Positions 1 to 64,000 of a stretch of DNA of 64,000 nt are shown in pieces. The DNA comes from Dokdonella sp. (lineage in GTDB: Bacteria; Pseudomonadota; Gammaproteobacteria; Xanthomonadales; Rhodanobacteraceae). Below the pieces are notes generated by a model. It made no database searches, was not told the DNA's origin, and saw only the letters and a list, made by a program, of their open reading frames with translations. A program made the position numbers and the translations under genes. The stretch is from positions 7,874-71,873 of the forward strand of contig NZ_JBGAFX010000009.1 of the NCBI RefSeq assembly GCF_044227025.1, given 5' to 3'. Every line of letters begins with the position of its first letter. Positions within the stretch are counted from its first letter, which is position 1.

Positions 1-437
1 AGCAGATCGCGCGGCGATGCGAACCCGTAGTTGAACTTGGAGATCTCGAGCGGGCCGTTCGGCGTGGTCAATGTCGCCGTCTGGTTGGTGTGGAACTGGA
101 TCGACATCGGGCCCGCCGCACCACTGTGCGCCGTCGGCTGGTACGCCGGGCAACCGAAGCACTGGCCATCGGAATAACTGTCGTAGGAACTCTGGAAGCG
201 GCCTGTCGCGTGGTTGTAGGTCCCCGACGACAGGTACCAGATCGGCGCCCCGTTCTGGGTATAGATGAACGTCGTGACGATCATCGTGCTGCCCTGGATG
301 TCGATGTTGAAGCCGCGTCCGCCGTCGCCTGCGTGAGCCCACAACCCGGTGGCGGGACCACCGATCGTGGTAAAGGCGACTGCCTGGAGGCTGCCGAATG
401 CAAGCCCGAGTGCCACTATCCATGCAAAGCGTTTCAT
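1..437 (-). CDS. Exported hypothetical protein, 3' end cut by the window edge
   Basis: ATG at 437-435 is preceded by GGGGGA on the coding strand. The N-terminus MKRFAWIVALGLAFGSLQAVA is a typical Sec signal peptide. The frame stays open to position 1. It is absent from the ORF track because no stop lies inside the window. No family recognised. Confidence 0.6.
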   Translation of the reverse strand, partial: MKRFAWIVALGLAFGSLQAVAFTTIGGPATGLWAHAGDGGRGFNIDIQGSTMIVTTFIYTQNGAPIWYLSSGTYNHATGRFQSSYDSYSDGQCFGCPAYQPTAHSGAAGPMSIQFHTNQTATLTTPNGPLEISKFNYGFASPRDL

Positions 438-681
438 GCGTTTTTCCCCCGGTTGGTTGAGACTGAATCGCCGCTCCCGATCCGCGCTGGATGGCCGGTT
501 CCGGCTGCCGCTACTCTGGGCGCTCCCATCGCCCATGTATGTAGGAAAACGGCGCGTCGGGCCGTTCCCGACATCTCCGGCCCGAATGTCGAAACCGGCC
601 CTGCCCGTTCGTCGTCCAGGACAGGAACACGGCCGAGCCGTTCGACCGAACGGACGCCGGTTCGCAAACGAGGAGACGACG

Positions 682-1110
682 ATGCGCTGCATGGTGATGG
701 TCCGCGCGACACGCGCTTCGGAAGCCGGCGAGATGCCGAGCCAGGCCCTGATGGAAGCGATGGGGGCGTTCAACGAGGAACTGGTCAAGGCCGGGGTAAT
801 GCTCGCCGGTGAAGGGCTCAAGCCGAGCGCCGAAGGTGCGCGTGTGCGCTTCGCCGGCAAGACGCGCACGGTCATCGACGGCCCGTTCGCGGAAACGAAG
901 GAGCTCGTCGCGGGGTTCTGGCTGTGGCAGGTGCGCTCGCTCGAAGAAGCGATCGAATGGGCGCGTCGATGCCCGAATCCGTTCGACAGCGGCGAGTCCG
1001 AACTGGAAATCCGCCCGTTGTACGAAGCGGAGGACTTCGGCGCCGAGTTCACCCCGGAACTGCGCGAACAGGAAGAGCGCCTGCGCGCCGAGATCGCGGC
1101 GCGCAACTGA
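682..1110 (+). CDS. YciI-like / DGPF-domain protein (142 aa)
   Basis: Trimmed from ORF 349..1110 to the ATG at 682, which follows AGGAGA at 671-676. The sequence ...VIDGPFAETKELVAGFWLWQV... carries the DGPF signature of YciI-like proteins. It lies directly upstream of an ECF sigma factor. Confidence 0.85.
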   Translation: MRCMVMVRATRASEAGEMPSQALMEAMGAFNEELVKAGVMLAGEGLKPSAEGARVRFAGKTRTVIDGPFAETKELVAGFWLWQVRSLEEAIEWARRCPNPFDSGESELEIRPLYEAEDFGAEFTPELREQEERLRAEIAARN

Positions 1111-1207
1111 CGTCCGACCATGAGTTGCGCAGGCGCAACCGGCGCAACATCGCTTGCCCGCAGTTGCAGCTTGTGCGACGCCGGCGGGGATGGTCTCATC
1201 CCCGCCC

Positions 1208-2464
1208 ATGACAACCGCCATCCATCGCACGATCGACGCTGTCTGGCGCATCGAGTCTCCGCGCCTGATCGCCGGCCTCGTGCGCATGGTCCGCGACGTC
1301 GGCCTCGCCGAGGAGCTGGCGCAGGATGCGCTGGTCAGTGCGCTGGAGCGCTGGCCGCAGTCGGGCGTACCGGACAACCCCGGCGCCTGGCTGATGGCGA
1401 CCGCCAAGCATCGCGCGATCGACACCCTGCGCCGGCACAAGCTCGCCGATCGCAAGTTCGAGCAGCTCGGCCACGAAATCGAACTGCACCAGGAGGGTGG
1501 CGACGCCACGCTCATCGAATCTCTTGATGACGATATCGGCGACGACCTGCTGCGTCTCGTGTTCACGTCCTGCCACCCGGTACTGTCGAAGGAAGCGCGC
1601 GTCGCGCTGACCCTGCGCCTGCTCGGCGGACTGACCACCGATGAAATCGCGCGCGCATTCCTCGTGCCCGAAGCGACCGTCGCGCAGCGCATCGTGCGCG
1701 CGAAGAAGACCCTCGCCGCCGCGAACGTGCCTTTCGAGGTTCCACGCGGCGACGAGCTGGTCGACCGGCTCGCGGCCGTGCTCGAAGTCATCTACCTGAT
1801 CTTCAACGAAGGCTACTCGGCGACCGCCGGTGACGACTGGATGCGACCGGCGCTGTGCGAGGACGCCCTGCGCCTCGGGCGCGTGCTCGCAGGCCTGATG
1901 CCGGAGCACGCCGAAGTACACGGGCTCGTCGCGCTGATGGAAATCCAGGCCTCGCGCGCACGCGCCCGCATCGGCTCCTCCGGCGAACCGATCCTGCTGC
2001 TGGAGCAGAACCGCGCGCTATGGGACCAGCTCGCGATCCGACGCGGCCTCGAAGAACTCGACCGCGCGGAGAAGCTCGGCGGCTCGCTCGGCCCATACGC
2101 GCTGCAGGCTGCGATCGCCGCATGCCATGCGCGCGCGCGCAGCGCCGGCGACACCGAATGGCCGCGCATTGCCGCGCTTTACTCGCTGCTCGCGCGTGTC
2201 TCGCCCTCGCCGATCGTCGAACTCAACCGTGCCGTCGCGGTTGCAATGGCAAACGGGCCGGCCGACGGGCTCGCGATCATCGACACCCTCGCCAACGAGC
2301 CGTCGTTGCAGAACTACCACCTGCTGCCGAGCGTACGCGGCGATCTCCTCGCCCGCCTGGGTCGCAACGACGAGGCGCGCAGCGAGTTCGAGCGCGCCGC
2401 CGCCCTGACCCGCAACGAACGCGAACGCGTGCTGCTGCGCTCGCGCGCCGAGGCGCTGGGCTGA
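1208..2464 (+). CDS. ECF-type RNA polymerase sigma factor with long C-terminal TPR-like extension (ECF42-like, 418 aa)
   Basis: Trimmed from ORF 1154..2464. The N-terminal sigma70 region 2/4-like segments include RLIAGLVRMVRDVGLAEELAQDALVSAL and GGLTTDEIARAFLVPEATVAQRIVRAKKTL. A helical extension of about 230 aa follows. Pairing with a DGPF protein is the conserved context of this group. Confidence 0.85.
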   Translation: MTTAIHRTIDAVWRIESPRLIAGLVRMVRDVGLAEELAQDALVSALERWPQSGVPDNPGAWLMATAKHRAIDTLRRHKLADRKFEQLGHEIELHQEGGDATLIESLDDDIGDDLLRLVFTSCHPVLSKEARVALTLRLLGGLTTDEIARAFLVPEATVAQRIVRAKKTLAAANVPFEVPRGDELVDRLAAVLEVIYLIFNEGYSATAGDDWMRPALCEDALRLGRVLAGLMPEHAEVHGLVALMEIQASRARARIGSSGEPILLLEQNRALWDQLAIRRGLEELDRAEKLGGSLGPYALQAAIAACHARARSAGDTEWPRIAALYSLLARVSPSPIVELNRAVAVAMANGPADGLAIIDTLANEPSLQNYHLLPSVRGDLLARLGRNDEARSEFERAAALTRNERERVLLRSRAEALG

Positions 2465-2493
2465 GGCCTGGGCGCGCGCTTCAGAGGCACGTC

Positions 2494-3804
<1,311 letters not shown>

Positions 3805-3876
3805 TTATCGCGGCTTGGCCGAGGCATGCGCAAACCGCCTTGCGAATCCACATCCCATGCACGGGATTGCGACCTC

Positions 3877-3948
3877 TGTGGGAGCCGCGGAAGCCGCGCC
3901 ATCTTCGCGAGACAGGCCAGGCGCATCGCGGCGTCCGCCGCTCCCACA
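3877..3948. repeat. REP-like palindromic element, family A, copy 1
   Basis: TGTGGGAGCCGCGGAAGCCGCG...CGCGGCGTCCGCCGCTCCCACA. These are roughly 25-nt imperfect terminal inverted repeats around a variable centre. The element is intergenic, between the acyltransferase stop and the serS start. The same arms recur at 24218 and 56480. Confidence 0.85.
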
Positions 3949-3958
3949 CGAGGCGCTC

Positions 3959-4867
3959 CTACACCGCCGGCCCGGCGCCGCTGGCGATGCGCCCGATCGT
4001 CGCGTCCTTTTCTTCCCACAGCGCGCTCATCCATGCCTGGAAGCGCTCGCGGAATGCCGCGTCGCCCTGGTAGTCGCCGCCGACGAACTCGCGCGGGATC
4101 GGTCGCTCGCGCACTTGCAGGCGTACTTCCCTGACCTTGTCGCCGAACAGGTCGAGCATCGTCGGACGCCCTTGCGGATAGACGATCGTGACGTCGAGGA
4201 TCGCCTGCAACCCCTCGCCCATCGCGTCGAGCACGAACGCGACGCCGCCGGACTTCGGCTTCAACAGGTGCCGGTGCGGCGATTGCTGCGCGGCATGCTT
4301 GGCAACCGTGAAGCGGGTTCCCTCGACGAAGTTCATCACCGAAACCGGGATCGAGCGGAATTTCTCGCACGCGCGCCGGGTCGAGGCGATATCGCGGCCG
4401 GCCAGCTCCGGTCGCCGCTCGACCTGCTCGCGCGTGTAGCGTTTCATGAACGGGAAATCCAGCGCCCACCATGCGAGGCCCATGAGCGGAATCCAGAACA
4501 GCTGGCTCTTGAGGAAGAACCGCAGCAGCGGAATTCGCCGGTTGAACACCTTCTGCAACACCGGGATGTCGACCCAGCTCTGGTGGTTGGCGAGCACGAG
4601 GTAGTGGCCATCGCGGCGCAAGTCCACATCACCCTCGTCGACGACGAAGCGCGTCTGCGTGAACAGGTCGATCATGCGGCTGTTGAAGCCGATCCAGCTC
4701 TCCGCTATCCCGGTCAGCAGCGGATTGCAGGCGACCCGCACCGCCCTGAACGGCAGCAGGGCCTTGAACAAGGCGACCGCGAACAGCGGCAGCACGTGCA
4801 GCACGGTGCTCGAACCGATCAGGATCGCGGCGAGGACGATGCGCAGGCCAGCCGGCAGGTGATGCAT
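3959..4867 (-). CDS. PlsC-family acyltransferase (lysophospholipid acyltransferase-like, 302 aa)
   Basis: Trimmed from ORF 3959..5053 to MHHLPAGLRIVLAAILIG (a TM segment). Carries the H(X)4D motif NHQSWVDI and FVEGTR, typical of glycerolipid acyltransferases. Confidence 0.85.
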   Translation of the reverse strand: MHHLPAGLRIVLAAILIGSSTVLHVLPLFAVALFKALLPFRAVRVACNPLLTGIAESWIGFNSRMIDLFTQTRFVVDEGDVDLRRDGHYLVLANHQSWVDIPVLQKVFNRRIPLLRFFLKSQLFWIPLMGLAWWALDFPFMKRYTREQVERRPELAGRDIASTRRACEKFRSIPVSVMNFVEGTRFTVAKHAAQQSPHRHLLKPKSGGVAFVLDAMGEGLQAILDVTIVYPQGRPTMLDLFGDKVREVRLQVRERPIPREFVGGDYQGDAAFRERFQAWMSALWEEKDATIGRIASGAGPAV

Positions 4868-5076
4868 GCGATTCCAGGACGGGTACGTCCATGCAGGGTA
4901 ACGGTGATCGCGCCCGCAAGCGAGCGTCCATCGGCGCGGTCGCGGCCTGGCGACGACCCGACCGCGATGTCGATTTCCGTCTCCGCCGTTCGTCGTCATC
5001 GACGCGAGCCGGCCAGTCGGCCCGCCGCGGGTCGGCGAATCCGACTCCTGCACTTCACCCTGGAGGAAGCAGCACG

Positions 5077-5448
5077 ATGCGATTCCTGTCGATGGTACGA
5101 ATCAACGAAAACTCGGGCGTGGTGCCGAGCGCCGAGCTCATGGCCGACATGGGCAAGCTGATGGAGGAAATGACCAGGGCCGGCAAGCTCGTCGACACGG
5201 CCGGGTTGCGTCCGACCGCGGAAGGCAAGCGCGTGCGCTTCGAGCACGGCAAGCTCAGTACGACCGATGGCCCGTTCAGCGAGAGCAAGGAAGTGATCGG
5301 CGGCTACGCCATGCTCGAAGCAGAGTCGATGGAGGAAGCACTCGAACTGACCCGGCGCTTCCTCGCAGTCCACGGCGACGAATGGAACGTGGAATGCGAG
5401 GTGCGCCAACTCGAATGGCATCCCGATTGCGCGGGGCGGGGCAGCTGA
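5077..5448 (+). CDS. Second YciI-like / DGPF-domain protein (123 aa)
   Basis: Trimmed from ORF 4891..5448. The ATG at 5077 follows GGAGGA at 5062-5067. The sequence ...STTDGPFSESKEVIGGYAMLEA... is paralogous to the 682..1110 product. Confidence 0.8.
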   Translation: MRFLSMVRINENSGVVPSAELMADMGKLMEEMTRAGKLVDTAGLRPTAEGKRVRFEHGKLSTTDGPFSESKEVIGGYAMLEAESMEEALELTRRFLAVHGDEWNVECEVRQLEWHPDCAGRGS

Positions 5449-5548
5449 CGCTTGCGCCCGGGCGCCTCATCTTCGTCGTCCCGGCACAAGCCGGGACCCA
5501 GTTCGTTCAGTTCCTCCGACGGCAACGACCGCAACCGATCGGCTCCCT

Positions 5549-7369
5549 CTATCCCGCCTTCTTCGCCGCGATCCAGTCGTCGACCACGCGCTCGAGCAGG
5601 GCAAGCGGCAGCGAGCCGTGCACCAGCACCTGGTCGTGGAATTCACTCAGCACGAACTTCGGTCCGAGCGCCTGTTTCGCCTTCTCGCGCAATTCGAGAA
5701 TCTTCAGCATGCCGGCCTTGTACGCGAGCGCCTGGCCCGGGTCGACGAAGTAGCGCTCGATCTCGGCGGTGACGTCGGTCTCCGACATGCCGGTGTTGTC
5801 CATCATGTAGGTGATCGCCTGCTCGCGCGTCCAATGCTTGTAGTGGATGCCGGAATCGACCACCAGGCGCACCGCGCGCATCATTTCGTCGCGCAGTCGG
5901 CCCAGGTTGTCGAGCGGGTCCTTCTCGAAACCGAGCTCCCAAGCGAGGCGTTCCGCGTACAGCGCCCAGCCTTCCGCGTACGCGGTGAACGGCAGCACGC
6001 GACGGAAGAACGGCACGCCCTGCAGTTCCTGCGCGATCGAGATCTGGAAGTGATGGCCCGGTATGCCTTCATGGTAGGCCAGCGTGCGCATCGCGAACTT
6101 CGGGTTCTCCTCGGTGTTGCGCATGTTCGCGAAGAACGTGCCGGGGCGCGTTCCGTCGAACGAGCCGGGCTGGTAGTACGCGCCCGGCGCGGTCTTCTCG
6201 GAGAACTCGGGCACCGCCTTGACCTGCACGCCGAGCTTGGGCCGCACGTGGAACGCGTCGCCGAGATGGGCGTTCACGTCGTCGAGGATCGACTGATACT
6301 GCTCAAGCATCGCCTTCTTGCCTTCCGGCGTGTTCGGATAGGTCGCATCGGGCATCCTTGCGAGCTGCTGCACGCGCGGCCCGATCGGGCCGTCGACGAG
6401 CCCCTTGTCCCGGAGGATCGCATCCATCTCGGTCGTGACGCGCGCGACTTCCGCGAGGCCGAGCGTGTGCACCTGCTCCGGCGTCATGTCGGTCGTGGTG
6501 TGCATGCGCACCAGATAGGCGTAGTACGCATCGCCGTCCGGCAGGCTCCAGGCGCCGTCGTTGCGCGTGACCTTCGGCTGCAGCGCGGCGAAATAGTCGA
6601 TCAGCGTGCTGTAGGCCGGGTACACGTTGCGCTCGATCGACGACTCGACCCTGCCGAGCAGCGCATCGCGATCGGCCTGGCTCATCGCATCCGGTGCGAT
6701 CTTGTCGAGCTTCTCCTTGAAATTCGTGTACAGCGTGTGCTGCTTCGCGGGCGTCGCGACGAACGCCTTCATCTGCGCGAGCACTTCGTCCACCGTGAAC
6801 TTCGGCGGCACCACCTTGTTCGCCTCTCGCAGGCGCAGGCCTTCGAGCACCTGCGCGAACTTGTGCGGGAACAGGTCCAGCCGCGCGATGTAGGCGTCGG
6901 CATCGTGGCGGTTGTTGACCTGGTGCGTCTGGGCCATGAAGTCCGGCAGCGTCGACTGCACGCCGAACAACTGGTTGACCGGGAAATCGTGGTCGCGGAA
7001 TGTGTCGCCCTCGACCTGCATGGTCAGGAAGTAGTCGAGCACGTCGTAGGAAAGCTGGCCTTCGCGATCGAGCGCAGAGCGGTCGTAGCGGTGCAGCGTC
7101 TCGACATCGTTGCGCACCATTTCGGCCATTTCGGCCTCGTGCGCGGGCGAGGCGTCATCGAACTTGCTGCTGTAGAAGTCCGCCCACGGCGGCAACACGC
7201 GCAGGTTGCTCAGCAACTCCGGACTCTGCAACGCGAATTGGGCGAATACGCGGCCGTAGAACCAGTCGATCGAATACGGCTTGAAGTACCAGACGTGCAC
7301 GAACAGCGCACCGCCGAGCACGAGCACCAGCAGGACCAGCCTTAGCAGCCACTTCAGAAGCGTACGCAT
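5549..7369 (-). CDS. DUF885-family protein, membrane-anchored or exported (606 aa)
   Basis: N-terminal hydrophobic anchor MRTLLKWLLRLVLLVLVLGG. The conserved HEGIPGHHFQ motif and overall length are typical of DUF885 (metallopeptidase-like fold). Confidence 0.85.
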   Translation of the reverse strand: MRTLLKWLLRLVLLVLVLGGALFVHVWYFKPYSIDWFYGRVFAQFALQSPELLSNLRVLPPWADFYSSKFDDASPAHEAEMAEMVRNDVETLHRYDRSALDREGQLSYDVLDYFLTMQVEGDTFRDHDFPVNQLFGVQSTLPDFMAQTHQVNNRHDADAYIARLDLFPHKFAQVLEGLRLREANKVVPPKFTVDEVLAQMKAFVATPAKQHTLYTNFKEKLDKIAPDAMSQADRDALLGRVESSIERNVYPAYSTLIDYFAALQPKVTRNDGAWSLPDGDAYYAYLVRMHTTTDMTPEQVHTLGLAEVARVTTEMDAILRDKGLVDGPIGPRVQQLARMPDATYPNTPEGKKAMLEQYQSILDDVNAHLGDAFHVRPKLGVQVKAVPEFSEKTAPGAYYQPGSFDGTRPGTFFANMRNTEENPKFAMRTLAYHEGIPGHHFQISIAQELQGVPFFRRVLPFTAYAEGWALYAERLAWELGFEKDPLDNLGRLRDEMMRAVRLVVDSGIHYKHWTREQAITYMMDNTGMSETDVTAEIERYFVDPGQALAYKAGMLKILELREKAKQALGPKFVLSEFHDQVLVHGSLPLALLERVVDDWIAAKKAG

Positions 7370-7482
7370 TGCCCTTCCCCGATCCGCAAAAAGGGGAAGC
7401 CTACCCTGCGTCGCGGGCTTGCGTCATGCGCCGGAAGACACGGTATCGATGCCTCATGCCGGCGTCCGGGTAGCGGACGGCC

Positions 7483-8301
7483 TCAGAGATAGCGCCTGGG
7501 TCCGCCCGCGGGACTGCGTCGCACGTCGTCGCCGATCGGAATCACGTCGCCGACATCGACGCGGCCTTCCGGTTCCCTGAACTTCGGATCGTAGGGGTTG
7601 TCGCTCTCGCGCAGTTGGCGGTACGCGATCGAGCCATCGACGGCGCCGGCACCGGTGATGCCGAAGGCGTTCTGGGTGCTGCTGTTCGCCTTCGCAGAGT
7701 GCGGGTTCTCCGGATTCGAAACCACGGTCATGCCGGTCGCGTCGCGCCCCCCGACCTGGACCGGACCGGTGCCACCGCCGATATGCGAACCGGTCGCCTC
7801 GTTGCGCACCTGTACCCACCTCTGCTTGGCGCGCTTAAGCGCGACATCGTCCGCATATTTCTTCTTCAGATCGCGCCAGATCGCGTTCGCGCGTTCGTAT
7901 TCCTCATCGGTCATGCGCGAATAGGCAAGATCGCGCGCCGCGACGTAATCCTTGTCGCCACGCTCCGCCGCGAGCGCGAGCCAGGCGAGTCCGAGCGGCT
8001 TGTCCTCGGGAACGCCCTCGCCCTTGGTGTAGATGACGCCGAGGTTGTACTGCGCCGGCTTGTACGCCCACGACGCCGATACTTCGTACATGTTGATCGC
8101 GAATGCGTAGTCGTCCTTGCGCACGGCGGTGACACCCTTGGCAAAAAACACCTCGCCGGGTCGCGCACTGTCGCGTGGCTGCGAACCGCGCACCTGCGAG
8201 GTCGCACCGTTGTTGAGCATCGGGTCGAACGCTGAAGCCACGAGCGGCAGCGTGGCGGCGACCGTGCAGCCTATCAGGACGGAGAGATGGACGGTGCGCA
8301 T
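7483..8301 (-). CDS. Sel1-repeat (SLR/TPR-like) exported protein (272 aa)
   Basis: Trimmed to MRTVHLSVLIGCTVAATLPLVASA (signal peptide). Sel1-like repeats are visible (AQYNLGVIYTKGEGVPEDKPLGLAWLALAAERGD). Confidence 0.75.
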   Translation of the reverse strand: MRTVHLSVLIGCTVAATLPLVASAFDPMLNNGATSQVRGSQPRDSARPGEVFFAKGVTAVRKDDYAFAINMYEVSASWAYKPAQYNLGVIYTKGEGVPEDKPLGLAWLALAAERGDKDYVAARDLAYSRMTDEEYERANAIWRDLKKKYADDVALKRAKQRWVQVRNEATGSHIGGGTGPVQVGGRDATGMTVVSNPENPHSAKANSSTQNAFGITGAGAVDGSIAYRQLRESDNPYDPKFREPEGRVDVGDVIPIGDDVRRSPAGGPRRYL

Positions 8302-8525
8302 GATGAACGACCTCGCAATCGCGTGCTGTCCGTGAAAACTACCCTTGACGATGAGTCCATGCAACTCCTGCCCCGCGCTTCGCCCGCGGCCTGTGCCGCG
8401 CGTCCGGAACGGCGCATACTACGCACGCCAATCAGGGAGGGGAGTCCGTGATGGTTTCGATGCGATCCACGGTGCCGGCGTTCGGCAGCGCGCCTTCCAG
8501 CGTGCGCATTGGCGGAAACCGCCGC

Positions 8526-9011
8526 ATGCTTCGAAAGCAACTCGCGATACTGCTCGGCGCGTTCGCCATCGCCATCGCGGCGTCCGTGCAGGCATCGCCG
8601 ACGGTCCACGTGCTCGCGCCTGCCGCGTTGCTCGGATCCATTGGCGGTGGCGGCGACTGCAATGACCTCGATGCCGCGGTTTACCCCGGCCACGCCGAGG
8701 TCGTCGGCAACGGGTACGACGATGACTGCGACGGACTCGCCGACGAGGATGCCAACAACAACCCGTCCGGCGATGTGTCCGACTTGGACGGCGACACCTT
8801 TTCGCTCGCGAACGGCGACTGCAACGATCATGTGCCGAGCATCCACCCCGGCGCGACGGAAATCGTCGGCAATTACGTCGACGACGATTGCGACGGACTC
8901 GCCGACGAGGATGCGGCCAACCATCCATCGAACGATTCGGCCGATCGCGACGGCGACCACGTGATCATCGCACCGGACGCGATCTTCGCGTGGGGCTTCG
9001 ATCCGTTCTAG
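8526..9011 (+). CDS. Exported protein with two MopE-type 'putative metal-binding motif' repeats (161 aa)
   Basis: Trimmed to MLRKQLAILLGAFAIAIAASVQA (signal peptide). Two copies of C-N-D-x5-(Y/H)-PG-x-(A/T)-E-x-VGN-x-x-DDDCDGLADED are present. The C-terminus is ...DAIFAWGFDPF. Confidence 0.75.
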   Translation: MLRKQLAILLGAFAIAIAASVQASPTVHVLAPAALLGSIGGGGDCNDLDAAVYPGHAEVVGNGYDDDCDGLADEDANNNPSGDVSDLDGDTFSLANGDCNDHVPSIHPGATEIVGNYVDDDCDGLADEDAANHPSNDSADRDGDHVIIAPDAIFAWGFDPF

Positions 9012-9033
9012 GTGCGCGAAACACAGCGCCGCA

Positions 9034-9513
9034 TCAGCGACCCGTGCACTTCTCGTATTCGCTCTTCGTGACTTCCTCGTTGTGGTTCGCGTCGCAATCC
9101 GCGAAATGCTGGCTCAGCCACGCGTCGTTGCGCGCCTGTTCGATCTTGAGCGCACCCGCCTTGTCGGTGTCGAGCATGCCGAAATCGAGCGGCTGCGGCG
9201 CCGCCGGCTGACCATTCTGGCGCGCACCGGTGATGGTGCCCGTGGAAGGCAGCGGATTGCCGTTGGCGTCGCGCGGCACATCCCGTTGCGTGTCCCGATT
9301 CGGTTGCCCGTTGTTCTGCGCCGTGCCGATCGGTGGCGGCGTGGTGTTCACGGGCGGCGCGCTGGTGTTCACGGGCGGAGTGCCCGGCGGTGGCGGCATC
9401 GAGGTGCCGACGGGGGGAGCGGATGCGGGCGCGGTCGGAGCGGAGGACTGCGCCGACACGAGGCCGCAACCGAGCAACGAGGCGAGAGAAACGCAAAGCA
9501 TGGTGGTCTTCAT
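9034..9513 (-). CDS. Proline-rich lipoprotein with EF-hand-like C-terminus (159 aa)
   Basis: Lipobox-like signal MKTTMLCVSLASLLGC. Pro-rich linker with a PPVNT(S/T) tandem repeat. The C-terminal loops DTDKAGALKIEQ and DANHNEEVTKSE resemble EF-hand calcium loops. Confidence 0.65.
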   Translation of the reverse strand: MKTTMLCVSLASLLGCGLVSAQSSAPTAPASAPPVGTSMPPPPGTPPVNTSAPPVNTTPPPIGTAQNNGQPNRDTQRDVPRDANGNPLPSTGTITGARQNGQPAAPQPLDFGMLDTDKAGALKIEQARNDAWLSQHFADCDANHNEEVTKSEYEKCTGR

Positions 9514-9555
9514 GGTCTTTCCTCCGCAGTGACCCGGATCGACCGGGCAATCGCA

Positions 9556-10341
9556 TCATTCGCGCACGACGATCAGCACGTCGCCGGGAGACCCGCCAGC
9601 AGGTGCCTCGCTCGTCGCGGCGCGAATGTCGATGCGCGTCGGCTCGACTCCGCGCGCGGCGAGGTAGTCGCGCACGGCAAGCGCGCGATCACGCTGATCC
9701 CCACGGCCACCGAAAGCGACAACCCTGGCGATCATCTGCGGCTCATCGTCGAGCACCCTTGCGAGCGATTCCAGCGAGCGTTCCCCGGTTGCGGTCAGGC
9801 CAACGTCGCCATTGCGGAAGTTGAAGTCCGCCAGGCGCACCACGAGTCCGCGCTCGTCGACCGCAGACTCGCTGTTCGGCAGGCGACGTTGCATTTCGAA
9901 CAAGCGCTCACGATCGTCCTGCATCGGCCCGCGCACGTCTCGGCGCCGAAGCTCTCCTGTCGCCAATGCAACCGAGGTGCGCGCACCGACGCGCTCGCGC
10001 TCCATCGCCAGCTGTTCCCCGCGACGCTCGGCGTCACGCGCGAGGGCGCTGGCTTCGGCGATCTGCAGCAGCTTGTCGGCGAGGTAAAGGCCCTGCTCGT
10101 AATCGCGGGGCGACAGCGCGCGTGCGTTGCTGGCGAGCGTCGCCACGGCGGCATCTGCATTGGCGAGCTCGGCGCCGCCGTTCGCGGCGACGCGCGGATC
10201 GGCATGCAGGCGGTCCTGTTCGGCCTGCAGGCGCACGACGTCCGCAGGCGGTCCGTGTGGCGTGGCGGCACAGGCGCCGAGAGCGAGCAGCACGACGGCA
10301 AACGCTGCGTGAGCGATCCGGGGCCACATCAAGGCGATCAT
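9556..10341 (-). CDS. OmpA-like domain lipoprotein with DUF4398-like N-terminal helical region (261 aa)
   Basis: Signal and lipobox AVVLLALGAC, an Ala/Arg-rich helical region, then an OmpA_C-like end (GLVVRLADFNFRNGDVGLT...ALAVRDYLAARGVEPTRIDIRA). Its ATG overlaps the upstream stop as ATGA at 10338-10341. Confidence 0.75.
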   Translation of the reverse strand: MIALMWPRIAHAAFAVVLLALGACAATPHGPPADVVRLQAEQDRLHADPRVAANGGAELANADAAVATLASNARALSPRDYEQGLYLADKLLQIAEASALARDAERRGEQLAMERERVGARTSVALATGELRRRDVRGPMQDDRERLFEMQRRLPNSESAVDERGLVVRLADFNFRNGDVGLTATGERSLESLARVLDDEPQMIARVVAFGGRGDQRDRALAVRDYLAARGVEPTRIDIRAATSEAPAGGSPGDVLIVVRE

Positions 10342-10709
10342 GGCGCATCTCCATTGACAGTTCCGGCCTGCAATGCGTCGAGGCCTCGCTGGATTTCAGC
10401 AGTCGCCGCTTCCGCCCGCTGCTGGCGCGAGCGCGCCGAAGCGAGATCGCCGTTCACTTTCGCTCGCTCGGAATAGATCGCGACTTCCATCCATGCGCGG
10501 TCATCCGCGGCGTGCAGCGCCTGGTCGAGCATCACATGGGCTTCGGCGAGATCGGCGGGCGCGTATCTCGCGGCGTCATCCCGTTCAGCGGCCTGAACGG
10601 ACGTTGTGGCCTGCGCGAGCTCCAATTGCGCACCGTCCCGATCGATCGCCTGGGCCGATCCGCAGATCGGAATCAGGGTGGCCAACAGCAGGCTGCGCAC
10701 GATGTTCAT
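10338..10709 (-). CDS. DUF4398-like exported protein (123 aa)
   Basis: Trimmed to MNIVRSLLLATLIPICGSAQA (signal peptide), with a GGGAGAC RBS-like run upstream. The helical segment ARYAPADLAEAHVMLDQALHA is typical of DUF4398. Translationally coupled to the OmpA-like gene. Confidence 0.7.
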   Translation of the reverse strand: MNIVRSLLLATLIPICGSAQAIDRDGAQLELAQATTSVQAAERDDAARYAPADLAEAHVMLDQALHAADDRAWMEVAIYSERAKVNGDLASARSRQQRAEAATAEIQRGLDALQAGTVNGDAP

Positions 10710-10935
10710 GGCGTCTCCCGGTCGACTGATGCAGGTCAGTCGTGCCGCGACTGTGCGTTCGACTGCTTGAACCACCATGAAATGGGCGTGCGCCCACTTC
10801 AGCTTCCGTTTCGCAACAAACGCCGCTCATCGTCGACGCGGCAGATCGGCGAAAAAAGGATCGCACGGCGGCTTGACCGCCTGACGAGCAGTGGAGGCAA
10901 CGTGTCCGCCGCGCGGGCGCGTCAGCGTCCGCGGG

Positions 10936-11208
10936 TCAGTGCGGCGTCAGCATCATCGCCGCGGTCAGGCGGGATGCCTCGAGCAGGTCGAGCAGGCGAC
11001 GCTCGACCTGCGGCAGGTCGCCGAGCGGCTGCGATGCATACAGCGAATAGATAGGCTTGGCGGTCTCATCGGTGCCGATCGACTGGCGACCGACGCTGAC
11101 GTTCGTGCACTGGCTTGCGCGCTCCCACAACGTGCGCAACGCGGCGGGGCCGATGCTCTCGCCCTTGCCGAGCTTGAAGCGGAAGATGACGACAGGCTGT
11201 TGCTTCAT
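10936..11208 (-). CDS. Small hypothetical protein (90 aa)
   Basis: Trimmed from ORF 10936..11295 to MKQQPVVIFRFKLGKGESIGP.... The composition is protein-like and not Arg/Ala-biased. No family recognised. Confidence 0.45.
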   Translation of the reverse strand: MKQQPVVIFRFKLGKGESIGPAALRTLWERASQCTNVSVGRQSIGTDETAKPIYSLYASQPLGDLPQVERRLLDLLEASRLTAAMMLTPH

Positions 11209-11305
11209 GTACACGGCTCCGCGGAAGGGGTCCAGTATGCGCCCTTTCCGCGAAGGCCGTTCCGCCGCAGGGAGCGCCGCGCGTGCGCGGCGCAATCCGC
11301 CTGCG

Positions 11306-11812
11306 CTACAAAGCCGTGATCGACGTGACCGGATGGATCTCCCAACGCGTGCCGCGCGGATCCTCCGAGTCGGTGTCGGGCTCGTAATACAACCATCCCG
11401 TCACCGCGACCTTCTTGCCGCGCAGGCCCTTCAGCTTGGCCAGGCCGAGGTCCTTGTGATGCGCGCGCGAAGCCCGCGTCACCTCGGCAATCACCCAGCG
11501 CGCGGTGTTCTTCTCCTCGCCCATCGGGGCGAGCACGATGTGCGTGTCGCCATCCTCTTCGTTTTCGACCTGCACGAGCACGCCTTCGAGACGCGCGGCT
11601 TTTTCGCTCGACCACGCGTCCACGGAGGATTTGTCGAGCAATGCCGCCAACGTGGCATGTTCATCGATCTGCGCGGTCGTCGGCGTCGCATGGCGGTTCT
11701 TTGCCGCCATCTCCGACTTGCTCTCACCCTTGTCTTCGTCCGCGAGCGCGATCGATCGGCACAACAACAAACCGATGCCGGCGCAAGCAAGCACCTTGAG
11801 GAAGGAATTCAT
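11306..11812 (-). CDS. Hypothetical lipoprotein or exported protein (168 aa)
   Basis: Trimmed from ORF 11306..12427 to MNSFLKVLACAGIGLLLC, with GGAGGA upstream. The acidic mature part contains EDGDTHIVL...GWLYYEPD...WEIHPV. No confident family call. Confidence 0.65.
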   Translation of the reverse strand: MNSFLKVLACAGIGLLLCRSIALADEDKGESKSEMAAKNRHATPTTAQIDEHATLAALLDKSSVDAWSSEKAARLEGVLVQVENEEDGDTHIVLAPMGEEKNTARWVIAEVTRASRAHHKDLGLAKLKGLRGKKVAVTGWLYYEPDTDSEDPRGTRWEIHPVTSITAL

Positions 11813-11919
11813 GGGCCGCTCCTCCACGTCTGCCGGCGACAGCACATGTGGCGCCCGCCACAGGCTGGCCGGACGTTGGGCAACATAGCGCAATCGGCGC
11901 GGCGGAACCACCGCACCGG

Positions 11920-12414
11920 TCAATCGACGTGCCGCGGATACGGCGTGCCGTCCTTGTGCGTATACACCCACTGCCCGTCCGCGCACGCAAGGGCGAGGTC
12001 GTCGAAAGGATAGACGCATTCGTCGCCGTCGATGCGCGAACCGACTTCCAGCAACACCGCCTCTTCCTCGCCACGGTTCTGCAACTGGTGGGCGACGCCG
12101 CTGCCGGCCTTGAAGCCGGCACACATGCCGGGGCCGAGCACCATCTCGCGCTCGTCGCACACCAGCACGACGCTGCCGCTGAGCACGTAGACGAACTCGT
12201 CTTCGCGCGAGTGATGGTGGCGCACCGCCGAGGTCGAGTGCGGCGCCAACGTCAGGCGATTGACGCCGAACGTGGTGAGGCCGAACACCTCGCCGAGTCG
12301 ACGCTTGCTGCGTCCGCGCACGAGTGTCGCGAACGGCTCGGGGTAGCTGGTCCGGATGGCGGGCTCGGGGACATCGAGTGCGTCGATGGCGAGCGGTGGC
12401 TTGGAATCGGTCAT
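11920..12414 (-). CDS. Cupin-domain protein (164 aa)
   Basis: HHHSREDEFVYVLSGSVVLVCDE...GFKAGSGVAHQLQNRGEEEAVLLEVG matches the two-motif cupin barrel. Confidence 0.8.
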   Translation of the reverse strand: MTDSKPPLAIDALDVPEPAIRTSYPEPFATLVRGRSKRRLGEVFGLTTFGVNRLTLAPHSTSAVRHHHSREDEFVYVLSGSVVLVCDEREMVLGPGMCAGFKAGSGVAHQLQNRGEEEAVLLEVGSRIDGDECVYPFDDLALACADGQWVYTHKDGTPYPRHVD

Positions 12415-12512
12415 GGGGAATTCGCACTCCGCAACTCGGGAATCGCGGCGGAGTCTAGCAAGGCAGCACCGTCATGCGACGCGACGCCCGCGCGCCAGAT
12501 CGAAAGCCTGGA

Positions 12513-14138
12513 TCAGCGCACGCGCTCGTAGTGGCGCACATGCAGGCCTGTATCGGACGGCGCCACCGCGAATTCGACCAGCACGTCGCCGGCGAGGAGG
12601 AGGAAGCGCACGCGCTCGCTGTCGTCCGATTCCGCGTTGGCGCATTGCATCAGTACCTGGCGATAGCGCTTGCGCGGATCGAACGGGGCGACCGCCGCGG
12701 CGTTCGCACCGTCGACGCTGAAACCGCCCGTAGCGCGGCTGTAGAAGTAGCCGAGCGTCGTCAGCTGCGGGCTCTGCCCGGCCGGGGTCAACTGCGGCGT
12801 GTAGGTGAGCCCGCCGCTGTAACGCAACGCGCAGGATTCGACGTCGCGCATCGGCTCGGCGGCGTTCTCCGCATGGATATCGATCCTCGCATTGCCGTCG
12901 CCATCGCGACGAATCCGTGCGCGGCCGCGTGTGGCCGGCATCGGGCCGATCCAGTTGCTCGCCTCCCGCTTGAGATCCCACTCGCCATCCCAGCTCGCGT
13001 CAAGCCGACCGGTCTCGCTCTGCATGCCTTCAGGTACCCATTCGTGATGGCCGAGGCGATGCAGCAGGAACACCGCCCAGCGCGGATCCTGCTTGAGCGT
13101 GCGGTCGATCTCCGCCTCGGCCTGGGCGAGCGTGTCGGCGAGGTCACGCCGGAATTCGGCGACGTCCGGCCCGGAAACGGCGATCTGGATGTTGTTCTGG
13201 TAGATCATCGTCGGGCCGAAACGCCAGTAGTCGGGACCGCTCCACGTCGATGGCGAGCCGCCGTAGTAAAGCTGCCGCCCCCAAGTGAGGTAACCGGGCG
13301 TGAGCGGCTTGCGGTTGAGCCGCAGGTCACCGAACGTCGCAGTCGCCCAGGACGCACTGGTGGTGTAGGGAACGATCGTGAACGCACGCGGCGCATCCTG
13401 CATCACGGCCTGGATGACCGCCCAGCGCCGGAACGCATCGAGCTCCTGCGCGTCGCGCGCAACGTTTCCGCTGGCGCGGATGTCCATGAAGTCGAAACCC
13501 ATCGCGCCATGGCGCAGCGCATCGAGGACGTGCCTCTGGTTCTCGCGCAACGCGCCCTTGCCGTCTGCCTGCTGCTGCCAGTTGACGATACGCCGCGCCG
13601 GATCCGTCGCCGGCACGAAGCCGATCTGTTCGAGGCGCGCGTAGGCGATCGCCTTGCGCGCCGCATCCTCGTCGCAGGTCGATTCGATGCCGCTGCGATC
13701 GAGCACCGGCGTCGTCGCGCACTGGCGCAGGATGACTTCCGCGATCATGTCGCCGTGCTGCATCGCCTTGCGCATTGGAATGAGCCACGCCGCGTTGAAC
13801 GCGGTGCGATAGCGGTCGTACTCGGCGTACGCCGCTTGCGTTGTCGCGATGCAGGCTTTCGATGCCGCTTCCGCGCGCGCGCTCGCCGCGGGGTCCGGCG
13901 GCGCATCGCTGCCGTCGCCCTCGTCGCCTTCCGGGTAGCAGTGATCGGTGTCGTCGTAGGCGAAGTGCGTCTCGGCCTCGGCCACATCGCGGCGCAGCGC
14001 CCACACGTCGATGAGCCCGCGCGCATCCACCACCGCCACGGGCTTGTAGGAACGCGCCGCCGGTTTCGGTACGTCGGCAGGCACCCCGACGGCCGACGCG
14101 CACACGGCGATCGCCGCCATGATCCAGCTCGATTCCAT
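12513..14138 (-). CDS. Large exported hypothetical protein (541 aa)
   Basis: The hydrophobic N-terminus MESSWIMAAIAVCASAVG is signal-like. The aromatic-rich, compositionally ordinary sequence contrasts with the Arg/Ala/Pro-rich overlapping ORFs. No motif I can assign to any family. Confidence 0.6.
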   Translation of the reverse strand: MESSWIMAAIAVCASAVGVPADVPKPAARSYKPVAVVDARGLIDVWALRRDVAEAETHFAYDDTDHCYPEGDEGDGSDAPPDPAASARAEAASKACIATTQAAYAEYDRYRTAFNAAWLIPMRKAMQHGDMIAEVILRQCATTPVLDRSGIESTCDEDAARKAIAYARLEQIGFVPATDPARRIVNWQQQADGKGALRENQRHVLDALRHGAMGFDFMDIRASGNVARDAQELDAFRRWAVIQAVMQDAPRAFTIVPYTTSASWATATFGDLRLNRKPLTPGYLTWGRQLYYGGSPSTWSGPDYWRFGPTMIYQNNIQIAVSGPDVAEFRRDLADTLAQAEAEIDRTLKQDPRWAVFLLHRLGHHEWVPEGMQSETGRLDASWDGEWDLKREASNWIGPMPATRGRARIRRDGDGNARIDIHAENAAEPMRDVESCALRYSGGLTYTPQLTPAGQSPQLTTLGYFYSRATGGFSVDGANAAAVAPFDPRKRYRQVLMQCANAESDDSERVRFLLLAGDVLVEFAVAPSDTGLHVRHYERVR

Positions 14139-14268
14139 GCGCTACTCCGAACAAGGCGACCGCGGTCCCCCAGGCGCCAGCAGCGTGGCGCGCGCGACTG
14201 TCCGCGAGCAGCCGGAATTCTGGCCGGAATCTGGCGCCTGGCGGAGTCCGGAAGGGCGCCAGCCGGCG

Positions 14269-14586
14269 CTATCGTTCCTCGACCGTCTTGGTCGTCTGGT
14301 CGACGACGTAGTGCAAGGTGTCACCGTTGTAGCTGCAGGTGATGTTGAGGCGCGTGTCGGAGACCTGTTCGAATTCCTTGACCCGATCGCACGATTTGCC
14401 GAGCGCGGCGAGCATGTCGCGCATGCCCTTCCTGATTTCGGCTTCGTTCTTCTGCAGCTGCGCCTCGGCTTCCTTCGCGACGGCGTCGGCGTGCTCGAGC
14501 TCTTCGGCGGTCGGCGCCCGATCGCCCCCGGACGAACAAGCGGCGAGTGCCAACGCGAGCGCCGGCATCCAGTACTGCTTCGACAT
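14269..14586 (-). CDS. Small lipoprotein (105 aa)
   Basis: Trimmed to MSKQYWMPALALALAACSSG (lipobox LAAC). GGGGGA lies 7 nt upstream of this ATG. The alternative ATG at 14592 is too close to it. Confidence 0.65.
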   Translation of the reverse strand: MSKQYWMPALALALAACSSGGDRAPTAEELEHADAVAKEAEAQLQKNEAEIRKGMRDMLAALGKSCDRVKEFEQVSDTRLNITCSYNGDTLHYVVDQTTKTVEER

Positions 14587-14714
14587 GGACATTCCCCCAA
14601 AAACGGCGGACCCCACGCCGCCGTGCCGGCGATTGTCATGCCGGCTTGTTGCAGGGTCAAGAACGTGCACGCAAGCGGGCCGCGCGCCGGCTGCCAGTGG
14701 ACGGTTTCACTGCG

Positions 14715-16214
14715 TCACTCCGGCGCCGTTTGCTCCGTTGGCGCTGGCGCATCGTCCGGCCGGGCCGAACCGCTCATGTAGCGACCGAGCGTCGCCGCCG
14801 CATCGGCTGCGCCGAAGTCGTCGCTCCAGTCCTCCATCAGCGCCAACAGCATCAGCTTCTCGAACTCGGCGTCAAAGCGCTGCACAATCGCGTCAGGGTC
14901 CTTCACGCGTTTGTGGTCGCCGATCACGCCGAAATGCACGCGGCCGTTGTAGCTGAGTATCGACAGACCGAGTCCGATCGAGCCGGTCTGCGGTACCCAG
15001 AACATCAGCTCGCGCACCTCGACGCCGGCCATGAACAGCGGCTGCTGCGGACCGGGAACATTGGTTGCGACGGCGGTCGCCTTGCGGCTGAACAACTCGA
15101 GCGCGGGACCCTGCAGCGCGGCGGGCGCCATGCCGAGCGCGGCGAGCAGGCCGAACGCGACGACGGCCTGGCGACGCCCCTTCAGGTCGCGCATCGATGC
15201 GGCGACGCGTTCGAGGCGGCGCAGGGGATTCGGTTCGCCGATCGGCAGGTCGAGGAACACGAGGCCGAAATGATTGCCGAGCTTCTTCGCGTGTTCGAGC
15301 GGGCGCAGGTTCACCGGCACGGTCGCGCGGATGGTCAGGCCGTCGACGTCCTCGCCGGTGTCGCGCAGATAGCCGCGGATCGCACCGGCAGCGCACGCGA
15401 GCAGCACGTCGTTGACCGTGCAGAACAGCGCCTTTCCGAGCGTCTTCACCTCTTCGAGCTGCAATGGTTCGGCCCACGCCACGCGCTTGGCGACGCCCAG
15501 CTCGCCCTTGAGCGCGGTGACGGGATCATCGGCGAGGGTCAGCGCAATCGCGAGTTCACGCGTGATCTCGCTGCCTTCGTGCGCGAACTCCGCGGCGACG
15601 GCCGGATCGGCCATCATCTGGGCGAGCTTGGCCCAGGTTCTTTCGCCGATCGCGACCACCTTGTGCAGGCCGCCCTGCATCGGTTCGAGCAGGCGTTCGA
15701 GCACGCCGCCGCGTTCGCGCTTGAGCCAGGTCTTCGCCAGTTCGGCGCGCGCTTCCGGCTGCGGCGCCGTGTCGGTCAGCGACAGCAGCACCTGCACCAG
15801 GGCGAGGCCGTCGGCGTAACAATGATGGATGCGCGCGACGAGCACGCCGCCGCTTCCCTCCGCCGAGGCGTAGTCCTCGATGACATGGAATTGCCACAGC
15901 GGCCGCGACATGTCGAGCGAGGTCGACGCGAGCTCGCTGACGAACGCTTGCAGCTCGGCCTTGCCCGCCGCGCCGGGCAGGCGCGCGACGCGCACGTGCG
16001 CATCGATGTCGAAGTCCGCATCGGTCTCCCAGCACGCGCTGTTCACCGACATCACGGCCTTCTGGCGAAAACGGCGGAACGCGAGGAACCGTTCGCACAG
16101 CAATGCCTTGATCCGCGAGGAATCGAGCGGTCCGGCGAACATCAGCACGCCGGTGATCATCATGCGGTTGGTCGGCCGCTCCATGCGCAACCAGGCCGTA
16201 TCAACCTTGGCCAT
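14715..16214 (-). CDS. Wax ester synthase / diacylglycerol acyltransferase family protein (499 aa)
   Basis: Only the last 499 codons of the 1020-aa track ORF look like protein. It starts MAKVDTAWLRMERPTN, has the catalytic HHCYADG (HHxxxDG) motif, and has a WS/DGAT C-terminal domain. Confidence 0.88.
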   Translation of the reverse strand: MAKVDTAWLRMERPTNRMMITGVLMFAGPLDSSRIKALLCERFLAFRRFRQKAVMSVNSACWETDADFDIDAHVRVARLPGAAGKAELQAFVSELASTSLDMSRPLWQFHVIEDYASAEGSGGVLVARIHHCYADGLALVQVLLSLTDTAPQPEARAELAKTWLKRERGGVLERLLEPMQGGLHKVVAIGERTWAKLAQMMADPAVAAEFAHEGSEITRELAIALTLADDPVTALKGELGVAKRVAWAEPLQLEEVKTLGKALFCTVNDVLLACAAGAIRGYLRDTGEDVDGLTIRATVPVNLRPLEHAKKLGNHFGLVFLDLPIGEPNPLRRLERVAASMRDLKGRRQAVVAFGLLAALGMAPAALQGPALELFSRKATAVATNVPGPQQPLFMAGVEVRELMFWVPQTGSIGLGLSILSYNGRVHFGVIGDHKRVKDPDAIVQRFDAEFEKLMLLALMEDWSDDFGAADAAATLGRYMSGSARPDDAPAPTEQTAPE

Positions 16215-16529
16215 CGACTCGCGCGCAGCCTGTTCCTGTTCGGGCACCGTCGGTCTCCCCGCAGCGCGGCAGCGTAGGTGCCACCAGGCGCTTCGTGTAG
16301 CATCGGTGGAAGGCGAAAAAAACGCAACGCGGGAACTTGCTCGCAGCGAAACCCTCGACTCCGCGCTTGCGGGCCTGCGCTCGGGGCGAACGGGTTTCAA
16401 ACGGCGATCGACCTGTTTCCTCCGTTCGCGTTGAACGCCGCAAGCGATGGCGAGCGAAGTCGATACGCCCGCGATCCTTCGACTCCGCCGTTCAACCACT
16501 TCCCTTCCGACCAACCAGACCAGGACGAC

Positions 16530-17738
16530 ATGCAGCACGGCGCCGAAATCCTGCTCAGCCTGTTCGCGATCTTCGTCGCGGCACAAGTCGGCGCCGAGAT
16601 TGCGCAGCGCCTGAAACTGCCCGGCGTGGTCGGAGAGATCGTCGCCGGCTGCGCGATCGGGCCTTCCGCGCTCGGACTGGTCCGGCCCGAGCAGATAGCC
16701 GCGGGCACCCCGCTGGACGTGCTGGCCGAGATCGGCGTGGTGCTGCTGCTGTTCGCGGTCGGCCTCGAGACGCGCCTCGACGACCTCAAGAAGGTCGGCA
16801 GGAGTGCATTGCTGGTCGGCGTGCTCGGGGTCGTCGTGCCGTTCGCGCTCGGGGCCCTGTGGGCGCACGGCAACGGCTTCGAATGGACCCGGTCGTTGTT
16901 CGTCGCCGCCGCGTTCGTCGCGACGTCGGCCGGCATCACCGCGCGCGTGCTGCAGGAACTCGGCGTGCTGACCCGCATCGAGGCGCGGGTGATCCTCGGC
17001 GCCGCGGTGATCGACGACATCCTCGCGATGCTGCTGCTCGGCGTGGTCACCTCGCTGCAGGGTGGCGAAGGCATCAACGTGAAGGGCCTCCTGTTCGTGC
17101 TCGCGCAGGCCGTCGGCTTCGTCGTGGTGATCGGCTGGGTCGGCAGCCGCGTGATGCGCCGGCGCGCGCATTGGCTCGACCGACCGATCAATCCGCTGTC
17201 GCCGTTGACGATCGCGCTCGCGATCTGCCTCGGGCTTGCGTATCTGTCGACCGAATTCGGCCTCGCCGCGATCATCGGCGCCTTCCTCGCCGGCATGATC
17301 GCGTCGGAAGTACCGCAGCGCGAGGAGCTCGAACACCAGATGCAGCCGCTGCTCGCGCTGCTGACGCCCTTCTTCTTCGTCGTGACCGGGGCGAAGATCG
17401 ACCTGTCGGTATTCGCGAGCGCGGACGCGCTGTGGATGCTCGCGATCGCGACCCTCATCGCGATCGTGTCCAAGCTCGTCGGCGGTTTCCTCGGCGCGTT
17501 GTCGCTGGGAGCACGCAGCGCCCTGATCGTCGGCGTCGGCATGGTGCCACGCGGCGAAGTCGGCGTCGTCATCGCGAGCCTCGGCCTTGCCGCGGGCGTG
17601 TTCTCCAACCAGACCTATGCGGTCATCGTCGCGATGTCGCTGCTGACCTCCATCGTTACGCCGCCGGTGCTGTCGCTGCTGCTCGCGCGGGACAGGGACG
17701 CTGGCACGCCCCCGCCCGGACCGGCAGCGCGTCTCTAG
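16530..17738 (+). CDS. Cation:proton antiporter (CPA2 / Kef-type membrane domain, 402 aa)
   Basis: Trimmed from ORF 16278..17738 to MQHGAEILLSLFAIFVAAQVGAEIAQRLKLPGVVGEIVAG, the canonical Na_H_Exchanger N-terminus. Polytopic throughout. Confidence 0.88.
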   Translation: MQHGAEILLSLFAIFVAAQVGAEIAQRLKLPGVVGEIVAGCAIGPSALGLVRPEQIAAGTPLDVLAEIGVVLLLFAVGLETRLDDLKKVGRSALLVGVLGVVVPFALGALWAHGNGFEWTRSLFVAAAFVATSAGITARVLQELGVLTRIEARVILGAAVIDDILAMLLLGVVTSLQGGEGINVKGLLFVLAQAVGFVVVIGWVGSRVMRRRAHWLDRPINPLSPLTIALAICLGLAYLSTEFGLAAIIGAFLAGMIASEVPQREELEHQMQPLLALLTPFFFVVTGAKIDLSVFASADALWMLAIATLIAIVSKLVGGFLGALSLGARSALIVGVGMVPRGEVGVVIASLGLAAGVFSNQTYAVIVAMSLLTSIVTPPVLSLLLARDRDAGTPPPGPAARL

Positions 17739-19858
17739 CCGTCGAAGCCATCCGTGAAGATGCGGTCGTCTCGGCATGCATCACCCTGCGCGCCCTGCGC
17801 CATCACGTTGAACGCGGCATGGGCGGGGAACATCGGCGAACCCGCCCCGACTGCCTCGATGTACCAGTGACCAGGCGCACCGGCGAGCCCGGCGCGATAG
17901 CCGACCACGAAGGGGACGTCGTCGAGCACCGTGCCGGCGCTGTAGTTGCCGTCGGCGCGCGTGACCTGCACCGCCACGCACGGATTGTCGTCGAGCAGGG
18001 GATGTTCCAGCCTGACTTCAGTCGCCGCTGCGGCACCAACCTCGGCGACCATCCAGTTCTGGCTCGTGAACAGGTCGGTGACGATGACGTTGAACGAGAC
18101 GCCGATCGCCATGTCGGCGAGGTCCTCGTTGCGGACGTACCAGTGGGCTCCGAAGTACTCGAGGCCGATGCGGTGGTCGTGGTAGGTGCCGCCGATTCCG
18201 CCGGGGTTCCAGTTGTGCGTGACGAACGCAACGGCCTCCGGATGGCCGTTCAACCCGGCATCGTCGAGCATGGTGTAGTTGGCGCTCGAATTGCCGGCTG
18301 TGCTCGTGTGCACGTAGTGAGCACGGCTGTCGATCGGCGCAAACACGTTGAAACCTCGACCGACGCTCAGCGGGGAAGCATTCTCATGGAAGATCGACCA
18401 GTGCGACGGCGAGCCGTCGTCCTCGAATACACCGAGTGTGTTGGCCGACTCCGCGCCCGCCGAAGATGCGCGCACGGGCGTCGCCAGCAGGACGGCATTG
18501 GTCGCCAGCGTCCACATGGGTTCGTCGATCCGGGTGTAGTCGCCGCCTGGAATGGTGTTCGCGGTGGTGGAACGATGCGTGCCGCTGCGATCGACGCTCA
18601 GTTCATAGGCGCCGATGTCGACACCGGCCACCACGCGCGACTCGCCATCCGCATCGAAGCCGTAACCGAACAGCGTTGTCGGCACGTCGGCCGTGTTGCC
18701 GGTGTCCACCGCCGGAGAAGCGAGGCTTGACGGGCGCGGATTGACCAGGCTGGCGAGCAACGGGTCACCGTTCACGGTGCCCGGACCCGGCGTGAAGCTG
18801 TCGCCGCCGTTGCCGTGGACGAGGTTGTAACCGTTGCTCACTGCGCCAGCCAGGCCGCTGTCGATGGCGAGGCCGGTCGCCACATTGAAGGCCACGAGGT
18901 TGTTCGCCACGCGTCCGGAACTCGAATCGGCGCCGAAGCGGCTCACCTCCACGCCGAGAATGTTGCCGACCACGGTGTTGTTGACGAGGCGCAGCGCCGT
19001 GTTCGTCAGCGCGACCATCAGGGATGCTTCACCACCGGCCGGTCCGCGCGCGCCGACGACGACGTTGTCGAGCACGTCCATGGTGTTGGCCGTACTGCCC
19101 GGGTTCCATGCCGCGCGGATGCCCTTCTGGTAGCCGCCGCCATCGATGACGTTGTCGTTGATGGCCATGCTGCCGAAGCCGTTCGCGGAGAGCGCGATCG
19201 CGGTGGCCGGAACGTTGCGAAGATGCACGCGGTTGCGGAACACGTTGATGTGCCATTCGCCCCCGAGGCTGTAAGCGCCGACGCCGCCCGACAAGGTGGT
19301 CGTCGCGCCGCCAAGCTCGATGACGTTGTCGCCGATTGCGACGTGCGCCGGGCCGGTACCCGCGTCGCCCACCTGGATGGCTCCCTCGCCCGTGCTGGTG
19401 CTCGTTTCCTCGAAGCGCAACCGGCTCAGCGTGTAGGAACTGTCGGTGTCGCTGCGATGGGTCACCCTCAGCTGCCCATGGCGCAGGACCAGGTGCTCGA
19501 TGTCGATGTTCACCGCGCCGCTGGTCGGAGAATCGACGTCGATACGGCGTCCCGGCGCGAACACGGCGTCGATTCCGGCGGCACCGGCCAGGGTCAACGA
19601 TTTGGAGATGGAAAGACTTTCGTCCACTGCGGTGTAGCCGTCGGGAAGCAGCAGCTCGTCGTTGCCGATGAGTACGGTATCGCCCGGCGCCGCGGCGTCG
19701 ATGCAGGCCTGCAGGGTCGCCTGGCAGGCGCCGATGCCGCTCAGGTTTGGCCATAGGTAGGTGGTGGCCGCGTGCGCTCGCGGCCCGAAGGCGCCGAACG
19801 CTGCAACGACGAGGGCTGACGCGAGCTTTCGCGCGATGACCTTCGAATGGCTGTTCAT
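17735..19858 (-). CDS. Exported right-handed parallel beta-helix repeat protein with three C-terminal repeats of unknown type (707 aa)
   Basis: Trimmed from ORF 17735..20200 to MNSHSKVIARKLASALVVAAFGAFGPRAHA (signal peptide, AGGAGC upstream). PbH1-like repeats are present (NNTVVGN, NNLVAFN, DNVIDGG). Three repeats of about 85 aa each end in FNV. The C-terminus is ...DRIFTDGFDG. Confidence 0.8.
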   Translation of the reverse strand: MNSHSKVIARKLASALVVAAFGAFGPRAHAATTYLWPNLSGIGACQATLQACIDAAAPGDTVLIGNDELLLPDGYTAVDESLSISKSLTLAGAAGIDAVFAPGRRIDVDSPTSGAVNIDIEHLVLRHGQLRVTHRSDTDSSYTLSRLRFEETSTSTGEGAIQVGDAGTGPAHVAIGDNVIELGGATTTLSGGVGAYSLGGEWHINVFRNRVHLRNVPATAIALSANGFGSMAINDNVIDGGGYQKGIRAAWNPGSTANTMDVLDNVVVGARGPAGGEASLMVALTNTALRLVNNTVVGNILGVEVSRFGADSSSGRVANNLVAFNVATGLAIDSGLAGAVSNGYNLVHGNGGDSFTPGPGTVNGDPLLASLVNPRPSSLASPAVDTGNTADVPTTLFGYGFDADGESRVVAGVDIGAYELSVDRSGTHRSTTANTIPGGDYTRIDEPMWTLATNAVLLATPVRASSAGAESANTLGVFEDDGSPSHWSIFHENASPLSVGRGFNVFAPIDSRAHYVHTSTAGNSSANYTMLDDAGLNGHPEAVAFVTHNWNPGGIGGTYHDHRIGLEYFGAHWYVRNEDLADMAIGVSFNVIVTDLFTSQNWMVAEVGAAAATEVRLEHPLLDDNPCVAVQVTRADGNYSAGTVLDDVPFVVGYRAGLAGAPGHWYIEAVGAGSPMFPAHAAFNVMAQGAQGDACRDDRIFTDGFDG

Positions 19859-19905
19859 GTTTGCTCCTGTTTCGGCACCCGCTGGCGCCGATCTCCTCCA
19901 TACGG

Positions 19906-19922
19906 GGAATCGCGCCGATTCC
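19906..19922. promoter_or_regulatory. Perfect 7-3-7 palindrome GGAATCG-CGC-CGATTCC in the divergent intergenic region
   Basis: Read directly from the sequence. It lies in the 127-bp gap between the beta-helix gene start (19858) and the putative ECF sigma start (19986). It presents GGAAT on both strands. Function not established. Confidence 0.35.
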
Positions 19923-19985
19923 GTGCACGCACCGCCACGGCATGAGTTAGCCTTGCCGTACATCGGCTTCCAGCGCGGATCGGCC

Positions 19986-20576
19986 GTGAACGGAACATCC
20001 ATCAACGGGGACGCACTGACGGCAGTCACTGCACTGCTGCACGACCTGGCCGGTCGCGGCGACGGGGTGTCGCGCCTGTTCGAGCAGATGCAGCACGACC
20101 TGCGCCGGGTCGCGCACCGCGAACGAATGTCGGTGCGCGCGAGCGATACCTTGTCGACGACGGCGCTGGTGCACGAGGCCTTCCTCAAGTTCGAGCGCAC
20201 CGCCCTGCCGCAATTCGCCGACCGCAGGCACTTCTACGGCGTCGCAGCGCGTGCGATGCGCCAGGTGCTGGTCGATCACGCGCGTGCGCACCTCGCCGAC
20301 AAGCGGGGCGCCGGTGCAGCACACGACACCCTCGGCGCCGTCGACCGCGAGGTCGATTCGAATCATCGCGACGCCGAACGCCTGTTCGAAATCAATGCCG
20401 CACTCGACCAACTGGATGCCGTTCGGCCGCGTCTTGCCCAGGTGGTCTACCTGCGCTTCTACGCCGGCCTCAGCGACGCCGAGATCGGCAACGTGCTCGA
20501 TGTCGATGAAAGCACCGTGCGCCGCGACTGGCTGAAGGCACGCGGCTGGCTCTACCAGCACCTCGGAAGCGCCTGA
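19986..20576 (+). CDS. ECF sigma factor of the kinase-associated type (PF07638/TIGR02999-like, about 196 aa)
   Basis: TALVHEAFLKF...RRHFYGVAARAMRQVLVDHARAHLADKRG...YLRFYAGLSDAEIGNVLDVDESTVRRDWLKARGWL is characteristic. The start is uncertain. No in-frame ATG lies between the divergent gene and region 2, so the GTG at 19986 is proposed. The stop is 1 nt before the kinase ATG. Confidence 0.8.
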   Translation: MNGTSINGDALTAVTALLHDLAGRGDGVSRLFEQMQHDLRRVAHRERMSVRASDTLSTTALVHEAFLKFERTALPQFADRRHFYGVAARAMRQVLVDHARAHLADKRGAGAAHDTLGAVDREVDSNHRDAERLFEINAALDQLDAVRPRLAQVVYLRFYAGLSDAEIGNVLDVDESTVRRDWLKARGWLYQHLGSA

Positions 20577-20577
20577 T

Positions 20578-23246
<2,669 letters not shown>

Positions 23247-23274
<28 letters not shown>

Positions 23275-23675
23275 CGCTCCATGAAACGGTGCGGATGCGT
23301 GAGCGGCGTGAAGCCGTACTTCGCGTAGAGCTCGTGCGCGTCGCGGGTCGCGAGCACGAACCGACGGATGCGCTGCAGGTCCGGATGCGCCATCACGTAA
23401 TCCATCAGGTGTTTCGACAGGCCGCGACCGCGCACATCGGGCAACACGAACACGTCGCACAGGTAGGCGAAGCCGACGCCGTCGGTGACGACGCGTGCGA
23501 ACGCGACCTGGCGCGTTCCATCATAGGCGCCGAAGCAGGTCGAATTGGCGATGCTGCGTTCGACCAGATTGCGGTGGATACCGGGCACCCAGTACGAATC
23601 GCGACTCAGGAATTCATGGATCGCAGCGACATCCAGGCGCGCGCGATCGCAGGAGAATAGGATGCCATCCACCAT
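23247..23675 (-). CDS. GNAT-family N-acetyltransferase (142 aa)
   Basis: FARVVTDGVGFAYLCDVFVLPDVRGRGLSKHLM...DAHELYAKYGF is the acetyl-CoA-binding core. Start chosen at MVDGILFSCD. An alternative ATG lies at 23696. The 3' end overlaps the convergent kinase by 28 nt. Confidence 0.8.
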
Positions 23676-24186
23676 CCGATCTTCGTGTCCGCCCATGGCC
23701 CGCTCCGTCTCGATCGCCCTTGCCTGCGCCTTGGTGGCGCTCTCCGGCTGCGCCACGCCCGCGTTCAAGGGCGCCCCGCCTCCGGGACCGCCGCCGGCCG
23801 AGGTCGCCGCGGCCCCCGAACGCTACCACGATGCGACGGTCGTCTGGGGCGGAAAGATCCTCGCGATCGACAATCTCGCGGAAACGACCGCGGTGCAGGT
23901 CGTCGCCTATCCACTCGACCGCAACCAGCGCCCGGACACGCGCGCGCCGTCGATCGGGCGCTTCGTGCTCGCGATGCCCGGCTATGTCGAGGCAGCGGAC
24001 TATCCGCCGGGTCGCTGGCTGAGCGTACGCGGGCACATCGTCGGCAGCGAAGTGCACCGCATCCAGGAACGCGACGTCGTGCATCCGCGCATCGCGCCCG
24101 AAGAGGTGCATCGCTGGCCGCGCGAATTCCCCGATGAGCACGGGCACTGGAGCTTCGGTGTCGGCATCGGTGGCGTGATCCGCTGA
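23662..24186 (+). CDS. Slp-family outer-membrane lipoprotein (174 aa)
   Basis: AGGAGA at 23651-23656 precedes the ATG at 23662. Lipobox LVALSGC. VVWGGKILAIDN...GRFVLAMPGYVEAADYPPGRWLSVRGHIVG is typical of Slp. An alternative start lies at 23695. Confidence 0.8.
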   Translation: MPSTIRSSCPPMARSVSIALACALVALSGCATPAFKGAPPPGPPPAEVAAAPERYHDATVVWGGKILAIDNLAETTAVQVVAYPLDRNQRPDTRAPSIGRFVLAMPGYVEAADYPPGRWLSVRGHIVGSEVHRIQERDVVHPRIAPEEVHRWPREFPDEHGHWSFGVGIGGVIR

Positions 24187-24217
24187 TCGGGTGCCGCAAT
24201 GCCAAGGGAAACCGACG

Positions 24218-24293
24218 TGTGGGAGCGCCGGAAGGCGCGATGCTTTTCGTGGCTCGACGGCTGAACTGCATCGCGGCTTCCGCCGCTCCCACA
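24218..24293. repeat. REP-like palindromic element, family A, copy 2
   Basis: TGTGGGAGCGCCGGAAGGCGCGATG...CATCGCGGCTTCCGCCGCTCCCACA, located between the convergent slp and PQQ-dehydrogenase stops. Confidence 0.85.
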
Positions 24294-24321
24294 AGGAAAA
24301 GGCCGCCCGCAAGGACTCACG

Positions 24322-26277
24322 TCAGGACGCGCGCGGCAGCGCGAACGCGATCACGTAGTCGCCACGCGTCGTGCCCATCTTGGCGTGGCCGCCGGCGCAG
24401 ATGACGATGAATTGCCGCCCGCCGATCTCGTAGCTCATCGGCGTTGCCTGCGCGCCCGCGGGCAAGCGCATCGTCCAGACTTCCTTGCCGCTCGCGGTGT
24501 CGAATGCGCGAAGGAAGTTGTCGCTGGTTGCGCCGATGAAGGTAAGTCCGCCGGCGGTCGTCAACGGTCCACCCATGTTCGGTGCGCCTTCTGTGTCCCA
24601 GAACGGCCACGGCGCTCGGTCGCGCGAGGTGCCGAGCGGCTTCGTCCACGCAATCGTGCCCTTGGCGAGATCGACGGCGACGAGCCTGCCCCAGGGCGGC
24701 GCCGTGCAGGGCGCGCCGAGCGGCGATTTAAGCAGCGTGCGGCGCATGCCGTACGGCGTGCCGCGCTGCGAGGCGAATTCCCAGTCCGCGTATTTGCCCG
24801 AGTCGTACTGCTGGTCCAGCTCCGCGCGCGGAATCAACGCCACGACGAATGGAATGTCCATCACGTTCGCGACCAGCAGCTTGCGCTGCGGATCGAACGC
24901 ACCGCTACCCCAGTTCGAGCCACCCGCGTAACCGGGACGCTCGATCGACCCGCTCGTAGCCGGAGGCGTGTAGATGCCTTCGCTGTGCAGCGCGGCGATC
25001 TGTTCGCGGCAGCGGCCGCGATCCCAGAACGTGAGTCCCCACGCGTCGTCCGGCGTGACCGGCGCATGCGAAACGAGCGGCGGGATCGACGAGAACGGTT
25101 GCGTCGGCGACGGCACCTCGCCGGGCACTGCATCCTGCGGCACCGCGCGTTCCTCGATCGGAAACAGCGGCTCGCCGGTCTCGCGGTTGAGCACGAACAC
25201 CTGCCCGGTCTTGTGCAGTTGCACCAACGCCGGGATCGTGCGGCCGTCGCGCTCCAGGTCAATCAGCATCGGTTGCGAGGCGACGTCGTAGTCCCACAGG
25301 TCGTGGTGCACGAGCTGGCGTCCCCACACGAACTCGCCTGTCGCCGCCTTCAACGCAACGACCGAATTTGCCCATTTCGTTTCGCCCGGGCGAACACCGC
25401 CGAAGAAATCGGGGCTGGCCGATCCGGTCGGGATGAACACGAGTCCGCGTTCGGCATCGACCGCGAGTGGCGCCCACGCGTTCGCCGCGCCGGTCCAGTG
25501 CGCCTGCTGCGCATCGACTTCACCGAAATCCGGATTCGCCGCGTCCGCCGGCACCTTCGCCGCGCGCGGGATCGGATCCCAGTGCCACAGTTCGCGGCCG
25601 TTGCGCAGATCGAATGCGCGCACCACACCGAGCTCGAGGTCGGTGCCGCCGTTGTCGCCGATCGACGAACCGACGATCGCAACATCGCCTGCGATCGCGG
25701 CCGGCGAGGTGACCGAATACTGACCGACACGCCGTTCGGACAGACGCACGCCCCTGGAGAGATCGACTTCGCCATCCTTGCCGAACGCGCTGCAGCGCGC
25801 ACCGTTCGCGGCATCGAGCGCGATCAGGCGCGCATCGATCGTCGCGAACAGGATGCGTTGCGCGCACGCACCATGCGGGTCGGCCTGCGCGTCGCGCCAG
25901 TAGCTCACGCCGCGCGTCGCCATCTCGGAATAGTCGTGCTCGCGTGGAACCTTCGCGTCGAACTGCCAGCGTTGCGCGCCGCTCGCCGCGTCCAGCGCGA
26001 ACACCTTGCCGGTCGCGGTGTTGAAATACAGCGTGCCGCCGACCATCAGCGGCGTCGCCTCGAACGTCAGCGCATCGTGCCCGCGCGCGAAGCCGTCGCC
26101 CAGCTCGCCGGTGCGGAACGTCCACGCCGCTTCGAGTTGCGCGACATTCCCCGGCGTGATCTGGGCCAGCGGCGCATGTCGCTGGCCATGGCCGTCGCCG
26201 CCGTAGGCGGTCCATTCGAACGGCGCGGCCGTCGCCGTCGCTGCGCAAGCAAGCCCCATCCATACCAGCATCCGCAT
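24322..26277 (-). CDS. Periplasmic PQQ-dependent dehydrogenase (glucose/quinate-type beta-propeller, 651 aa)
   Basis: Signal peptide MRMLVWMGLACAATATA. Propeller repeats with conserved W motifs run throughout (AAWTFRTGE, TPLMVGGTLYF, GKVFALDAASGAQRW, GGSNWGSGAFDP). Confidence 0.88.
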   Translation of the reverse strand: MRMLVWMGLACAATATAAPFEWTAYGGDGHGQRHAPLAQITPGNVAQLEAAWTFRTGELGDGFARGHDALTFEATPLMVGGTLYFNTATGKVFALDAASGAQRWQFDAKVPREHDYSEMATRGVSYWRDAQADPHGACAQRILFATIDARLIALDAANGARCSAFGKDGEVDLSRGVRLSERRVGQYSVTSPAAIAGDVAIVGSSIGDNGGTDLELGVVRAFDLRNGRELWHWDPIPRAAKVPADAANPDFGEVDAQQAHWTGAANAWAPLAVDAERGLVFIPTGSASPDFFGGVRPGETKWANSVVALKAATGEFVWGRQLVHHDLWDYDVASQPMLIDLERDGRTIPALVQLHKTGQVFVLNRETGEPLFPIEERAVPQDAVPGEVPSPTQPFSSIPPLVSHAPVTPDDAWGLTFWDRGRCREQIAALHSEGIYTPPATSGSIERPGYAGGSNWGSGAFDPQRKLLVANVMDIPFVVALIPRAELDQQYDSGKYADWEFASQRGTPYGMRRTLLKSPLGAPCTAPPWGRLVAVDLAKGTIAWTKPLGTSRDRAPWPFWDTEGAPNMGGPLTTAGGLTFIGATSDNFLRAFDTASGKEVWTMRLPAGAQATPMSYEIGGRQFIVICAGGHAKMGTTRGDYVIAFALPRAS

Positions 26278-26507
26278 CGTAGCCTCCCGTTCGATAGTCG
26301 ATTGAAGTCGACCACGACGCCCTTGGCAACGACCGTGTGACGAAATGGACCATCGGTGCCGCAGGCGGGCGGAGCAAGCAGCGGGAAGCGAGGCAGGTGT
26401 TCCGGGCCGCGCGCATCGTCAAATGCCGCACGACCCGATGCAGCCGCCATTGGCTTGTCGAACGTCGTCGCATCGTTTGCAGTCGGGTTACCGCCCGCCT
26501 GCACCCG

Positions 26508-27278
26508 TCACGAACCGAACCACCCTTCCGGCAACAGGGCGCGACAACGCCGACTCAACATCAGCTCGGCACCATCGCGCAGGGTCAGCCTGAGGTCGCC
26601 ATGCGCCCGGGGTTCGACCGCCGCGATGAAATCCGCACGCACGAGGTGCGATCGGTGCACGCGCAGGAACTCGGCCGGATCGAGCCGCTGGGCGAGGCGC
26701 GACAGGGTCGCGCGCACGAGGTGGCGGCGCGTCGCGGTGTGCACTTCGACGTAGTTGCCCGCGGCACTGAGCCGATGCACGTCCGCGATCGGCACGATCA
26801 GCGAGCGACCGCGCTCGTGCACGACGATGCGGGCGAGCCTCGCCACGCCGCCCGCGCCACCGATCCGGCGCAGGCGCTCCTCGTCGGCAGCCTCGCCATC
26901 TCCGTTCCTGCGCTCGGCCATGCGTTCATCGACGCGTGCGAGCGCCCGCGCGAAGCGTTCGCGGTCGAACGGCTTCAAGAGGTAGTCGAGTGCGGCGACC
27001 TCGAATGCGCGCAGCGCATGTTCATGGTAAGCGGTCGTGAAGACGACCAGCGGGTACGGCGGCGCGGCGCGCGCAAGAACGTCGAAGCCGTTTCCGTCGC
27101 CAAGCCGGATGTCGAGGAACAGCAGATCGGGCTTCTCCCGGCGCAGCAGCGCGAGGCCGCCGACGACGTCGTCGGCTTCGCCGACGATGCGATAGCCCGG
27201 CTGGTCGGCGAGCAGGCGACGCAGCTTCGCACGCGCGGGCGGCTCGTCCTCGACGATCGCGACGCGCACCTCGCTCAT
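26508..27278 (-). CDS. LytR/AlgR-family response regulator (REC + LytTR, 256 aa)
   Basis: REC domain VAIVEDEPPAR...DLLFLDIRL...YLLKP. LytTR domain AAGNYVEVHT...FLRVHRSHLV. Its ATG overlaps the kinase stop as ATGA at 27275-27278. Confidence 0.92.
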   Translation of the reverse strand: MSEVRVAIVEDEPPARAKLRRLLADQPGYRIVGEADDVVGGLALLRREKPDLLFLDIRLGDGNGFDVLARAAPPYPLVVFTTAYHEHALRAFEVAALDYLLKPFDRERFARALARVDERMAERRNGDGEAADEERLRRIGGAGGVARLARIVVHERGRSLIVPIADVHRLSAAGNYVEVHTATRRHLVRATLSRLAQRLDPAEFLRVHRSHLVRADFIAAVEPRAHGDLRLTLRDGAELMLSRRCRALLPEGWFGS

Positions 27279-28399
27279 TCGAGCAGCAGCGGCAACTCGA
27301 TCTCGATGCAGGTGCCGGCAACATTGCCGGGCGCGATCGAGAAGCGGTGCTGGCCCGGATACAGCAGTTCGAGGCGATGGCGCACGTTGGCGAGGCCGAC
27401 ACCCGGCGTGTAGCCGGGCGCAAGGCCGCGACCATCGTCGGCGACGACGCAGCGCAGGCGCTCGCCGTCGACGTCGATGCTGACGTCGACCCGTCCGCGC
27501 CCGGAAGCGAGGCCGTGCTCGAACGCGTTCTCGACCAGCGGCTGCAACAACAGGCGCGGAATGCGCGCGTTGCGCGCGGCCGGATCGACCCGCACGGCGG
27601 TTTCGAGCTTGCCGCGAAAGCGTTCACGCATGAGCTCGAAGTAGCGCTCCAGCCAGACCACGTCGTCGACGACGCGCACGCGCGCCTCGCCGGTTTCGCT
27701 CAGCGCCACGCGCATCAGCACGGCGAGCGCGGCGATCATGCGGTCGGCCGCCTCGACGTCCTCGTGCATGCGGTTGGAGATCGCATTGAGCGTGTTGAAG
27801 ATGAAATGCGGCTCGATCTGCGCGGTCAGCTGGGCCAGGCGCGCCTGGCCGAGATCGCGCTCGAGCTGCACCAGGGTCAGCTCGCGTTCGCGTCGCGCGC
27901 GCAGCGCGCGCCAGGCCACGCAGAAACCGACGATCAATGCATAGGTGATCAGGTCCTTCTGGAGTTCGTAGGCGATACCGAGCAGCGGATCACCAAAGTC
28001 GTAGCGTTCGCCCATCAGCGCGTAGACGAGCTTGCGAATGCCGACCATGCCGAACGTATGCAGCAGCGAGAACACGATCGCGGCGGGTACGTGCACGGGA
28101 ATGCGCCGCAACCAGTCGCTGCCGGAAAGCGGGTGGCGCCGCTCGAAGCGGAAAACCGCGATCGCCAGCACCGCCATCACCAGCGCGCTGCTGAGTTCCC
28201 ACGTCATCGGCTCCCACGCGGGAACGCGGCTGCCGCTGTTGCGCTGGCCGATCACGACATTGATGCCGAGCCACAGGCCGATGCCGAGCCAGGCAAGGAC
28301 GTAACCCAGCCACGGCCACGCGCGACCCGTCGGTGCCTGCGGCGCGCATGCGTCCCCGGCCTTGGAGGCGGCGATGGTCGATCCGGCCTGCGCGGTCAT
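27275..28399 (-). CDS. LytS/YehU-type sensor histidine kinase (374 aa)
   Basis: A multi-TM N-terminus precedes the His_kinase (PF06580-type) box QIEPHFIFNTLNAISNRM and an HATPase region (LLLQPLVENAFEHG, GVGLANVRHRLELLY). Start chosen at the ATG at 28399, which overlaps the CDF stop by 1 nt (TGATG). The track start at 28432 is the alternative. Confidence 0.88.
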   Translation of the reverse strand: MTAQAGSTIAASKAGDACAPQAPTGRAWPWLGYVLAWLGIGLWLGINVVIGQRNSGSRVPAWEPMTWELSSALVMAVLAIAVFRFERRHPLSGSDWLRRIPVHVPAAIVFSLLHTFGMVGIRKLVYALMGERYDFGDPLLGIAYELQKDLITYALIVGFCVAWRALRARRERELTLVQLERDLGQARLAQLTAQIEPHFIFNTLNAISNRMHEDVEAADRMIAALAVLMRVALSETGEARVRVVDDVVWLERYFELMRERFRGKLETAVRVDPAARNARIPRLLLQPLVENAFEHGLASGRGRVDVSIDVDGERLRCVVADDGRGLAPGYTPGVGLANVRHRLELLYPGQHRFSIAPGNVAGTCIEIELPLLLE

Positions 28400-29307
28400 C
28401 AATCCGCCACGTCCGGCTCGAAGAACGACCATCGAATCTCCGGGAACCTGGCCTTCAGATCACCCTCGACAGCGTTGATCGCCGCGACCAGTTCCCGCGC
28501 AGCGAGATCGCCGCGCATCTCGGCCTTGATCGCGACCATCACGTCGGGGCCAAGCTGCATGGTGATGACATTGAACAGACGCGCGATCTCCGGTCGCTGT
28601 TCGAGGAATTCGTTGATTGCCGCTTTCAGCTCCGGCTCGGCGCTCTGCCCGATCAGCAGCGCCTTGACCTCGACCGCGACGAAGATCGCAACCAGCACCA
28701 GCAGCACACCGATCGCGAGCGTGCCGAGCGCATCGAACACCGGATTGCCGGTGATCATGGTCAGCAACACCGCGGCAAGTGCGATCACCAGGCCGAGCAG
28801 CGCGGCGAGATCCTCGCCAAAAACGACGATCAGCTCGCTCTGGCGGCTCTCGCGAAACCAGTACCACAGGCTGTGTTCGCCGCGCGCCTTGTTCACCTCG
28901 CGCAGGCAACCCCACATCGAAATACTCTCGGCGACGATGCCGAACGCGAGCACACCGACCGCCAGCCACGGCCAGCGCAGCGGCTCGGGCTCGTTCAGCT
29001 TGTGCAGGCCCTCGTACAGCGAGAACGCGCCGCCGACCGAGAACAGCAGCAGCGCGACCAGGAACGACCAGAAATAGATCGCCTTGCCGTGACCGAGCGG
29101 ATAGTCCGGCGACGGCAGGCGCTTGGTGTTCTTGAGACCAATCAGCAGCAGGCCCTGGTTGCCGCAATCGGCGAGTGAATGCACCGCCTCGGCGGCCATC
29201 GCACCGGAACCGGTGACGATCGCGGCGCCGAGCTTGGTCACGAAGATCGCGAAATTCGCGCCGAGCGCGAGAAAGATGGTCTTGAGGGAATCGGCCTTGC
29301 CGGACAT
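28399..29307 (-). CDS. Cation diffusion facilitator (CDF) family metal efflux transporter (302 aa)
   Basis: GANFAIFVTKLGAAIVTGSGAMAAEAVHSLADCGNQ matches the TM1-2 signature. There are six TM segments and a C-terminal cytoplasmic domain. Confidence 0.9.
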   Translation of the reverse strand: MSGKADSLKTIFLALGANFAIFVTKLGAAIVTGSGAMAAEAVHSLADCGNQGLLLIGLKNTKRLPSPDYPLGHGKAIYFWSFLVALLLFSVGGAFSLYEGLHKLNEPEPLRWPWLAVGVLAFGIVAESISMWGCLREVNKARGEHSLWYWFRESRQSELIVVFGEDLAALLGLVIALAAVLLTMITGNPVFDALGTLAIGVLLVLVAIFVAVEVKALLIGQSAEPELKAAINEFLEQRPEIARLFNVITMQLGPDVMVAIKAEMRGDLAARELVAAINAVEGDLKARFPEIRWSFFEPDVAD

Positions 29308-29366
29308 GCAGGTTTCCGTGATCGGGGGACGCGGAAAACGCCCGGCGCGGAGGGCTGCACAGCCTC

Positions 29367-32207
29367 TCAGCGCACGGCCAGGCGCTTGCGCAGGTCGGCA
29401 GCGTAGAGCGAACCGGATGCACCGAGCAAGGGTTCCAGCTCCGCGCGCAACGCCGCCGCCTCGACGTCGGCACCGCGCGCCTCGATGGCGCGGGCCAGCG
29501 CCACCTTGATTTCGAGCACGCGCGGATCGTGGGGCGCCAACGGACTGCGAACGGCGAGCGCCTCGCGCAACAACGGCTCCGCAATGGCGCCGCGTTCGAG
29601 CGCGAGTTCCGCACGCGCCAGTGCGAACAGCGCATTGGCGAGTCCGATGTTGTGCGCAGGCAGCGCTGTGCGCGCGAGCTCGAGCGCTTTGGACGCCGTC
29701 GCCTGCGCCTTCACCGCGTCACCCGCATCGAGCTCGGCTTCGGCGAGCTGCGCGTGCAACAAGGCGACGACCGGATCAGCACCGCGACTCGCGCCCTTCA
29801 CTGCCGCCAGCGCCGCGCGCAATTCATCGAGCGCTTCGGCAGGACGGTGGCGCAGCCGAAGCAGATTGCCAAGGTAGCCACGATCCTGGTTCAGCCATTC
29901 GGAGTCGGCGGGATAGCTGCGACGGTCGATCGCCAGCGTCTCGCGCAGCGCCTCTTCGGCCGACGCATAGTCGCCGCCGTACTGCAGCGCGAGGGCGAGA
30001 TTGCCGAGCGGACCGACGCGTGCTTCCTCGGTCGCGCCTTCGATGCCGCTCCAGGTGGAAATCGATTCGCGGAACGCGGCCTGCGCTTCGGCGAATCGGC
30101 CCAGCATGATGCGATCGAGACCGATCATGTTCTGCGCGCGTGCAATCTCGTCGGCATGGCGCGCGCCGAGTACCCGGCGCTGGTCGTCGAGAAGCGCCAC
30201 CCGACCGCGCAGACCCTCTTCGTAGCGCCCCTGCTTCTCGATCGCCATGAACAGGTTCGCGCGCGCGCCCAGCGTTTCGCGATGATCGTTGCCGTAGCGT
30301 TCGATCTTGATGTCGAGCGCTTCGCGCAGCGCCTGCTCGGCGCCGACGTAGTCGCCTTTGTGCGACAGTGCGAACCCGAGATCGTTGAGATCGGCGGCGA
30401 CCGTCGTGCTGCGGCCGCCCAGTCGCTGGCGGTCGATCGCGAGCGCCGCCCGCTCGGCGGCAATCGAGTCGTCGTAGCGCGACAGCTCGTCGAGCGCGTG
30501 CGCGAGCAAGGCCCAGTCCAGTGCCACCTCGCGCGCCCCCTCGCCGAGGCGGGCAATATCCCCGGCCAGCAGTTCGCGCGCGACCGATTCGGCTCGCGCG
30601 GTTTCGCCCCGCTCGGTCAGCACGCGCACCTGCAGGCGACGCGCATCGGACAGGTCTTTTGGCGCGCCGGCACCGGCGGCGAGCGCGAGTGCGCGCTCGA
30701 CATGCGTGGTCGCCGGCTCGTACAGGCTGCGCTCGGCCTCGCTCGAGGCCAGCCGCACGAGATTGCGCGCGCGCACTTCGGCGGCGACGCCCCCGTTCTC
30801 GCCGAGCGCGACCGCCTTCTCCAGCAGCGGGGTCGCGCGCTCGTAATTGCCTATGTTCCAGTACAGGCTGCCGATGAGGCCGGTCATGTCGGCCGCGATC
30901 GACGCGTTGGCGGCTTCGTCGGCGAGGCGCGCCTCCCCCTTTTCGAGCAGTTGCTGCGCGGTGAATGGCCGACCCTCGTTCTCGTCGGGCGCCGCCTGCT
31001 CGAACACGCCGGCGAGAAAACCGCGCGCGGCCTCGGCCCGATCGGCCTGCTCGCGCGCCAGTGCCGCCTGATGCAGGCTGACCAGCGTCGCGCCGATGCA
31101 GAACGCGAACGCGATCAGTGCGCCAGCGAGCGCGTAACGATGCCGCCGCGCGAACTTCGCAAATCGATAGCCGGCCCCGCTGCGCGCCGCGATCGGACGG
31201 CCACCGAGGTGACTGCGGAGGTCGGACGAGAGCGCCTCGACCGAGGAGTAGCGCCGCTCCGGCTCGGACGCGAGTGCGGTCAGCACGATGCGGTCGAGGT
31301 CGCCGCGCAGCGCGCGCCGGGTAGCCGCGTCGACGACGGCACCCGGCGCCTTCATCTCGCCCGCGCCGTCGCGCGCGGGCCGCACACCGGTGAGCAGTTC
31401 GAACAGCACGACGCCCAGCGCATAAACGTCGGTCGCGGTCGTCACCGCCGCGCCCGCGACCTGCTCCGGCGCGGCGTAGTCGGGCGTGAGCAGGCGCGCG
31501 GCCGTTCGCGTCGGCGCTTGCGCGTCGGTGTCATCGAGCACCTTGGCGATGCCGAAATCCAGCAGCTTCGGCGCGCCGTCCGCGTCGACGAGGATGTTCG
31601 AAGGCTTCAGGTCGCGATGCACGACGAGGTTGCGATGCGCGAACTGCACCGCCTCGCACACGCGCAGGAACAGGCGCAGGCGCGCGGGTATGTCAAGCGC
31701 GCGCTCGCGCGCATGATCCGTGATCGGCATGCCCTCGACGTATTCCATGACGAGGTACGGCGTGCCGTCCTCGCCGACCCCGCCGTCAATGAGGCGCGCG
31801 ATGGACGGGTGTTCCAGCCGCGCGAGGATCTGCCGCTCGCGACGAAACCGCAGCAGCAGCCCGGGCGTCGGCCACGCGACCTGCTTGACCGCGACGCGTT
31901 GCTCGAACTCGCCGTCGCCGCGTTCGGCCAGCCAGACCTCGCCCATGCCGCCGGCGCCGAGGCGGCGCACGACGCGCCATGCGCCGAAGCGCGACGGCTG
32001 CGCGCCATCGGCGCCTTCGCGCCATTGCTGGGTATCGGCCGGCGGATGTTCCATGAAACCCTCGGCGCGCGCGTCGGCGCGCAACAGGCGCTCGACCTCC
32101 GCGCGCAACGTCGCGTCATCGGCGCATGCGACATCGAGATAGCCGCTGCGCGCGGCGGGCGGCAACTCGACGCAGCGATCGAACAGCTCGGCGAGGCTGC
32201 GACGCAT
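29367..32207 (-). CDS. Transmembrane Ser/Thr protein kinase with C-terminal TPR region, paralog 2 (946 aa)
   Basis: Trimmed to MRRSLAELFDRC. Motifs: GAGGMGEVW, VAVK, HRDLKPSNILV, DFGIAK, APE. The TM segment ALAGALIAFAFCIGATLVSL is followed by long TPR-like repeats. The start lies 5 nt after the sigma stop. Confidence 0.92.
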   Translation of the reverse strand: MRRSLAELFDRCVELPPAARSGYLDVACADDATLRAEVERLLRADARAEGFMEHPPADTQQWREGADGAQPSRFGAWRVVRRLGAGGMGEVWLAERGDGEFEQRVAVKQVAWPTPGLLLRFRRERQILARLEHPSIARLIDGGVGEDGTPYLVMEYVEGMPITDHARERALDIPARLRLFLRVCEAVQFAHRNLVVHRDLKPSNILVDADGAPKLLDFGIAKVLDDTDAQAPTRTAARLLTPDYAAPEQVAGAAVTTATDVYALGVVLFELLTGVRPARDGAGEMKAPGAVVDAATRRALRGDLDRIVLTALASEPERRYSSVEALSSDLRSHLGGRPIAARSGAGYRFAKFARRHRYALAGALIAFAFCIGATLVSLHQAALAREQADRAEAARGFLAGVFEQAAPDENEGRPFTAQQLLEKGEARLADEAANASIAADMTGLIGSLYWNIGNYERATPLLEKAVALGENGGVAAEVRARNLVRLASSEAERSLYEPATTHVERALALAAGAGAPKDLSDARRLQVRVLTERGETARAESVARELLAGDIARLGEGAREVALDWALLAHALDELSRYDDSIAAERAALAIDRQRLGGRSTTVAADLNDLGFALSHKGDYVGAEQALREALDIKIERYGNDHRETLGARANLFMAIEKQGRYEEGLRGRVALLDDQRRVLGARHADEIARAQNMIGLDRIMLGRFAEAQAAFRESISTWSGIEGATEEARVGPLGNLALALQYGGDYASAEEALRETLAIDRRSYPADSEWLNQDRGYLGNLLRLRHRPAEALDELRAALAAVKGASRGADPVVALLHAQLAEAELDAGDAVKAQATASKALELARTALPAHNIGLANALFALARAELALERGAIAEPLLREALAVRSPLAPHDPRVLEIKVALARAIEARGADVEAAALRAELEPLLGASGSLYAADLRKRLAVR

Positions 32208-32212
32208 GGCGC

Positions 32213-32851
32213 TCAGGTATCCGGGAACAGCGACGTATGCAGCTGCGCCCGCGCCCGCCGCCAATCGCGGTTCAGCGTGCGCTCGCTGACTCCTTGCAGC
32301 ACGGCGATCTCGGCAACGTCCATGCCGGCGAAGAAGCGCAGTTCGACCAGTTCGGCGAGGCGCGGCTCGTCGGCTGCGAGCTCGGTCAGCGCATGGTCCA
32401 GGCGCAGCAACTGATCGGGCGCGAGTTCGCTGCCGCCGACGACATCGCCTGCTTCTTCGAGGACGACGAACTGGACCTGCCCGCCACCGCGCTTGTCGGC
32501 GATGCGCGCACGCGCGCGATCGATCACGATCTGGCGCATCGCGCGGGCGGCAAGCGCGAAGAAATGCCGGCGTCCCTGCAGCAGGGACAGACGCTCGGGC
32601 TGCGCGAGCTTGAGGTAAACCTCGTGGACGAGTCCGGTGGTGTTCAGCGTGGCGCCCGGCGCAATGGCCAGCTGCTTGCGCGCGAGCAGCTTGAGCTCAG
32701 CGTAGACGCGCGCGAACAGCGCCTTCAGCGCCTGCGTATCGCGGTCGTTCGCGCTGGCCAGTAGCGCATCGATCGACTCGTCCACGGCTACGTCCGCGTT
32801 GCCACCCGGGTCCCCCGGGCACGAGTATAGGACACGCGCTTGCGCCGACAA
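32213..32851 (-). CDS. ECF sigma factor of the kinase-associated type, paralog 2 (up to 212 aa)
   Basis: TGLVHEVYLKL...RRHFFALAARAMRQIVIDRARARIADKRGGG...LRFFAGMDVAEIAVLQGVSERTLNRDWRRARAQL. The start may be the ATG at 32851 or the GTG at 32785. Confidence 0.85.
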   Translation of the reverse strand: MSAQARVLYSCPGDPGGNADVAVDESIDALLASANDRDTQALKALFARVYAELKLLARKQLAIAPGATLNTTGLVHEVYLKLAQPERLSLLQGRRHFFALAARAMRQIVIDRARARIADKRGGGQVQFVVLEEAGDVVGGSELAPDQLLRLDHALTELAADEPRLAELVELRFFAGMDVAEIAVLQGVSERTLNRDWRRARAQLHTSLFPDT

Positions 32852-32876
32852 CGCAGGGCGCGCGCCGCCACCGGCA

Positions 32877-33251
32877 TCACGGCTCCCCGAGTGCCGCCTG
32901 GGTCTTCTTCGGCAGGTTCGCGCGCACCAGTTCGTACGAACGCCGCACGAATCCGGCCAGTTCGTCCTGGGTGAAGCGCTCCGGCTCGGTCACGCTGACC
33001 CAGAACGCGCGCGCCATGTAGTGTGCGGGCGCCATGCCCGGTTGTTCGGTCAGTTCGAGGAAACGGTCGGAGTCGACCTTGAACGACAGGCGACCCCGAT
33101 CCGGGCCGAGCGCGCACATTACCACGAACATCTTGCTGGCGACGCTCCAGACGAGGTCGACTTCCCACTTGATCGAGCGCGTCGCGCCGGGCCAGCGCGC
33201 GCACAGCGCGTCGAGGTCGGTGTCGCGCATCCCGGTCACCTTCGCTGTCAT
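32877..33251 (-). CDS. MmcQ/YjbR-family protein (124 aa)
   Basis: Length and the pattern ...IKWEVDLVWSVASKMFVVM...SFKVDSDRFLELTEQPGMAPAHYMARAFWVSV... match the YjbR fold family. Confidence 0.8.
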   Translation of the reverse strand: MTAKVTGMRDTDLDALCARWPGATRSIKWEVDLVWSVASKMFVVMCALGPDRGRLSFKVDSDRFLELTEQPGMAPAHYMARAFWVSVTEPERFTQDELAGFVRRSYELVRANLPKKTQAALGEP

Positions 33252-33376
33252 CGCGCACCGCCCGCAAAAGTCGCAATCGTAACCGGAGCCGGGTGGCTAT
33301 GATACCGAGCGCGGCGCCGATGCATGGATGCGCGAGCCGGCGCCATGCGCAACGCGCCCGTGGCATGCTGTGCAGG

Positions 33377-33976
33377 ATGAACGAACCTTCGCCCCCTCAC
33401 GCTCCCGCGCAGACACCGGCTCCGGCCGCACGTGCGCGCGGCCGCGCATTCACGACCCGCGACGGCCGCCGCCTGCGCCTGCGGCCGCTGCGACCCGACG
33501 ACGTCGAGGCGCTCAAGCGCGGCTTCGCGCGCCTGACGCCGGATCAGGTGCGCCAGCGCACGTTCCATCGCATGAACGAACTTACCGACGAGGCGGCCCA
33601 GCGCTTCGCGCATGTCGATGCCGCGACGGCAGCCGCCTATGTCGTGGTCGACGACGACGGTGAATTGCATGGCGAGGCGCGGCTGCACGTGACGCCCACG
33701 GGCGAGTCGGCCGAGTTCGCCCTCATCGTCGATCCGCAGATGCTCGGCATCGGCATCGGCGGCGCGCTCATGCGTCGCCTGTTCACCGAGGCGCGTCGGC
33801 GTGGTTTGCGCGAACTGTGGGGTACCGTGCTGGCGGACAACTCGTTGATGCTCGATTTCTCCAGCCAGCTCGGCGCGCGACGCGAGATGATCGCCGACGA
33901 ACCCGATCTCGTGCGTGTGCGTTTCGACCTTGCGCGGCGCGCGCGCGGCAGTCGCCGGCAATCGCCCACGGCATGA
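33377..33976 (+). CDS. GNAT-family acetyltransferase resembling a stand-alone Pat-type GNAT domain (about 199 aa)
   Basis: LRPLRPDDVEALKRGFARLTPDQVRQRTFHRMNELTDE...AEFALIVDPQMLGIGIGGALMRRL. The start is uncertain (ATG at 33365 or 33377). Confidence 0.7.
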   Translation: MNEPSPPHAPAQTPAPAARARGRAFTTRDGRRLRLRPLRPDDVEALKRGFARLTPDQVRQRTFHRMNELTDEAAQRFAHVDAATAAAYVVVDDDGELHGEARLHVTPTGESAEFALIVDPQMLGIGIGGALMRRLFTEARRRGLRELWGTVLADNSLMLDFSSQLGARREMIADEPDLVRVRFDLARRARGSRRQSPTA

Positions 33977-34069
33977 CGCCCGCGCGCGCCGGGACCGCAG
34001 GATCCATCTCCTGCGAGCGACCGGCCCGCGATGCGCATTGGCAATGGCGGTCGCGCACGGGGTGCGCTC

Positions 34070-37000
34070 CTAGCCTGCCACTGCCTCGCCGTGTTTTTCG
34101 TCGCCACGCCGCATGCGCTGCCGCAGGCGCTCGAAGTACAGAAAGATCACCGGCGTGATGTACAGGGTCAGCAACTGCGACGTGACGAGGCCGCCGACCA
34201 CCGCGAGTCCGAGCGGGCGGCGCGCTTCAGCGCCGGCCCCGAAACCGAGCGCGATCGGCAGCGTGCCCATCAGCGCCGCGAACGTCGTCATCATGATCGG
34301 GCGGAAGCGGACCACGCAGGCATCGAGGATCGCGCGTTCCGCATCCTCGCCCTCGCGCTGCTTCTCGAGCGCGAAGTCGATCATCATGATCGCGTTCTTC
34401 TTCACGATGCCGATGAGCATGATCAGGCCGACGGCACCGTAGAGGTCAAGGTCCTTGCCGAACACCATCAGGGTCAGCAATGCGCCGAACACCGCGGTCG
34501 GCAGCCCGGACAGGATCGTCAGCGGATGGATGAAGCTCTCGTACAGGATGCCGAGCACGAGGTAGATCACGAACACGGCGAGCAGCAGCAGCATGCCCAT
34601 GCCCGACAGCGAATCCTGGAATTGCTGCGCGGTACCCTGGAACGACGCCGTGATCGTGTCCGGCATGCGCAGATCGGCGACCGCGCGGTCGACGCCGGAC
34701 ACCGCATCACTGAGCGACATGCCCGGGCCAAGGTTGAACGACACGGTCACCGCCGAGACCTGGCCGAGATGGTTGATGGTCGCCGGTCCGACCGAATGAC
34801 CGGTCTGCGTCACCGCCGACAACGGCACCAGCCGCGATGAGGGACTGGATGTCGAGTCGCCCGCCAGCGCCTTCGGTGGCAAGTTCGGCGTGACGTAGAT
34901 CGAGGACAGCACCGAGGTGTCGGCCTGGCGAGCCGGATCGACCTGCAGCAGCACCCAGAACTGGTCCGACGCGGTATAGATCGTCGACACCTGCGCCGGA
35001 CCGAACGCGTAGTAGAGCGCGCTCTCGATCGCGTCCGGCGTGACGCCGTACGCGGCAGCGGCGTCGCGGTCGATGCTGACATCGAGCTGCGGATTCGCGA
35101 TCTGCATGTCGCTGTTGACGTCGAGGAAACCGGGCAGCTTGGCGAGCGCCGCCACCAGTTTCGGCGTCCACTCGAACAAGCGCTTCGTGTCGGTATCCTG
35201 CAGCACGAACTGGTAGGTGCTGTTGGTGAGCTTGCCGCCGATGCGGATCAGCGGCAGGTTCTGCGCGAAAGCCTGCAAGCCGGCGATCTGCTGGAGTTTC
35301 GGGCGGATCTCCTGCACCACCTCGTCGGCGCTCTTGCGCTCATGCGGCGGTTTCAGGTTCACGATCATGCGCCCGAGATTCAGCGTCGCGCTGCTGCCGC
35401 CGGCGCCGACGAACGCCATCACGTTCTCGACATTGGGGTCGTTGCGCAGAATCTCTGCCGCCTTGCGCTGCTTTTCCAGCATCGCGTCGAAGCCGATGTC
35501 CTGCGCGGCCTGGGTGAACACGAACAACTGCCCGGTGTCGTCGTTCGGCAGGAAACCCTTGGGAACATGCACCGCCAGCACGCCGGTCGCGACCACCAGC
35601 GCGAAGAACACGCCCAGCACGAAGCGCCGATGGCGCACGCCGGCGCGAACCGTACGCGCATAGAACGCCTGCATCGCGTCGAACGCGCGCTCGAACGACT
35701 GATACAGGCGCCCGTGCGTGCCGCCATGCAACGGCTTGAGCATGCGGCTGCACAACATCGGGGTCAGGCTCAGCGAGACGAAGCCGGAAACGAGCACCGC
35801 GGCGACGATCGTGACCGCGAACTCCTTCAGCAGGCGACCGATGATGCCGCCCATGAACATGACCGGGATGAATACCGCGGCAAGCGACAGGGTCATCGAG
35901 ACGATCGTGAAGCCGATTTCGCGCGCGCCGTCGAGCGTCGCGGTCAGGCGGTCCTTGCCCATCTCGAGATGGCGCGAAACGTTTTCCAGCATCACGATCG
36001 CGTCATCGACGACGAAGCCGACCGCGAGCGTGAGCGCCATCAGCGACAGGTTGTCGATGCTGAAGCCGAGTGCGTACATGACTGCGAAGGTGCCGACGAT
36101 CGACATCGGCAACGCGAGCGACGGGATCAACGTCGCCGGCAGGTTGCGCAGGAACACGAAGATCACCAGCACGACCAGGCACAATGCGAGCAGCAGGCTG
36201 AACTTCACGTCGGAAACCGATTCGCGGATGCTCTGCGAACGATCGTAGATGACGTCGAGCTGCGCCCCGGCCGGCAACGAGCGCTGGAACGACGGCAGCA
36301 TCTTGCGGATGTCCTCGACGACCTGGATGGTGTTCGTGCCCGGCTGCTTCTGGATCGCCAGCACGACGCCTTGCTCACCGTTGATGATCGCGCCGCCCTT
36401 GTCGTTCTGCACGCCGTCGTAGACTCGGGCGACGTCCTTCAGGCGCACCGGCGCGCCGTTCTGGTAGCTGACGATGAGCTCGCCGAATGCGGCGGCGTCG
36501 TACAGCTGTCCGCCGACCATCACGTTGTAGATGCGGTTCGGCCCGTACAGCGTGCCGGTCGGCAGGTTCACGTTGCCCTTGCCGATCGCGCCAGCCACGG
36601 TATCGATACCCAGCCCGCGCGCCGCGAGCGCATCCGGATCGAGGTCGATGCGCACCGCGTATTTCTGCGAACCGTAGACATTGACCTGGGCCACGCCGTT
36701 GACGGTCGAGATGCGCTGCGCGAGCGTGTTCTCGGCGTACTCGTCGAGCGTCGACAGGCGCAGCGTCTTCGAGGTGAACGCGACGTAGAACACCGGCGAG
36801 TCGGCCGGATTCACCTTCTTGAACGTCGGCGGCGTCGTCATCTGCGTCGGCAGCTGGCGCAACGCCGACGAGATCGCCGCCTGCACGTCCTGCGCGGCGG
36901 CGTCGATGCTGCGATCGAGCGCGAACTGCAGCGTGATGCTGGTCGAGCCGAGTGCACTCGAGGAGGTCATCGAATCGAGCGCGGGAATGGTCGAGAACTG

Positions 37001-37207
37001 CTTTTCGAGCGGCGTCGCGACCGCCGACGCCATCGTTTCGGGCGATGCGCCCGGCAGGTTCGCCGACACCTGGATGGTCGGGAAGTCCACGTTCGGCAAT
37101 GCGGCCACCGGAAGCTGGCGATAGCCGACGATGCCGAACACGAGGATGCCGATCATGACCAGGGTGGTCATGACCGGACGGCGGACGAAAACTTCGGACA
37201 CGTTCAT
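34070..37207 (-). CDS. RND efflux transporter permease (MdtB/MdtC/AcrB-like, 1045 aa)
   Basis: Canonical N-terminus MNVSEVFVRRPVMTTLVMIGILVFG...LPNVDFPTIQV. Twelve-TM, two-large-loop architecture, full length. Confidence 0.95.
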   Translation of the reverse strand: MNVSEVFVRRPVMTTLVMIGILVFGIVGYRQLPVAALPNVDFPTIQVSANLPGASPETMASAVATPLEKQFSTIPALDSMTSSSALGSTSITLQFALDRSIDAAAQDVQAAISSALRQLPTQMTTPPTFKKVNPADSPVFYVAFTSKTLRLSTLDEYAENTLAQRISTVNGVAQVNVYGSQKYAVRIDLDPDALAARGLGIDTVAGAIGKGNVNLPTGTLYGPNRIYNVMVGGQLYDAAAFGELIVSYQNGAPVRLKDVARVYDGVQNDKGGAIINGEQGVVLAIQKQPGTNTIQVVEDIRKMLPSFQRSLPAGAQLDVIYDRSQSIRESVSDVKFSLLLALCLVVLVIFVFLRNLPATLIPSLALPMSIVGTFAVMYALGFSIDNLSLMALTLAVGFVVDDAIVMLENVSRHLEMGKDRLTATLDGAREIGFTIVSMTLSLAAVFIPVMFMGGIIGRLLKEFAVTIVAAVLVSGFVSLSLTPMLCSRMLKPLHGGTHGRLYQSFERAFDAMQAFYARTVRAGVRHRRFVLGVFFALVVATGVLAVHVPKGFLPNDDTGQLFVFTQAAQDIGFDAMLEKQRKAAEILRNDPNVENVMAFVGAGGSSATLNLGRMIVNLKPPHERKSADEVVQEIRPKLQQIAGLQAFAQNLPLIRIGGKLTNSTYQFVLQDTDTKRLFEWTPKLVAALAKLPGFLDVNSDMQIANPQLDVSIDRDAAAAYGVTPDAIESALYYAFGPAQVSTIYTASDQFWVLLQVDPARQADTSVLSSIYVTPNLPPKALAGDSTSSPSSRLVPLSAVTQTGHSVGPATINHLGQVSAVTVSFNLGPGMSLSDAVSGVDRAVADLRMPDTITASFQGTAQQFQDSLSGMGMLLLLAVFVIYLVLGILYESFIHPLTILSGLPTAVFGALLTLMVFGKDLDLYGAVGLIMLIGIVKKNAIMMIDFALEKQREGEDAERAILDACVVRFRPIMMTTFAALMGTLPIALGFGAGAEARRPLGLAVVGGLVTSQLLTLYITPVIFLYFERLRQRMRRGDEKHGEAVAG

Positions 37208-37231
37208 GGCGGCGACCTCATCGCGAGGGCC

Positions 37232-38350
37232 TCATGGCGCAGCAACGGCGAGCGGCGTCTTGTCCTCGACGCGCGACTGGCCATCGAGCACGACGGTCTC
37301 GCCAGCGGCGAGTCCCTGTGCCACGACCGCCTCGCCGGCCACCACCCGCGCCACCGCAACCGCGCGTTGTTCCGCCGTGTGATCCGCGCGCACGACGAAT
37401 ACATAGGACCCGTCCGGGCCGTTCTGGATCGTCTGCTGCGGCACCACCACCGCGTTTGCGTCATGGCCGAGCGTTAGGTTCACGTTGACGAGCTGGCCCG
37501 GCCACAGCACATGGCCGTCGTTGGCGAACTCGGCGCGCAGCTTGACCGTACCGGTCGCGCCATCGACTGCGTTGTCGATGAAAGCGACCTTGCCCTCGAC
37601 CGGCTGGTCGATGCCGATCACGCGCGCCTGCGCCGCAAGCGCACCTCCCTTCTGCGCCACCTGCATGCGACCGAGCAAAGCCGAAGGCAACGAGAACGAC
37701 ACGTAGATCGGTTCGATCTGGTTGATCGTGACGAGCGGGTTGGTGTCGTTCGCCTTCACCACATTGCCCGCCTGGATCAGGATGCGCCCGATGCGACCGC
37801 TGATCGGCGCATGGATGTCGGTGTAGGAGAGCGTGACTCGCGCCGCGGCGACGTTCGCCTCGTCGACCTTCACGCTCGCGATCGCCGCCTGCAGGTTGGT
37901 GCGGTATTGCTCCATCTGGTCGGCCGAGAGATAGCCCTTCGCGGCGAGATCCTGGTAGCGCTTGACCTGCGAGCGCGCCTGTTCGAGCGCCGCCTGGTCC
38001 TTCGCCTGCGCCGACAGCGCCTGTTGCAGCGCGGCCTGTGCGGGACGCGGATCGATGCGGAACAGCAATTCGCCGGCGTGGACGTCGGCGCCGTCCCTGA
38101 TCCGCACTTCGAGCAACTGGCCATCGACGAGGGACTTGACCGCGACGCTGTTGATCGCCTCCACGCTGCCCGGCGCGCTCACCAGTACCGGCATGTCGCG
38201 CGTCGCGGCCGTGACGGCGGTGACCGGAACCGGCGCACGCTTCGGCGGCGCCTGTTCGCGCGAGCAGGCGGACACCAAGGCGAGCGTCACCAGGGCGACC
38301 GCGCGAAACGCGACCGACGGCATCCAACCGCGCCTGCTTTCCTCGACCAC
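37232..38350 (-). CDS. RND periplasmic adaptor (membrane fusion protein, up to 372 aa)
   Basis: Lipobox LALVSAC. Biotinyl-lipoyl and coiled-coil hairpin motifs are present (GELLFRIDPRP...YTDIHAPISGRIG). It lies 24 nt upstream of the RND permease. An alternative start lies at 38323. Confidence 0.9.
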   Translation of the reverse strand: MVEESRRGWMPSVAFRAVALVTLALVSACSREQAPPKRAPVPVTAVTAATRDMPVLVSAPGSVEAINSVAVKSLVDGQLLEVRIRDGADVHAGELLFRIDPRPAQAALQQALSAQAKDQAALEQARSQVKRYQDLAAKGYLSADQMEQYRTNLQAAIASVKVDEANVAAARVTLSYTDIHAPISGRIGRILIQAGNVVKANDTNPLVTINQIEPIYVSFSLPSALLGRMQVAQKGGALAAQARVIGIDQPVEGKVAFIDNAVDGATGTVKLRAEFANDGHVLWPGQLVNVNLTLGHDANAVVVPQQTIQNGPDGSYVFVVRADHTAEQRAVAVARVVAGEAVVAQGLAAGETVVLDGQSRVEDKTPLAVAAP

Positions 38351-38549
38351 GCATCACTCCTTCAGCGCCCGCCACAGTGCGTAGTTTGACCGATCGCGGC
38401 GCGCGGGTTCCGACCGGGGCTGGTAAACACCGGGTAAAGACGCCACATGACCTCCGGCCTACCGAACCGGGGTGCGCATCGCTACACTGCGCGGCCTCGC
38501 GCTGGGCCGGTTTTCGCCGCCTCGGCGCTGCCGTCGTTTCCGGAACCGC

Positions 38550-41500
38550 ATGAATCGATTGATCTCCCCGCCGCTGCCGACCTCGAACCGCCAGCGGCGC
38601 TACTGGACGACCCCGCACGGCGCGGCGCTCGCACTGGCGCTGGCCGAGGCCGGGCGCACGCACGCGGGCCTGGTGGTCGCGGTCGCGCGCGACACGCATG
38701 CGGCGCACGCGCTCGAAAGCGAACTTGCGGTGTTCGCCGGCGACGACCTCGAAGTGTTGCAGTTCCCGGACTGGGAAACCCTGCCCTACGACCTGTTCTC
38801 GCCCCATCCCGACATCATTTCCCAGCGCGTCGCCGCGCTGTATCGACTGCCGTCGCTGAAGCGCGGCGTGCTGGTCGTGCCGGTCGCGACACTGATGCAG
38901 CGTCTCGCTCCGCGCAGCTACATCAGCGGCTCCGGCCTCGTGCTGGAGTTGCGGCAGAAGCTCGATTTCGCCAGCGAGCAGCGCCGCCTCGAAGCGGCCG
39001 GCTACCGCAACGTGCCGCAGGTGCAGGAACCCGGCGACTTCGCCGTGCGCGGCGCCCTGCTCGACATCTTCCCGATGGGCAGCCCGACGCCGTACCGGAT
39101 CGAGCTGTTCGACGACGAGATCGAATCGATCCGCACGTTCGATCCCGAGACGCAGCGTTCGGACCACAAGGTCGATTCGGTGCGCCTGCTGCCGGCGCGC
39201 GAATTCCCGCTGACCGAGGAATCGGCGAAGGCTTTCCGCAACGCGTTGCGCGAGCGCTTCCCGATCGACCCGCGCCGTTGCCCGCTGTACCAGGACATCA
39301 AGGAAGGCGCGACGCCCGCCGGCATCGAGTACTACCTGCCGATGTTCTTCAAGCAGACCGAGACGCTGTTCGACTATCTCTCCGGCGATGCGCTGTTCGT
39401 GCTCGCCGAGGGCGCGCTGGACGCAGCCGACGCGTTCTGGACGCAGACCGGCGCACGCTACGAACAGCGCGCGCACGACGTCGAACGGCCGGTATTGCCA
39501 CCGACCGAGCTGTACCTGCCGCCACAGCAGTTGCGCGAACACCTCAATGTCGCCCTGCGCGTCGAGGTGGTCGCGAAGGGCACGTCTCCCTCACGCGGCG
39601 CTGCGCGCCACCCTCTCCCGCAGGCGGTAGAGGGAAGTATCGAGCGGCCTGCGGCCGCTGATCGCCGGATGGATCACGCGGTCGACATCGGTACGCAGCC
39701 CGCGCCGAACCTTCCACTCAACCGCAAGGGCGAAGAATCCGGCGACGCCCTCCGCCACTTCCTCACGACCTATCCCGGGCGTGTGCTGATCGCGACCGAT
39801 TCCGCCGGTCGGCGCGAGGGATTGATCGAACAGCTCGCAGCGGCGCGCCTGCGCCCACAGACCTACGTCGACTGGCAGCAGTTCGCTTCCGACACGAATC
39901 GGTTCGGGATAACCGTCGCGCCGCTCGAACAGGGTTTCGCGCTGACCGAACCCGCGCTGACCGTGCTGACCGAGCGCGAGCTGTACGGCGAGCGCGCGCA
40001 GCAGGTGCGCCGGCGCAAGCGCGCCGCGCGCGATCCGGAAGCGGTGCTGCGCGATCTCTCCGAACTCGTGCCGGGCGCGCCGATCGTGCATATCGACCAT
40101 GGCGTCGGCCGCTACCAGGGCCTCGTCAAGCTCGATGTCGGTGGTCGGGCCCAATACGGCGAGGAACCGTCCGAATTCCTCGCGATCGAGTACGCCAAGG
40201 GCGACAAGCTGTACGTGCCGGTGGCGCAATTGCACCTCGTCTCGCGCTACTCCGGCACCGCGCCCGAGCTCGCGCCGCTGCACGCGCTCGGCGGCGATGC
40301 GTGGGAACGCGCAAAGAAGAAGGCGGCGCAGAAGGTGCGCGACGTCGCTGCCGAACTGCTCGCGATCTACGCGCAGCGCGAAGCACGCCGCGGCACTGCG
40401 ATCGCGGTCGACCACGAGATGGCCGAGCAGTTCGCCGCCGCGTTCCCGTTCGAGGAAACACCGGACCAGGAAAGCGCGATCGAGGCGGTGATCGCCGACC
40501 TCGCCGCCGCGAGACCGATGGATCGCGTGGTCTGCGGCGACGTCGGCTTCGGCAAGACCGAAGTCGCGCTGCGCGCCGCGTTCGTGGCGGCAACCGCCGG
40601 CAAGCAGGTCGCGGTGCTCGCGCCGACCACGCTGCTCGCGCAGCAGCACTACCAGAATTTCCGCGACCGCTATGCGGACTGGCCGATCCGCGTCGAGGTG
40701 CTGTCGCGCTTCAAGTCGAAGAAGGAAATCGACGCGGCGTTGGCCAAGCTCGCCGACGGCCAGATCGACGTCATCATCGGCACCCACAAGCTGGTCCAGC
40801 CCGACGTGCGCTTCAAGGACCTCGGCCTCGTCATCATCGACGAGGAACAGCGCTTCGGCGTGCGCCAGAAGGAAGCGCTGAAGAAACTGCGCGCCGAGGT
40901 CGACGTGCTGACCCTGACTGCGACGCCGATCCCGCGCACCTTGAACATGGCGATGGCCGGGCTGCGCGACCTCTCGATCATCGCCACGCCACCGGCGCAT
41001 CGGCTCGCCGTGCAGACATTCATCGGGCCGTACGACACGGCCACCATCCGTGAGGCGATGCAGCGCGAGCACGCGCGCGGCGGCCAGGTCTATTTCCTGC
41101 ACAACGACGTCGAGACGATCGAGAAGACCGCCCGCGAACTCGCCGAACTGATGCCGGAGGCGCGCATCCGCATCGCGCACGGGCAGATGCCGGACCGCGA
41201 ACTCGAGCTGATCATGCTCGACTTCTATCGCCAGCGCTTCAACGTGCTCGTCGCGACCACGATCATCGAATCCGGCATCGACGTGCCGAGCGCGAACACG
41301 ATCGTCATCAACCGCGCCGACCGCTTCGGCCTTGCCCAGCTGCATCAGCTGCGCGGGCGCGTCGGGCGTTCGCACCATCGCGCCTATGCCTACCTGATGC
41401 TGCCGGAAGGCCGCACGATCACCGCCGACGCGGAGAAGCGCCTCGAAGCACTCGCCTCGCTCGACGAACTCGGCGCCGGCTTCACGCTGGCCACCCACGA

Positions 41501-42101
41501 CCTAGAGATCCGCGGTGCCGGCGAACTGCTCGGCGAGGACCAGAGCGGGCAGATCGAGGAAGTCGGCTTCTCGCTCTACAGCGAGATGCTCGATCGCGCG
41601 GTGCGCGCGCTCAAGCAGGGCAAGGTGCCCGACTTCGAGCTGACCAGCGAGCACGAAGCAGAGGTCGTGATGAACATCCCGGCGCTGATCCCTGACGACT
41701 ACCTCCCCGACGTCAACACGCGCCTGACCCTGTACAAGCGCATTGCCAGCGCGCGCAATGCCGATGAACTCGGGGAGTTGCAGGTCGAGATGATCGACCG
41801 CTTCGGCCTGCTGCCCGATCCGGTCCGGAACCTGTTCGCGGTGACCGCGCTCAAGCTCGCGGCGACGCCACTCGGCATCCGCAAGCTCGAACTCGGAGCG
41901 AACGGCGGACGCGTGATCTTCCGTCCGCAGCCGACGGTCGAGCCGCTGACGATCATCAAGCTGATCCAGTCGCAGCCGCGTGTGTATGCGCTCGACGGCC
42001 AGGACAAGCTGAAGTTCAAGATGCCGCTTGAAGGCGCGGACGAACGCCTTCGCGCGGCGAACGACCTCCTGCGCGCGCTCGGCGCGCGGGTCGCGGCCTA
42101 G
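38550..42101 (+). CDS. mfd: Transcription-repair coupling factor
   Basis: Trimmed to MNRLISPPLP. UvrB-homology N-terminus, RNAP-interacting domain, and superfamily 2 translocase motifs (GDVGFGKTEVALRAA, IIDEEQRFG, TLTATPIPRT, GQVYFLHN, QLRGRVGR). 1183 aa. Confidence 0.96.
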   Translation: MNRLISPPLPTSNRQRRYWTTPHGAALALALAEAGRTHAGLVVAVARDTHAAHALESELAVFAGDDLEVLQFPDWETLPYDLFSPHPDIISQRVAALYRLPSLKRGVLVVPVATLMQRLAPRSYISGSGLVLELRQKLDFASEQRRLEAAGYRNVPQVQEPGDFAVRGALLDIFPMGSPTPYRIELFDDEIESIRTFDPETQRSDHKVDSVRLLPAREFPLTEESAKAFRNALRERFPIDPRRCPLYQDIKEGATPAGIEYYLPMFFKQTETLFDYLSGDALFVLAEGALDAADAFWTQTGARYEQRAHDVERPVLPPTELYLPPQQLREHLNVALRVEVVAKGTSPSRGAARHPLPQAVEGSIERPAAADRRMDHAVDIGTQPAPNLPLNRKGEESGDALRHFLTTYPGRVLIATDSAGRREGLIEQLAAARLRPQTYVDWQQFASDTNRFGITVAPLEQGFALTEPALTVLTERELYGERAQQVRRRKRAARDPEAVLRDLSELVPGAPIVHIDHGVGRYQGLVKLDVGGRAQYGEEPSEFLAIEYAKGDKLYVPVAQLHLVSRYSGTAPELAPLHALGGDAWERAKKKAAQKVRDVAAELLAIYAQREARRGTAIAVDHEMAEQFAAAFPFEETPDQESAIEAVIADLAAARPMDRVVCGDVGFGKTEVALRAAFVAATAGKQVAVLAPTTLLAQQHYQNFRDRYADWPIRVEVLSRFKSKKEIDAALAKLADGQIDVIIGTHKLVQPDVRFKDLGLVIIDEEQRFGVRQKEALKKLRAEVDVLTLTATPIPRTLNMAMAGLRDLSIIATPPAHRLAVQTFIGPYDTATIREAMQREHARGGQVYFLHNDVETIEKTARELAELMPEARIRIAHGQMPDRELELIMLDFYRQRFNVLVATTIIESGIDVPSANTIVINRADRFGLAQLHQLRGRVGRSHHRAYAYLMLPEGRTITADAEKRLEALASLDELGAGFTLATHDLEIRGAGELLGEDQSGQIEEVGFSLYSEMLDRAVRALKQGKVPDFELTSEHEAEVVMNIPALIPDDYLPDVNTRLTLYKRIASARNADELGELQVEMIDRFGLLPDPVRNLFAVTALKLAATPLGIRKLELGANGGRVIFRPQPTVEPLTIIKLIQSQPRVYALDGQDKLKFKMPLEGADERLRAANDLLRALGARVAA
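39611..39634. repeat. Hairpin core CCCTCTCCCGC-AG-GCGGTAGAGGG (family B REP-like core) inside the mfd reading frame
   Basis: An 11-nt arm with one mismatch. The same core, perfect, occurs intergenically at 55068-55091. A second palindrome GCGGCC-TGC-GGCCGC follows at about 39646-39660. Confidence 0.6.
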
Positions 42102-42276
42102 CAGGCGGGCGCGCCGCGCACCGCCGCGCAACCCTTGCGTCGGTTCAGGCGCGTGAATGCGGCCTGTCCCGTTCATGCCGCATCGCCGTCCGCGTTCAGC
42201 CGCGCGGCGTAGGCTCGATCGACGGACAACGGTGGTTTGCCACTGGAGTTCTTCCGATTGCCAACGAGGAGCACAC

Positions 42277-42621
42277 ATGAACCTTCGTACCAGCTTGATC
42301 ATTGCGACTGCTTCGATCGCGCTGACCGCGCTGCCGGCGGTCGCCCAGCAGACCGAAACGACGGAGACCACGACCACGACCGTGGTCAAGAAGGGCAACC
42401 ATCGCTACGTCTATTACGGCGATCACGACATCTATTTCGCTCCCGAGACCAAGGTGTACTACTGGCGCGACGGCGACACCTGGACATCCGGCGCCGAGCT
42501 GCCGGAAACGTTCCGCTCCTACATCACCAACGGTGGCGTCGACATCGAACTCGACACCGAACAGCCGTACGAGCGCAACGAATGGGTCATCAAGCACTAC
42601 AAGCACCACGACCGCGATTGA
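42277..42621 (+). CDS. Small exported hypothetical protein (114 aa)
   Basis: Trimmed to MNLRTSLIIATASIALTALPAVA, with GAGGAG upstream. A Thr-rich linker is followed by an aromatic-rich domain (YVYYGDHDIYFAPETKVYYWRDGDTW). No family call. Confidence 0.65.
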   Translation: MNLRTSLIIATASIALTALPAVAQQTETTETTTTTVVKKGNHRYVYYGDHDIYFAPETKVYYWRDGDTWTSGAELPETFRSYITNGGVDIELDTEQPYERNEWVIKHYKHHDRD

Positions 42622-42641
42622 TGCGGCATGAGGACTGCAAC

Positions 42642-42671
42642 GACGGCGGCCCAGCGGCCGCCGTCTTCTTT
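42642..42671 (+). terminator. Rho-independent terminator
   Basis: Perfect 10-bp stem GACGGCGGCC / GGCCGCCGTC with a 4-nt loop, followed by TTCTTT. It lies 21 nt after the stop at 42621. Confidence 0.75.
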
Positions 42672-42803
42672 GGAATCATTCTGGAACGCCGACGCGTGCG
42701 GTGAGCGCATCTGGCCGATGTGCAGCAATGCGAATGGAGGCCCGATCGGGCGTCCGGCCGCATGCGCTTCCATGCAGGGTCCGAACTAGCGGATCATTCA
42801 CGC

Positions 42804-43763
42804 ATGGACCAGACCTCCCACGCCCCCGGGCAGCCGCTTGCCCTCGATGTCCTCCACACCTTCCAGCTCGGACGCGCAGGCGTGCGGGGCGCCTTCGTGC
42901 GCCTCGCACGCAGTTGGCAGGACCTGCGCTCGAACGGCGACTACGAAGGCGCGCTCGCTGAATTGCTCGGCCAGGCCGTCGCGGCGAGCGCGCTGTTCAC
43001 CAGCGGCATCAAGTTCGATGGCCGGCTATCGGTGCAGTTGCAGGGCAGCGGCAGCCTGCGCCTGCTGTTCGCCGAATGCACCCACGACGGCTTCGTGCGC
43101 GGCATCGCGCGCTGCGACGAAGCGGTGCCGGGTACGCGCGTCCGCCTCGAGCCCGACGCACACCTCGCGATCACGATCGAAAACAGCATCACCGACACGC
43201 GCTACCAGGGCATGGTGCCTCTCGAAGGTAACGATCTCGCCAGTGCGTTCGAACACTACTTCGAGCGCTCCGAACAGTTGCCGACGCGCATCGTGCTGGC
43301 CGAGTCCGGCGGACGCTGCGGCGGCCTGCTGCTGCAGAAGGTCGCGCGCGAAGGCGGTGCTGGCCTGACCGACGCGCATGGAGGCGCTAGTGCCGCGGGC
43401 GCAGGATGCGCAGGAGCGGCCGACGAAGACGGATGGAACCGCGTCGGCCATCTGCTCGCGACGATGAGCGAACGCGAACTGCTGGAGCTGCCGCCCGAAG
43501 TGCTGTTGCTGCGCCTGTTCCACGAGGAAGAGGTGCGGCTGCAGCCGGCGCAACCAATCGCGTTCGCCTGCACGTGTTCGCGCGAACGGGTCGAGACGAT
43601 GCTGCGTTCGCTCGGGCGCGCCGAAAGCGACGAGACACTCGCCGAACAGGGTTCGGTCGAAGTGCATTGCGAGTTCTGCAATCGCCGCTACGTATTCGAC
43701 GACAAGGACATTGCGGATGTTTTCGCGGGCGAGCCCGCCGACCCTTCGTCGACGCGACATTGA
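42804..43763 (+). CDS. hslO: Hsp33 redox-regulated chaperone
   Basis: Trimmed to MDQTSH. The Hsp33 N-domain is present, along with the C-terminal zinc centre CTCSRE...CEFCNRRY (CxC...CxxC). Confidence 0.92.
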   Translation: MDQTSHAPGQPLALDVLHTFQLGRAGVRGAFVRLARSWQDLRSNGDYEGALAELLGQAVAASALFTSGIKFDGRLSVQLQGSGSLRLLFAECTHDGFVRGIARCDEAVPGTRVRLEPDAHLAITIENSITDTRYQGMVPLEGNDLASAFEHYFERSEQLPTRIVLAESGGRCGGLLLQKVAREGGAGLTDAHGGASAAGAGCAGAADEDGWNRVGHLLATMSERELLELPPEVLLLRLFHEEEVRLQPAQPIAFACTCSRERVETMLRSLGRAESDETLAEQGSVEVHCEFCNRRYVFDDKDIADVFAGEPADPSSTRH

Positions 43764-43871
43764 GCGAAGGACTTCGGCGCGCAAGTCCCATCGCAGCGAC
43801 GCTGATTGGACCTGTGATGCGGGTGGCACGAGGCCGAAACTTCATCCCGCCGACAACCCGGACGGACTTTG

Positions 43872-44402
43872 ATGCGAACCACCCACCTGCAATTTCGTCG
43901 CGGCCTCGCGGGCGACGCGCCTGCGCTCGCTGAATTCGCCGCACGCACGTTTTTCGAGACATTCGGCGCCGACAACGACCCCACGCACATGCAGGCACAC
44001 CTCGCGGAGGCGTACGGAATCGCGCAGCAGTCGGCCGAACTGCGCGATCCCGACTTCGCCACCCTGCTCGCGACCCTCGATGACACGCTCGTCGCCTACG
44101 CACAGGTAAGGCAGGGATCAGCGCCCGCATGCGTCATGGAGGCGGATGCCATCGAGCTGCATCGCTTCTACGTCGACCGACCGGCGCATGGCCTCGGCAT
44201 CGCCCAGCGCATGATGGAGCAGGTTCGCGCCGTTGCACGCGAATTCGGCGCGCGCCATCTGTGGCTCGGCGTGTGGGAACGCAACCCGCGCGCGATCGCG
44301 TTCTACCGAAAGGCCGGCTTCGTCGATGTCGGCGCCCATTTGTTTGATGTCGGTGGCGACCGCCAGACCGACCGCGTGATGATCGCGCCGCTCGGCGCCT
44401 GA
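43872..44402 (+). CDS. GNAT-family N-acetyltransferase (176 aa)
   Basis: The track start at 43869 is TTG. The ATG lies at 43872. Core: ELHRFYVDRPAHGLGIAQRMM...NPRAIAFYRKAGF. Confidence 0.85.
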   Translation: MRTTHLQFRRGLAGDAPALAEFAARTFFETFGADNDPTHMQAHLAEAYGIAQQSAELRDPDFATLLATLDDTLVAYAQVRQGSAPACVMEADAIELHRFYVDRPAHGLGIAQRMMEQVRAVAREFGARHLWLGVWERNPRAIAFYRKAGFVDVGAHLFDVGGDRQTDRVMIAPLGA

Positions 44403-44582
44403 CGGACGCGAGTCGGCACAGGCGGGTCGAAACGCGGCCGCGGGCCCGCCATCGCCCGGCCCTCGATCAAGGCATTGCGCCGTCCGGCGCCTGCGCAACC
44501 GCAACCATCCCCGTCGCGCGTTGCACCGCAGCATCAACGGATCGACAATGACGGACGCGCTCCCCTTTGACTGCCGACCCGA

Positions 44583-45830
44583 ATGACCGACACCCTCGCC
44601 TCCCGCGCTGTCGACGCACCCTCGGCGCTGCCGACGACACCTTCGACCGTCGCATCGACCACGCAGACCGCGTTGCCGATCCTCGTGATGCTGAGCGTCT
44701 GCCATCTGCTCAACGACCTGATGCAGTCGTTGCTGCCGGCGATCTATCCGCTGCTGAAGCAGAACTTTTCGCTCGACTTCGGCCAGATCGGACTGATCAC
44801 CCTGACCTTCCAGCTCACCGCGTCGCTGCTGCAGCCGGTCGTCGGAATCTGGACCGATCGCCATCCGATGCCATGGTCGCTCGCAACCGGCATGGGCTTC
44901 ACGCTGTGCGGGCTGCTCCTGCTCGCGCATGCGGACAGCTTCCCGCTGCTGCTGTGCGCGGCGGCGTTGATCGGTTCCGGTTCGTCGGTGTTCCACCCCG
45001 AATCCTCGCGCGTCGCGCGCATGGCGTCCGGCGGCCGCCACGGCTTCGCGCAATCGGTGTTCCAGGTCGGCGGCAACATCGGTTCGGCCAGCGGCCCGCT
45101 GCTCGCCGCCTTCATCGTGATGCCGCGCGGGCAAGGCAGCATCGCATGGTTCGCAACCGCAGCGCTGGTCGCGATAGCGCTGCTGACGCGCATCGGCAGC
45201 TGGTATGGCGCGCACATCGGCGCGCACCGCGTCGCTGCGAGGGCGCAGCGCGGCAGCGGCCTGCCACGCCGCACCGTCGTCGTGACCCTGCTCGTGCTCG
45301 GCGTTCTGATTTTCTCGAAGTATTTCTACCTGGCCAGCATCAGCAGCTACTACACCTTTTACCTGATGCAGAAATTCCAGCTCGACGCCAGCAATGCGCA
45401 GCTGCACCTGTTCGCATTCCTCGGCGCGGTCGCGGCCGGTACGCTGATCGGTGGCCCGCTGGGCGATCGCATCGGTCGCCGCTACGTGATCTGGGGTTCG
45501 ATCCTCGGCGTGCTGCCGTTCACCCTGCTGCTGCCGCACGCGAACCTGTTGTGGACGACGGTGCTGACCATCGTGATCGGCCTGATCCTGTCCTCCGCGT
45601 TCTCCGCGATCATCGTGTACGCACAGGAACTGGTACCCGGGCGCACCGGCGTCATCGCCGGCCTGTTCTTCGGCTTCGCGTTCGGCATGGGCGGCCTCGG
45701 TGCCGCCGTGCTCGGCGAACTCGCCGATCACATCGGCATCGAGGCGGTATACGCGCTGTGCGCGTGGTTGCCTGCGATCGGCCTGCTCGCATGGTTCCTC
45801 CCGCCGGTCGGGAAGCGCGCCCACGCCTAG
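44583..45830 (+). CDS. MFS transporter (Fsr/fosmidomycin-resistance-like, 415 aa)
   Basis: Twelve predicted TM segments. CHLLNDLMQSLLPAIYPLLK and the overall pattern resemble the Fsr subfamily. Confidence 0.8.
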   Translation: MTDTLASRAVDAPSALPTTPSTVASTTQTALPILVMLSVCHLLNDLMQSLLPAIYPLLKQNFSLDFGQIGLITLTFQLTASLLQPVVGIWTDRHPMPWSLATGMGFTLCGLLLLAHADSFPLLLCAAALIGSGSSVFHPESSRVARMASGGRHGFAQSVFQVGGNIGSASGPLLAAFIVMPRGQGSIAWFATAALVAIALLTRIGSWYGAHIGAHRVAARAQRGSGLPRRTVVVTLLVLGVLIFSKYFYLASISSYYTFYLMQKFQLDASNAQLHLFAFLGAVAAGTLIGGPLGDRIGRRYVIWGSILGVLPFTLLLPHANLLWTTVLTIVIGLILSSAFSAIIVYAQELVPGRTGVIAGLFFGFAFGMGGLGAAVLGELADHIGIEAVYALCAWLPAIGLLAWFLPPVGKRAHA

Positions 45831-45843
45831 CGGGGGCGCCCGG

Positions 45844-46914
<1,071 letters not shown>

Positions 46915-47045
46915 TCAACGCGGTCGAAATGTTCGATCGCCAAGTGTGCATTACGTTCAACGGGATGCGACGTTGTCTTGAAGTCGACTCTGTGAACGGG
47001 CCGACTCCATCGGCTCTTCTTAGCACGGAATTAACGGAAACTGTG

Positions 47046-47675
47046 ATGCAGTTCGCGCACAGGGCTGGACCACGGGAAGCGCCACCTATGTTGCCGATCG
47101 ATCTGGACGTCACCCGCAGCATCCGCGCCTACATGGCGACCTGTCTCGACGGCGAGTTCTCGCTCGAGCGCGTGCATGAGGGCTTGCGCGACGCGGCGTG
47201 GTATTCGGCCAAGGATCGGCGCCTGCTGCGCGCGATCTGCGACGAGCATCCGCAGCAGTTCACGCGTTGGCTGTACGAGCGCGAACGCGATGGCCGCTAC
47301 ACCGGCCTGATCATGGTCTGGCCGGCCGGCTACTCGACCCCGATCCACGATCATTCCGGACTGTGGGGCATCGAGATGGTGTTGCAGGGTGCGCTGAGCG
47401 TCGAGGACTACGCACTCGTAGAGGATGCAGGATTGCACCATGTCGGCACCAGCGTGCTCGAGGAAGGACAGTCGTGCGCGTTCCTCGGCACCGAAGGCCA
47501 CGCGCATCGCTGCACCAACCTGTCCGCGCGCCGCGCAGCGGTGACACTGCACGTGTACGGCGGCATGCTCGAGCGCTATCGCAACTTCGAGCTTCGTCGC
47601 GACGGTCGCTGCGTGGCGTCGCCGGCGCTCGCCCAGGTCGACGGCAGCCTCGGGCCGGCGCGACTGCACGGTTGA
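47046..47675 (+). CDS. Cysteine-dioxygenase-like cupin protein (about 209 aa)
   Basis: YSTPIHDHSGLWGIEMVLQGAL...HRCTN...LHVYGG matches the type I CDO-like cupin pattern. The start is uncertain (ATG at 47046 or 47088). Confidence 0.7.
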   Translation: MQFAHRAGPREAPPMLPIDLDVTRSIRAYMATCLDGEFSLERVHEGLRDAAWYSAKDRRLLRAICDEHPQQFTRWLYERERDGRYTGLIMVWPAGYSTPIHDHSGLWGIEMVLQGALSVEDYALVEDAGLHHVGTSVLEEGQSCAFLGTEGHAHRCTNLSARRAAVTLHVYGGMLERYRNFELRRDGRCVASPALAQVDGSLGPARLHG

Positions 47676-47777
47676 TCGCGGGCGTCGAATTCGCCGCGAT
47701 CCACATTTCCATCACGTGACGCTTGGAGCGCCGGGGCGTTTTCGGCGAGGATAGGCGTTTCGCCTGCCCGGTTGCCG

Positions 47778-49031
47778 ATGATGCGTCGATCCGTCCTGCT
47801 GGCCCTGCTGTGCGTTGCATGCGTCGCAGGTTGCGCGCACGCACCGCGGCGGGCCGGCGATCCGCACGCACCGCACGCGCTCATCCTCGTCTCGATCGAC
47901 GGTTTCCGCGCCGACTACCTCGACCGCGGGCGCACACCGACGCTCGCCGCAATCGCCACCGACGGCGTGCGCGCGCAAGCGCTCAAGCCCGCGTTCCCGA
48001 CCCTGACCTTTCCAAACCACTACACCCTCGTCACTGGCCTCTATCCCGATCATCACGGCATCGTCAACAACCGCATGGCCGATACCTCGATCGGCAAGTC
48101 CTTCGTCTACAAGGAACAGTCGACGATCGAGGATCCCGCCTGGTGGGGCGGCGAGCCGCTGTGGGTCAGCGTCGAGAAGCAGGGCATGCGCAGCGCGACG
48201 ATGTTCTGGCCAGGTTCGACCGTGGCGATCCGCGGCGTGTATCCGACTTTCTGGAAACCGTTCGACGGCGATCTTTCGCCTTCGCGCCGCGTCGACCAGA
48301 CACTGCAGTGGCTCGACCTGCCGGTCACCGAGCGACCGCGCTTCCTGACCCTCTACTTCGAGCAGGTCGATCATTTCGGGCATGCGAACGGCCCGGACTC
48401 GCCGGAAGTGGATGCGGCGCTGGTCGAGATCGACGCGGCGCTCGCACGCCTCGTCGATGGCCTCAAGCGGCGAAACCTGTTCGAACGCGTCGACCTCGTG
48501 ATCGTGTCCGACCATGGCGAAGCGGCGACCTGCGCGGACCTGCGCACCTGGCTCGACGACATCGTGCCGCTGACGGACATCGACGTCGTCAGCTACGGCA
48601 TCCTCGCCGGCATCGAGCCGCGTGCCGATCGCAAGGCGTCGGTCGAACAGGCACTGCTCAAACCACATCCGCACATGGCCTGCTGGCGCAAGGGCGAGGT
48701 GCCTGCGCGCCTGCACTACGGCAGCCATCCCCGCATCCCGTCCCTGCTCTGCCTCGCCGACGAAGGCGGCATCGTGACGTCGCACGCGTACGCACGGCGC
48801 GGCGGCAGCTATTCCGCCGGCGAGCACGGCTACGACAACGAAGATCCCGCGATGCGGGCGCTGTTCATCGCGCACGGCCCCGCTTTCCGCCGCGGGCTGG
48901 TCGTACCCGAGTTCGACAACGTCGACGTGTACCCGCTGCTAGCCCACTTGCTCGGCATCGTGCCTCAACCGAACGACGGCGATTTCTCCGTGGTGGCGCC
49001 GATGCTGCGCGCGGAGTCAGGAGCGGAGTAG
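47778..49031 (+). CDS. Ectonucleotide pyrophosphatase/phosphodiesterase (NPP, alkaline-phosphatase superfamily) lipoprotein
   Basis: The track start at 47772 is TTG. The ATG lies at 47778. Lipobox CVAGC. Motifs: SIDGFRADY, TFPNHYTLVTGLYPDHHGIV, DHFGHANGP, SDHGE. Confidence 0.9.
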   Translation: MMRRSVLLALLCVACVAGCAHAPRRAGDPHAPHALILVSIDGFRADYLDRGRTPTLAAIATDGVRAQALKPAFPTLTFPNHYTLVTGLYPDHHGIVNNRMADTSIGKSFVYKEQSTIEDPAWWGGEPLWVSVEKQGMRSATMFWPGSTVAIRGVYPTFWKPFDGDLSPSRRVDQTLQWLDLPVTERPRFLTLYFEQVDHFGHANGPDSPEVDAALVEIDAALARLVDGLKRRNLFERVDLVIVSDHGEAATCADLRTWLDDIVPLTDIDVVSYGILAGIEPRADRKASVEQALLKPHPHMACWRKGEVPARLHYGSHPRIPSLLCLADEGGIVTSHAYARRGGSYSAGEHGYDNEDPAMRALFIAHGPAFRRGLVVPEFDNVDVYPLLAHLLGIVPQPNDGDFSVVAPMLRAESGAE

Positions 49032-49083
49032 CCGCGACAGGCGCCTGGGCATGCCGAGCGCACCGGTCGCGCCTGCAGCGCTC

Positions 49084-50490
49084 CTACAGGCTCCGGGCAA
49101 GGTGGTCGACGACGTCGCGATAGCGCCGCGCGATGCGTTCGCGCTCGAGATGCCGGCCGCCTTCGACAACGCGCTCACCGCCGACGAAGACGTCGCGCAC
49201 CAGATTCACGTTGCCGGCGAACAACCAGGTGTCGATCACCCGTACTGGATCGCGGCCGGCGAGCAACGGCGCGCCGTCGTCGAGCACGACGAAATCCGCA
49301 CGCATGCCCGGCTCGAATGCGCCGATGCCGCCGCCGGCCGCCTGCGCACCGCCGGCGAGCGCGCGCGCGTACAGGGTTTCGCCCGTGCTCGGCGTGGTCG
49401 CGCTCGCGCTCACGTTGCGATGCCGCGTGACGAGGCGCTGGCCGTATTCGAGCCAGCGCAATTCCTCGACCGGCGAGACCGAGATGTGGCTGTCGGAACC
49501 GATGCCGAGCACGCCGCCTTCGTCGAGGTAGGCCTTCAACGGGAACAGGCCATCGCCGAGGTTCGCCTCGGTGGTCGGGCACAAGCCGGCCACTGCGCCA
49601 CTCGCCGCGAGCCGGCGCATCTCGTCCGCTTCGAGATGGGTCGCGTGAACGAGGCACCAGCGGCGGTCCACCGGCGCGTTGTCGAGCAGCCACTCCACCG
49701 GGCGCGCGTTGCGGATCGCGAGGCAGTCCTGCACCTCGCCGATCTGCTCGGCGATGTGGATGTGCACCGGCATCGTCGATGCGGGCCGCTGCGCCGCCGA
49801 CGGCGGCAGCGTGGCGATGCCGTCGAGCACCGCGCGCATCGCATCGGGCTGCACCGCGCGCAACGAATGCAGCGCGATGCCGACGGCGAGCCGCTGCGTC
49901 TCGCGCGCACGCAGTCGCTCCACCAGGCGCAGGAAACCGTCGACGTCGTGGCGGAACCGCTGCTGGCGCGCCGACAATGCACGCCCATCGAAGCCGCCCG
50001 TCATGTACAGCGTCGGCAGCAAGGTCAGGCCGATGCCGGTTTCGCGCGCCGCCTCGATCAGCGCAAGCGACATCGCGGCGGGGTCCGCATACGGCGTGCC
50101 GTCGGGCTGATGATGCAGGTAATGGAACTCGCACACCTGCGTGTAGCCGGCTTCGAGCATCTCCACGTACAGCTGCGCCGCGATCGCACGCAGGTCCTCC
50201 GGCCCGACCCTCCCGGCGAACGCGTACATCACCTCGCGCCAACTCCAGAAGGTGTCGTCGGGGTTTTCCCTGCGTTCCGCGAGGCCCGCCATCGCGCGCT
50301 GGAACGCGTGCGAGTGCAGGTTCGGCATGCCGGGCACGACGATGCGCCCGAGCGCCGCCGCCCCGTCGCGCGCGCCACCGGTTTCCATCGTGCGCAGCGT
50401 CGCATCGGTCGGGTCGAAGCCGAAACGCACGTCGGCGGCAAAGCCTTGCGGCAACCAGGCGCGGGTGGCGTGATGGAAGGTCGGCGACAT
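49084..50490 (-). CDS. hutF: Formimidoylglutamate deiminase
   Basis: Trimmed to MSPTFHHA. PGMPNLHSHAFQRAMAGL plus an amidohydrolase-fold sequence throughout, typical of HutF. 468 aa. Confidence 0.88.
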   Translation of the reverse strand: MSPTFHHATRAWLPQGFAADVRFGFDPTDATLRTMETGGARDGAAALGRIVVPGMPNLHSHAFQRAMAGLAERRENPDDTFWSWREVMYAFAGRVGPEDLRAIAAQLYVEMLEAGYTQVCEFHYLHHQPDGTPYADPAAMSLALIEAARETGIGLTLLPTLYMTGGFDGRALSARQQRFRHDVDGFLRLVERLRARETQRLAVGIALHSLRAVQPDAMRAVLDGIATLPPSAAQRPASTMPVHIHIAEQIGEVQDCLAIRNARPVEWLLDNAPVDRRWCLVHATHLEADEMRRLAASGAVAGLCPTTEANLGDGLFPLKAYLDEGGVLGIGSDSHISVSPVEELRWLEYGQRLVTRHRNVSASATTPSTGETLYARALAGGAQAAGGGIGAFEPGMRADFVVLDDGAPLLAGRDPVRVIDTWLFAGNVNLVRDVFVGGERVVEGGRHLERERIARRYRDVVDHLARSL

Positions 50491-50668
50491 GAACGGCCCG
50501 ATGGACGGCGAAGCGGCGAGACTAGCCGCGCCCCGCCGGCATTTCCACCCGACGCCCGCGATCACTCGCGTGGCGACTCGCTCGGTCCACAGACGGAACC
50601 GGTGCACTTTGTTCGGTGCTAGGCTGGGCGGACAGGGGTGTCAAATTGGTCTTGAACGGGGATTCACG

Positions 50669-53286
50669 ATGCTCAAGTACAGCTACCTAGCCGCCGCCCT
50701 CACGATGGCTTGCGGCATCGCAGCGGCGGCACCGAACGCCAATGCGCCAGCAAGTTTCGCCGGCAACGTCAAATCGATCGACCAGGTCGCGACCGCACGC
50801 TTCAGCGCACTCGACCTCAAGACCATCGGCGAAGAGGATGCACTGCGCGAGGCAAGCGGCCGTCCGATGCGCTTCGCGATCGCCCACGACAGCGCCGTCA
50901 ACGTGCAATCCGGCGGCAGCTGGGAACAGCACGGCGAGCGCAGCATCTGGCGTTACCGCGTGCAGGCCGATGCCGCGACCTCGCTGAACTTCGGCTTCAC
51001 CCGGTTCCACGTACCGGCCAGCGCGCGCCTGTACATCTACGACAACAAGGATCATGCCCAGCTCGCCGGTCCGTACGATGCGGTCTCGCACAACGCGCTC
51101 GGCCAGTTGTGGACGCCGATCATCGCACCGACGTGATGATCGAGATCGACGTCGCCAGCAGCGAACGCGCGCAGGTCGACGTGACACTCGGCAAGATCAA
51201 CCAGGGCTACCGCGGCTTCGGCACCCAGGCCAAGGGCTACGACCAGCCGCGCCTGAACGTCACCGGCGAAGGCAAGTCGGCCTGCTCGCCCGACGCGATC
51301 CGTTCCGGTTCCTGCAACATGGACGTCGCCTGCCTCGACAGCAACGATCCGTGGAACAAGCCGCGCCGCTCGGTCGGTGCGTACACGATCTCCGGCACCG
51401 ACACCTGCACCGGCTCGCTGGTCAACAACACGGCCAACGACCGCAGCATGCTGTTCATGACCGCGAGCCATTGCGAAGTCGTGAACAACCCTGCCGGCAT
51501 CGTCGTGTACTGGAACTACGAAGCACCGACCTGCAGAACGCCGGGCAGCGGCGCGAGCGGCACGCCGGTGCCGCGCCCGACGACGACGAGCAGCGGCTCG
51601 ACCTTCCTCGCACGCACGCGCAACCCGTTCGATGGCGGCGACTGCACCAACGGCGCGGTCTGCTCGGACAACACCGTCGTGCGCCTCAACGGCACGCCCG
51701 ATCCGGCATGGAACCTTTTCTGGGCCGGCTGGGACCACGGCAGCACGCCGGCGACCTGCGTACCGGGCCCGAATGCGTCGTCCACCGTCGGCGAATGCGC
51801 GAGCATCCATCACCCAAACGTCGACGAGAAGCGCATCACCTTCGTCGAACAGAACTTCCAGCTCGGCGGCATCAGCGGCGGCACCAACACCCACTGGCAC
51901 GCATTCTGGGATCCGACCCCGCCGGTCCTGCCGAACATCGTCTCGCCACCGCCTTCGCTGCCACCGGGCGTGACCGAGCCGGGTTCGTCGGGCTCGCCGC
52001 TCTACAACGCCAGCCAGCATTTCGTCGGCGTGCTCAGCGGCGGCCCGTCCGCCTGCGGCGCGACCGGCGCGAACCTTTCGGACTTCTACGGCCAGCTCTC
52101 GGTCGCATGGGAAGGCGAAGGTTCGCTCGGCACGCGCATGAAGGACCACCTCGACCCGCTCAACACCGGTGCGACGTCGATCGAAGGCATCGGCATGTCG
52201 CCGTTCAACTTCACGCTCGATCCGGCGTCGGTCTCCGTGTGCACCACGACCAACAGCACCACGGTCAACCTCGCCGCGACCTACGATGTCGGGTTCAGCG
52301 GTACGGTCGCATTGACGGCAACCGGCAACCCGGCGCCGAGCACGGCCGTGTTCGCGCCGACGAGCCTGACGCCGCCGACCGCCGCTTCCGTGCTGACACT
52401 CGGCGGACTGTCGGGCGTCGCACAGGGCAGCTACACGATCACCGTGACCGGCACCAGCGGCGCCGATTCGGTCGAGAAGTCGCTGCCGTTGACGATCGCC
52501 TCCGCGCTGTCCGGCACCACGACCCTGACGGCACCGGCCAATGGTGCGACCGGCGTGGCAACAAGCCCGACGCTCAGCTGGACCGCGCTGGCGGGGGCGG
52601 CGTCGTATACGGTGGACATCGCGACCGACGCGGGGTTCACGAGCATCGTCTCGACGCACTCCGGCATCACCACCACGAGCTATGCGGCCAGCGGCCTGAA
52701 TCCGGCGACGACGTATTACTGGCGCGTCAAGCCGACCAATGGCTGCGGTGACGGCACCGTATCGGCGACCTTCAGCTTCACGACCGCAAACGTGATCTGC
52801 AGCACCCCGGCGTTGGCGATCCCGGACAACAACCCGACCGGGGCGAACGACACGATCACGCTGACCGACGCATCGGTGCTGTCCGGCCTGACGGTGTCGA
52901 TCAAGGCCACGCACACCTGGGTCGGCGACCTGAAGTTCACGCTGTCGAAAGACACGGCGACTTCCGCCGTGATCGATCGTCCGGGCTACACCGGCTCGGG
53001 TTTCGGCTGCAACGCCGACGACATCGACGTGATCCTCGATGATGCCGCGGGCAGCCCGGTCGAATCGGCCTGCAGCGCAACGCCGCCGGCACTGGGCGGC
53101 ACGCTGTCGCCGAATGCCCCCGGCCTCGCGCCGTTCAACGGCCTGTCGCTGGCCGGCACCTGGACACTCAATGTGTCCGACAATGCGGGCGGCGATACCG
53201 GCACGCTGACCGAGTGGTGCCTGATCCCGGAAGTTGCCGTGAGCGACGTCATCTTCCAGGACGGCTTCGAGGCCGTCGTCCGGTAA
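50669..53286 (+). pseudogene. Frameshifted secreted Lys-C-like (S1) serine endopeptidase with Ig-like/FN3-like modules and a proprotein-convertase P-domain
   Basis: The signal peptide and propeptide lie in one frame (50669..51136, ending ...GQLWTPIIAPT*). The continuation ...DVMIEIDVASS... lies in the -1 frame. Catalytic motifs TASHC, DNTVVRL and GSSGSP are intact downstream. C-terminal P-domain (THTWVGDLKFTL...NVSDNAGGDTGTL). The C-terminus is ...DVIFQDGFEAVVR. This could instead be a sequencing error. Confidence 0.8.
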
Positions 53287-53306
53287 GCAACACCAGGCAT
53301 GCAACG

Positions 53307-53340
53307 AAAAAGGGGCCGCGAGACGCGGCCCTTTTTTTTT
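53307..53340 (+). terminator. Rho-independent terminator
   Basis: AAAAAGGGGCCGCG-AGA-CGCGGCCC followed by nine T. It lies 21 nt downstream of the protease stop. Confidence 0.9.
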
Positions 53341-53656
53341 CGAAGGCATTCCTGTCGCTCAAGCGCACCGCGGGCATCCCGGTGCCTTGCGACATGCATT
53401 GCACCGGGTCGATCAGCAACGTCCGCGGGTGGACACGACGGAATGCGCCACCGGAATCCGCTGATCGAAGACCGCAGCGGGTTGTCGCATTGCACCTCCC
53501 TGCTGATCCCATGACTGCCGGGCTAGTGACCGGGCGGCGAAATCCCGCGCGGCCGCGAGTCGAGGGATCTTCCCGCCGGCACCATGATCCCTCTCCCACC
53601 CGTCCGCCGTATGCAAGGCCAAGCGCTCATTCCGATGCGCACGAGGGAGCACACCC

Positions 53657-55045
53657 ATGACCGCCAACCTGTTCATCCGCCGCACCCTGCTCGCCTGCGC
53701 ATTGCTGCAGGCCGGCGCAGCCGCTGCCGAGGGCGCACTCGATGCGAGCTGGGGCTTCGCCGGCACCGGCAAGTCGCCGATCGCATTCGACTTCGGCAGT
53801 ACCAAGGCCGACATCGCGTCCGCCAGCGTGATCGGGTCGGACGGCGCGATGTACATCTCGGGTACCGTGTTCGATGCCGGCGGCGTGTCGCGCATGGGCG
53901 TCACCCGCCTGCTGCCGAACGGCCTCATCGACACGAATTTCGGTACCGATGGTCGCGCGATGACGCAGGGCTCGCAGGGCGAGCTGTTCAATACCGCCGG
54001 CATCGTGATGAGGGGCAACAGCCTGCTGGTCGGCGGCTACAAGAAGAAGACCGCCGACAACTGGGACTTCGTGCTGTGCGCATTCTCGACCGGCGGCGTT
54101 CCGCTGCTGTTCAACTCGACGCTGACCTCGTGCGTGAGCGCCTCGTTCGATCCGGGCCCGTCGCTGAGCCGCGACATCCCGCGCGCGATGGCGGTGCAGG
54201 CGGACGGCAAGATCGTGATGGCCGGCACCACCGCGGTAAACACCGTGACGGACACCTACGCCGCATTCGCGCGGTTCAACACCGATGGCGCGCTCGATCA
54301 CACGTTCGGCCTGAGCAACTCGGGCATCCAGCTGGCGCGTTCGTCGAACTTCCTGCGCCACCAGATCAATGCGGTCGCGATCGCCTCGAACGGCAAGATC
54401 GTCGGCGTCGGCAAGACCGATGTCGTCGGCGGCAACGACAGCTCCGCGGTGATCGTTCGTCTCGACACCGATGGCACGGTCGAGCAGCTTTCGCAGAGCA
54501 ACGAATGCACCTTCGAAGTCGACGGCAGCAATTCGCGCGACACCGAACTGCTCGGCCTGACCATGGTGCCGAACGGCGGCGGCCTCGAGGACGACTTCGT
54601 CGCGGTCGGCTATGCACAGATGTCCGGCACCGTGCACAGTGGCCTGATCGCCAAGCGCAGGGGTGCCGCGTGCGCCTACGACTCCAGCTTCAGCGGCGGC
54701 GACGGCACCAGCGGCTACACCGTGGTGACCGCGGGCGATTCGATGACGTTCGAGAGCGTCGCCACGCAGCCGAACGTCGGCTACGTCATCGCCGCGACCT
54801 ACACCTCCACCGGCGGCGACGCCGACTGGCTGGTCGGTCGCTACCGTCCGGATGGCAGCAGCGATTCCCTGCTGACCCCGATCGACTTCGGCGTGGTCCA
54901 CCAGACCGACATCGTCGCCGATGTGCATGTCTTCCACGACGGCATCTACGTCGCCGGCAGCTGGCAGAAGACCGGTGCCAACTACGATTTCGGTGCCGCA
55001 CGCCTGTCGCTCGACCAGATCTTCGCGGACGGCTTCAACCACTGA
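53657..55045 (+). CDS. Exported delta-60-repeat (beta-propeller-like) protein (462 aa)
   Basis: GAGGGAG RBS and signal peptide MTANLFIRRTLLACALLQAGAAAA. Recurring D-x-(S/T/N)-FG-x-x-G and (D/N)GKIV-x-(A/V)G motifs (IDTNFGTDGRA, QADGKIVMAGTT, LDHTFGLSNSG, SNGKIVGVGKT). The C-terminus is ...DQIFADGFNH. Confidence 0.8.
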   Translation: MTANLFIRRTLLACALLQAGAAAAEGALDASWGFAGTGKSPIAFDFGSTKADIASASVIGSDGAMYISGTVFDAGGVSRMGVTRLLPNGLIDTNFGTDGRAMTQGSQGELFNTAGIVMRGNSLLVGGYKKKTADNWDFVLCAFSTGGVPLLFNSTLTSCVSASFDPGPSLSRDIPRAMAVQADGKIVMAGTTAVNTVTDTYAAFARFNTDGALDHTFGLSNSGIQLARSSNFLRHQINAVAIASNGKIVGVGKTDVVGGNDSSAVIVRLDTDGTVEQLSQSNECTFEVDGSNSRDTELLGLTMVPNGGGLEDDFVAVGYAQMSGTVHSGLIAKRRGAACAYDSSFSGGDGTSGYTVVTAGDSMTFESVATQPNVGYVIAATYTSTGGDADWLVGRYRPDGSSDSLLTPIDFGVVHQTDIVADVHVFHDGIYVAGSWQKTGANYDFGAARLSLDQIFADGFNH

Positions 55046-55067
55046 GCACGAATTGCGCATGATGTTC

Positions 55068-55091
55068 CCCTCTCCCGCACGCGGGAGAGGG
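55068..55091. repeat. Family B REP-like hairpin CCCTCTCCCGC-AC-GCGGGAGAGGG
   Basis: Perfect 11-bp inverted repeat immediately downstream of the delta-60 gene. Confidence 0.8.
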
Positions 55092-55093
55092 CC

Positions 55094-55147
55094 GGGGCGG
55101 GGGCAGGCGGAGCATCGCGCTCCGCTCTCCCTCGCCCCGCTTTTTTT
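55094..55147 (+). terminator. Compound GC-rich hairpin plus T7 tract (rho-independent terminator)
   Basis: The inner stem GCGGAGC/GCTCCGC is nested in the outer stem GGGGCG/CGCCCC. GC and TTTTTTT follow at 55141-55147. Confidence 0.75.
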
Positions 55148-55242
55148 GTGTGGTCTTCTCCCGCTGGAGCGCATCCCATGCGCCTTCCCACGTCCGAGTG
55201 CGGGATAATCGCGCGACCACTCTCCCCGATGGACCGCGACGC

Positions 55243-56466
55243 ATGAACCCCGAATGGGATGGCCTGCTGCTCGACTGTCGTCTCGCGACGATGACGCGGT
55301 CGGACACGCCATACGGCCTGATCGAGCACGCCGCGCTCGGCTGGCGCGACGGCGCGATCACCTATGCAGGGGCGCACGCGGCCCTGCCGGACGCACCGGA
55401 ACGTCTCGCCGAGCACGTCGCGCGCGCCGACGGCGCGCTGGTCACGCCGGGATTGATCGACTGCCACACCCATCTCGTGTTCGGCGGCGATCGCGCCAAC
55501 GAGTTCGAGCAGCGACTCAACGGTGCGAGCTACGAGGAGATCGCGCGCGCCGGTGGTGGCATCGCGTCGAGCGTGCGCGCGACGCGCGAAGCCGATGAAG
55601 GAACCCTGCTCGCGCAATCGCTGCCGCGTGCGCGCGCGCTGCTTGCCGACGGTGTAACGACGATCGAGATCAAGTCCGGCTACGGCCTCGACCGCGACAG
55701 CGAGCTGCGCATGCTGCGCGTCGCGCGACGCATCGGCGAAACCCTCGGCATCGGCATCCGCACCACACTGCTCTCGGCGCATGCGCTGCCGCCGGAGTAC
55801 GCCGGACGCGCGGACGAGTACATCGACTACGTGTGCGAGCACGTCGTGCCGATTGCGGCGCAATCCGGCCTCGCCGACGCGGTCGACGCGTTCTGCGAGA
55901 GGATCGCGTTCACGCCGGCGCAGACCCGCCGCGTGTTCGAAGCGGCGCGCGCGCACGGCCTGCGCGTGAAGCTGCACGCGGACCAGTTGTCCGACCTGCA
56001 TGGTGCCGCGCTGGCGGCGGCATTCGACGCCTTGTCGGCCGATCACCTCGAATGGACCGGCGACGACGGCGTGCAGGCAATGGCCAGGGCAGGAACCGTC
56101 GCCGTGCTGCTGCCGGGCGCCTACTACGCGCTGCGCGAGACCAAGCTGCCGCCAATCGATGCGCTGCGCGCCGCCGGCGTTCCGCTCGCGGTCGCGACCG
56201 ACCTCAATCCGGGCACGTCGCCATTGCTGTCACTGCGCCTCGCGATGGGCATGGCTTGCACGTTGTTCCGGCTCACGCCGGAGGAAGCGCTGCGCGGTTC
56301 GACCGTGAATGCCGCGCGCGCGCTCGGACTGGATGATCGCGGCACGCTCGCCGTCGGTCGCCGCGCGGACTTCGTCGTGTGGGATGCCGAACGGCCGGCG
56401 GACCTTTGCTACTGGATCGGCGGCACGCTCGCACGTCGGATATTCGTCGGCGGCCGGTCGATGTAG
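55243..56466 (+). CDS. hutI: Imidazolonepropionase
   Basis: Trimmed to [34 protein letters not shown] and [10 protein letters not shown] are the HutI metal- and substrate-binding motifs. 407 aa. Confidence 0.95.
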
Positions 56467-56479
56467 CGGATCTGGATTT

Positions 56480-56551
56480 TGTGGGAGCGGCGGAAGCCGC
56501 GATGCTTCGCCGAGTGAAAGGAAGAGCATCGCGGCTTCCGCCGCTCCCACA
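56480..56551. repeat. REP-like palindromic element, family A, copy 3
   Basis: TGTGGGAGCGGCGGAAGCCGCGATG...CATCGCGGCTTCCGCCGCTCCCACA, located between the convergent hutI and pseudouridine synthase stops. This copy has the best-preserved arms. Confidence 0.9.
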
Positions 56552-56584
56552 CGAAAGACAGTTGCTTCCGAGAAAGCCCCGCCC

Positions 56585-57484
56585 CTACAGGTGCAGGCAT
56601 GTTTCGAATTCGCGCGGCTCGCCGCTGAGCGGATCGACGAACGCGAGGCGCTTGGCCAGCAGCTTGAGCGGCTTGCCGTAATCGTCGGGCGGCCGTCCGG
56701 CGCGGTCCGACGACAACGGCTGCGGATAGAAGTCGTCGTTGACGATCGGCGCGCCGAGGCCGGCCATGTGCACGCGCAGCTGGTGCGTCCGGCCGGTGAC
56801 CGGAACGAGCGCGTAGCGCCAGATGCCGCCGTCCGATCGGTCCAGCACGTCGATGTGCGATTCCGAGTTCGGCGCGCCGGCCACCTCGCGCATGAGGAAG
56901 AAGGGCTCACCTCGTGCCATATGCGTCGAACGCACCAGCGGGAACGGAAGCGACGGCAACGCCGGCGCCAGCGCCTCGTAGTGCTTGGCGACGGTGCGCT
57001 CGGGAAACAGCGCCTGGTAGTGCGCGCGCGTGCGCGGATTGGCGGAAAACAGCACCAGCCCCGCGGTCATGCGGTCGAGCCGGTGCAAGGGAACGAGATG
57101 GGGATTGTCGAGGCGACGCGTGAGGCGCGCGAGCAGCGTTTCGGCGACATGGCCGCCGCCCGGCGTCACCGGCAGGAAATGCGGTTTGTCGGCGACCACG
57201 AGATCGGCGTCGGCATGCACGATGCGTTCGACGAACGGTATGGGCTGCTCGGTCGCGACTTCACGGTAGTACTGGATTTCCATCCCGACCCGATACGGCG
57301 TGCGCTCGTCGATCGGCTTCGCCTGCACGTCGGTGACCAGGCCGCGTGCGATGCGGTCAGACCACGTCTCGCGGTCGACCTCCGCAAAGTGCGCACACAG
57401 GCCGTCGAGCACCGTCGCCCATGGCCCCGGCGGCAATTGCAGGCAGCTCGGCTGTACGCCGTTGCGTGGCGGCAGGCGGATCAT
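56585..57484 (-). CDS. RluA-family pseudouridine synthase (about 299 aa)
   Basis: HRLDRMTAGLVLF catalytic motif, KHYEAL, and GRTHQLRVHMA. Start chosen at MIRLPPRNGV. In-frame ATGs at 57502 and 57511 are alternatives. Confidence 0.85.
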   Translation of the reverse strand: MIRLPPRNGVQPSCLQLPPGPWATVLDGLCAHFAEVDRETWSDRIARGLVTDVQAKPIDERTPYRVGMEIQYYREVATEQPIPFVERIVHADADLVVADKPHFLPVTPGGGHVAETLLARLTRRLDNPHLVPLHRLDRMTAGLVLFSANPRTRAHYQALFPERTVAKHYEALAPALPSLPFPLVRSTHMARGEPFFLMREVAGAPNSESHIDVLDRSDGGIWRYALVPVTGRTHQLRVHMAGLGAPIVNDDFYPQPLSSDRAGRPPDDYGKPLKLLAKRLAFVDPLSGEPREFETCLHL

Positions 57485-57569
57485 CGAGGCAGGGGCTGGC
57501 ATCGCCCGCATTGTGATCGAATGACGTCACTGCGCCTACAATGCGCGGCTTCCCTTCCGAGGTAACCGC

Positions 57570-58130
57570 ATGGCGCTCAACGCGACCATCTACAAGGCCG
57601 AGCTGCAGGTCAGCGACATGGATCGGCACTATTACGCGACCCACGCACTGACCCTGGCGCGGCACCCGTCCGAGACGGAGGAACGCCTGATGGTGCGCCT
57701 GCTCGCATTCGCACTGTACGCCGACGAGCGCCTCGAGTTCGGCAAGGGCCTCAGCAGCGAGGACGAACCCGACCTCTGGCGCAAGGATCGCAGCGGCGAG
57801 ATCGAGCAATGGATCGACCTCGGCCAGCCCGACGAACAGCGCGTTCGCAAGGCGTGCGGACGTGCGCGCGAGGTCATCGTCGTCAACTACGGCGGACGCG
57901 CGTCGGATGTATGGTGGGAAAAGAACGCGACCGCGCTGGCGCGCTCGAAGAACCTGGTCGTGATCGACGTGTCGTCGGCAACGGCGGCGCTCACCGCGAT
58001 CGCCGGGCGCAGCATGCGCCTGCAGTGCAACATCCAGGACGGCCACGTGCAGCTGTTCGGCAGCGCCGACAGCGAGATGATCGGCATCGATCCCGTGCTG
58101 CGCATGGGCGACAGGCAGCCGGCCTACTGA
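57570..58130 (+). CDS. yaeQ: YaeQ-family protein
   Basis: MALNATIYKAELQVSDMDRHYY...LARHPSETEERLMVRLLAFAL is a near-canonical YaeQ N-terminus. 186 aa. Confidence 0.92.
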   Translation: MALNATIYKAELQVSDMDRHYYATHALTLARHPSETEERLMVRLLAFALYADERLEFGKGLSSEDEPDLWRKDRSGEIEQWIDLGQPDEQRVRKACGRAREVIVVNYGGRASDVWWEKNATALARSKNLVVIDVSSATAALTAIAGRSMRLQCNIQDGHVQLFGSADSEMIGIDPVLRMGDRQPAY

Positions 58131-58132
58131 CC

Positions 58133-59314
58133 GTGGCGGAATCGTTCGACGCCCTGGTCATCGGCGGCGGCGCGGCCGGCCTCATGTGCGCGATCGCCGC
58201 GGGCCGGCGCGGCAGGCGCGTGCTGGTCGTCGAACACGCGAACCGCGTCGGCAAGAAGATCCTGATGTCGGGCGGCGGCCGCTGCAACTTCACCAACACC
58301 GGCGCGACGCCGGCGAACTACCTCTCGGCGAATCCGCACTTCTGCAAATCCGCGCTCGCGCGCTACACCCCGGCGGATTTCATCGCGATGGTCGAGCGCC
58401 ATCGCATCGCGTATCACGAGAAGGAACTCGGCCAGCTGTTCTGCGACGACTCGTCGAAACAGATCGTGCGCATGCTGCTGGATGAATGTGCCGACGCAGG
58501 CGTGCGCATCGAGACTTCGTGCGCTATCGAGCGGGTGCGGCATGGCGACGCGGCCTTTCACCTCGATACCGCGCGCGGTTCCTTCACGGCGTCCGCGCTG
58601 GTCGTCGCCTGCGGGGGGTTGTCGATCCCGAGCATGGGCGCGAGCGGGTTCGGCTACGAGCTCGCGCGCCAGTTCGGCCACTCCGTGCTGCCGACGCGCG
58701 CCGGCCTCGTGCCGCTGACGCTGAGCGGAAAGCATCAGGAACGCCTCGCCGACCTGGCCGGCGTCGCGCTGCCCGTGGAGGCGCGCTGCAACGGCAGTGC
58801 GTTCTGCAACTTCATGCTGGTCACACACCGCGGCATCAGCGGGCCGGCGATCCTGCAGATCTCTTCCTACTGGAATCCGGGCGACGACCTGCGCCTGGAC
58901 CTGTTGCCAGGCGACGACGCGTACGCATGGCTGCAAACGCAGCGCACCGAACGCGCCGCGACCGAGTTGCGCAACGTGCTGGCGGAACGGATCCCGAAGC
59001 GTTTCGCGCAACGCCTGTGCGAGCACTGGTTCAGCAGCAAGCCGATGCGCCAGTATCGCGACGCGGAGCTGCGCGAGATGGCGGCGCTGCTCGCCGACTG
59101 GCCGCTCGTCGCGAGCGGTACCGAGGGCTATCGCACGGCCGAAGTCACGCTCGGCGGCGTCGATACCGACGAACTGTCGTCTTCGACGATGCAATCCAAA
59201 CGCGTGCCCGGCCTGTACTTCATCGGCGAGGTGGTCGACGTCACCGGCTGGCTCGGCGGCTACAACTTCCAGTGGGCGTGGGCGTCCGGACACGCCTGCG
59301 GCAACGCGCTGTAG
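58133..59314 (+). CDS. BaiN/YhiN (HI0933-like) NAD(P)/FAD-dependent oxidoreductase (393 aa)
   Basis: The GTG start at 58133 lies 2 nt after the yaeQ stop. DALVIGGGAAGLMCA dinucleotide fold, KILMSGGGRCNFTN, and GLYFIGEVVDVTGWLGGYNFQWAW. Confidence 0.88.
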   Translation: MAESFDALVIGGGAAGLMCAIAAGRRGRRVLVVEHANRVGKKILMSGGGRCNFTNTGATPANYLSANPHFCKSALARYTPADFIAMVERHRIAYHEKELGQLFCDDSSKQIVRMLLDECADAGVRIETSCAIERVRHGDAAFHLDTARGSFTASALVVACGGLSIPSMGASGFGYELARQFGHSVLPTRAGLVPLTLSGKHQERLADLAGVALPVEARCNGSAFCNFMLVTHRGISGPAILQISSYWNPGDDLRLDLLPGDDAYAWLQTQRTERAATELRNVLAERIPKRFAQRLCEHWFSSKPMRQYRDAELREMAALLADWPLVASGTEGYRTAEVTLGGVDTDELSSSTMQSKRVPGLYFIGEVVDVTGWLGGYNFQWAWASGHACGNAL

Positions 59315-59395
59315 GGTGCGCCTTGGCGCACCATCGTGCCGCATGAAACGGAAACGGCGCGCCAAAGCGCGTTGTCGCACGCGTATAGTCGCGCC

Positions 59396-59746
59396 ATGGC
59401 CTATCTCGTGTTCAAGGCGCTGTTGTCCGGCGTCATCATCATGGTGGTGTCGGAAATCGCCCGGCGCAGCCCTTCTATTGGCGCACTGGTGGTGTCGTTG
59501 CCGCTGGTATCCCTGCTCGCCATCCTGTGGCTATGGCACGACACCGGCAACGTCGCGCGCATCGCCGACCATGCCGAAGCGACGTTCTGGTACGTGTTGC
59601 CGTCGTTGCCGATGTTCCTGGCGTTTCCGTACCTGCTGCGTCACGGCATCGGCTTCTGGTGGGCGCTCGGCGCTGCCTGCGTGCTGACGATCGGCTTGTA
59701 CTTCCTCACCGTGCTGCTCGCCGCGCGCTTCGGCGTGCGGCTCTAA
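59396..59746 (+). CDS. DUF3147-like small membrane protein (116 aa)
   Basis: Trimmed to MAYLVFKALLSGVIIMVVSEIARRS. Four hydrophobic segments. Confidence 0.65.
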   Translation: MAYLVFKALLSGVIIMVVSEIARRSPSIGALVVSLPLVSLLAILWLWHDTGNVARIADHAEATFWYVLPSLPMFLAFPYLLRHGIGFWWALGAACVLTIGLYFLTVLLAARFGVRL

Positions 59747-59781
59747 CCTGCTGCTCGTCAGCAAGTTGCTTGGCGCGCGCG

Positions 59782-60636
59782 TCAGGCAGCCTCGGCGGCT
59801 TCACGTCCCTGCTGGCGGATGAGCGCTTCGGCACGCGCATCGTGGATCGCATCCATCACCGCATCCACGTCGGCGGGGGTCTCGTCGATCGCGAACACGC
59901 CAGTCAGCACGCTGTCCGGTCGCAACTCGCCGGCCTCGAACAAGGCCCACATCTCGCGCGCGTGGCGTGTCGCCGTCAATTCCGGCGCGAAGCGCCCGAG
60001 GCAAGCGCCGATGTTGTCGACGTCGCGTTCGAGCATCGCGAGCGCAGCGTTGTTGCCGGCCGCGTCGACCGCCTGCGGCAGGTCGATGATGACCGGGCCT
60101 TGCGGCGAGACCAGCACGTTGTATTCGGAGAGGTCGCCGTGGATCAGGCCCGCGCACAGCATGCGCGCGATCTGGTTCATCATGAACGCGTGGTACGCGC
60201 GCGCAGTCTCCGGCGAGAGCTCCACCTCGCCGAGGCGCGGTGCCGAGTGGCCTTCCGCATCCGTGACCAGTTCCATCACCAGCACGCCATTGAAGAAACC
60301 GAACGGCTTCGGCACGCGCACGCCGGCATCGGCAAGGCGATAGAGCGCATCGACCTCGGTGTTCTTCCAGGCGTCTTCCTGTTCCCTGCGCCCGTAGCGC
60401 GTGCTCTTGGCGATCGCGCGCGCTTCGCGGCTGCCGCGCACCTTGCGTCCTTCCTGGTACTGCGCGCGCGCCTGGAAACTGCGCTGGCGCATGTCCTTGT
60501 AGACCTTGGCGCAGCGGATGTCGCCGCCCGCGCGTACCACGTACACGGCCGCTTCCTTGCCGCTCTTGAGCGGGCGGATCACTTCATCGATGACGCCATC
60601 GTCGATGAGCGCCTGCAGGCCTGGTGGTGTCTTCAT
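59782..60636 (-). CDS. Bacterial RIO-type protein kinase (284 aa)
   Basis: Trimmed from ORF 59782..60951 to MKTPPGLQALIDDG. Carries SGKEAAVY, a nucleotide-binding Lys in CAKVYK, and the catalytic/metal-binding loops LIHGDLSEYNVL and IIDLPQAV. Confidence 0.85.
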   Translation of the reverse strand: MKTPPGLQALIDDGVIDEVIRPLKSGKEAAVYVVRAGGDIRCAKVYKDMRQRSFQARAQYQEGRKVRGSREARAIAKSTRYGRREQEDAWKNTEVDALYRLADAGVRVPKPFGFFNGVLVMELVTDAEGHSAPRLGEVELSPETARAYHAFMMNQIARMLCAGLIHGDLSEYNVLVSPQGPVIIDLPQAVDAAGNNAALAMLERDVDNIGACLGRFAPELTATRHAREMWALFEAGELRPDSVLTGVFAIDETPADVDAVMDAIHDARAEALIRQQGREAAEAA

Positions 60637-60922
60637 GGGAATCCGGGAATGGACGCGACCGGGAGGATCACCGGTCGCGCAACCGGTCATTCTACCGCGT
60701 CGCGACTGCGCCCGCTGAAACCGCGCGTTCGACGGGGGAAATGGCCGTTTGCGACGGGCGCCGCGGCTCAGGCGGCCTGCGCGGAGAATAACCCTGCCGC
60801 GAGCACGAACACCCACGGGAAACATGGCACTCCCCCTTGCACGTCTGGAATGGCCGCCTCCCCACCGGCCCCGCAGCATCAACGCGCGAGCGCGGAATCG
60901 ACGACAGGGGTCGGCTGGTGGG

Positions 60923-62113
60923 CTAGCGGGCCGAGTCCGTGGCTTCCGCACTGACCCAGAACCGCAGCAGCAGAGCCGCGGCCAGCGCGCACGCCGCGCC
61001 GAATGCGAACGCGGCGAACGGCGAGACCCCCTGCCAGATCCAGCCGAACACGAGCGACGCGGGCAGCAGCAGGATGCCGGACACGAGGTTATACCAGCCG
61101 AACGCGGTGCCGCTGCGTTCGCGCGGGACGAAGTCGGCGACCAGCGCCTTCTCGGTTCCTTCGAGCGATGCGGTCACCACGCCGTAAGCGCCGAACGCGA
61201 GCCACAAGGCCCAGTCCGCCGCCGGCAGCAGGCCGATCAGCAGGTAGGCGGCGGCATACGCCGTCCAGGCGAGCGTGAGCATGCGCGCGCGACCGAAGCG
61301 GTCCGACAAGGCCGACAGCGGCGTCGACAACAGGGCGGCGACGAACGAGAACAACGCCCACATCAGTGTCACGCGCATCGCGCTCGCGCCGAGTTCGTTC
61401 GCGCGCAGCAACAGGAACATGTTGGACGAATTGCCGAGCGTGAACAGCCCGAGCACGCACAGGTAACGCCGGAACGGCGCGGGCATCCCGGCCAGGGTCC
61501 AGCGGAACGGCTGCTTCGCCATCGACGCCGGATGCTCCGGTTCGGGCACCGCGAACGCGAGTGCGAGCACGAGCACGGCCGGGATCGCCGCGAGCAGGAA
61601 CACGTTGCGCAGCCCGACGCCGAGCGCGAGCAGCAACGCCGCGAGCAGGGGCCCGATCACCGCGCCGAGGTTGTCCATCGCGCGGTGGAAGCCGAAGGCG
61701 AGACCACGCTGGTTCGGCTCGATGCTGAGGTTGATCAACGCATCGCGCGGCGCCGAACGCAGGCCCTTGCCGACGCGGTCGGCGAAGCGGCAGGCAAGCA
61801 CGCCGAACCAGCTCGTCGCGAGCCCGATCAACGGTCGCGCGAAACCGGCGATGCCGTAGCCGGCGATCACCCACGCGCGCACCTTGCCGCTGCGATCGGC
61901 GAGCACGCCGGCGAACAGCTTGAGCAGGCTCGACACCGCTTCGGCGATGCCTTCGATGAGGCCGAGCGCCTTGGGTCCCGCCATCAGCACCGACGCCAGG
62001 TACAGCGGCACGAGCGGATAGATCATGTCGCTCGCGGCATCGTTGACGAGGCTGATGAGGCTGACCAGCCAGACGGTGCGCGGAAGGGAACGGATGCCGC
62101 GAATCATTTGCAT
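60923..62113 (-). CDS. MFS transporter (396 aa)
   Basis: Twelve hydrophobic segments. The loop 2-3 motif GVLADRSGK is MFS-like. Substrate not inferable. Confidence 0.85.
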   Translation of the reverse strand: MQMIRGIRSLPRTVWLVSLISLVNDAASDMIYPLVPLYLASVLMAGPKALGLIEGIAEAVSSLLKLFAGVLADRSGKVRAWVIAGYGIAGFARPLIGLATSWFGVLACRFADRVGKGLRSAPRDALINLSIEPNQRGLAFGFHRAMDNLGAVIGPLLAALLLALGVGLRNVFLLAAIPAVLVLALAFAVPEPEHPASMAKQPFRWTLAGMPAPFRRYLCVLGLFTLGNSSNMFLLLRANELGASAMRVTLMWALFSFVAALLSTPLSALSDRFGRARMLTLAWTAYAAAYLLIGLLPAADWALWLAFGAYGVVTASLEGTEKALVADFVPRERSGTAFGWYNLVSGILLLPASLVFGWIWQGVSPFAAFAFGAACALAAALLLRFWVSAEATDSAR

Positions 62114-62214
62114 TGGAGGGCTTGATGCTCAGGGCTGAGGACTGGTTTGAGGCGGTGGCGACACATGCCGGCGCGTACCGCCCCATGAGCATCGCAGCTT
62201 TTCGGAACACGCAT

Positions 62215-63552
62215 CTACGTCTTGTGCGCAGCGCGACGCGCCGCCCGCAGTGCTTCGAGCTTGTCGCGGAACTTGCCCTCGAGGCCACGCTCGGTCGGCG
62301 TGTAGAACGTCGCACCGGCGATCGCATCCGGCAGGCACTGCTGGTCGAGCGCGACGCCGCCTTCGGCCTCGTGGTCGTACTGGTAGCCGGCGCCGTAGCC
62401 GAGTCCCTGCATGAGCTTCGTCGGCGCATTGCGCAGGTGCATCGGGACTTCGAGCGTGCCCGACTTGCGCACGACGCCGCGCACCTCGTTGAATGCGGCG
62501 TACGCCGCGTTGCTCTTCGGCGCGACCGCGAGATACAGCGCCAGCTCGGCCAGGCCGAGTTCGCCCTCGGGACTGCCGAGGCGGTCGTAGGTCTCCCACG
62601 CATCGAGTGCCATGCGCCACGCGCGCGGATCGGCGAGGCCGATGTCCTCGACCGCCATGCGCGTCATGCGCCGCGCGAGGTAGGCGCGATCGACACCGCC
62701 GTCGAGCATGCGCGCGAGCCAGTACAGCGCGGCATCCGGATCGGACGAGCGCACCGATTTGTGCAACGCGGAGATCTGGTCGTAGAACTGTTCGCCGCCC
62801 TTGTCGAAGCGACGCGTGCGGTCGGCAAGTACCTGCCCCAGCGTCGCGTCGTCGATATGGCCGTCACGCGCGAGTTCCGCCGCGATTTCGAGGAACGTCA
62901 GCGCGCGCCGCACGTCGCCGTCGGCGGCTTGCGCCATCGTCGCCAGCGCATCCGCGCCGACGCTCAGCTTCTGTTTGCCGAGGCCGCGCTCGTCGTCCTC
63001 CAGCGCACGCCGCAAGGCCTGCTCGATCGCATCGGCGGCGACCGCGTCGAGCACGTGCACGCGACAGCGCGAGAGCAGCGCGGAATTCAGTTCGAACGAC
63101 GGGTTCTCGGTGGTCGCGCCGACGAACACGATCACGCCGCGCTCGATGTACGGCAGGAACGCGTCCTGCTGCAGCTTGTTGAAGCGATGCACCTCGTCGA
63201 CGAACAGCACGGTGCGGGTCCCCTGCCCCCAACGAACCTCGGCCTCGGCGAGCGCCTTGCGCACGTCCGGCAAGCCCGACATGACCGCCGAGATCGCCTG
63301 GAATTCCGCCTCGGCGTAGCGCGCGAGCAGCAACGCGAGCGTGGTCTTGCCGCAACCGGGTGGCCCCCACAGGATCATCGAATGGACGTGGCCGGACTCG
63401 ATCGCGCGCCGCAGCGGCGTATTCGCTGCAAGCAGGCGCGGCTGGCCGACGACCTCGTCGAGGGTGCGCGGCCGCATGCGCTCGGCCAGCGGCTTCAGCC
63501 CTTCGGGTTCGGCGAACAGGCTGCGGGGAGGCGTAGCGGATTTGCGCGGCAT
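62215..63552 (-). CDS. rarA: Replication-associated recombination protein A (AAA+ ATPase)
   Basis: Trimmed to MPRKSATPPRSLF...PLAERMRPRTLDEVVGQ. Walker A GPPGCGKTT, Walker B LFVDEVHRFN, and the MgsA C-terminal domain. 445 aa. Confidence 0.93.
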   Translation of the reverse strand: MPRKSATPPRSLFAEPEGLKPLAERMRPRTLDEVVGQPRLLAANTPLRRAIESGHVHSMILWGPPGCGKTTLALLLARYAEAEFQAISAVMSGLPDVRKALAEAEVRWGQGTRTVLFVDEVHRFNKLQQDAFLPYIERGVIVFVGATTENPSFELNSALLSRCRVHVLDAVAADAIEQALRRALEDDERGLGKQKLSVGADALATMAQAADGDVRRALTFLEIAAELARDGHIDDATLGQVLADRTRRFDKGGEQFYDQISALHKSVRSSDPDAALYWLARMLDGGVDRAYLARRMTRMAVEDIGLADPRAWRMALDAWETYDRLGSPEGELGLAELALYLAVAPKSNAAYAAFNEVRGVVRKSGTLEVPMHLRNAPTKLMQGLGYGAGYQYDHEAEGGVALDQQCLPDAIAGATFYTPTERGLEGKFRDKLEALRAARRAAHKT

Positions 63553-63688
63553 GGCGCCCATGATAAGGCCCGGCATGGTGTCCATGCGGGACGCTTTGAA
63601 TCCTCCCCCTTCAAGGGGAGGGCTTGACAGCATCGTAGGGCGGTACGCGCAGCGCGCGTGCCGCCAGACTGCGACATCTGCGCGTGGT

Positions 63689-64000
63689 TCAGAACCAGAA
63701 CCGCACACCGATCACACATTGCGTGTCACCGCTCGACTCGCCACCCGCACGCGCATAGTCCGCGGTCGCGCCGAAGCGCTGGCGGCGCTCGACGCCGATG
63801 TAGGGCGCGAACTCGCGCCGGATCTCGTAGCGCAGGCGCAGGCCGAACTCGGCGTCGGACAAGCCGGCGCCGAGGTGTGCGGCGGGATCGCGCTTGCCGT
63901 ACGCATTGATCTCCAGGCGCGGCTGCAGCACGAGGCGCTGCGTCAACAGCCACTCGTAGTCGATCTCGGCGCGCAACGCGGTCCGGCCCTGTTCGCCGAC
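63689..64000 (-). CDS. copB: Copper resistance protein B (outer-membrane), 3' portion only
   Basis: The frame is open to the window edge. The C-terminus ...LRLRYEIRREFAPYIGVERRQRFGATADYARAGGE...VIGVRFWF is the typical CopB/PcoB beta-barrel end with a terminal WF. Confidence 0.8.
   Translation of the reverse strand, partial: VGEQGRTALRAEIDYEWLLTQRLVLQPRLEINAYGKRDPAAHLGAGLSDAEFGLRLRYEIRREFAPYIGVERRQRFGATADYARAGGESSGDTQCVIGVRFWF

Follow-up and report, generated by a model that had tools for sequence, protein, structure and literature searches.

Four proteins encoded in the stretch of DNA analysed here (64 kb, hereafter the window) end in the same short peptide. We rate at about even chances that this tail is a linear C-terminal recognition tag of an undescribed, non-membrane kind, carried by a large set of otherwise unrelated Sec-exported, beta-rich surface or secreted proteins. 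All four tails, which an earlier note on this DNA had pointed out, were found in the sequence, and profile matches agreed with the domain content first described for their carriers. The carriers, their tails and two sigma factor/kinase pairs are as follows.

8526-9011, plus strand: protein D, small, 161 aa, MopE-type metal-binding motifs, Sec signal peptide
8976-9011, plus strand: tail D, end of protein D, ...PDAIFAWGFDPF and stop, that is DAIFAWGFD + PF + stop
17735-19858, minus strand: protein C, 707 aa, right-handed beta-helix (choice-of-anchor Q) and DUF7452, Sec signal peptide
17767-17735, minus strand: tail C, end of protein C, ...DDRIFTDGFDG and stop, that is DRIFTDGFD + G + stop
19761-23274, plus strand: ECF sigma factor (PF07638, domain from ~20025) and Ser/Thr kinase with TPR C-terminal region (20578-23274)
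29367-32989, minus strand: second pair of ECF sigma factor (32989-32213) and Ser/Thr kinase-TPR (32696-29367)
50669-51136, plus strand: protein A, N-terminal part in another frame, signal peptide MLKYSYLAAALTMACGIAAAAP and propeptide
51136-53286, plus strand: protein A, catalytic and C-terminal part, 716 aa, weak Trypsin, fn3 and P_proprotein (P-domain) matches
53245-53286, plus strand: tail A, C-terminal end of protein A, ...SDVIFQDGFEAVVR and stop, that is DVIFQDGFE + AVVR + stop
53657-55045, plus strand: protein B, 462 aa, delta-60 repeat (DUF5122) beta-propeller, Sec signal peptide
55013-55045, plus strand: tail B, end of protein B, ...LDQIFADGFNH and stop, that is DQIFADGFN + H + stop

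A six-frame scan of the window with the pattern D.IF.[DW]GF[DEN] gave exactly four matches, all 1-4 residues before a stop codon and in ORFs with 208-864 open codons upstream; about 1.2e-5 matches were expected from the six-frame amino-acid composition. Tail D is a W variant, in which W replaces D/N. Sec signal peptides had been ascribed to all four proteins, which holds for B, C and D, whereas that of protein A is out of frame: in the gene as sequenced, a 1-nt frameshift near 51130 splits it from the catalytic part. The Trypsin match in this part (S1-type protease) scores below the cut-off. The string ATCTTC-NNN-GACGGCTTC, said to be common to three of the four tail sequences, is shared exactly by only two, the third having a synonymous GAT.

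GTDB genomes were scanned with a fully codon-degenerate DNA pattern, and a match was counted as C-terminal if no more than 12 residues separated it from the stop codon and the ORF was 100 aa or longer. There were 127 matches, of which 72 were C-terminal (binomial P 5e-59 even under a generous 5% null), in agreement with the enrichment in related genomes for which the earlier note had proposed to look. With the same pattern only 4 of 120 matches in viral contigs were C-terminal, thus the pattern has no built-in terminal bias. Of 22 relaxed variants outside the pattern selection, 17 were terminal, where 7% would be expected. Association with exported proteins, also proposed as a check, was seen as well: a crude heuristic found a signal-peptide-like start in 34 of 48 complete carriers, the count made by eye was higher, and one carrier has a Tat signal. 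The carriers come from Dokdonella, Rudaea, Rhodanobacteraceae and Marinicella, the tail being widespread in Dokdonella, Rhodanobacteraceae and Marinicella, and Acidobacteriota and Deltaproteobacteria have a longer form, ...GFESGD.S.W...P; contrary to what had been supposed, the tail is therefore not special to this organism. Five 8-kb tiles have two strict copies each, and several loci are from the same assemblies. Cultured carriers with genomes include Dokdonella soli, D. fugitiva, D. ginsengisoli, D. immobilis, Dokdonella sp. MW10, Marinicella sp. W31 and M. litoralis.

In its generalised form the tail is [ILV]-F-x-[DN]-G-F-[DE] followed by 0-4 Gly/Ala/Pro residues, often with Pro at the end. 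In 118 family members that had not been selected by the pattern, the conserved positions were occupied by F (115/118), D/N (116/118), G (101/118), F (102/118) and E/D (107/118). The extensions are Gly-, Ala- or Pro-rich or acidic, Pro being the final residue in 26 of the 62 tails that have one, and the last residues of the tails are mostly E, D, G or P. The whole element is acidic and 7-13 residues long. GF[DE] is followed by anything from 0 to 4 residues, sometimes by more, and this variation argues against recognition of the free carboxylate in the manner of PDZ domains. Synonymous codons vary freely among the copies, the flanking DNA is not conserved, and the amino-acid motif is kept at 38% GC as well as at 72% GC (the Marinicella copies lie at 38-45% GC). 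These observations show protein-level selection on the tail.

The tail is independent of the domain content of its carriers, as shown by 70 carriers which matched 78 Pfam and 67 NCBIfam families, none of them dominant, and had a mean column identity of 6%; their folds are mostly beta-rich. The earlier note had named as a refuting outcome that the tail might be the last strand of a defined domain. In the Pfam/NCBIfam search no model covered the tail, even at E<=10, and the adjacent models (P_proprotein, choice_anch_Q, choice_anch_D and delta-60) all stopped short of it. In the AF2 models of two unrelated proteins, B and C, the body had a pLDDT of ~90, whereas the tail was below 60 or 50 and mostly coil. 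In protein B the pLDDT of the tail, modelled as coil, falls from 59 to 39, and in protein C residues 699-707 are below 50, with a short low-confidence helix at 699-702. In both modelled proteins the tail is thus predicted to be unstructured.

Comparison of homologues showed that the tail occupies a slot which is filled elsewhere by IPTL-CTERM-like, T9SS-type or other sorting signals. Orthologues of protein B keep the tail down to 36% identity, whereas other delta-60 proteins have a T9SS domain or a transmembrane segment with a basic tail in its place. Of 95 homologues of protein C, 84 end in the tail; among those lacking it, several (P0207, P0209, P0214, P0215) have IPTL-CTERM-like anchors consisting of a transmembrane segment and Arg residues, and one (P0213) has a T9SS-like C-terminal end. 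The families matched by carriers include choice-of-anchor Q (11), D (3) and O (1), as well as myxosortase-dependent and rhombosortase-dependent M36 peptidase, rhombotarget A and MYXO-CTERM-anchored families. Independence from domains, C-terminal position on signal-peptide proteins, lack of a helix or basic cluster and presence in the anchor slot of homologues are together the signature of a sorting or recognition tag. Of the earlier proposal of a recognition tag for a sub-secretome of this organism, the tag signature was upheld and the restriction to one organism was not.

Eight attributes of short C-terminal sorting signals have been listed by Haft (10.1101/2023.06.07.544157, section 5), and the tail shows six of them. 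It is terminal (attribute 1; 4/4 window matches, and 72/127 in the genome scan vs 4/120 in the viral control), it occurs four times in 64 kb of one genome and in two strict copies in each of five 8-kb tiles (attribute 2), and F, D/N, G, F and E/D are near-invariant among the 118 unselected family members (attribute 3). Signal peptides (attribute 6) are found directly in three of the four window proteins and in the fourth via its frameshifted N-terminus, and in 34/48 carriers by the crude heuristic; pairs alike only in the signal (attribute 7) abound, with 78 Pfam and 67 NCBIfam families among 70 carriers; and homologues have a different signal or none (attribute 8), namely T9SS domains, transmembrane segments with basic tails and IPTL-CTERM-like anchors. 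The two missing attributes are a hydrophobic segment spanning the membrane as a helix (attribute 4), as 0-4 residues follow GF[DE] and contain no hydrophobic run, and a terminal basic cluster (attribute 5), as the extensions are Gly/Ala/Pro-rich or acidic. That the four window tails lack a hydrophobic helix and a basic cluster had been noted before and is correct: they contain no hydrophobic run. The same is true of the remark that the tail is too short for a T9SS C-terminal domain; this class was rejected, the tails having 9-13 residues and the four window proteins no PF18962-type match. The beta-signal of outer-membrane proteins (OMPs) was rejected on the grounds that the last residues are mostly E/D/G/P and that the two modelled carriers are a propeller and a beta-helix, not barrels. 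The T1SS C-terminal signal, whose cargo has no N-terminal signal peptide, was rejected because the carriers have Sec or Tat signal peptides.

An origin by chance, composition or a DNA-level repeat overlapping gene ends might be suspected from the shortness of the motif and from an 18-nt string common to two window copies, yet its probability is next to nil: it is refuted by the expected number of matches (~1e-5), by window shuffles, none of which matched the nucleotide pattern, and by the unrelated flanks, the varying codons, the persistence of the amino-acid motif at 38% and 72% GC and the lack of terminal bias in the viral control. It is unlikely, too, that the tail is a passive stability or folding element without a dedicated reader, shielding the protein from tail-specific proteases and carboxypeptidases or capping an exposed beta edge. 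A final Pro, as in the 26 of 62 extended tails, would hinder exopeptidases, the acidic tail is unlike the apolar ends which the tail-specific protease Prc prefers, and the carriers mostly have beta-rich folds. However, protection alone does not need F, G and F to stay nearly invariant, at a fixed spacing, in different phyla, AF2 leaves the tail undocked on the fold in both models, and true sorting signals at the same position in homologues would be left unexplained. Observations at odds with a sorting tag come from a minority of proteins in which the motif is not C-terminal and stands at a domain junction or directly behind the signal peptide; since a strict C-terminal signal would not predict such internal or N-terminal occurrences, they count against that reading. 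In Chloroflexota the motif, as D.IFADGFESGNL.AW, is the first strand of a jelly-roll-like domain of ~220 aa which weakly matches N-terminal positions of CBM_4_9 and Polysacc_lyase; elsewhere, including some Lysobacterales proteins, a Pro-rich linker and another domain come after some of the true occurrences. Shared ancestry with the CBM4_9/jelly-roll first strand, which the motif resembles, may therefore account for part of the pattern in place of shared function. The tail as a whole could accordingly be an evolutionary stub, the first beta-strand of a lost jelly-roll/CBM-like domain kept as a linker or proteolytic site, any present role of which would be that of a cleavage or junction site and not of an address. 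The long form in Acidobacteriota and Deltaproteobacteria, which includes the next conserved Trp of the strand pair, also fits this idea, which we nevertheless regard as improbable: in two families, each with ~100 homologues, the tail remains a stable end down to ~30-36% identity, which indicates that the short form is selected and not a product of decay; the same domain would have to have been lost at the same point in every one of at least 70 unrelated proteins; and one locus (L104) has the motif plus a separate CBM-type start (LFEDPGFE...W), hence the two are distinct elements.

The gene neighbourhood suggested a further alternative. The ECF sigma factor/kinase pair at 19761-23274 is divergent from the gene of tail protein C and is a candidate regulator, separate from the tail itself; no tail gene directly adjoins the second pair. 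By analogy with the OMP C-terminal Y-x-F peptides that activate DegS and sigma-E, the tail might be a regulatory ligand bound by the periplasmic TPR region of the sigma-paired Ser/Thr kinases, which would thereby sense the load of exported protein. A pair of PF07638 ECF sigma factor and kinase (Pkinase-TM-TPR) is the commonest non-tail neighbour of tail genes, and in 80 sigma-centred metagenome loci the density of tail genes up to 0.5 kb from the pair was ~15 times that at 2-10 kb, with 7 tail genes observed near pairs where 0.41 would be expected (Poisson P 3e-7). In other systems, acidic C-terminal peptides such as EEVD and PTS1 are ligands of TPR domains. Ordinary regulation of surface-protein genes, however, explains the adjacency equally well, no more than about one pair in ten has a tail gene as its neighbour, in the window a pair adjoins just one of the four tail genes, and in other organisms the neighbours of such pairs have T9SS-type C-terminal ends or no tail, all of which makes a ligand role distinctly improbable. 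Clustering of the neighbours of tail genes yielded no recurrent candidate for a reader or processing enzyme, a point against the recognition-tag reading.

Returning to the recognition tag, we envisage that after Sec export a dedicated factor in the periplasm or outer membrane would read the exposed tail in trans, the peptide probably forming a small hairpin around the D/N-G turn and offering its two Phe residues to the reader. The reader would then send the protein to its final location, most likely display on the cell surface or release in cooperation with the type II secretion pathway, which would mirror the cargo of GlyGly-CTERM and MYXO-CTERM. We know of no linear signal for type II secretion. 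As the tail has no membrane-spanning segment, we infer that the reader is not an intramembrane sortase-type protease, and the mechanism would consequently have to differ from those of all described short C-terminal sorting signals. More tentatively, and with some doubt, the tail may be the address label of an undescribed diderm sorting route, whose reader, soluble or in the outer membrane, would recognize an unstructured acidic-aromatic C-terminal peptide of ~9 residues on folded periplasmic proteins and might be coupled to the sensing of cargo load by the ECF sigma factor/kinase system. If so, dozens of proteins per genome would reach the surface or the medium through that reader, and the tail would be the first short C-terminal signal without a membrane-spanning segment or intramembrane sortase. 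A nine-residue tag conserved on unrelated cargo across phyla would make it testable how diderms select folded periplasmic proteins for crossing or decorating the outer membrane. Annotation would also gain from the tail, as current Pfam and NCBIfam models miss the large surface or secreted sub-proteome that it marks in Dokdonella, Rhodanobacteraceae, Marinicella and several uncultured lineages.

Among known systems, the CBM4_9/jelly-roll first strand (N-G-x-F-E ... W) resembles the tail in D/N-G-F-E and, in the long form, in the S-G-x-x-x-x-W that comes next, whereas the window proteins and most gammaproteobacterial carriers end after the strand and lack such a domain. With LPXTG, PEP-CTERM, GlyGly-CTERM, MYXO-CTERM and IPTL-CTERM the tail shares the very C-terminal position, many copies per genome, few near-invariant residues, occurrence on unrelated signal-peptide proteins whose homologues elsewhere have a different signal, and even carrier families (choice-of-anchor domains, M36 peptidases, rhombotarget A). 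It differs from them in being an acidic element of 7-13 residues without a transmembrane helix or Arg/Lys cluster, which rules out the usual mode of presentation to an intramembrane or membrane-bound sortase; to our knowledge, all known short C-terminal tags carry a membrane anchor. The T9SS domain (PF18962 and related) stands in for the tail in Bacteroidota-type delta-60 and beta-helix homologues and likewise lacks a membrane anchor and is recognized after export by Sec, but it is a folded beta-sandwich of 70-100 residues, in contrast to ~9 residues predicted to be disordered, and the Gammaproteobacteria, to which the carrier lineages here belong, are not known to us to use T9SS. The OMP beta-signal (Y-x-F, with BamD or the DegS PDZ domain as reader) is also a short aromatic C-terminal peptide of an exported protein, is read as a free peptide in the periplasm and is linked to an ECF sigma response; there the aromatic residue is the very last one and the protein is a beta-barrel, whereas the tail has a variable extension of 0-4 residues, an acidic or Pro end and soluble folds as carriers.

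Translation of the window placed the tail, D-x-I-F-x-(D/W)-G-F-(D/E/N), at the end of all four proteins to which the earlier note had assigned it. The tails are listed here with their carriers and the Pfam and NCBIfam assignments of these; the stop codon follows the last residue.

Tail A, 53245-53286, + strand, end of the S1-type protease, ...SDVIFQDGFEAVVR; P_proprotein, fn3 and a weak Trypsin match
Tail B, 55013-55045, + strand, end of the delta-60 propeller protein, ...LDQIFADGFNH; delta-60/DUF5122
Tail C, 17735-17767, - strand, end of the beta-helix protein, ...DDRIFTDGFDG; choice-of-anchor Q and DUF7452
Tail D, 8976-9011, + strand, end of the MopE-motif protein, ...PDAIFAWGFDPF; MopE motifs

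The domain content of the four carriers is thus as unrelated as had been claimed, and in each of them the tail lies outside the last domain model. A six-frame scan of the 64 kb (67.6% GC) with the expression D.IF.[DW]GF[DEN] gave exactly four matches, where about 1.2e-5 would be expected by chance from the six-frame amino-acid composition. All four are 1-4 residues from the stop and have 208-864 open codons upstream in their ORFs. Sec signal peptides, proposed for all four proteins, are plain in B, C and D, but that of the S1 protease is in a different frame from the catalytic part: signal peptide and propeptide are encoded in the frame of 50669-51136, the catalytic part in the frame of 51136-53286, and the two are parted by a 1-nt indel within ...ATCATCGCACCGACGTGATGATCGAG.... 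At 51120-51145 the former frame closes with TGATGA and the catalytic part resumes as ...DVMIEIDV. The split means either that the gene is a pseudogene or that the sequence is in error here. The nucleotide string said to be common to three copies is present as an exact 18-nt string in only two, the third having the synonymous codon GAT. Outside these genes the window is, judged from the ORF translations, ordinary chromosome (apparent seryl-tRNA synthetase, RND efflux, Mfd), in which no secretion or sortase locus was found; it also holds two pairs, confirmed by Pfam, in which an ECF sigma factor goes with a Ser/Thr kinase. By its homologues, the source bacterium is Dokdonella-like and belongs to the Rhodanobacteraceae.

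To see how general the motif is, one genome per GTDB species was scanned with a fully codon-degenerate DNA pattern for D-x-I-F-x-D-G-F-[D/E], which yielded at least 119 loci (L001-L119). Of the 127 in-frame matches listed, 72 fell within 12 residues of the stop codon in an ORF that is 100 aa or longer (binomial P 5e-59 against a generous 5% null), mostly with 0-4 residues after GF[DE]; the C-terminal enrichment in related genomes, which the earlier note had suggested looking for, is therefore real among these matches. The identical pattern applied to viral contigs (L200-L319) gave 120 matches, just 4 of them at the end of an ORF of that length, showing that the pattern has no built-in terminal bias. 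The viral matches were mostly internal, in conserved phage protein families; the hits in two such families lie about 210 and 245 aa ahead of the stop, and one of the two families has a P-loop (...LGHSNSSKTT...). Of 22 relaxed variants, which were beyond the reach of the pattern, 17 were terminal, versus 7% expected (IFANGFE, LFRDGFD and IFSDDFD in neighbouring genes are examples). Synonymous codons differ at every motif position, and the motif is kept at 38-45% GC in Marinicella and at 60-74% GC in Dokdonella. The DNA around the four window copies is unrelated, which together with the varying codons rules out a DNA-level repeat.

The working consensus is [ILV]-F-x-[D/N]-G-F-[D/E] followed by 0-4 Gly/Ala/Pro-rich residues. 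The nine-residue motif carries about 29 bits, about 41 being needed for significance against 1.84 billion proteins. That the regular expression alone is not fully specific is seen from the cytoplasmic RecA of Muribaculaceae (L080), whose acidic end, DDIFGDGFDA, is a clear chance match. Among the 72 terminal tails listed (L001-L119), 26 of the 62 extended ones end in Pro (GAP, GTP, GLP, TP or P before the stop). C-terminal Pro is generally reported to hamper translation termination, so its frequency here was unexpected.

Carriers among the matches listed include the cultured D. soli, D. fugitiva, D. ginsengisoli and D. immobilis as well as strain MW10 in Dokdonella, Rudaea, Pseudolysobacter, many Rhodanobacteraceae and Lysobacterales MAGs, Marinicella (strain W31 and M. 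litoralis among others) and several uncultured Gammaproteobacteria. No locus of Xanthomonas, Stenotrophomonas or Lysobacter sensu stricto was among the 119 loci listed. A longer terminal form of about 21 aa, D.IF.DGFESGD.S.W(S)...P, occurs in Acidobacteriota, Thermoanaerobaculia, Holophagae and Deltaproteobacteria (genome loci L005, L029, L047, L059, L078, L085 and L098). In L059 this form stands nearly alone, with a stop two codons upstream. In two Marinicella paralogues (L049, 1005-1030 and 4145-4170) the tail is lengthened by 18 conserved residues, E(E/L)(V/L)IIP(V/I).(V/I)..N.TLIRGC, the last one being Cys. The 70 carriers listed matched 78 Pfam families (FG-GAP, beta-helix, Ig-like, subtilase, reprolysin, cadherin and BACON, for example), none of which predominates. 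A signal-peptide-like start was detected by a crude test in 34 of the 48 complete carrier ORFs listed, and in more by eye; one carrier has a Tat signal. The tail occurs mainly at the C-terminal end of exported proteins.

AlphaFold2 models of proteins B and C were built with family alignments. The propeller of B (pLDDT about 90) has its last strand ending at residue 451, after which the tail (452-462) continues as coil, its pLDDT dropping from 59 to 39; the model of C, a beta-helix with DUF7452, has a mean pLDDT of 90, with residues 699-707 scoring less than 50. Neither Pfam nor NCBIfam had a model that covered the tail at E<=10, whether whole proteins or isolated tails were searched. The possibility, raised in the earlier note against its own proposal, that the tail is the last strand of a defined domain does not agree with these results, as the adjacent domain models stop short of the tail and AlphaFold2 has low confidence there in B and C. 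A 14-column tail profile found no convincing counterpart among PDB sequences; the only matches, marginal ones (E 0.4-0.7) to an N-terminal PPDVIFRDGF in ArtA toxins, were judged to be chance. Literature searches, which took in work on sorting signals of Lysobacter, on IPTL-CTERM and on choice-of-anchor domains, found no account of the tail. The motif is exposed, exists at the protein level and does not depend on domain content.

Comparison of homologues (P0xxx, homologues of B or C) shows what stands at the same end when the tail is missing. Orthologues of B retain ...DRIFADGFE down to 36% identity, and other delta-60 proteins have T9SS domains (PF18962) or transmembrane plus basic tails at this end. 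The tail is the C-terminal end in 84 of the 95 homologues of C; several more distant tail-less ones have IPTL-CTERM-like anchors (P0207, ...EIPTLSQWGLALLAALVAAAALWRLRPA; P0209, P0214, P0215), and P0213 has a T9SS-like end. NCBIfam matches among the 70 carriers listed were to choice-of-anchor Q (11), D (3) and O (1), to myxosortase-dependent and rhombosortase-dependent M36 peptidases, to rhombotarget A and to a MYXO-CTERM-anchored family. Over evolutionary time the tail is exchangeable with established sorting signals. Beside tails, tripartite anchors were represented by only one IPTL-like protein among the 119 loci listed, in a Thermoanaerobaculia locus.

ORF clustering of the 119 tail-selected loci listed revealed no sorting enzyme recurring near tail genes. 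Only regulators recur: ECF sigma factors with a Ser/Thr kinase, and CadC-like proteins with TPR. The C-termini of the CadC-like regulators in L040, L099, L109 and L114 look TPR-like by eye, and some delta-60 proteins (P0051, P0073, homologues of B) are fused to a Trans_reg_C (OmpR/CadC-type) DNA-binding domain. The commonest recurring non-tail neighbour in these loci is a pair, in which a PF07638 ECF sigma factor gene is succeeded by that of a Ser/Thr kinase. By eye, the kinase has one apparent membrane-spanning segment and then a long TPR region, so that its TPR-rich C-terminal half is presumably periplasmic. The two window pairs, and the loci in which a pair directly adjoins a tail gene, are:

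19761-23274, + strand, sigma-kinase pair divergent from the gene of protein C, counted among these neighbours; sigma factor at about 20025-20576, kinase at 20578-23274
29367-32989, - strand, second sigma-kinase pair
Further pairs directly beside tail genes: L006, L018, L023, L053, L057, L086, L123, L131, L135, L159, L166, L167, L187

The association was also tested in reverse on 80 sigma-centred metagenome loci (648 kb), with distance taken to the nearest gene boundary; the sigma search used a three-sequence alignment, an eight-sequence alignment being too divergent. Tail genes per 10 kb numbered 1.08 at 0-0.5 kb from the pair, 0.30 at 0.5-2 kb, 0.06 at 2-5 kb and 0.07 at 5-10.5 kb. The density within 0.5 kb was about 15 times that at 2-10 kb, with 7 tail genes observed versus 0.41 expected (Poisson P 3e-7; Fisher P 0.003 per gene). 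Pairs of other organisms have neighbours with T9SS-like C-terminal ends (L150, L188) or a tail-less delta-60 protein (L172). The simplest reading is that the pairs regulate genes of surface proteins regardless of the anchor used, and a sensing role for the putative periplasmic TPR region is possible.

In some proteins the motif is not terminal. In Chloroflexota (L011, L027, L037, L094, L095) it follows Pro/Thr linkers and opens a repeated domain of about 220 aa, which ends ...YFDAFESRR.SYIGP and matches weakly the N-terminal positions of CBM_4_9, Polysacc_lyase and NTTRR-F1, no model passing the threshold. In some Lysobacterales proteins (L014, L020, L025, L039, L055, L096, L104) the motif and a Pro-rich linker precede an extra domain, and in a few others (L075, L082) it comes directly after the signal peptide. 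The tail may have arisen from the first strand of a jelly-roll domain or may imitate it. In L104 the motif and a separate CBM-type start stand in succession, which indicates that the two are distinct elements, and that the short form is stable in two large families speaks against simple decay. A jelly-roll stub or a processing junction would explain part of the data, as would a passive protective end or a ligand with a regulatory role; taking together the invariant spacing, the terminal bias and the swapping with anchors, each of these three accounts for the observations less well than a sorting signal.

The observation of the earlier note is confirmed, and its interpretation of the tail as a sorting or recognition tag is plausible and partly supported. 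Such a tag would be read in trans once Sec export is done, and may decide surface display or release. The type II pathway would probably take part; proteins with GlyGly-CTERM or MYXO-CTERM depend on the type II secretion system for their arrival at the surface (10.1101/2023.06.07.544157). As the tail has no membrane segment, an intramembrane sortase could not be its reader, and the mechanism would be new. It is a realistic possibility that the tail marks a sorting route of a new type. In Haft's account, eight attributes characterise short C-terminal sorting signals (10.1101/2023.06.07.544157, section 5). The tail possesses attributes 1, 2, 3, 6, 7 and 8 and, in line with the hydrophobic helix and basic cluster already noted as missing, differs from Haft's signals in having neither the transmembrane segment (4) nor the Arg cluster (5). 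It would belong to the short C-terminal sorting signals, as a variant not described before.
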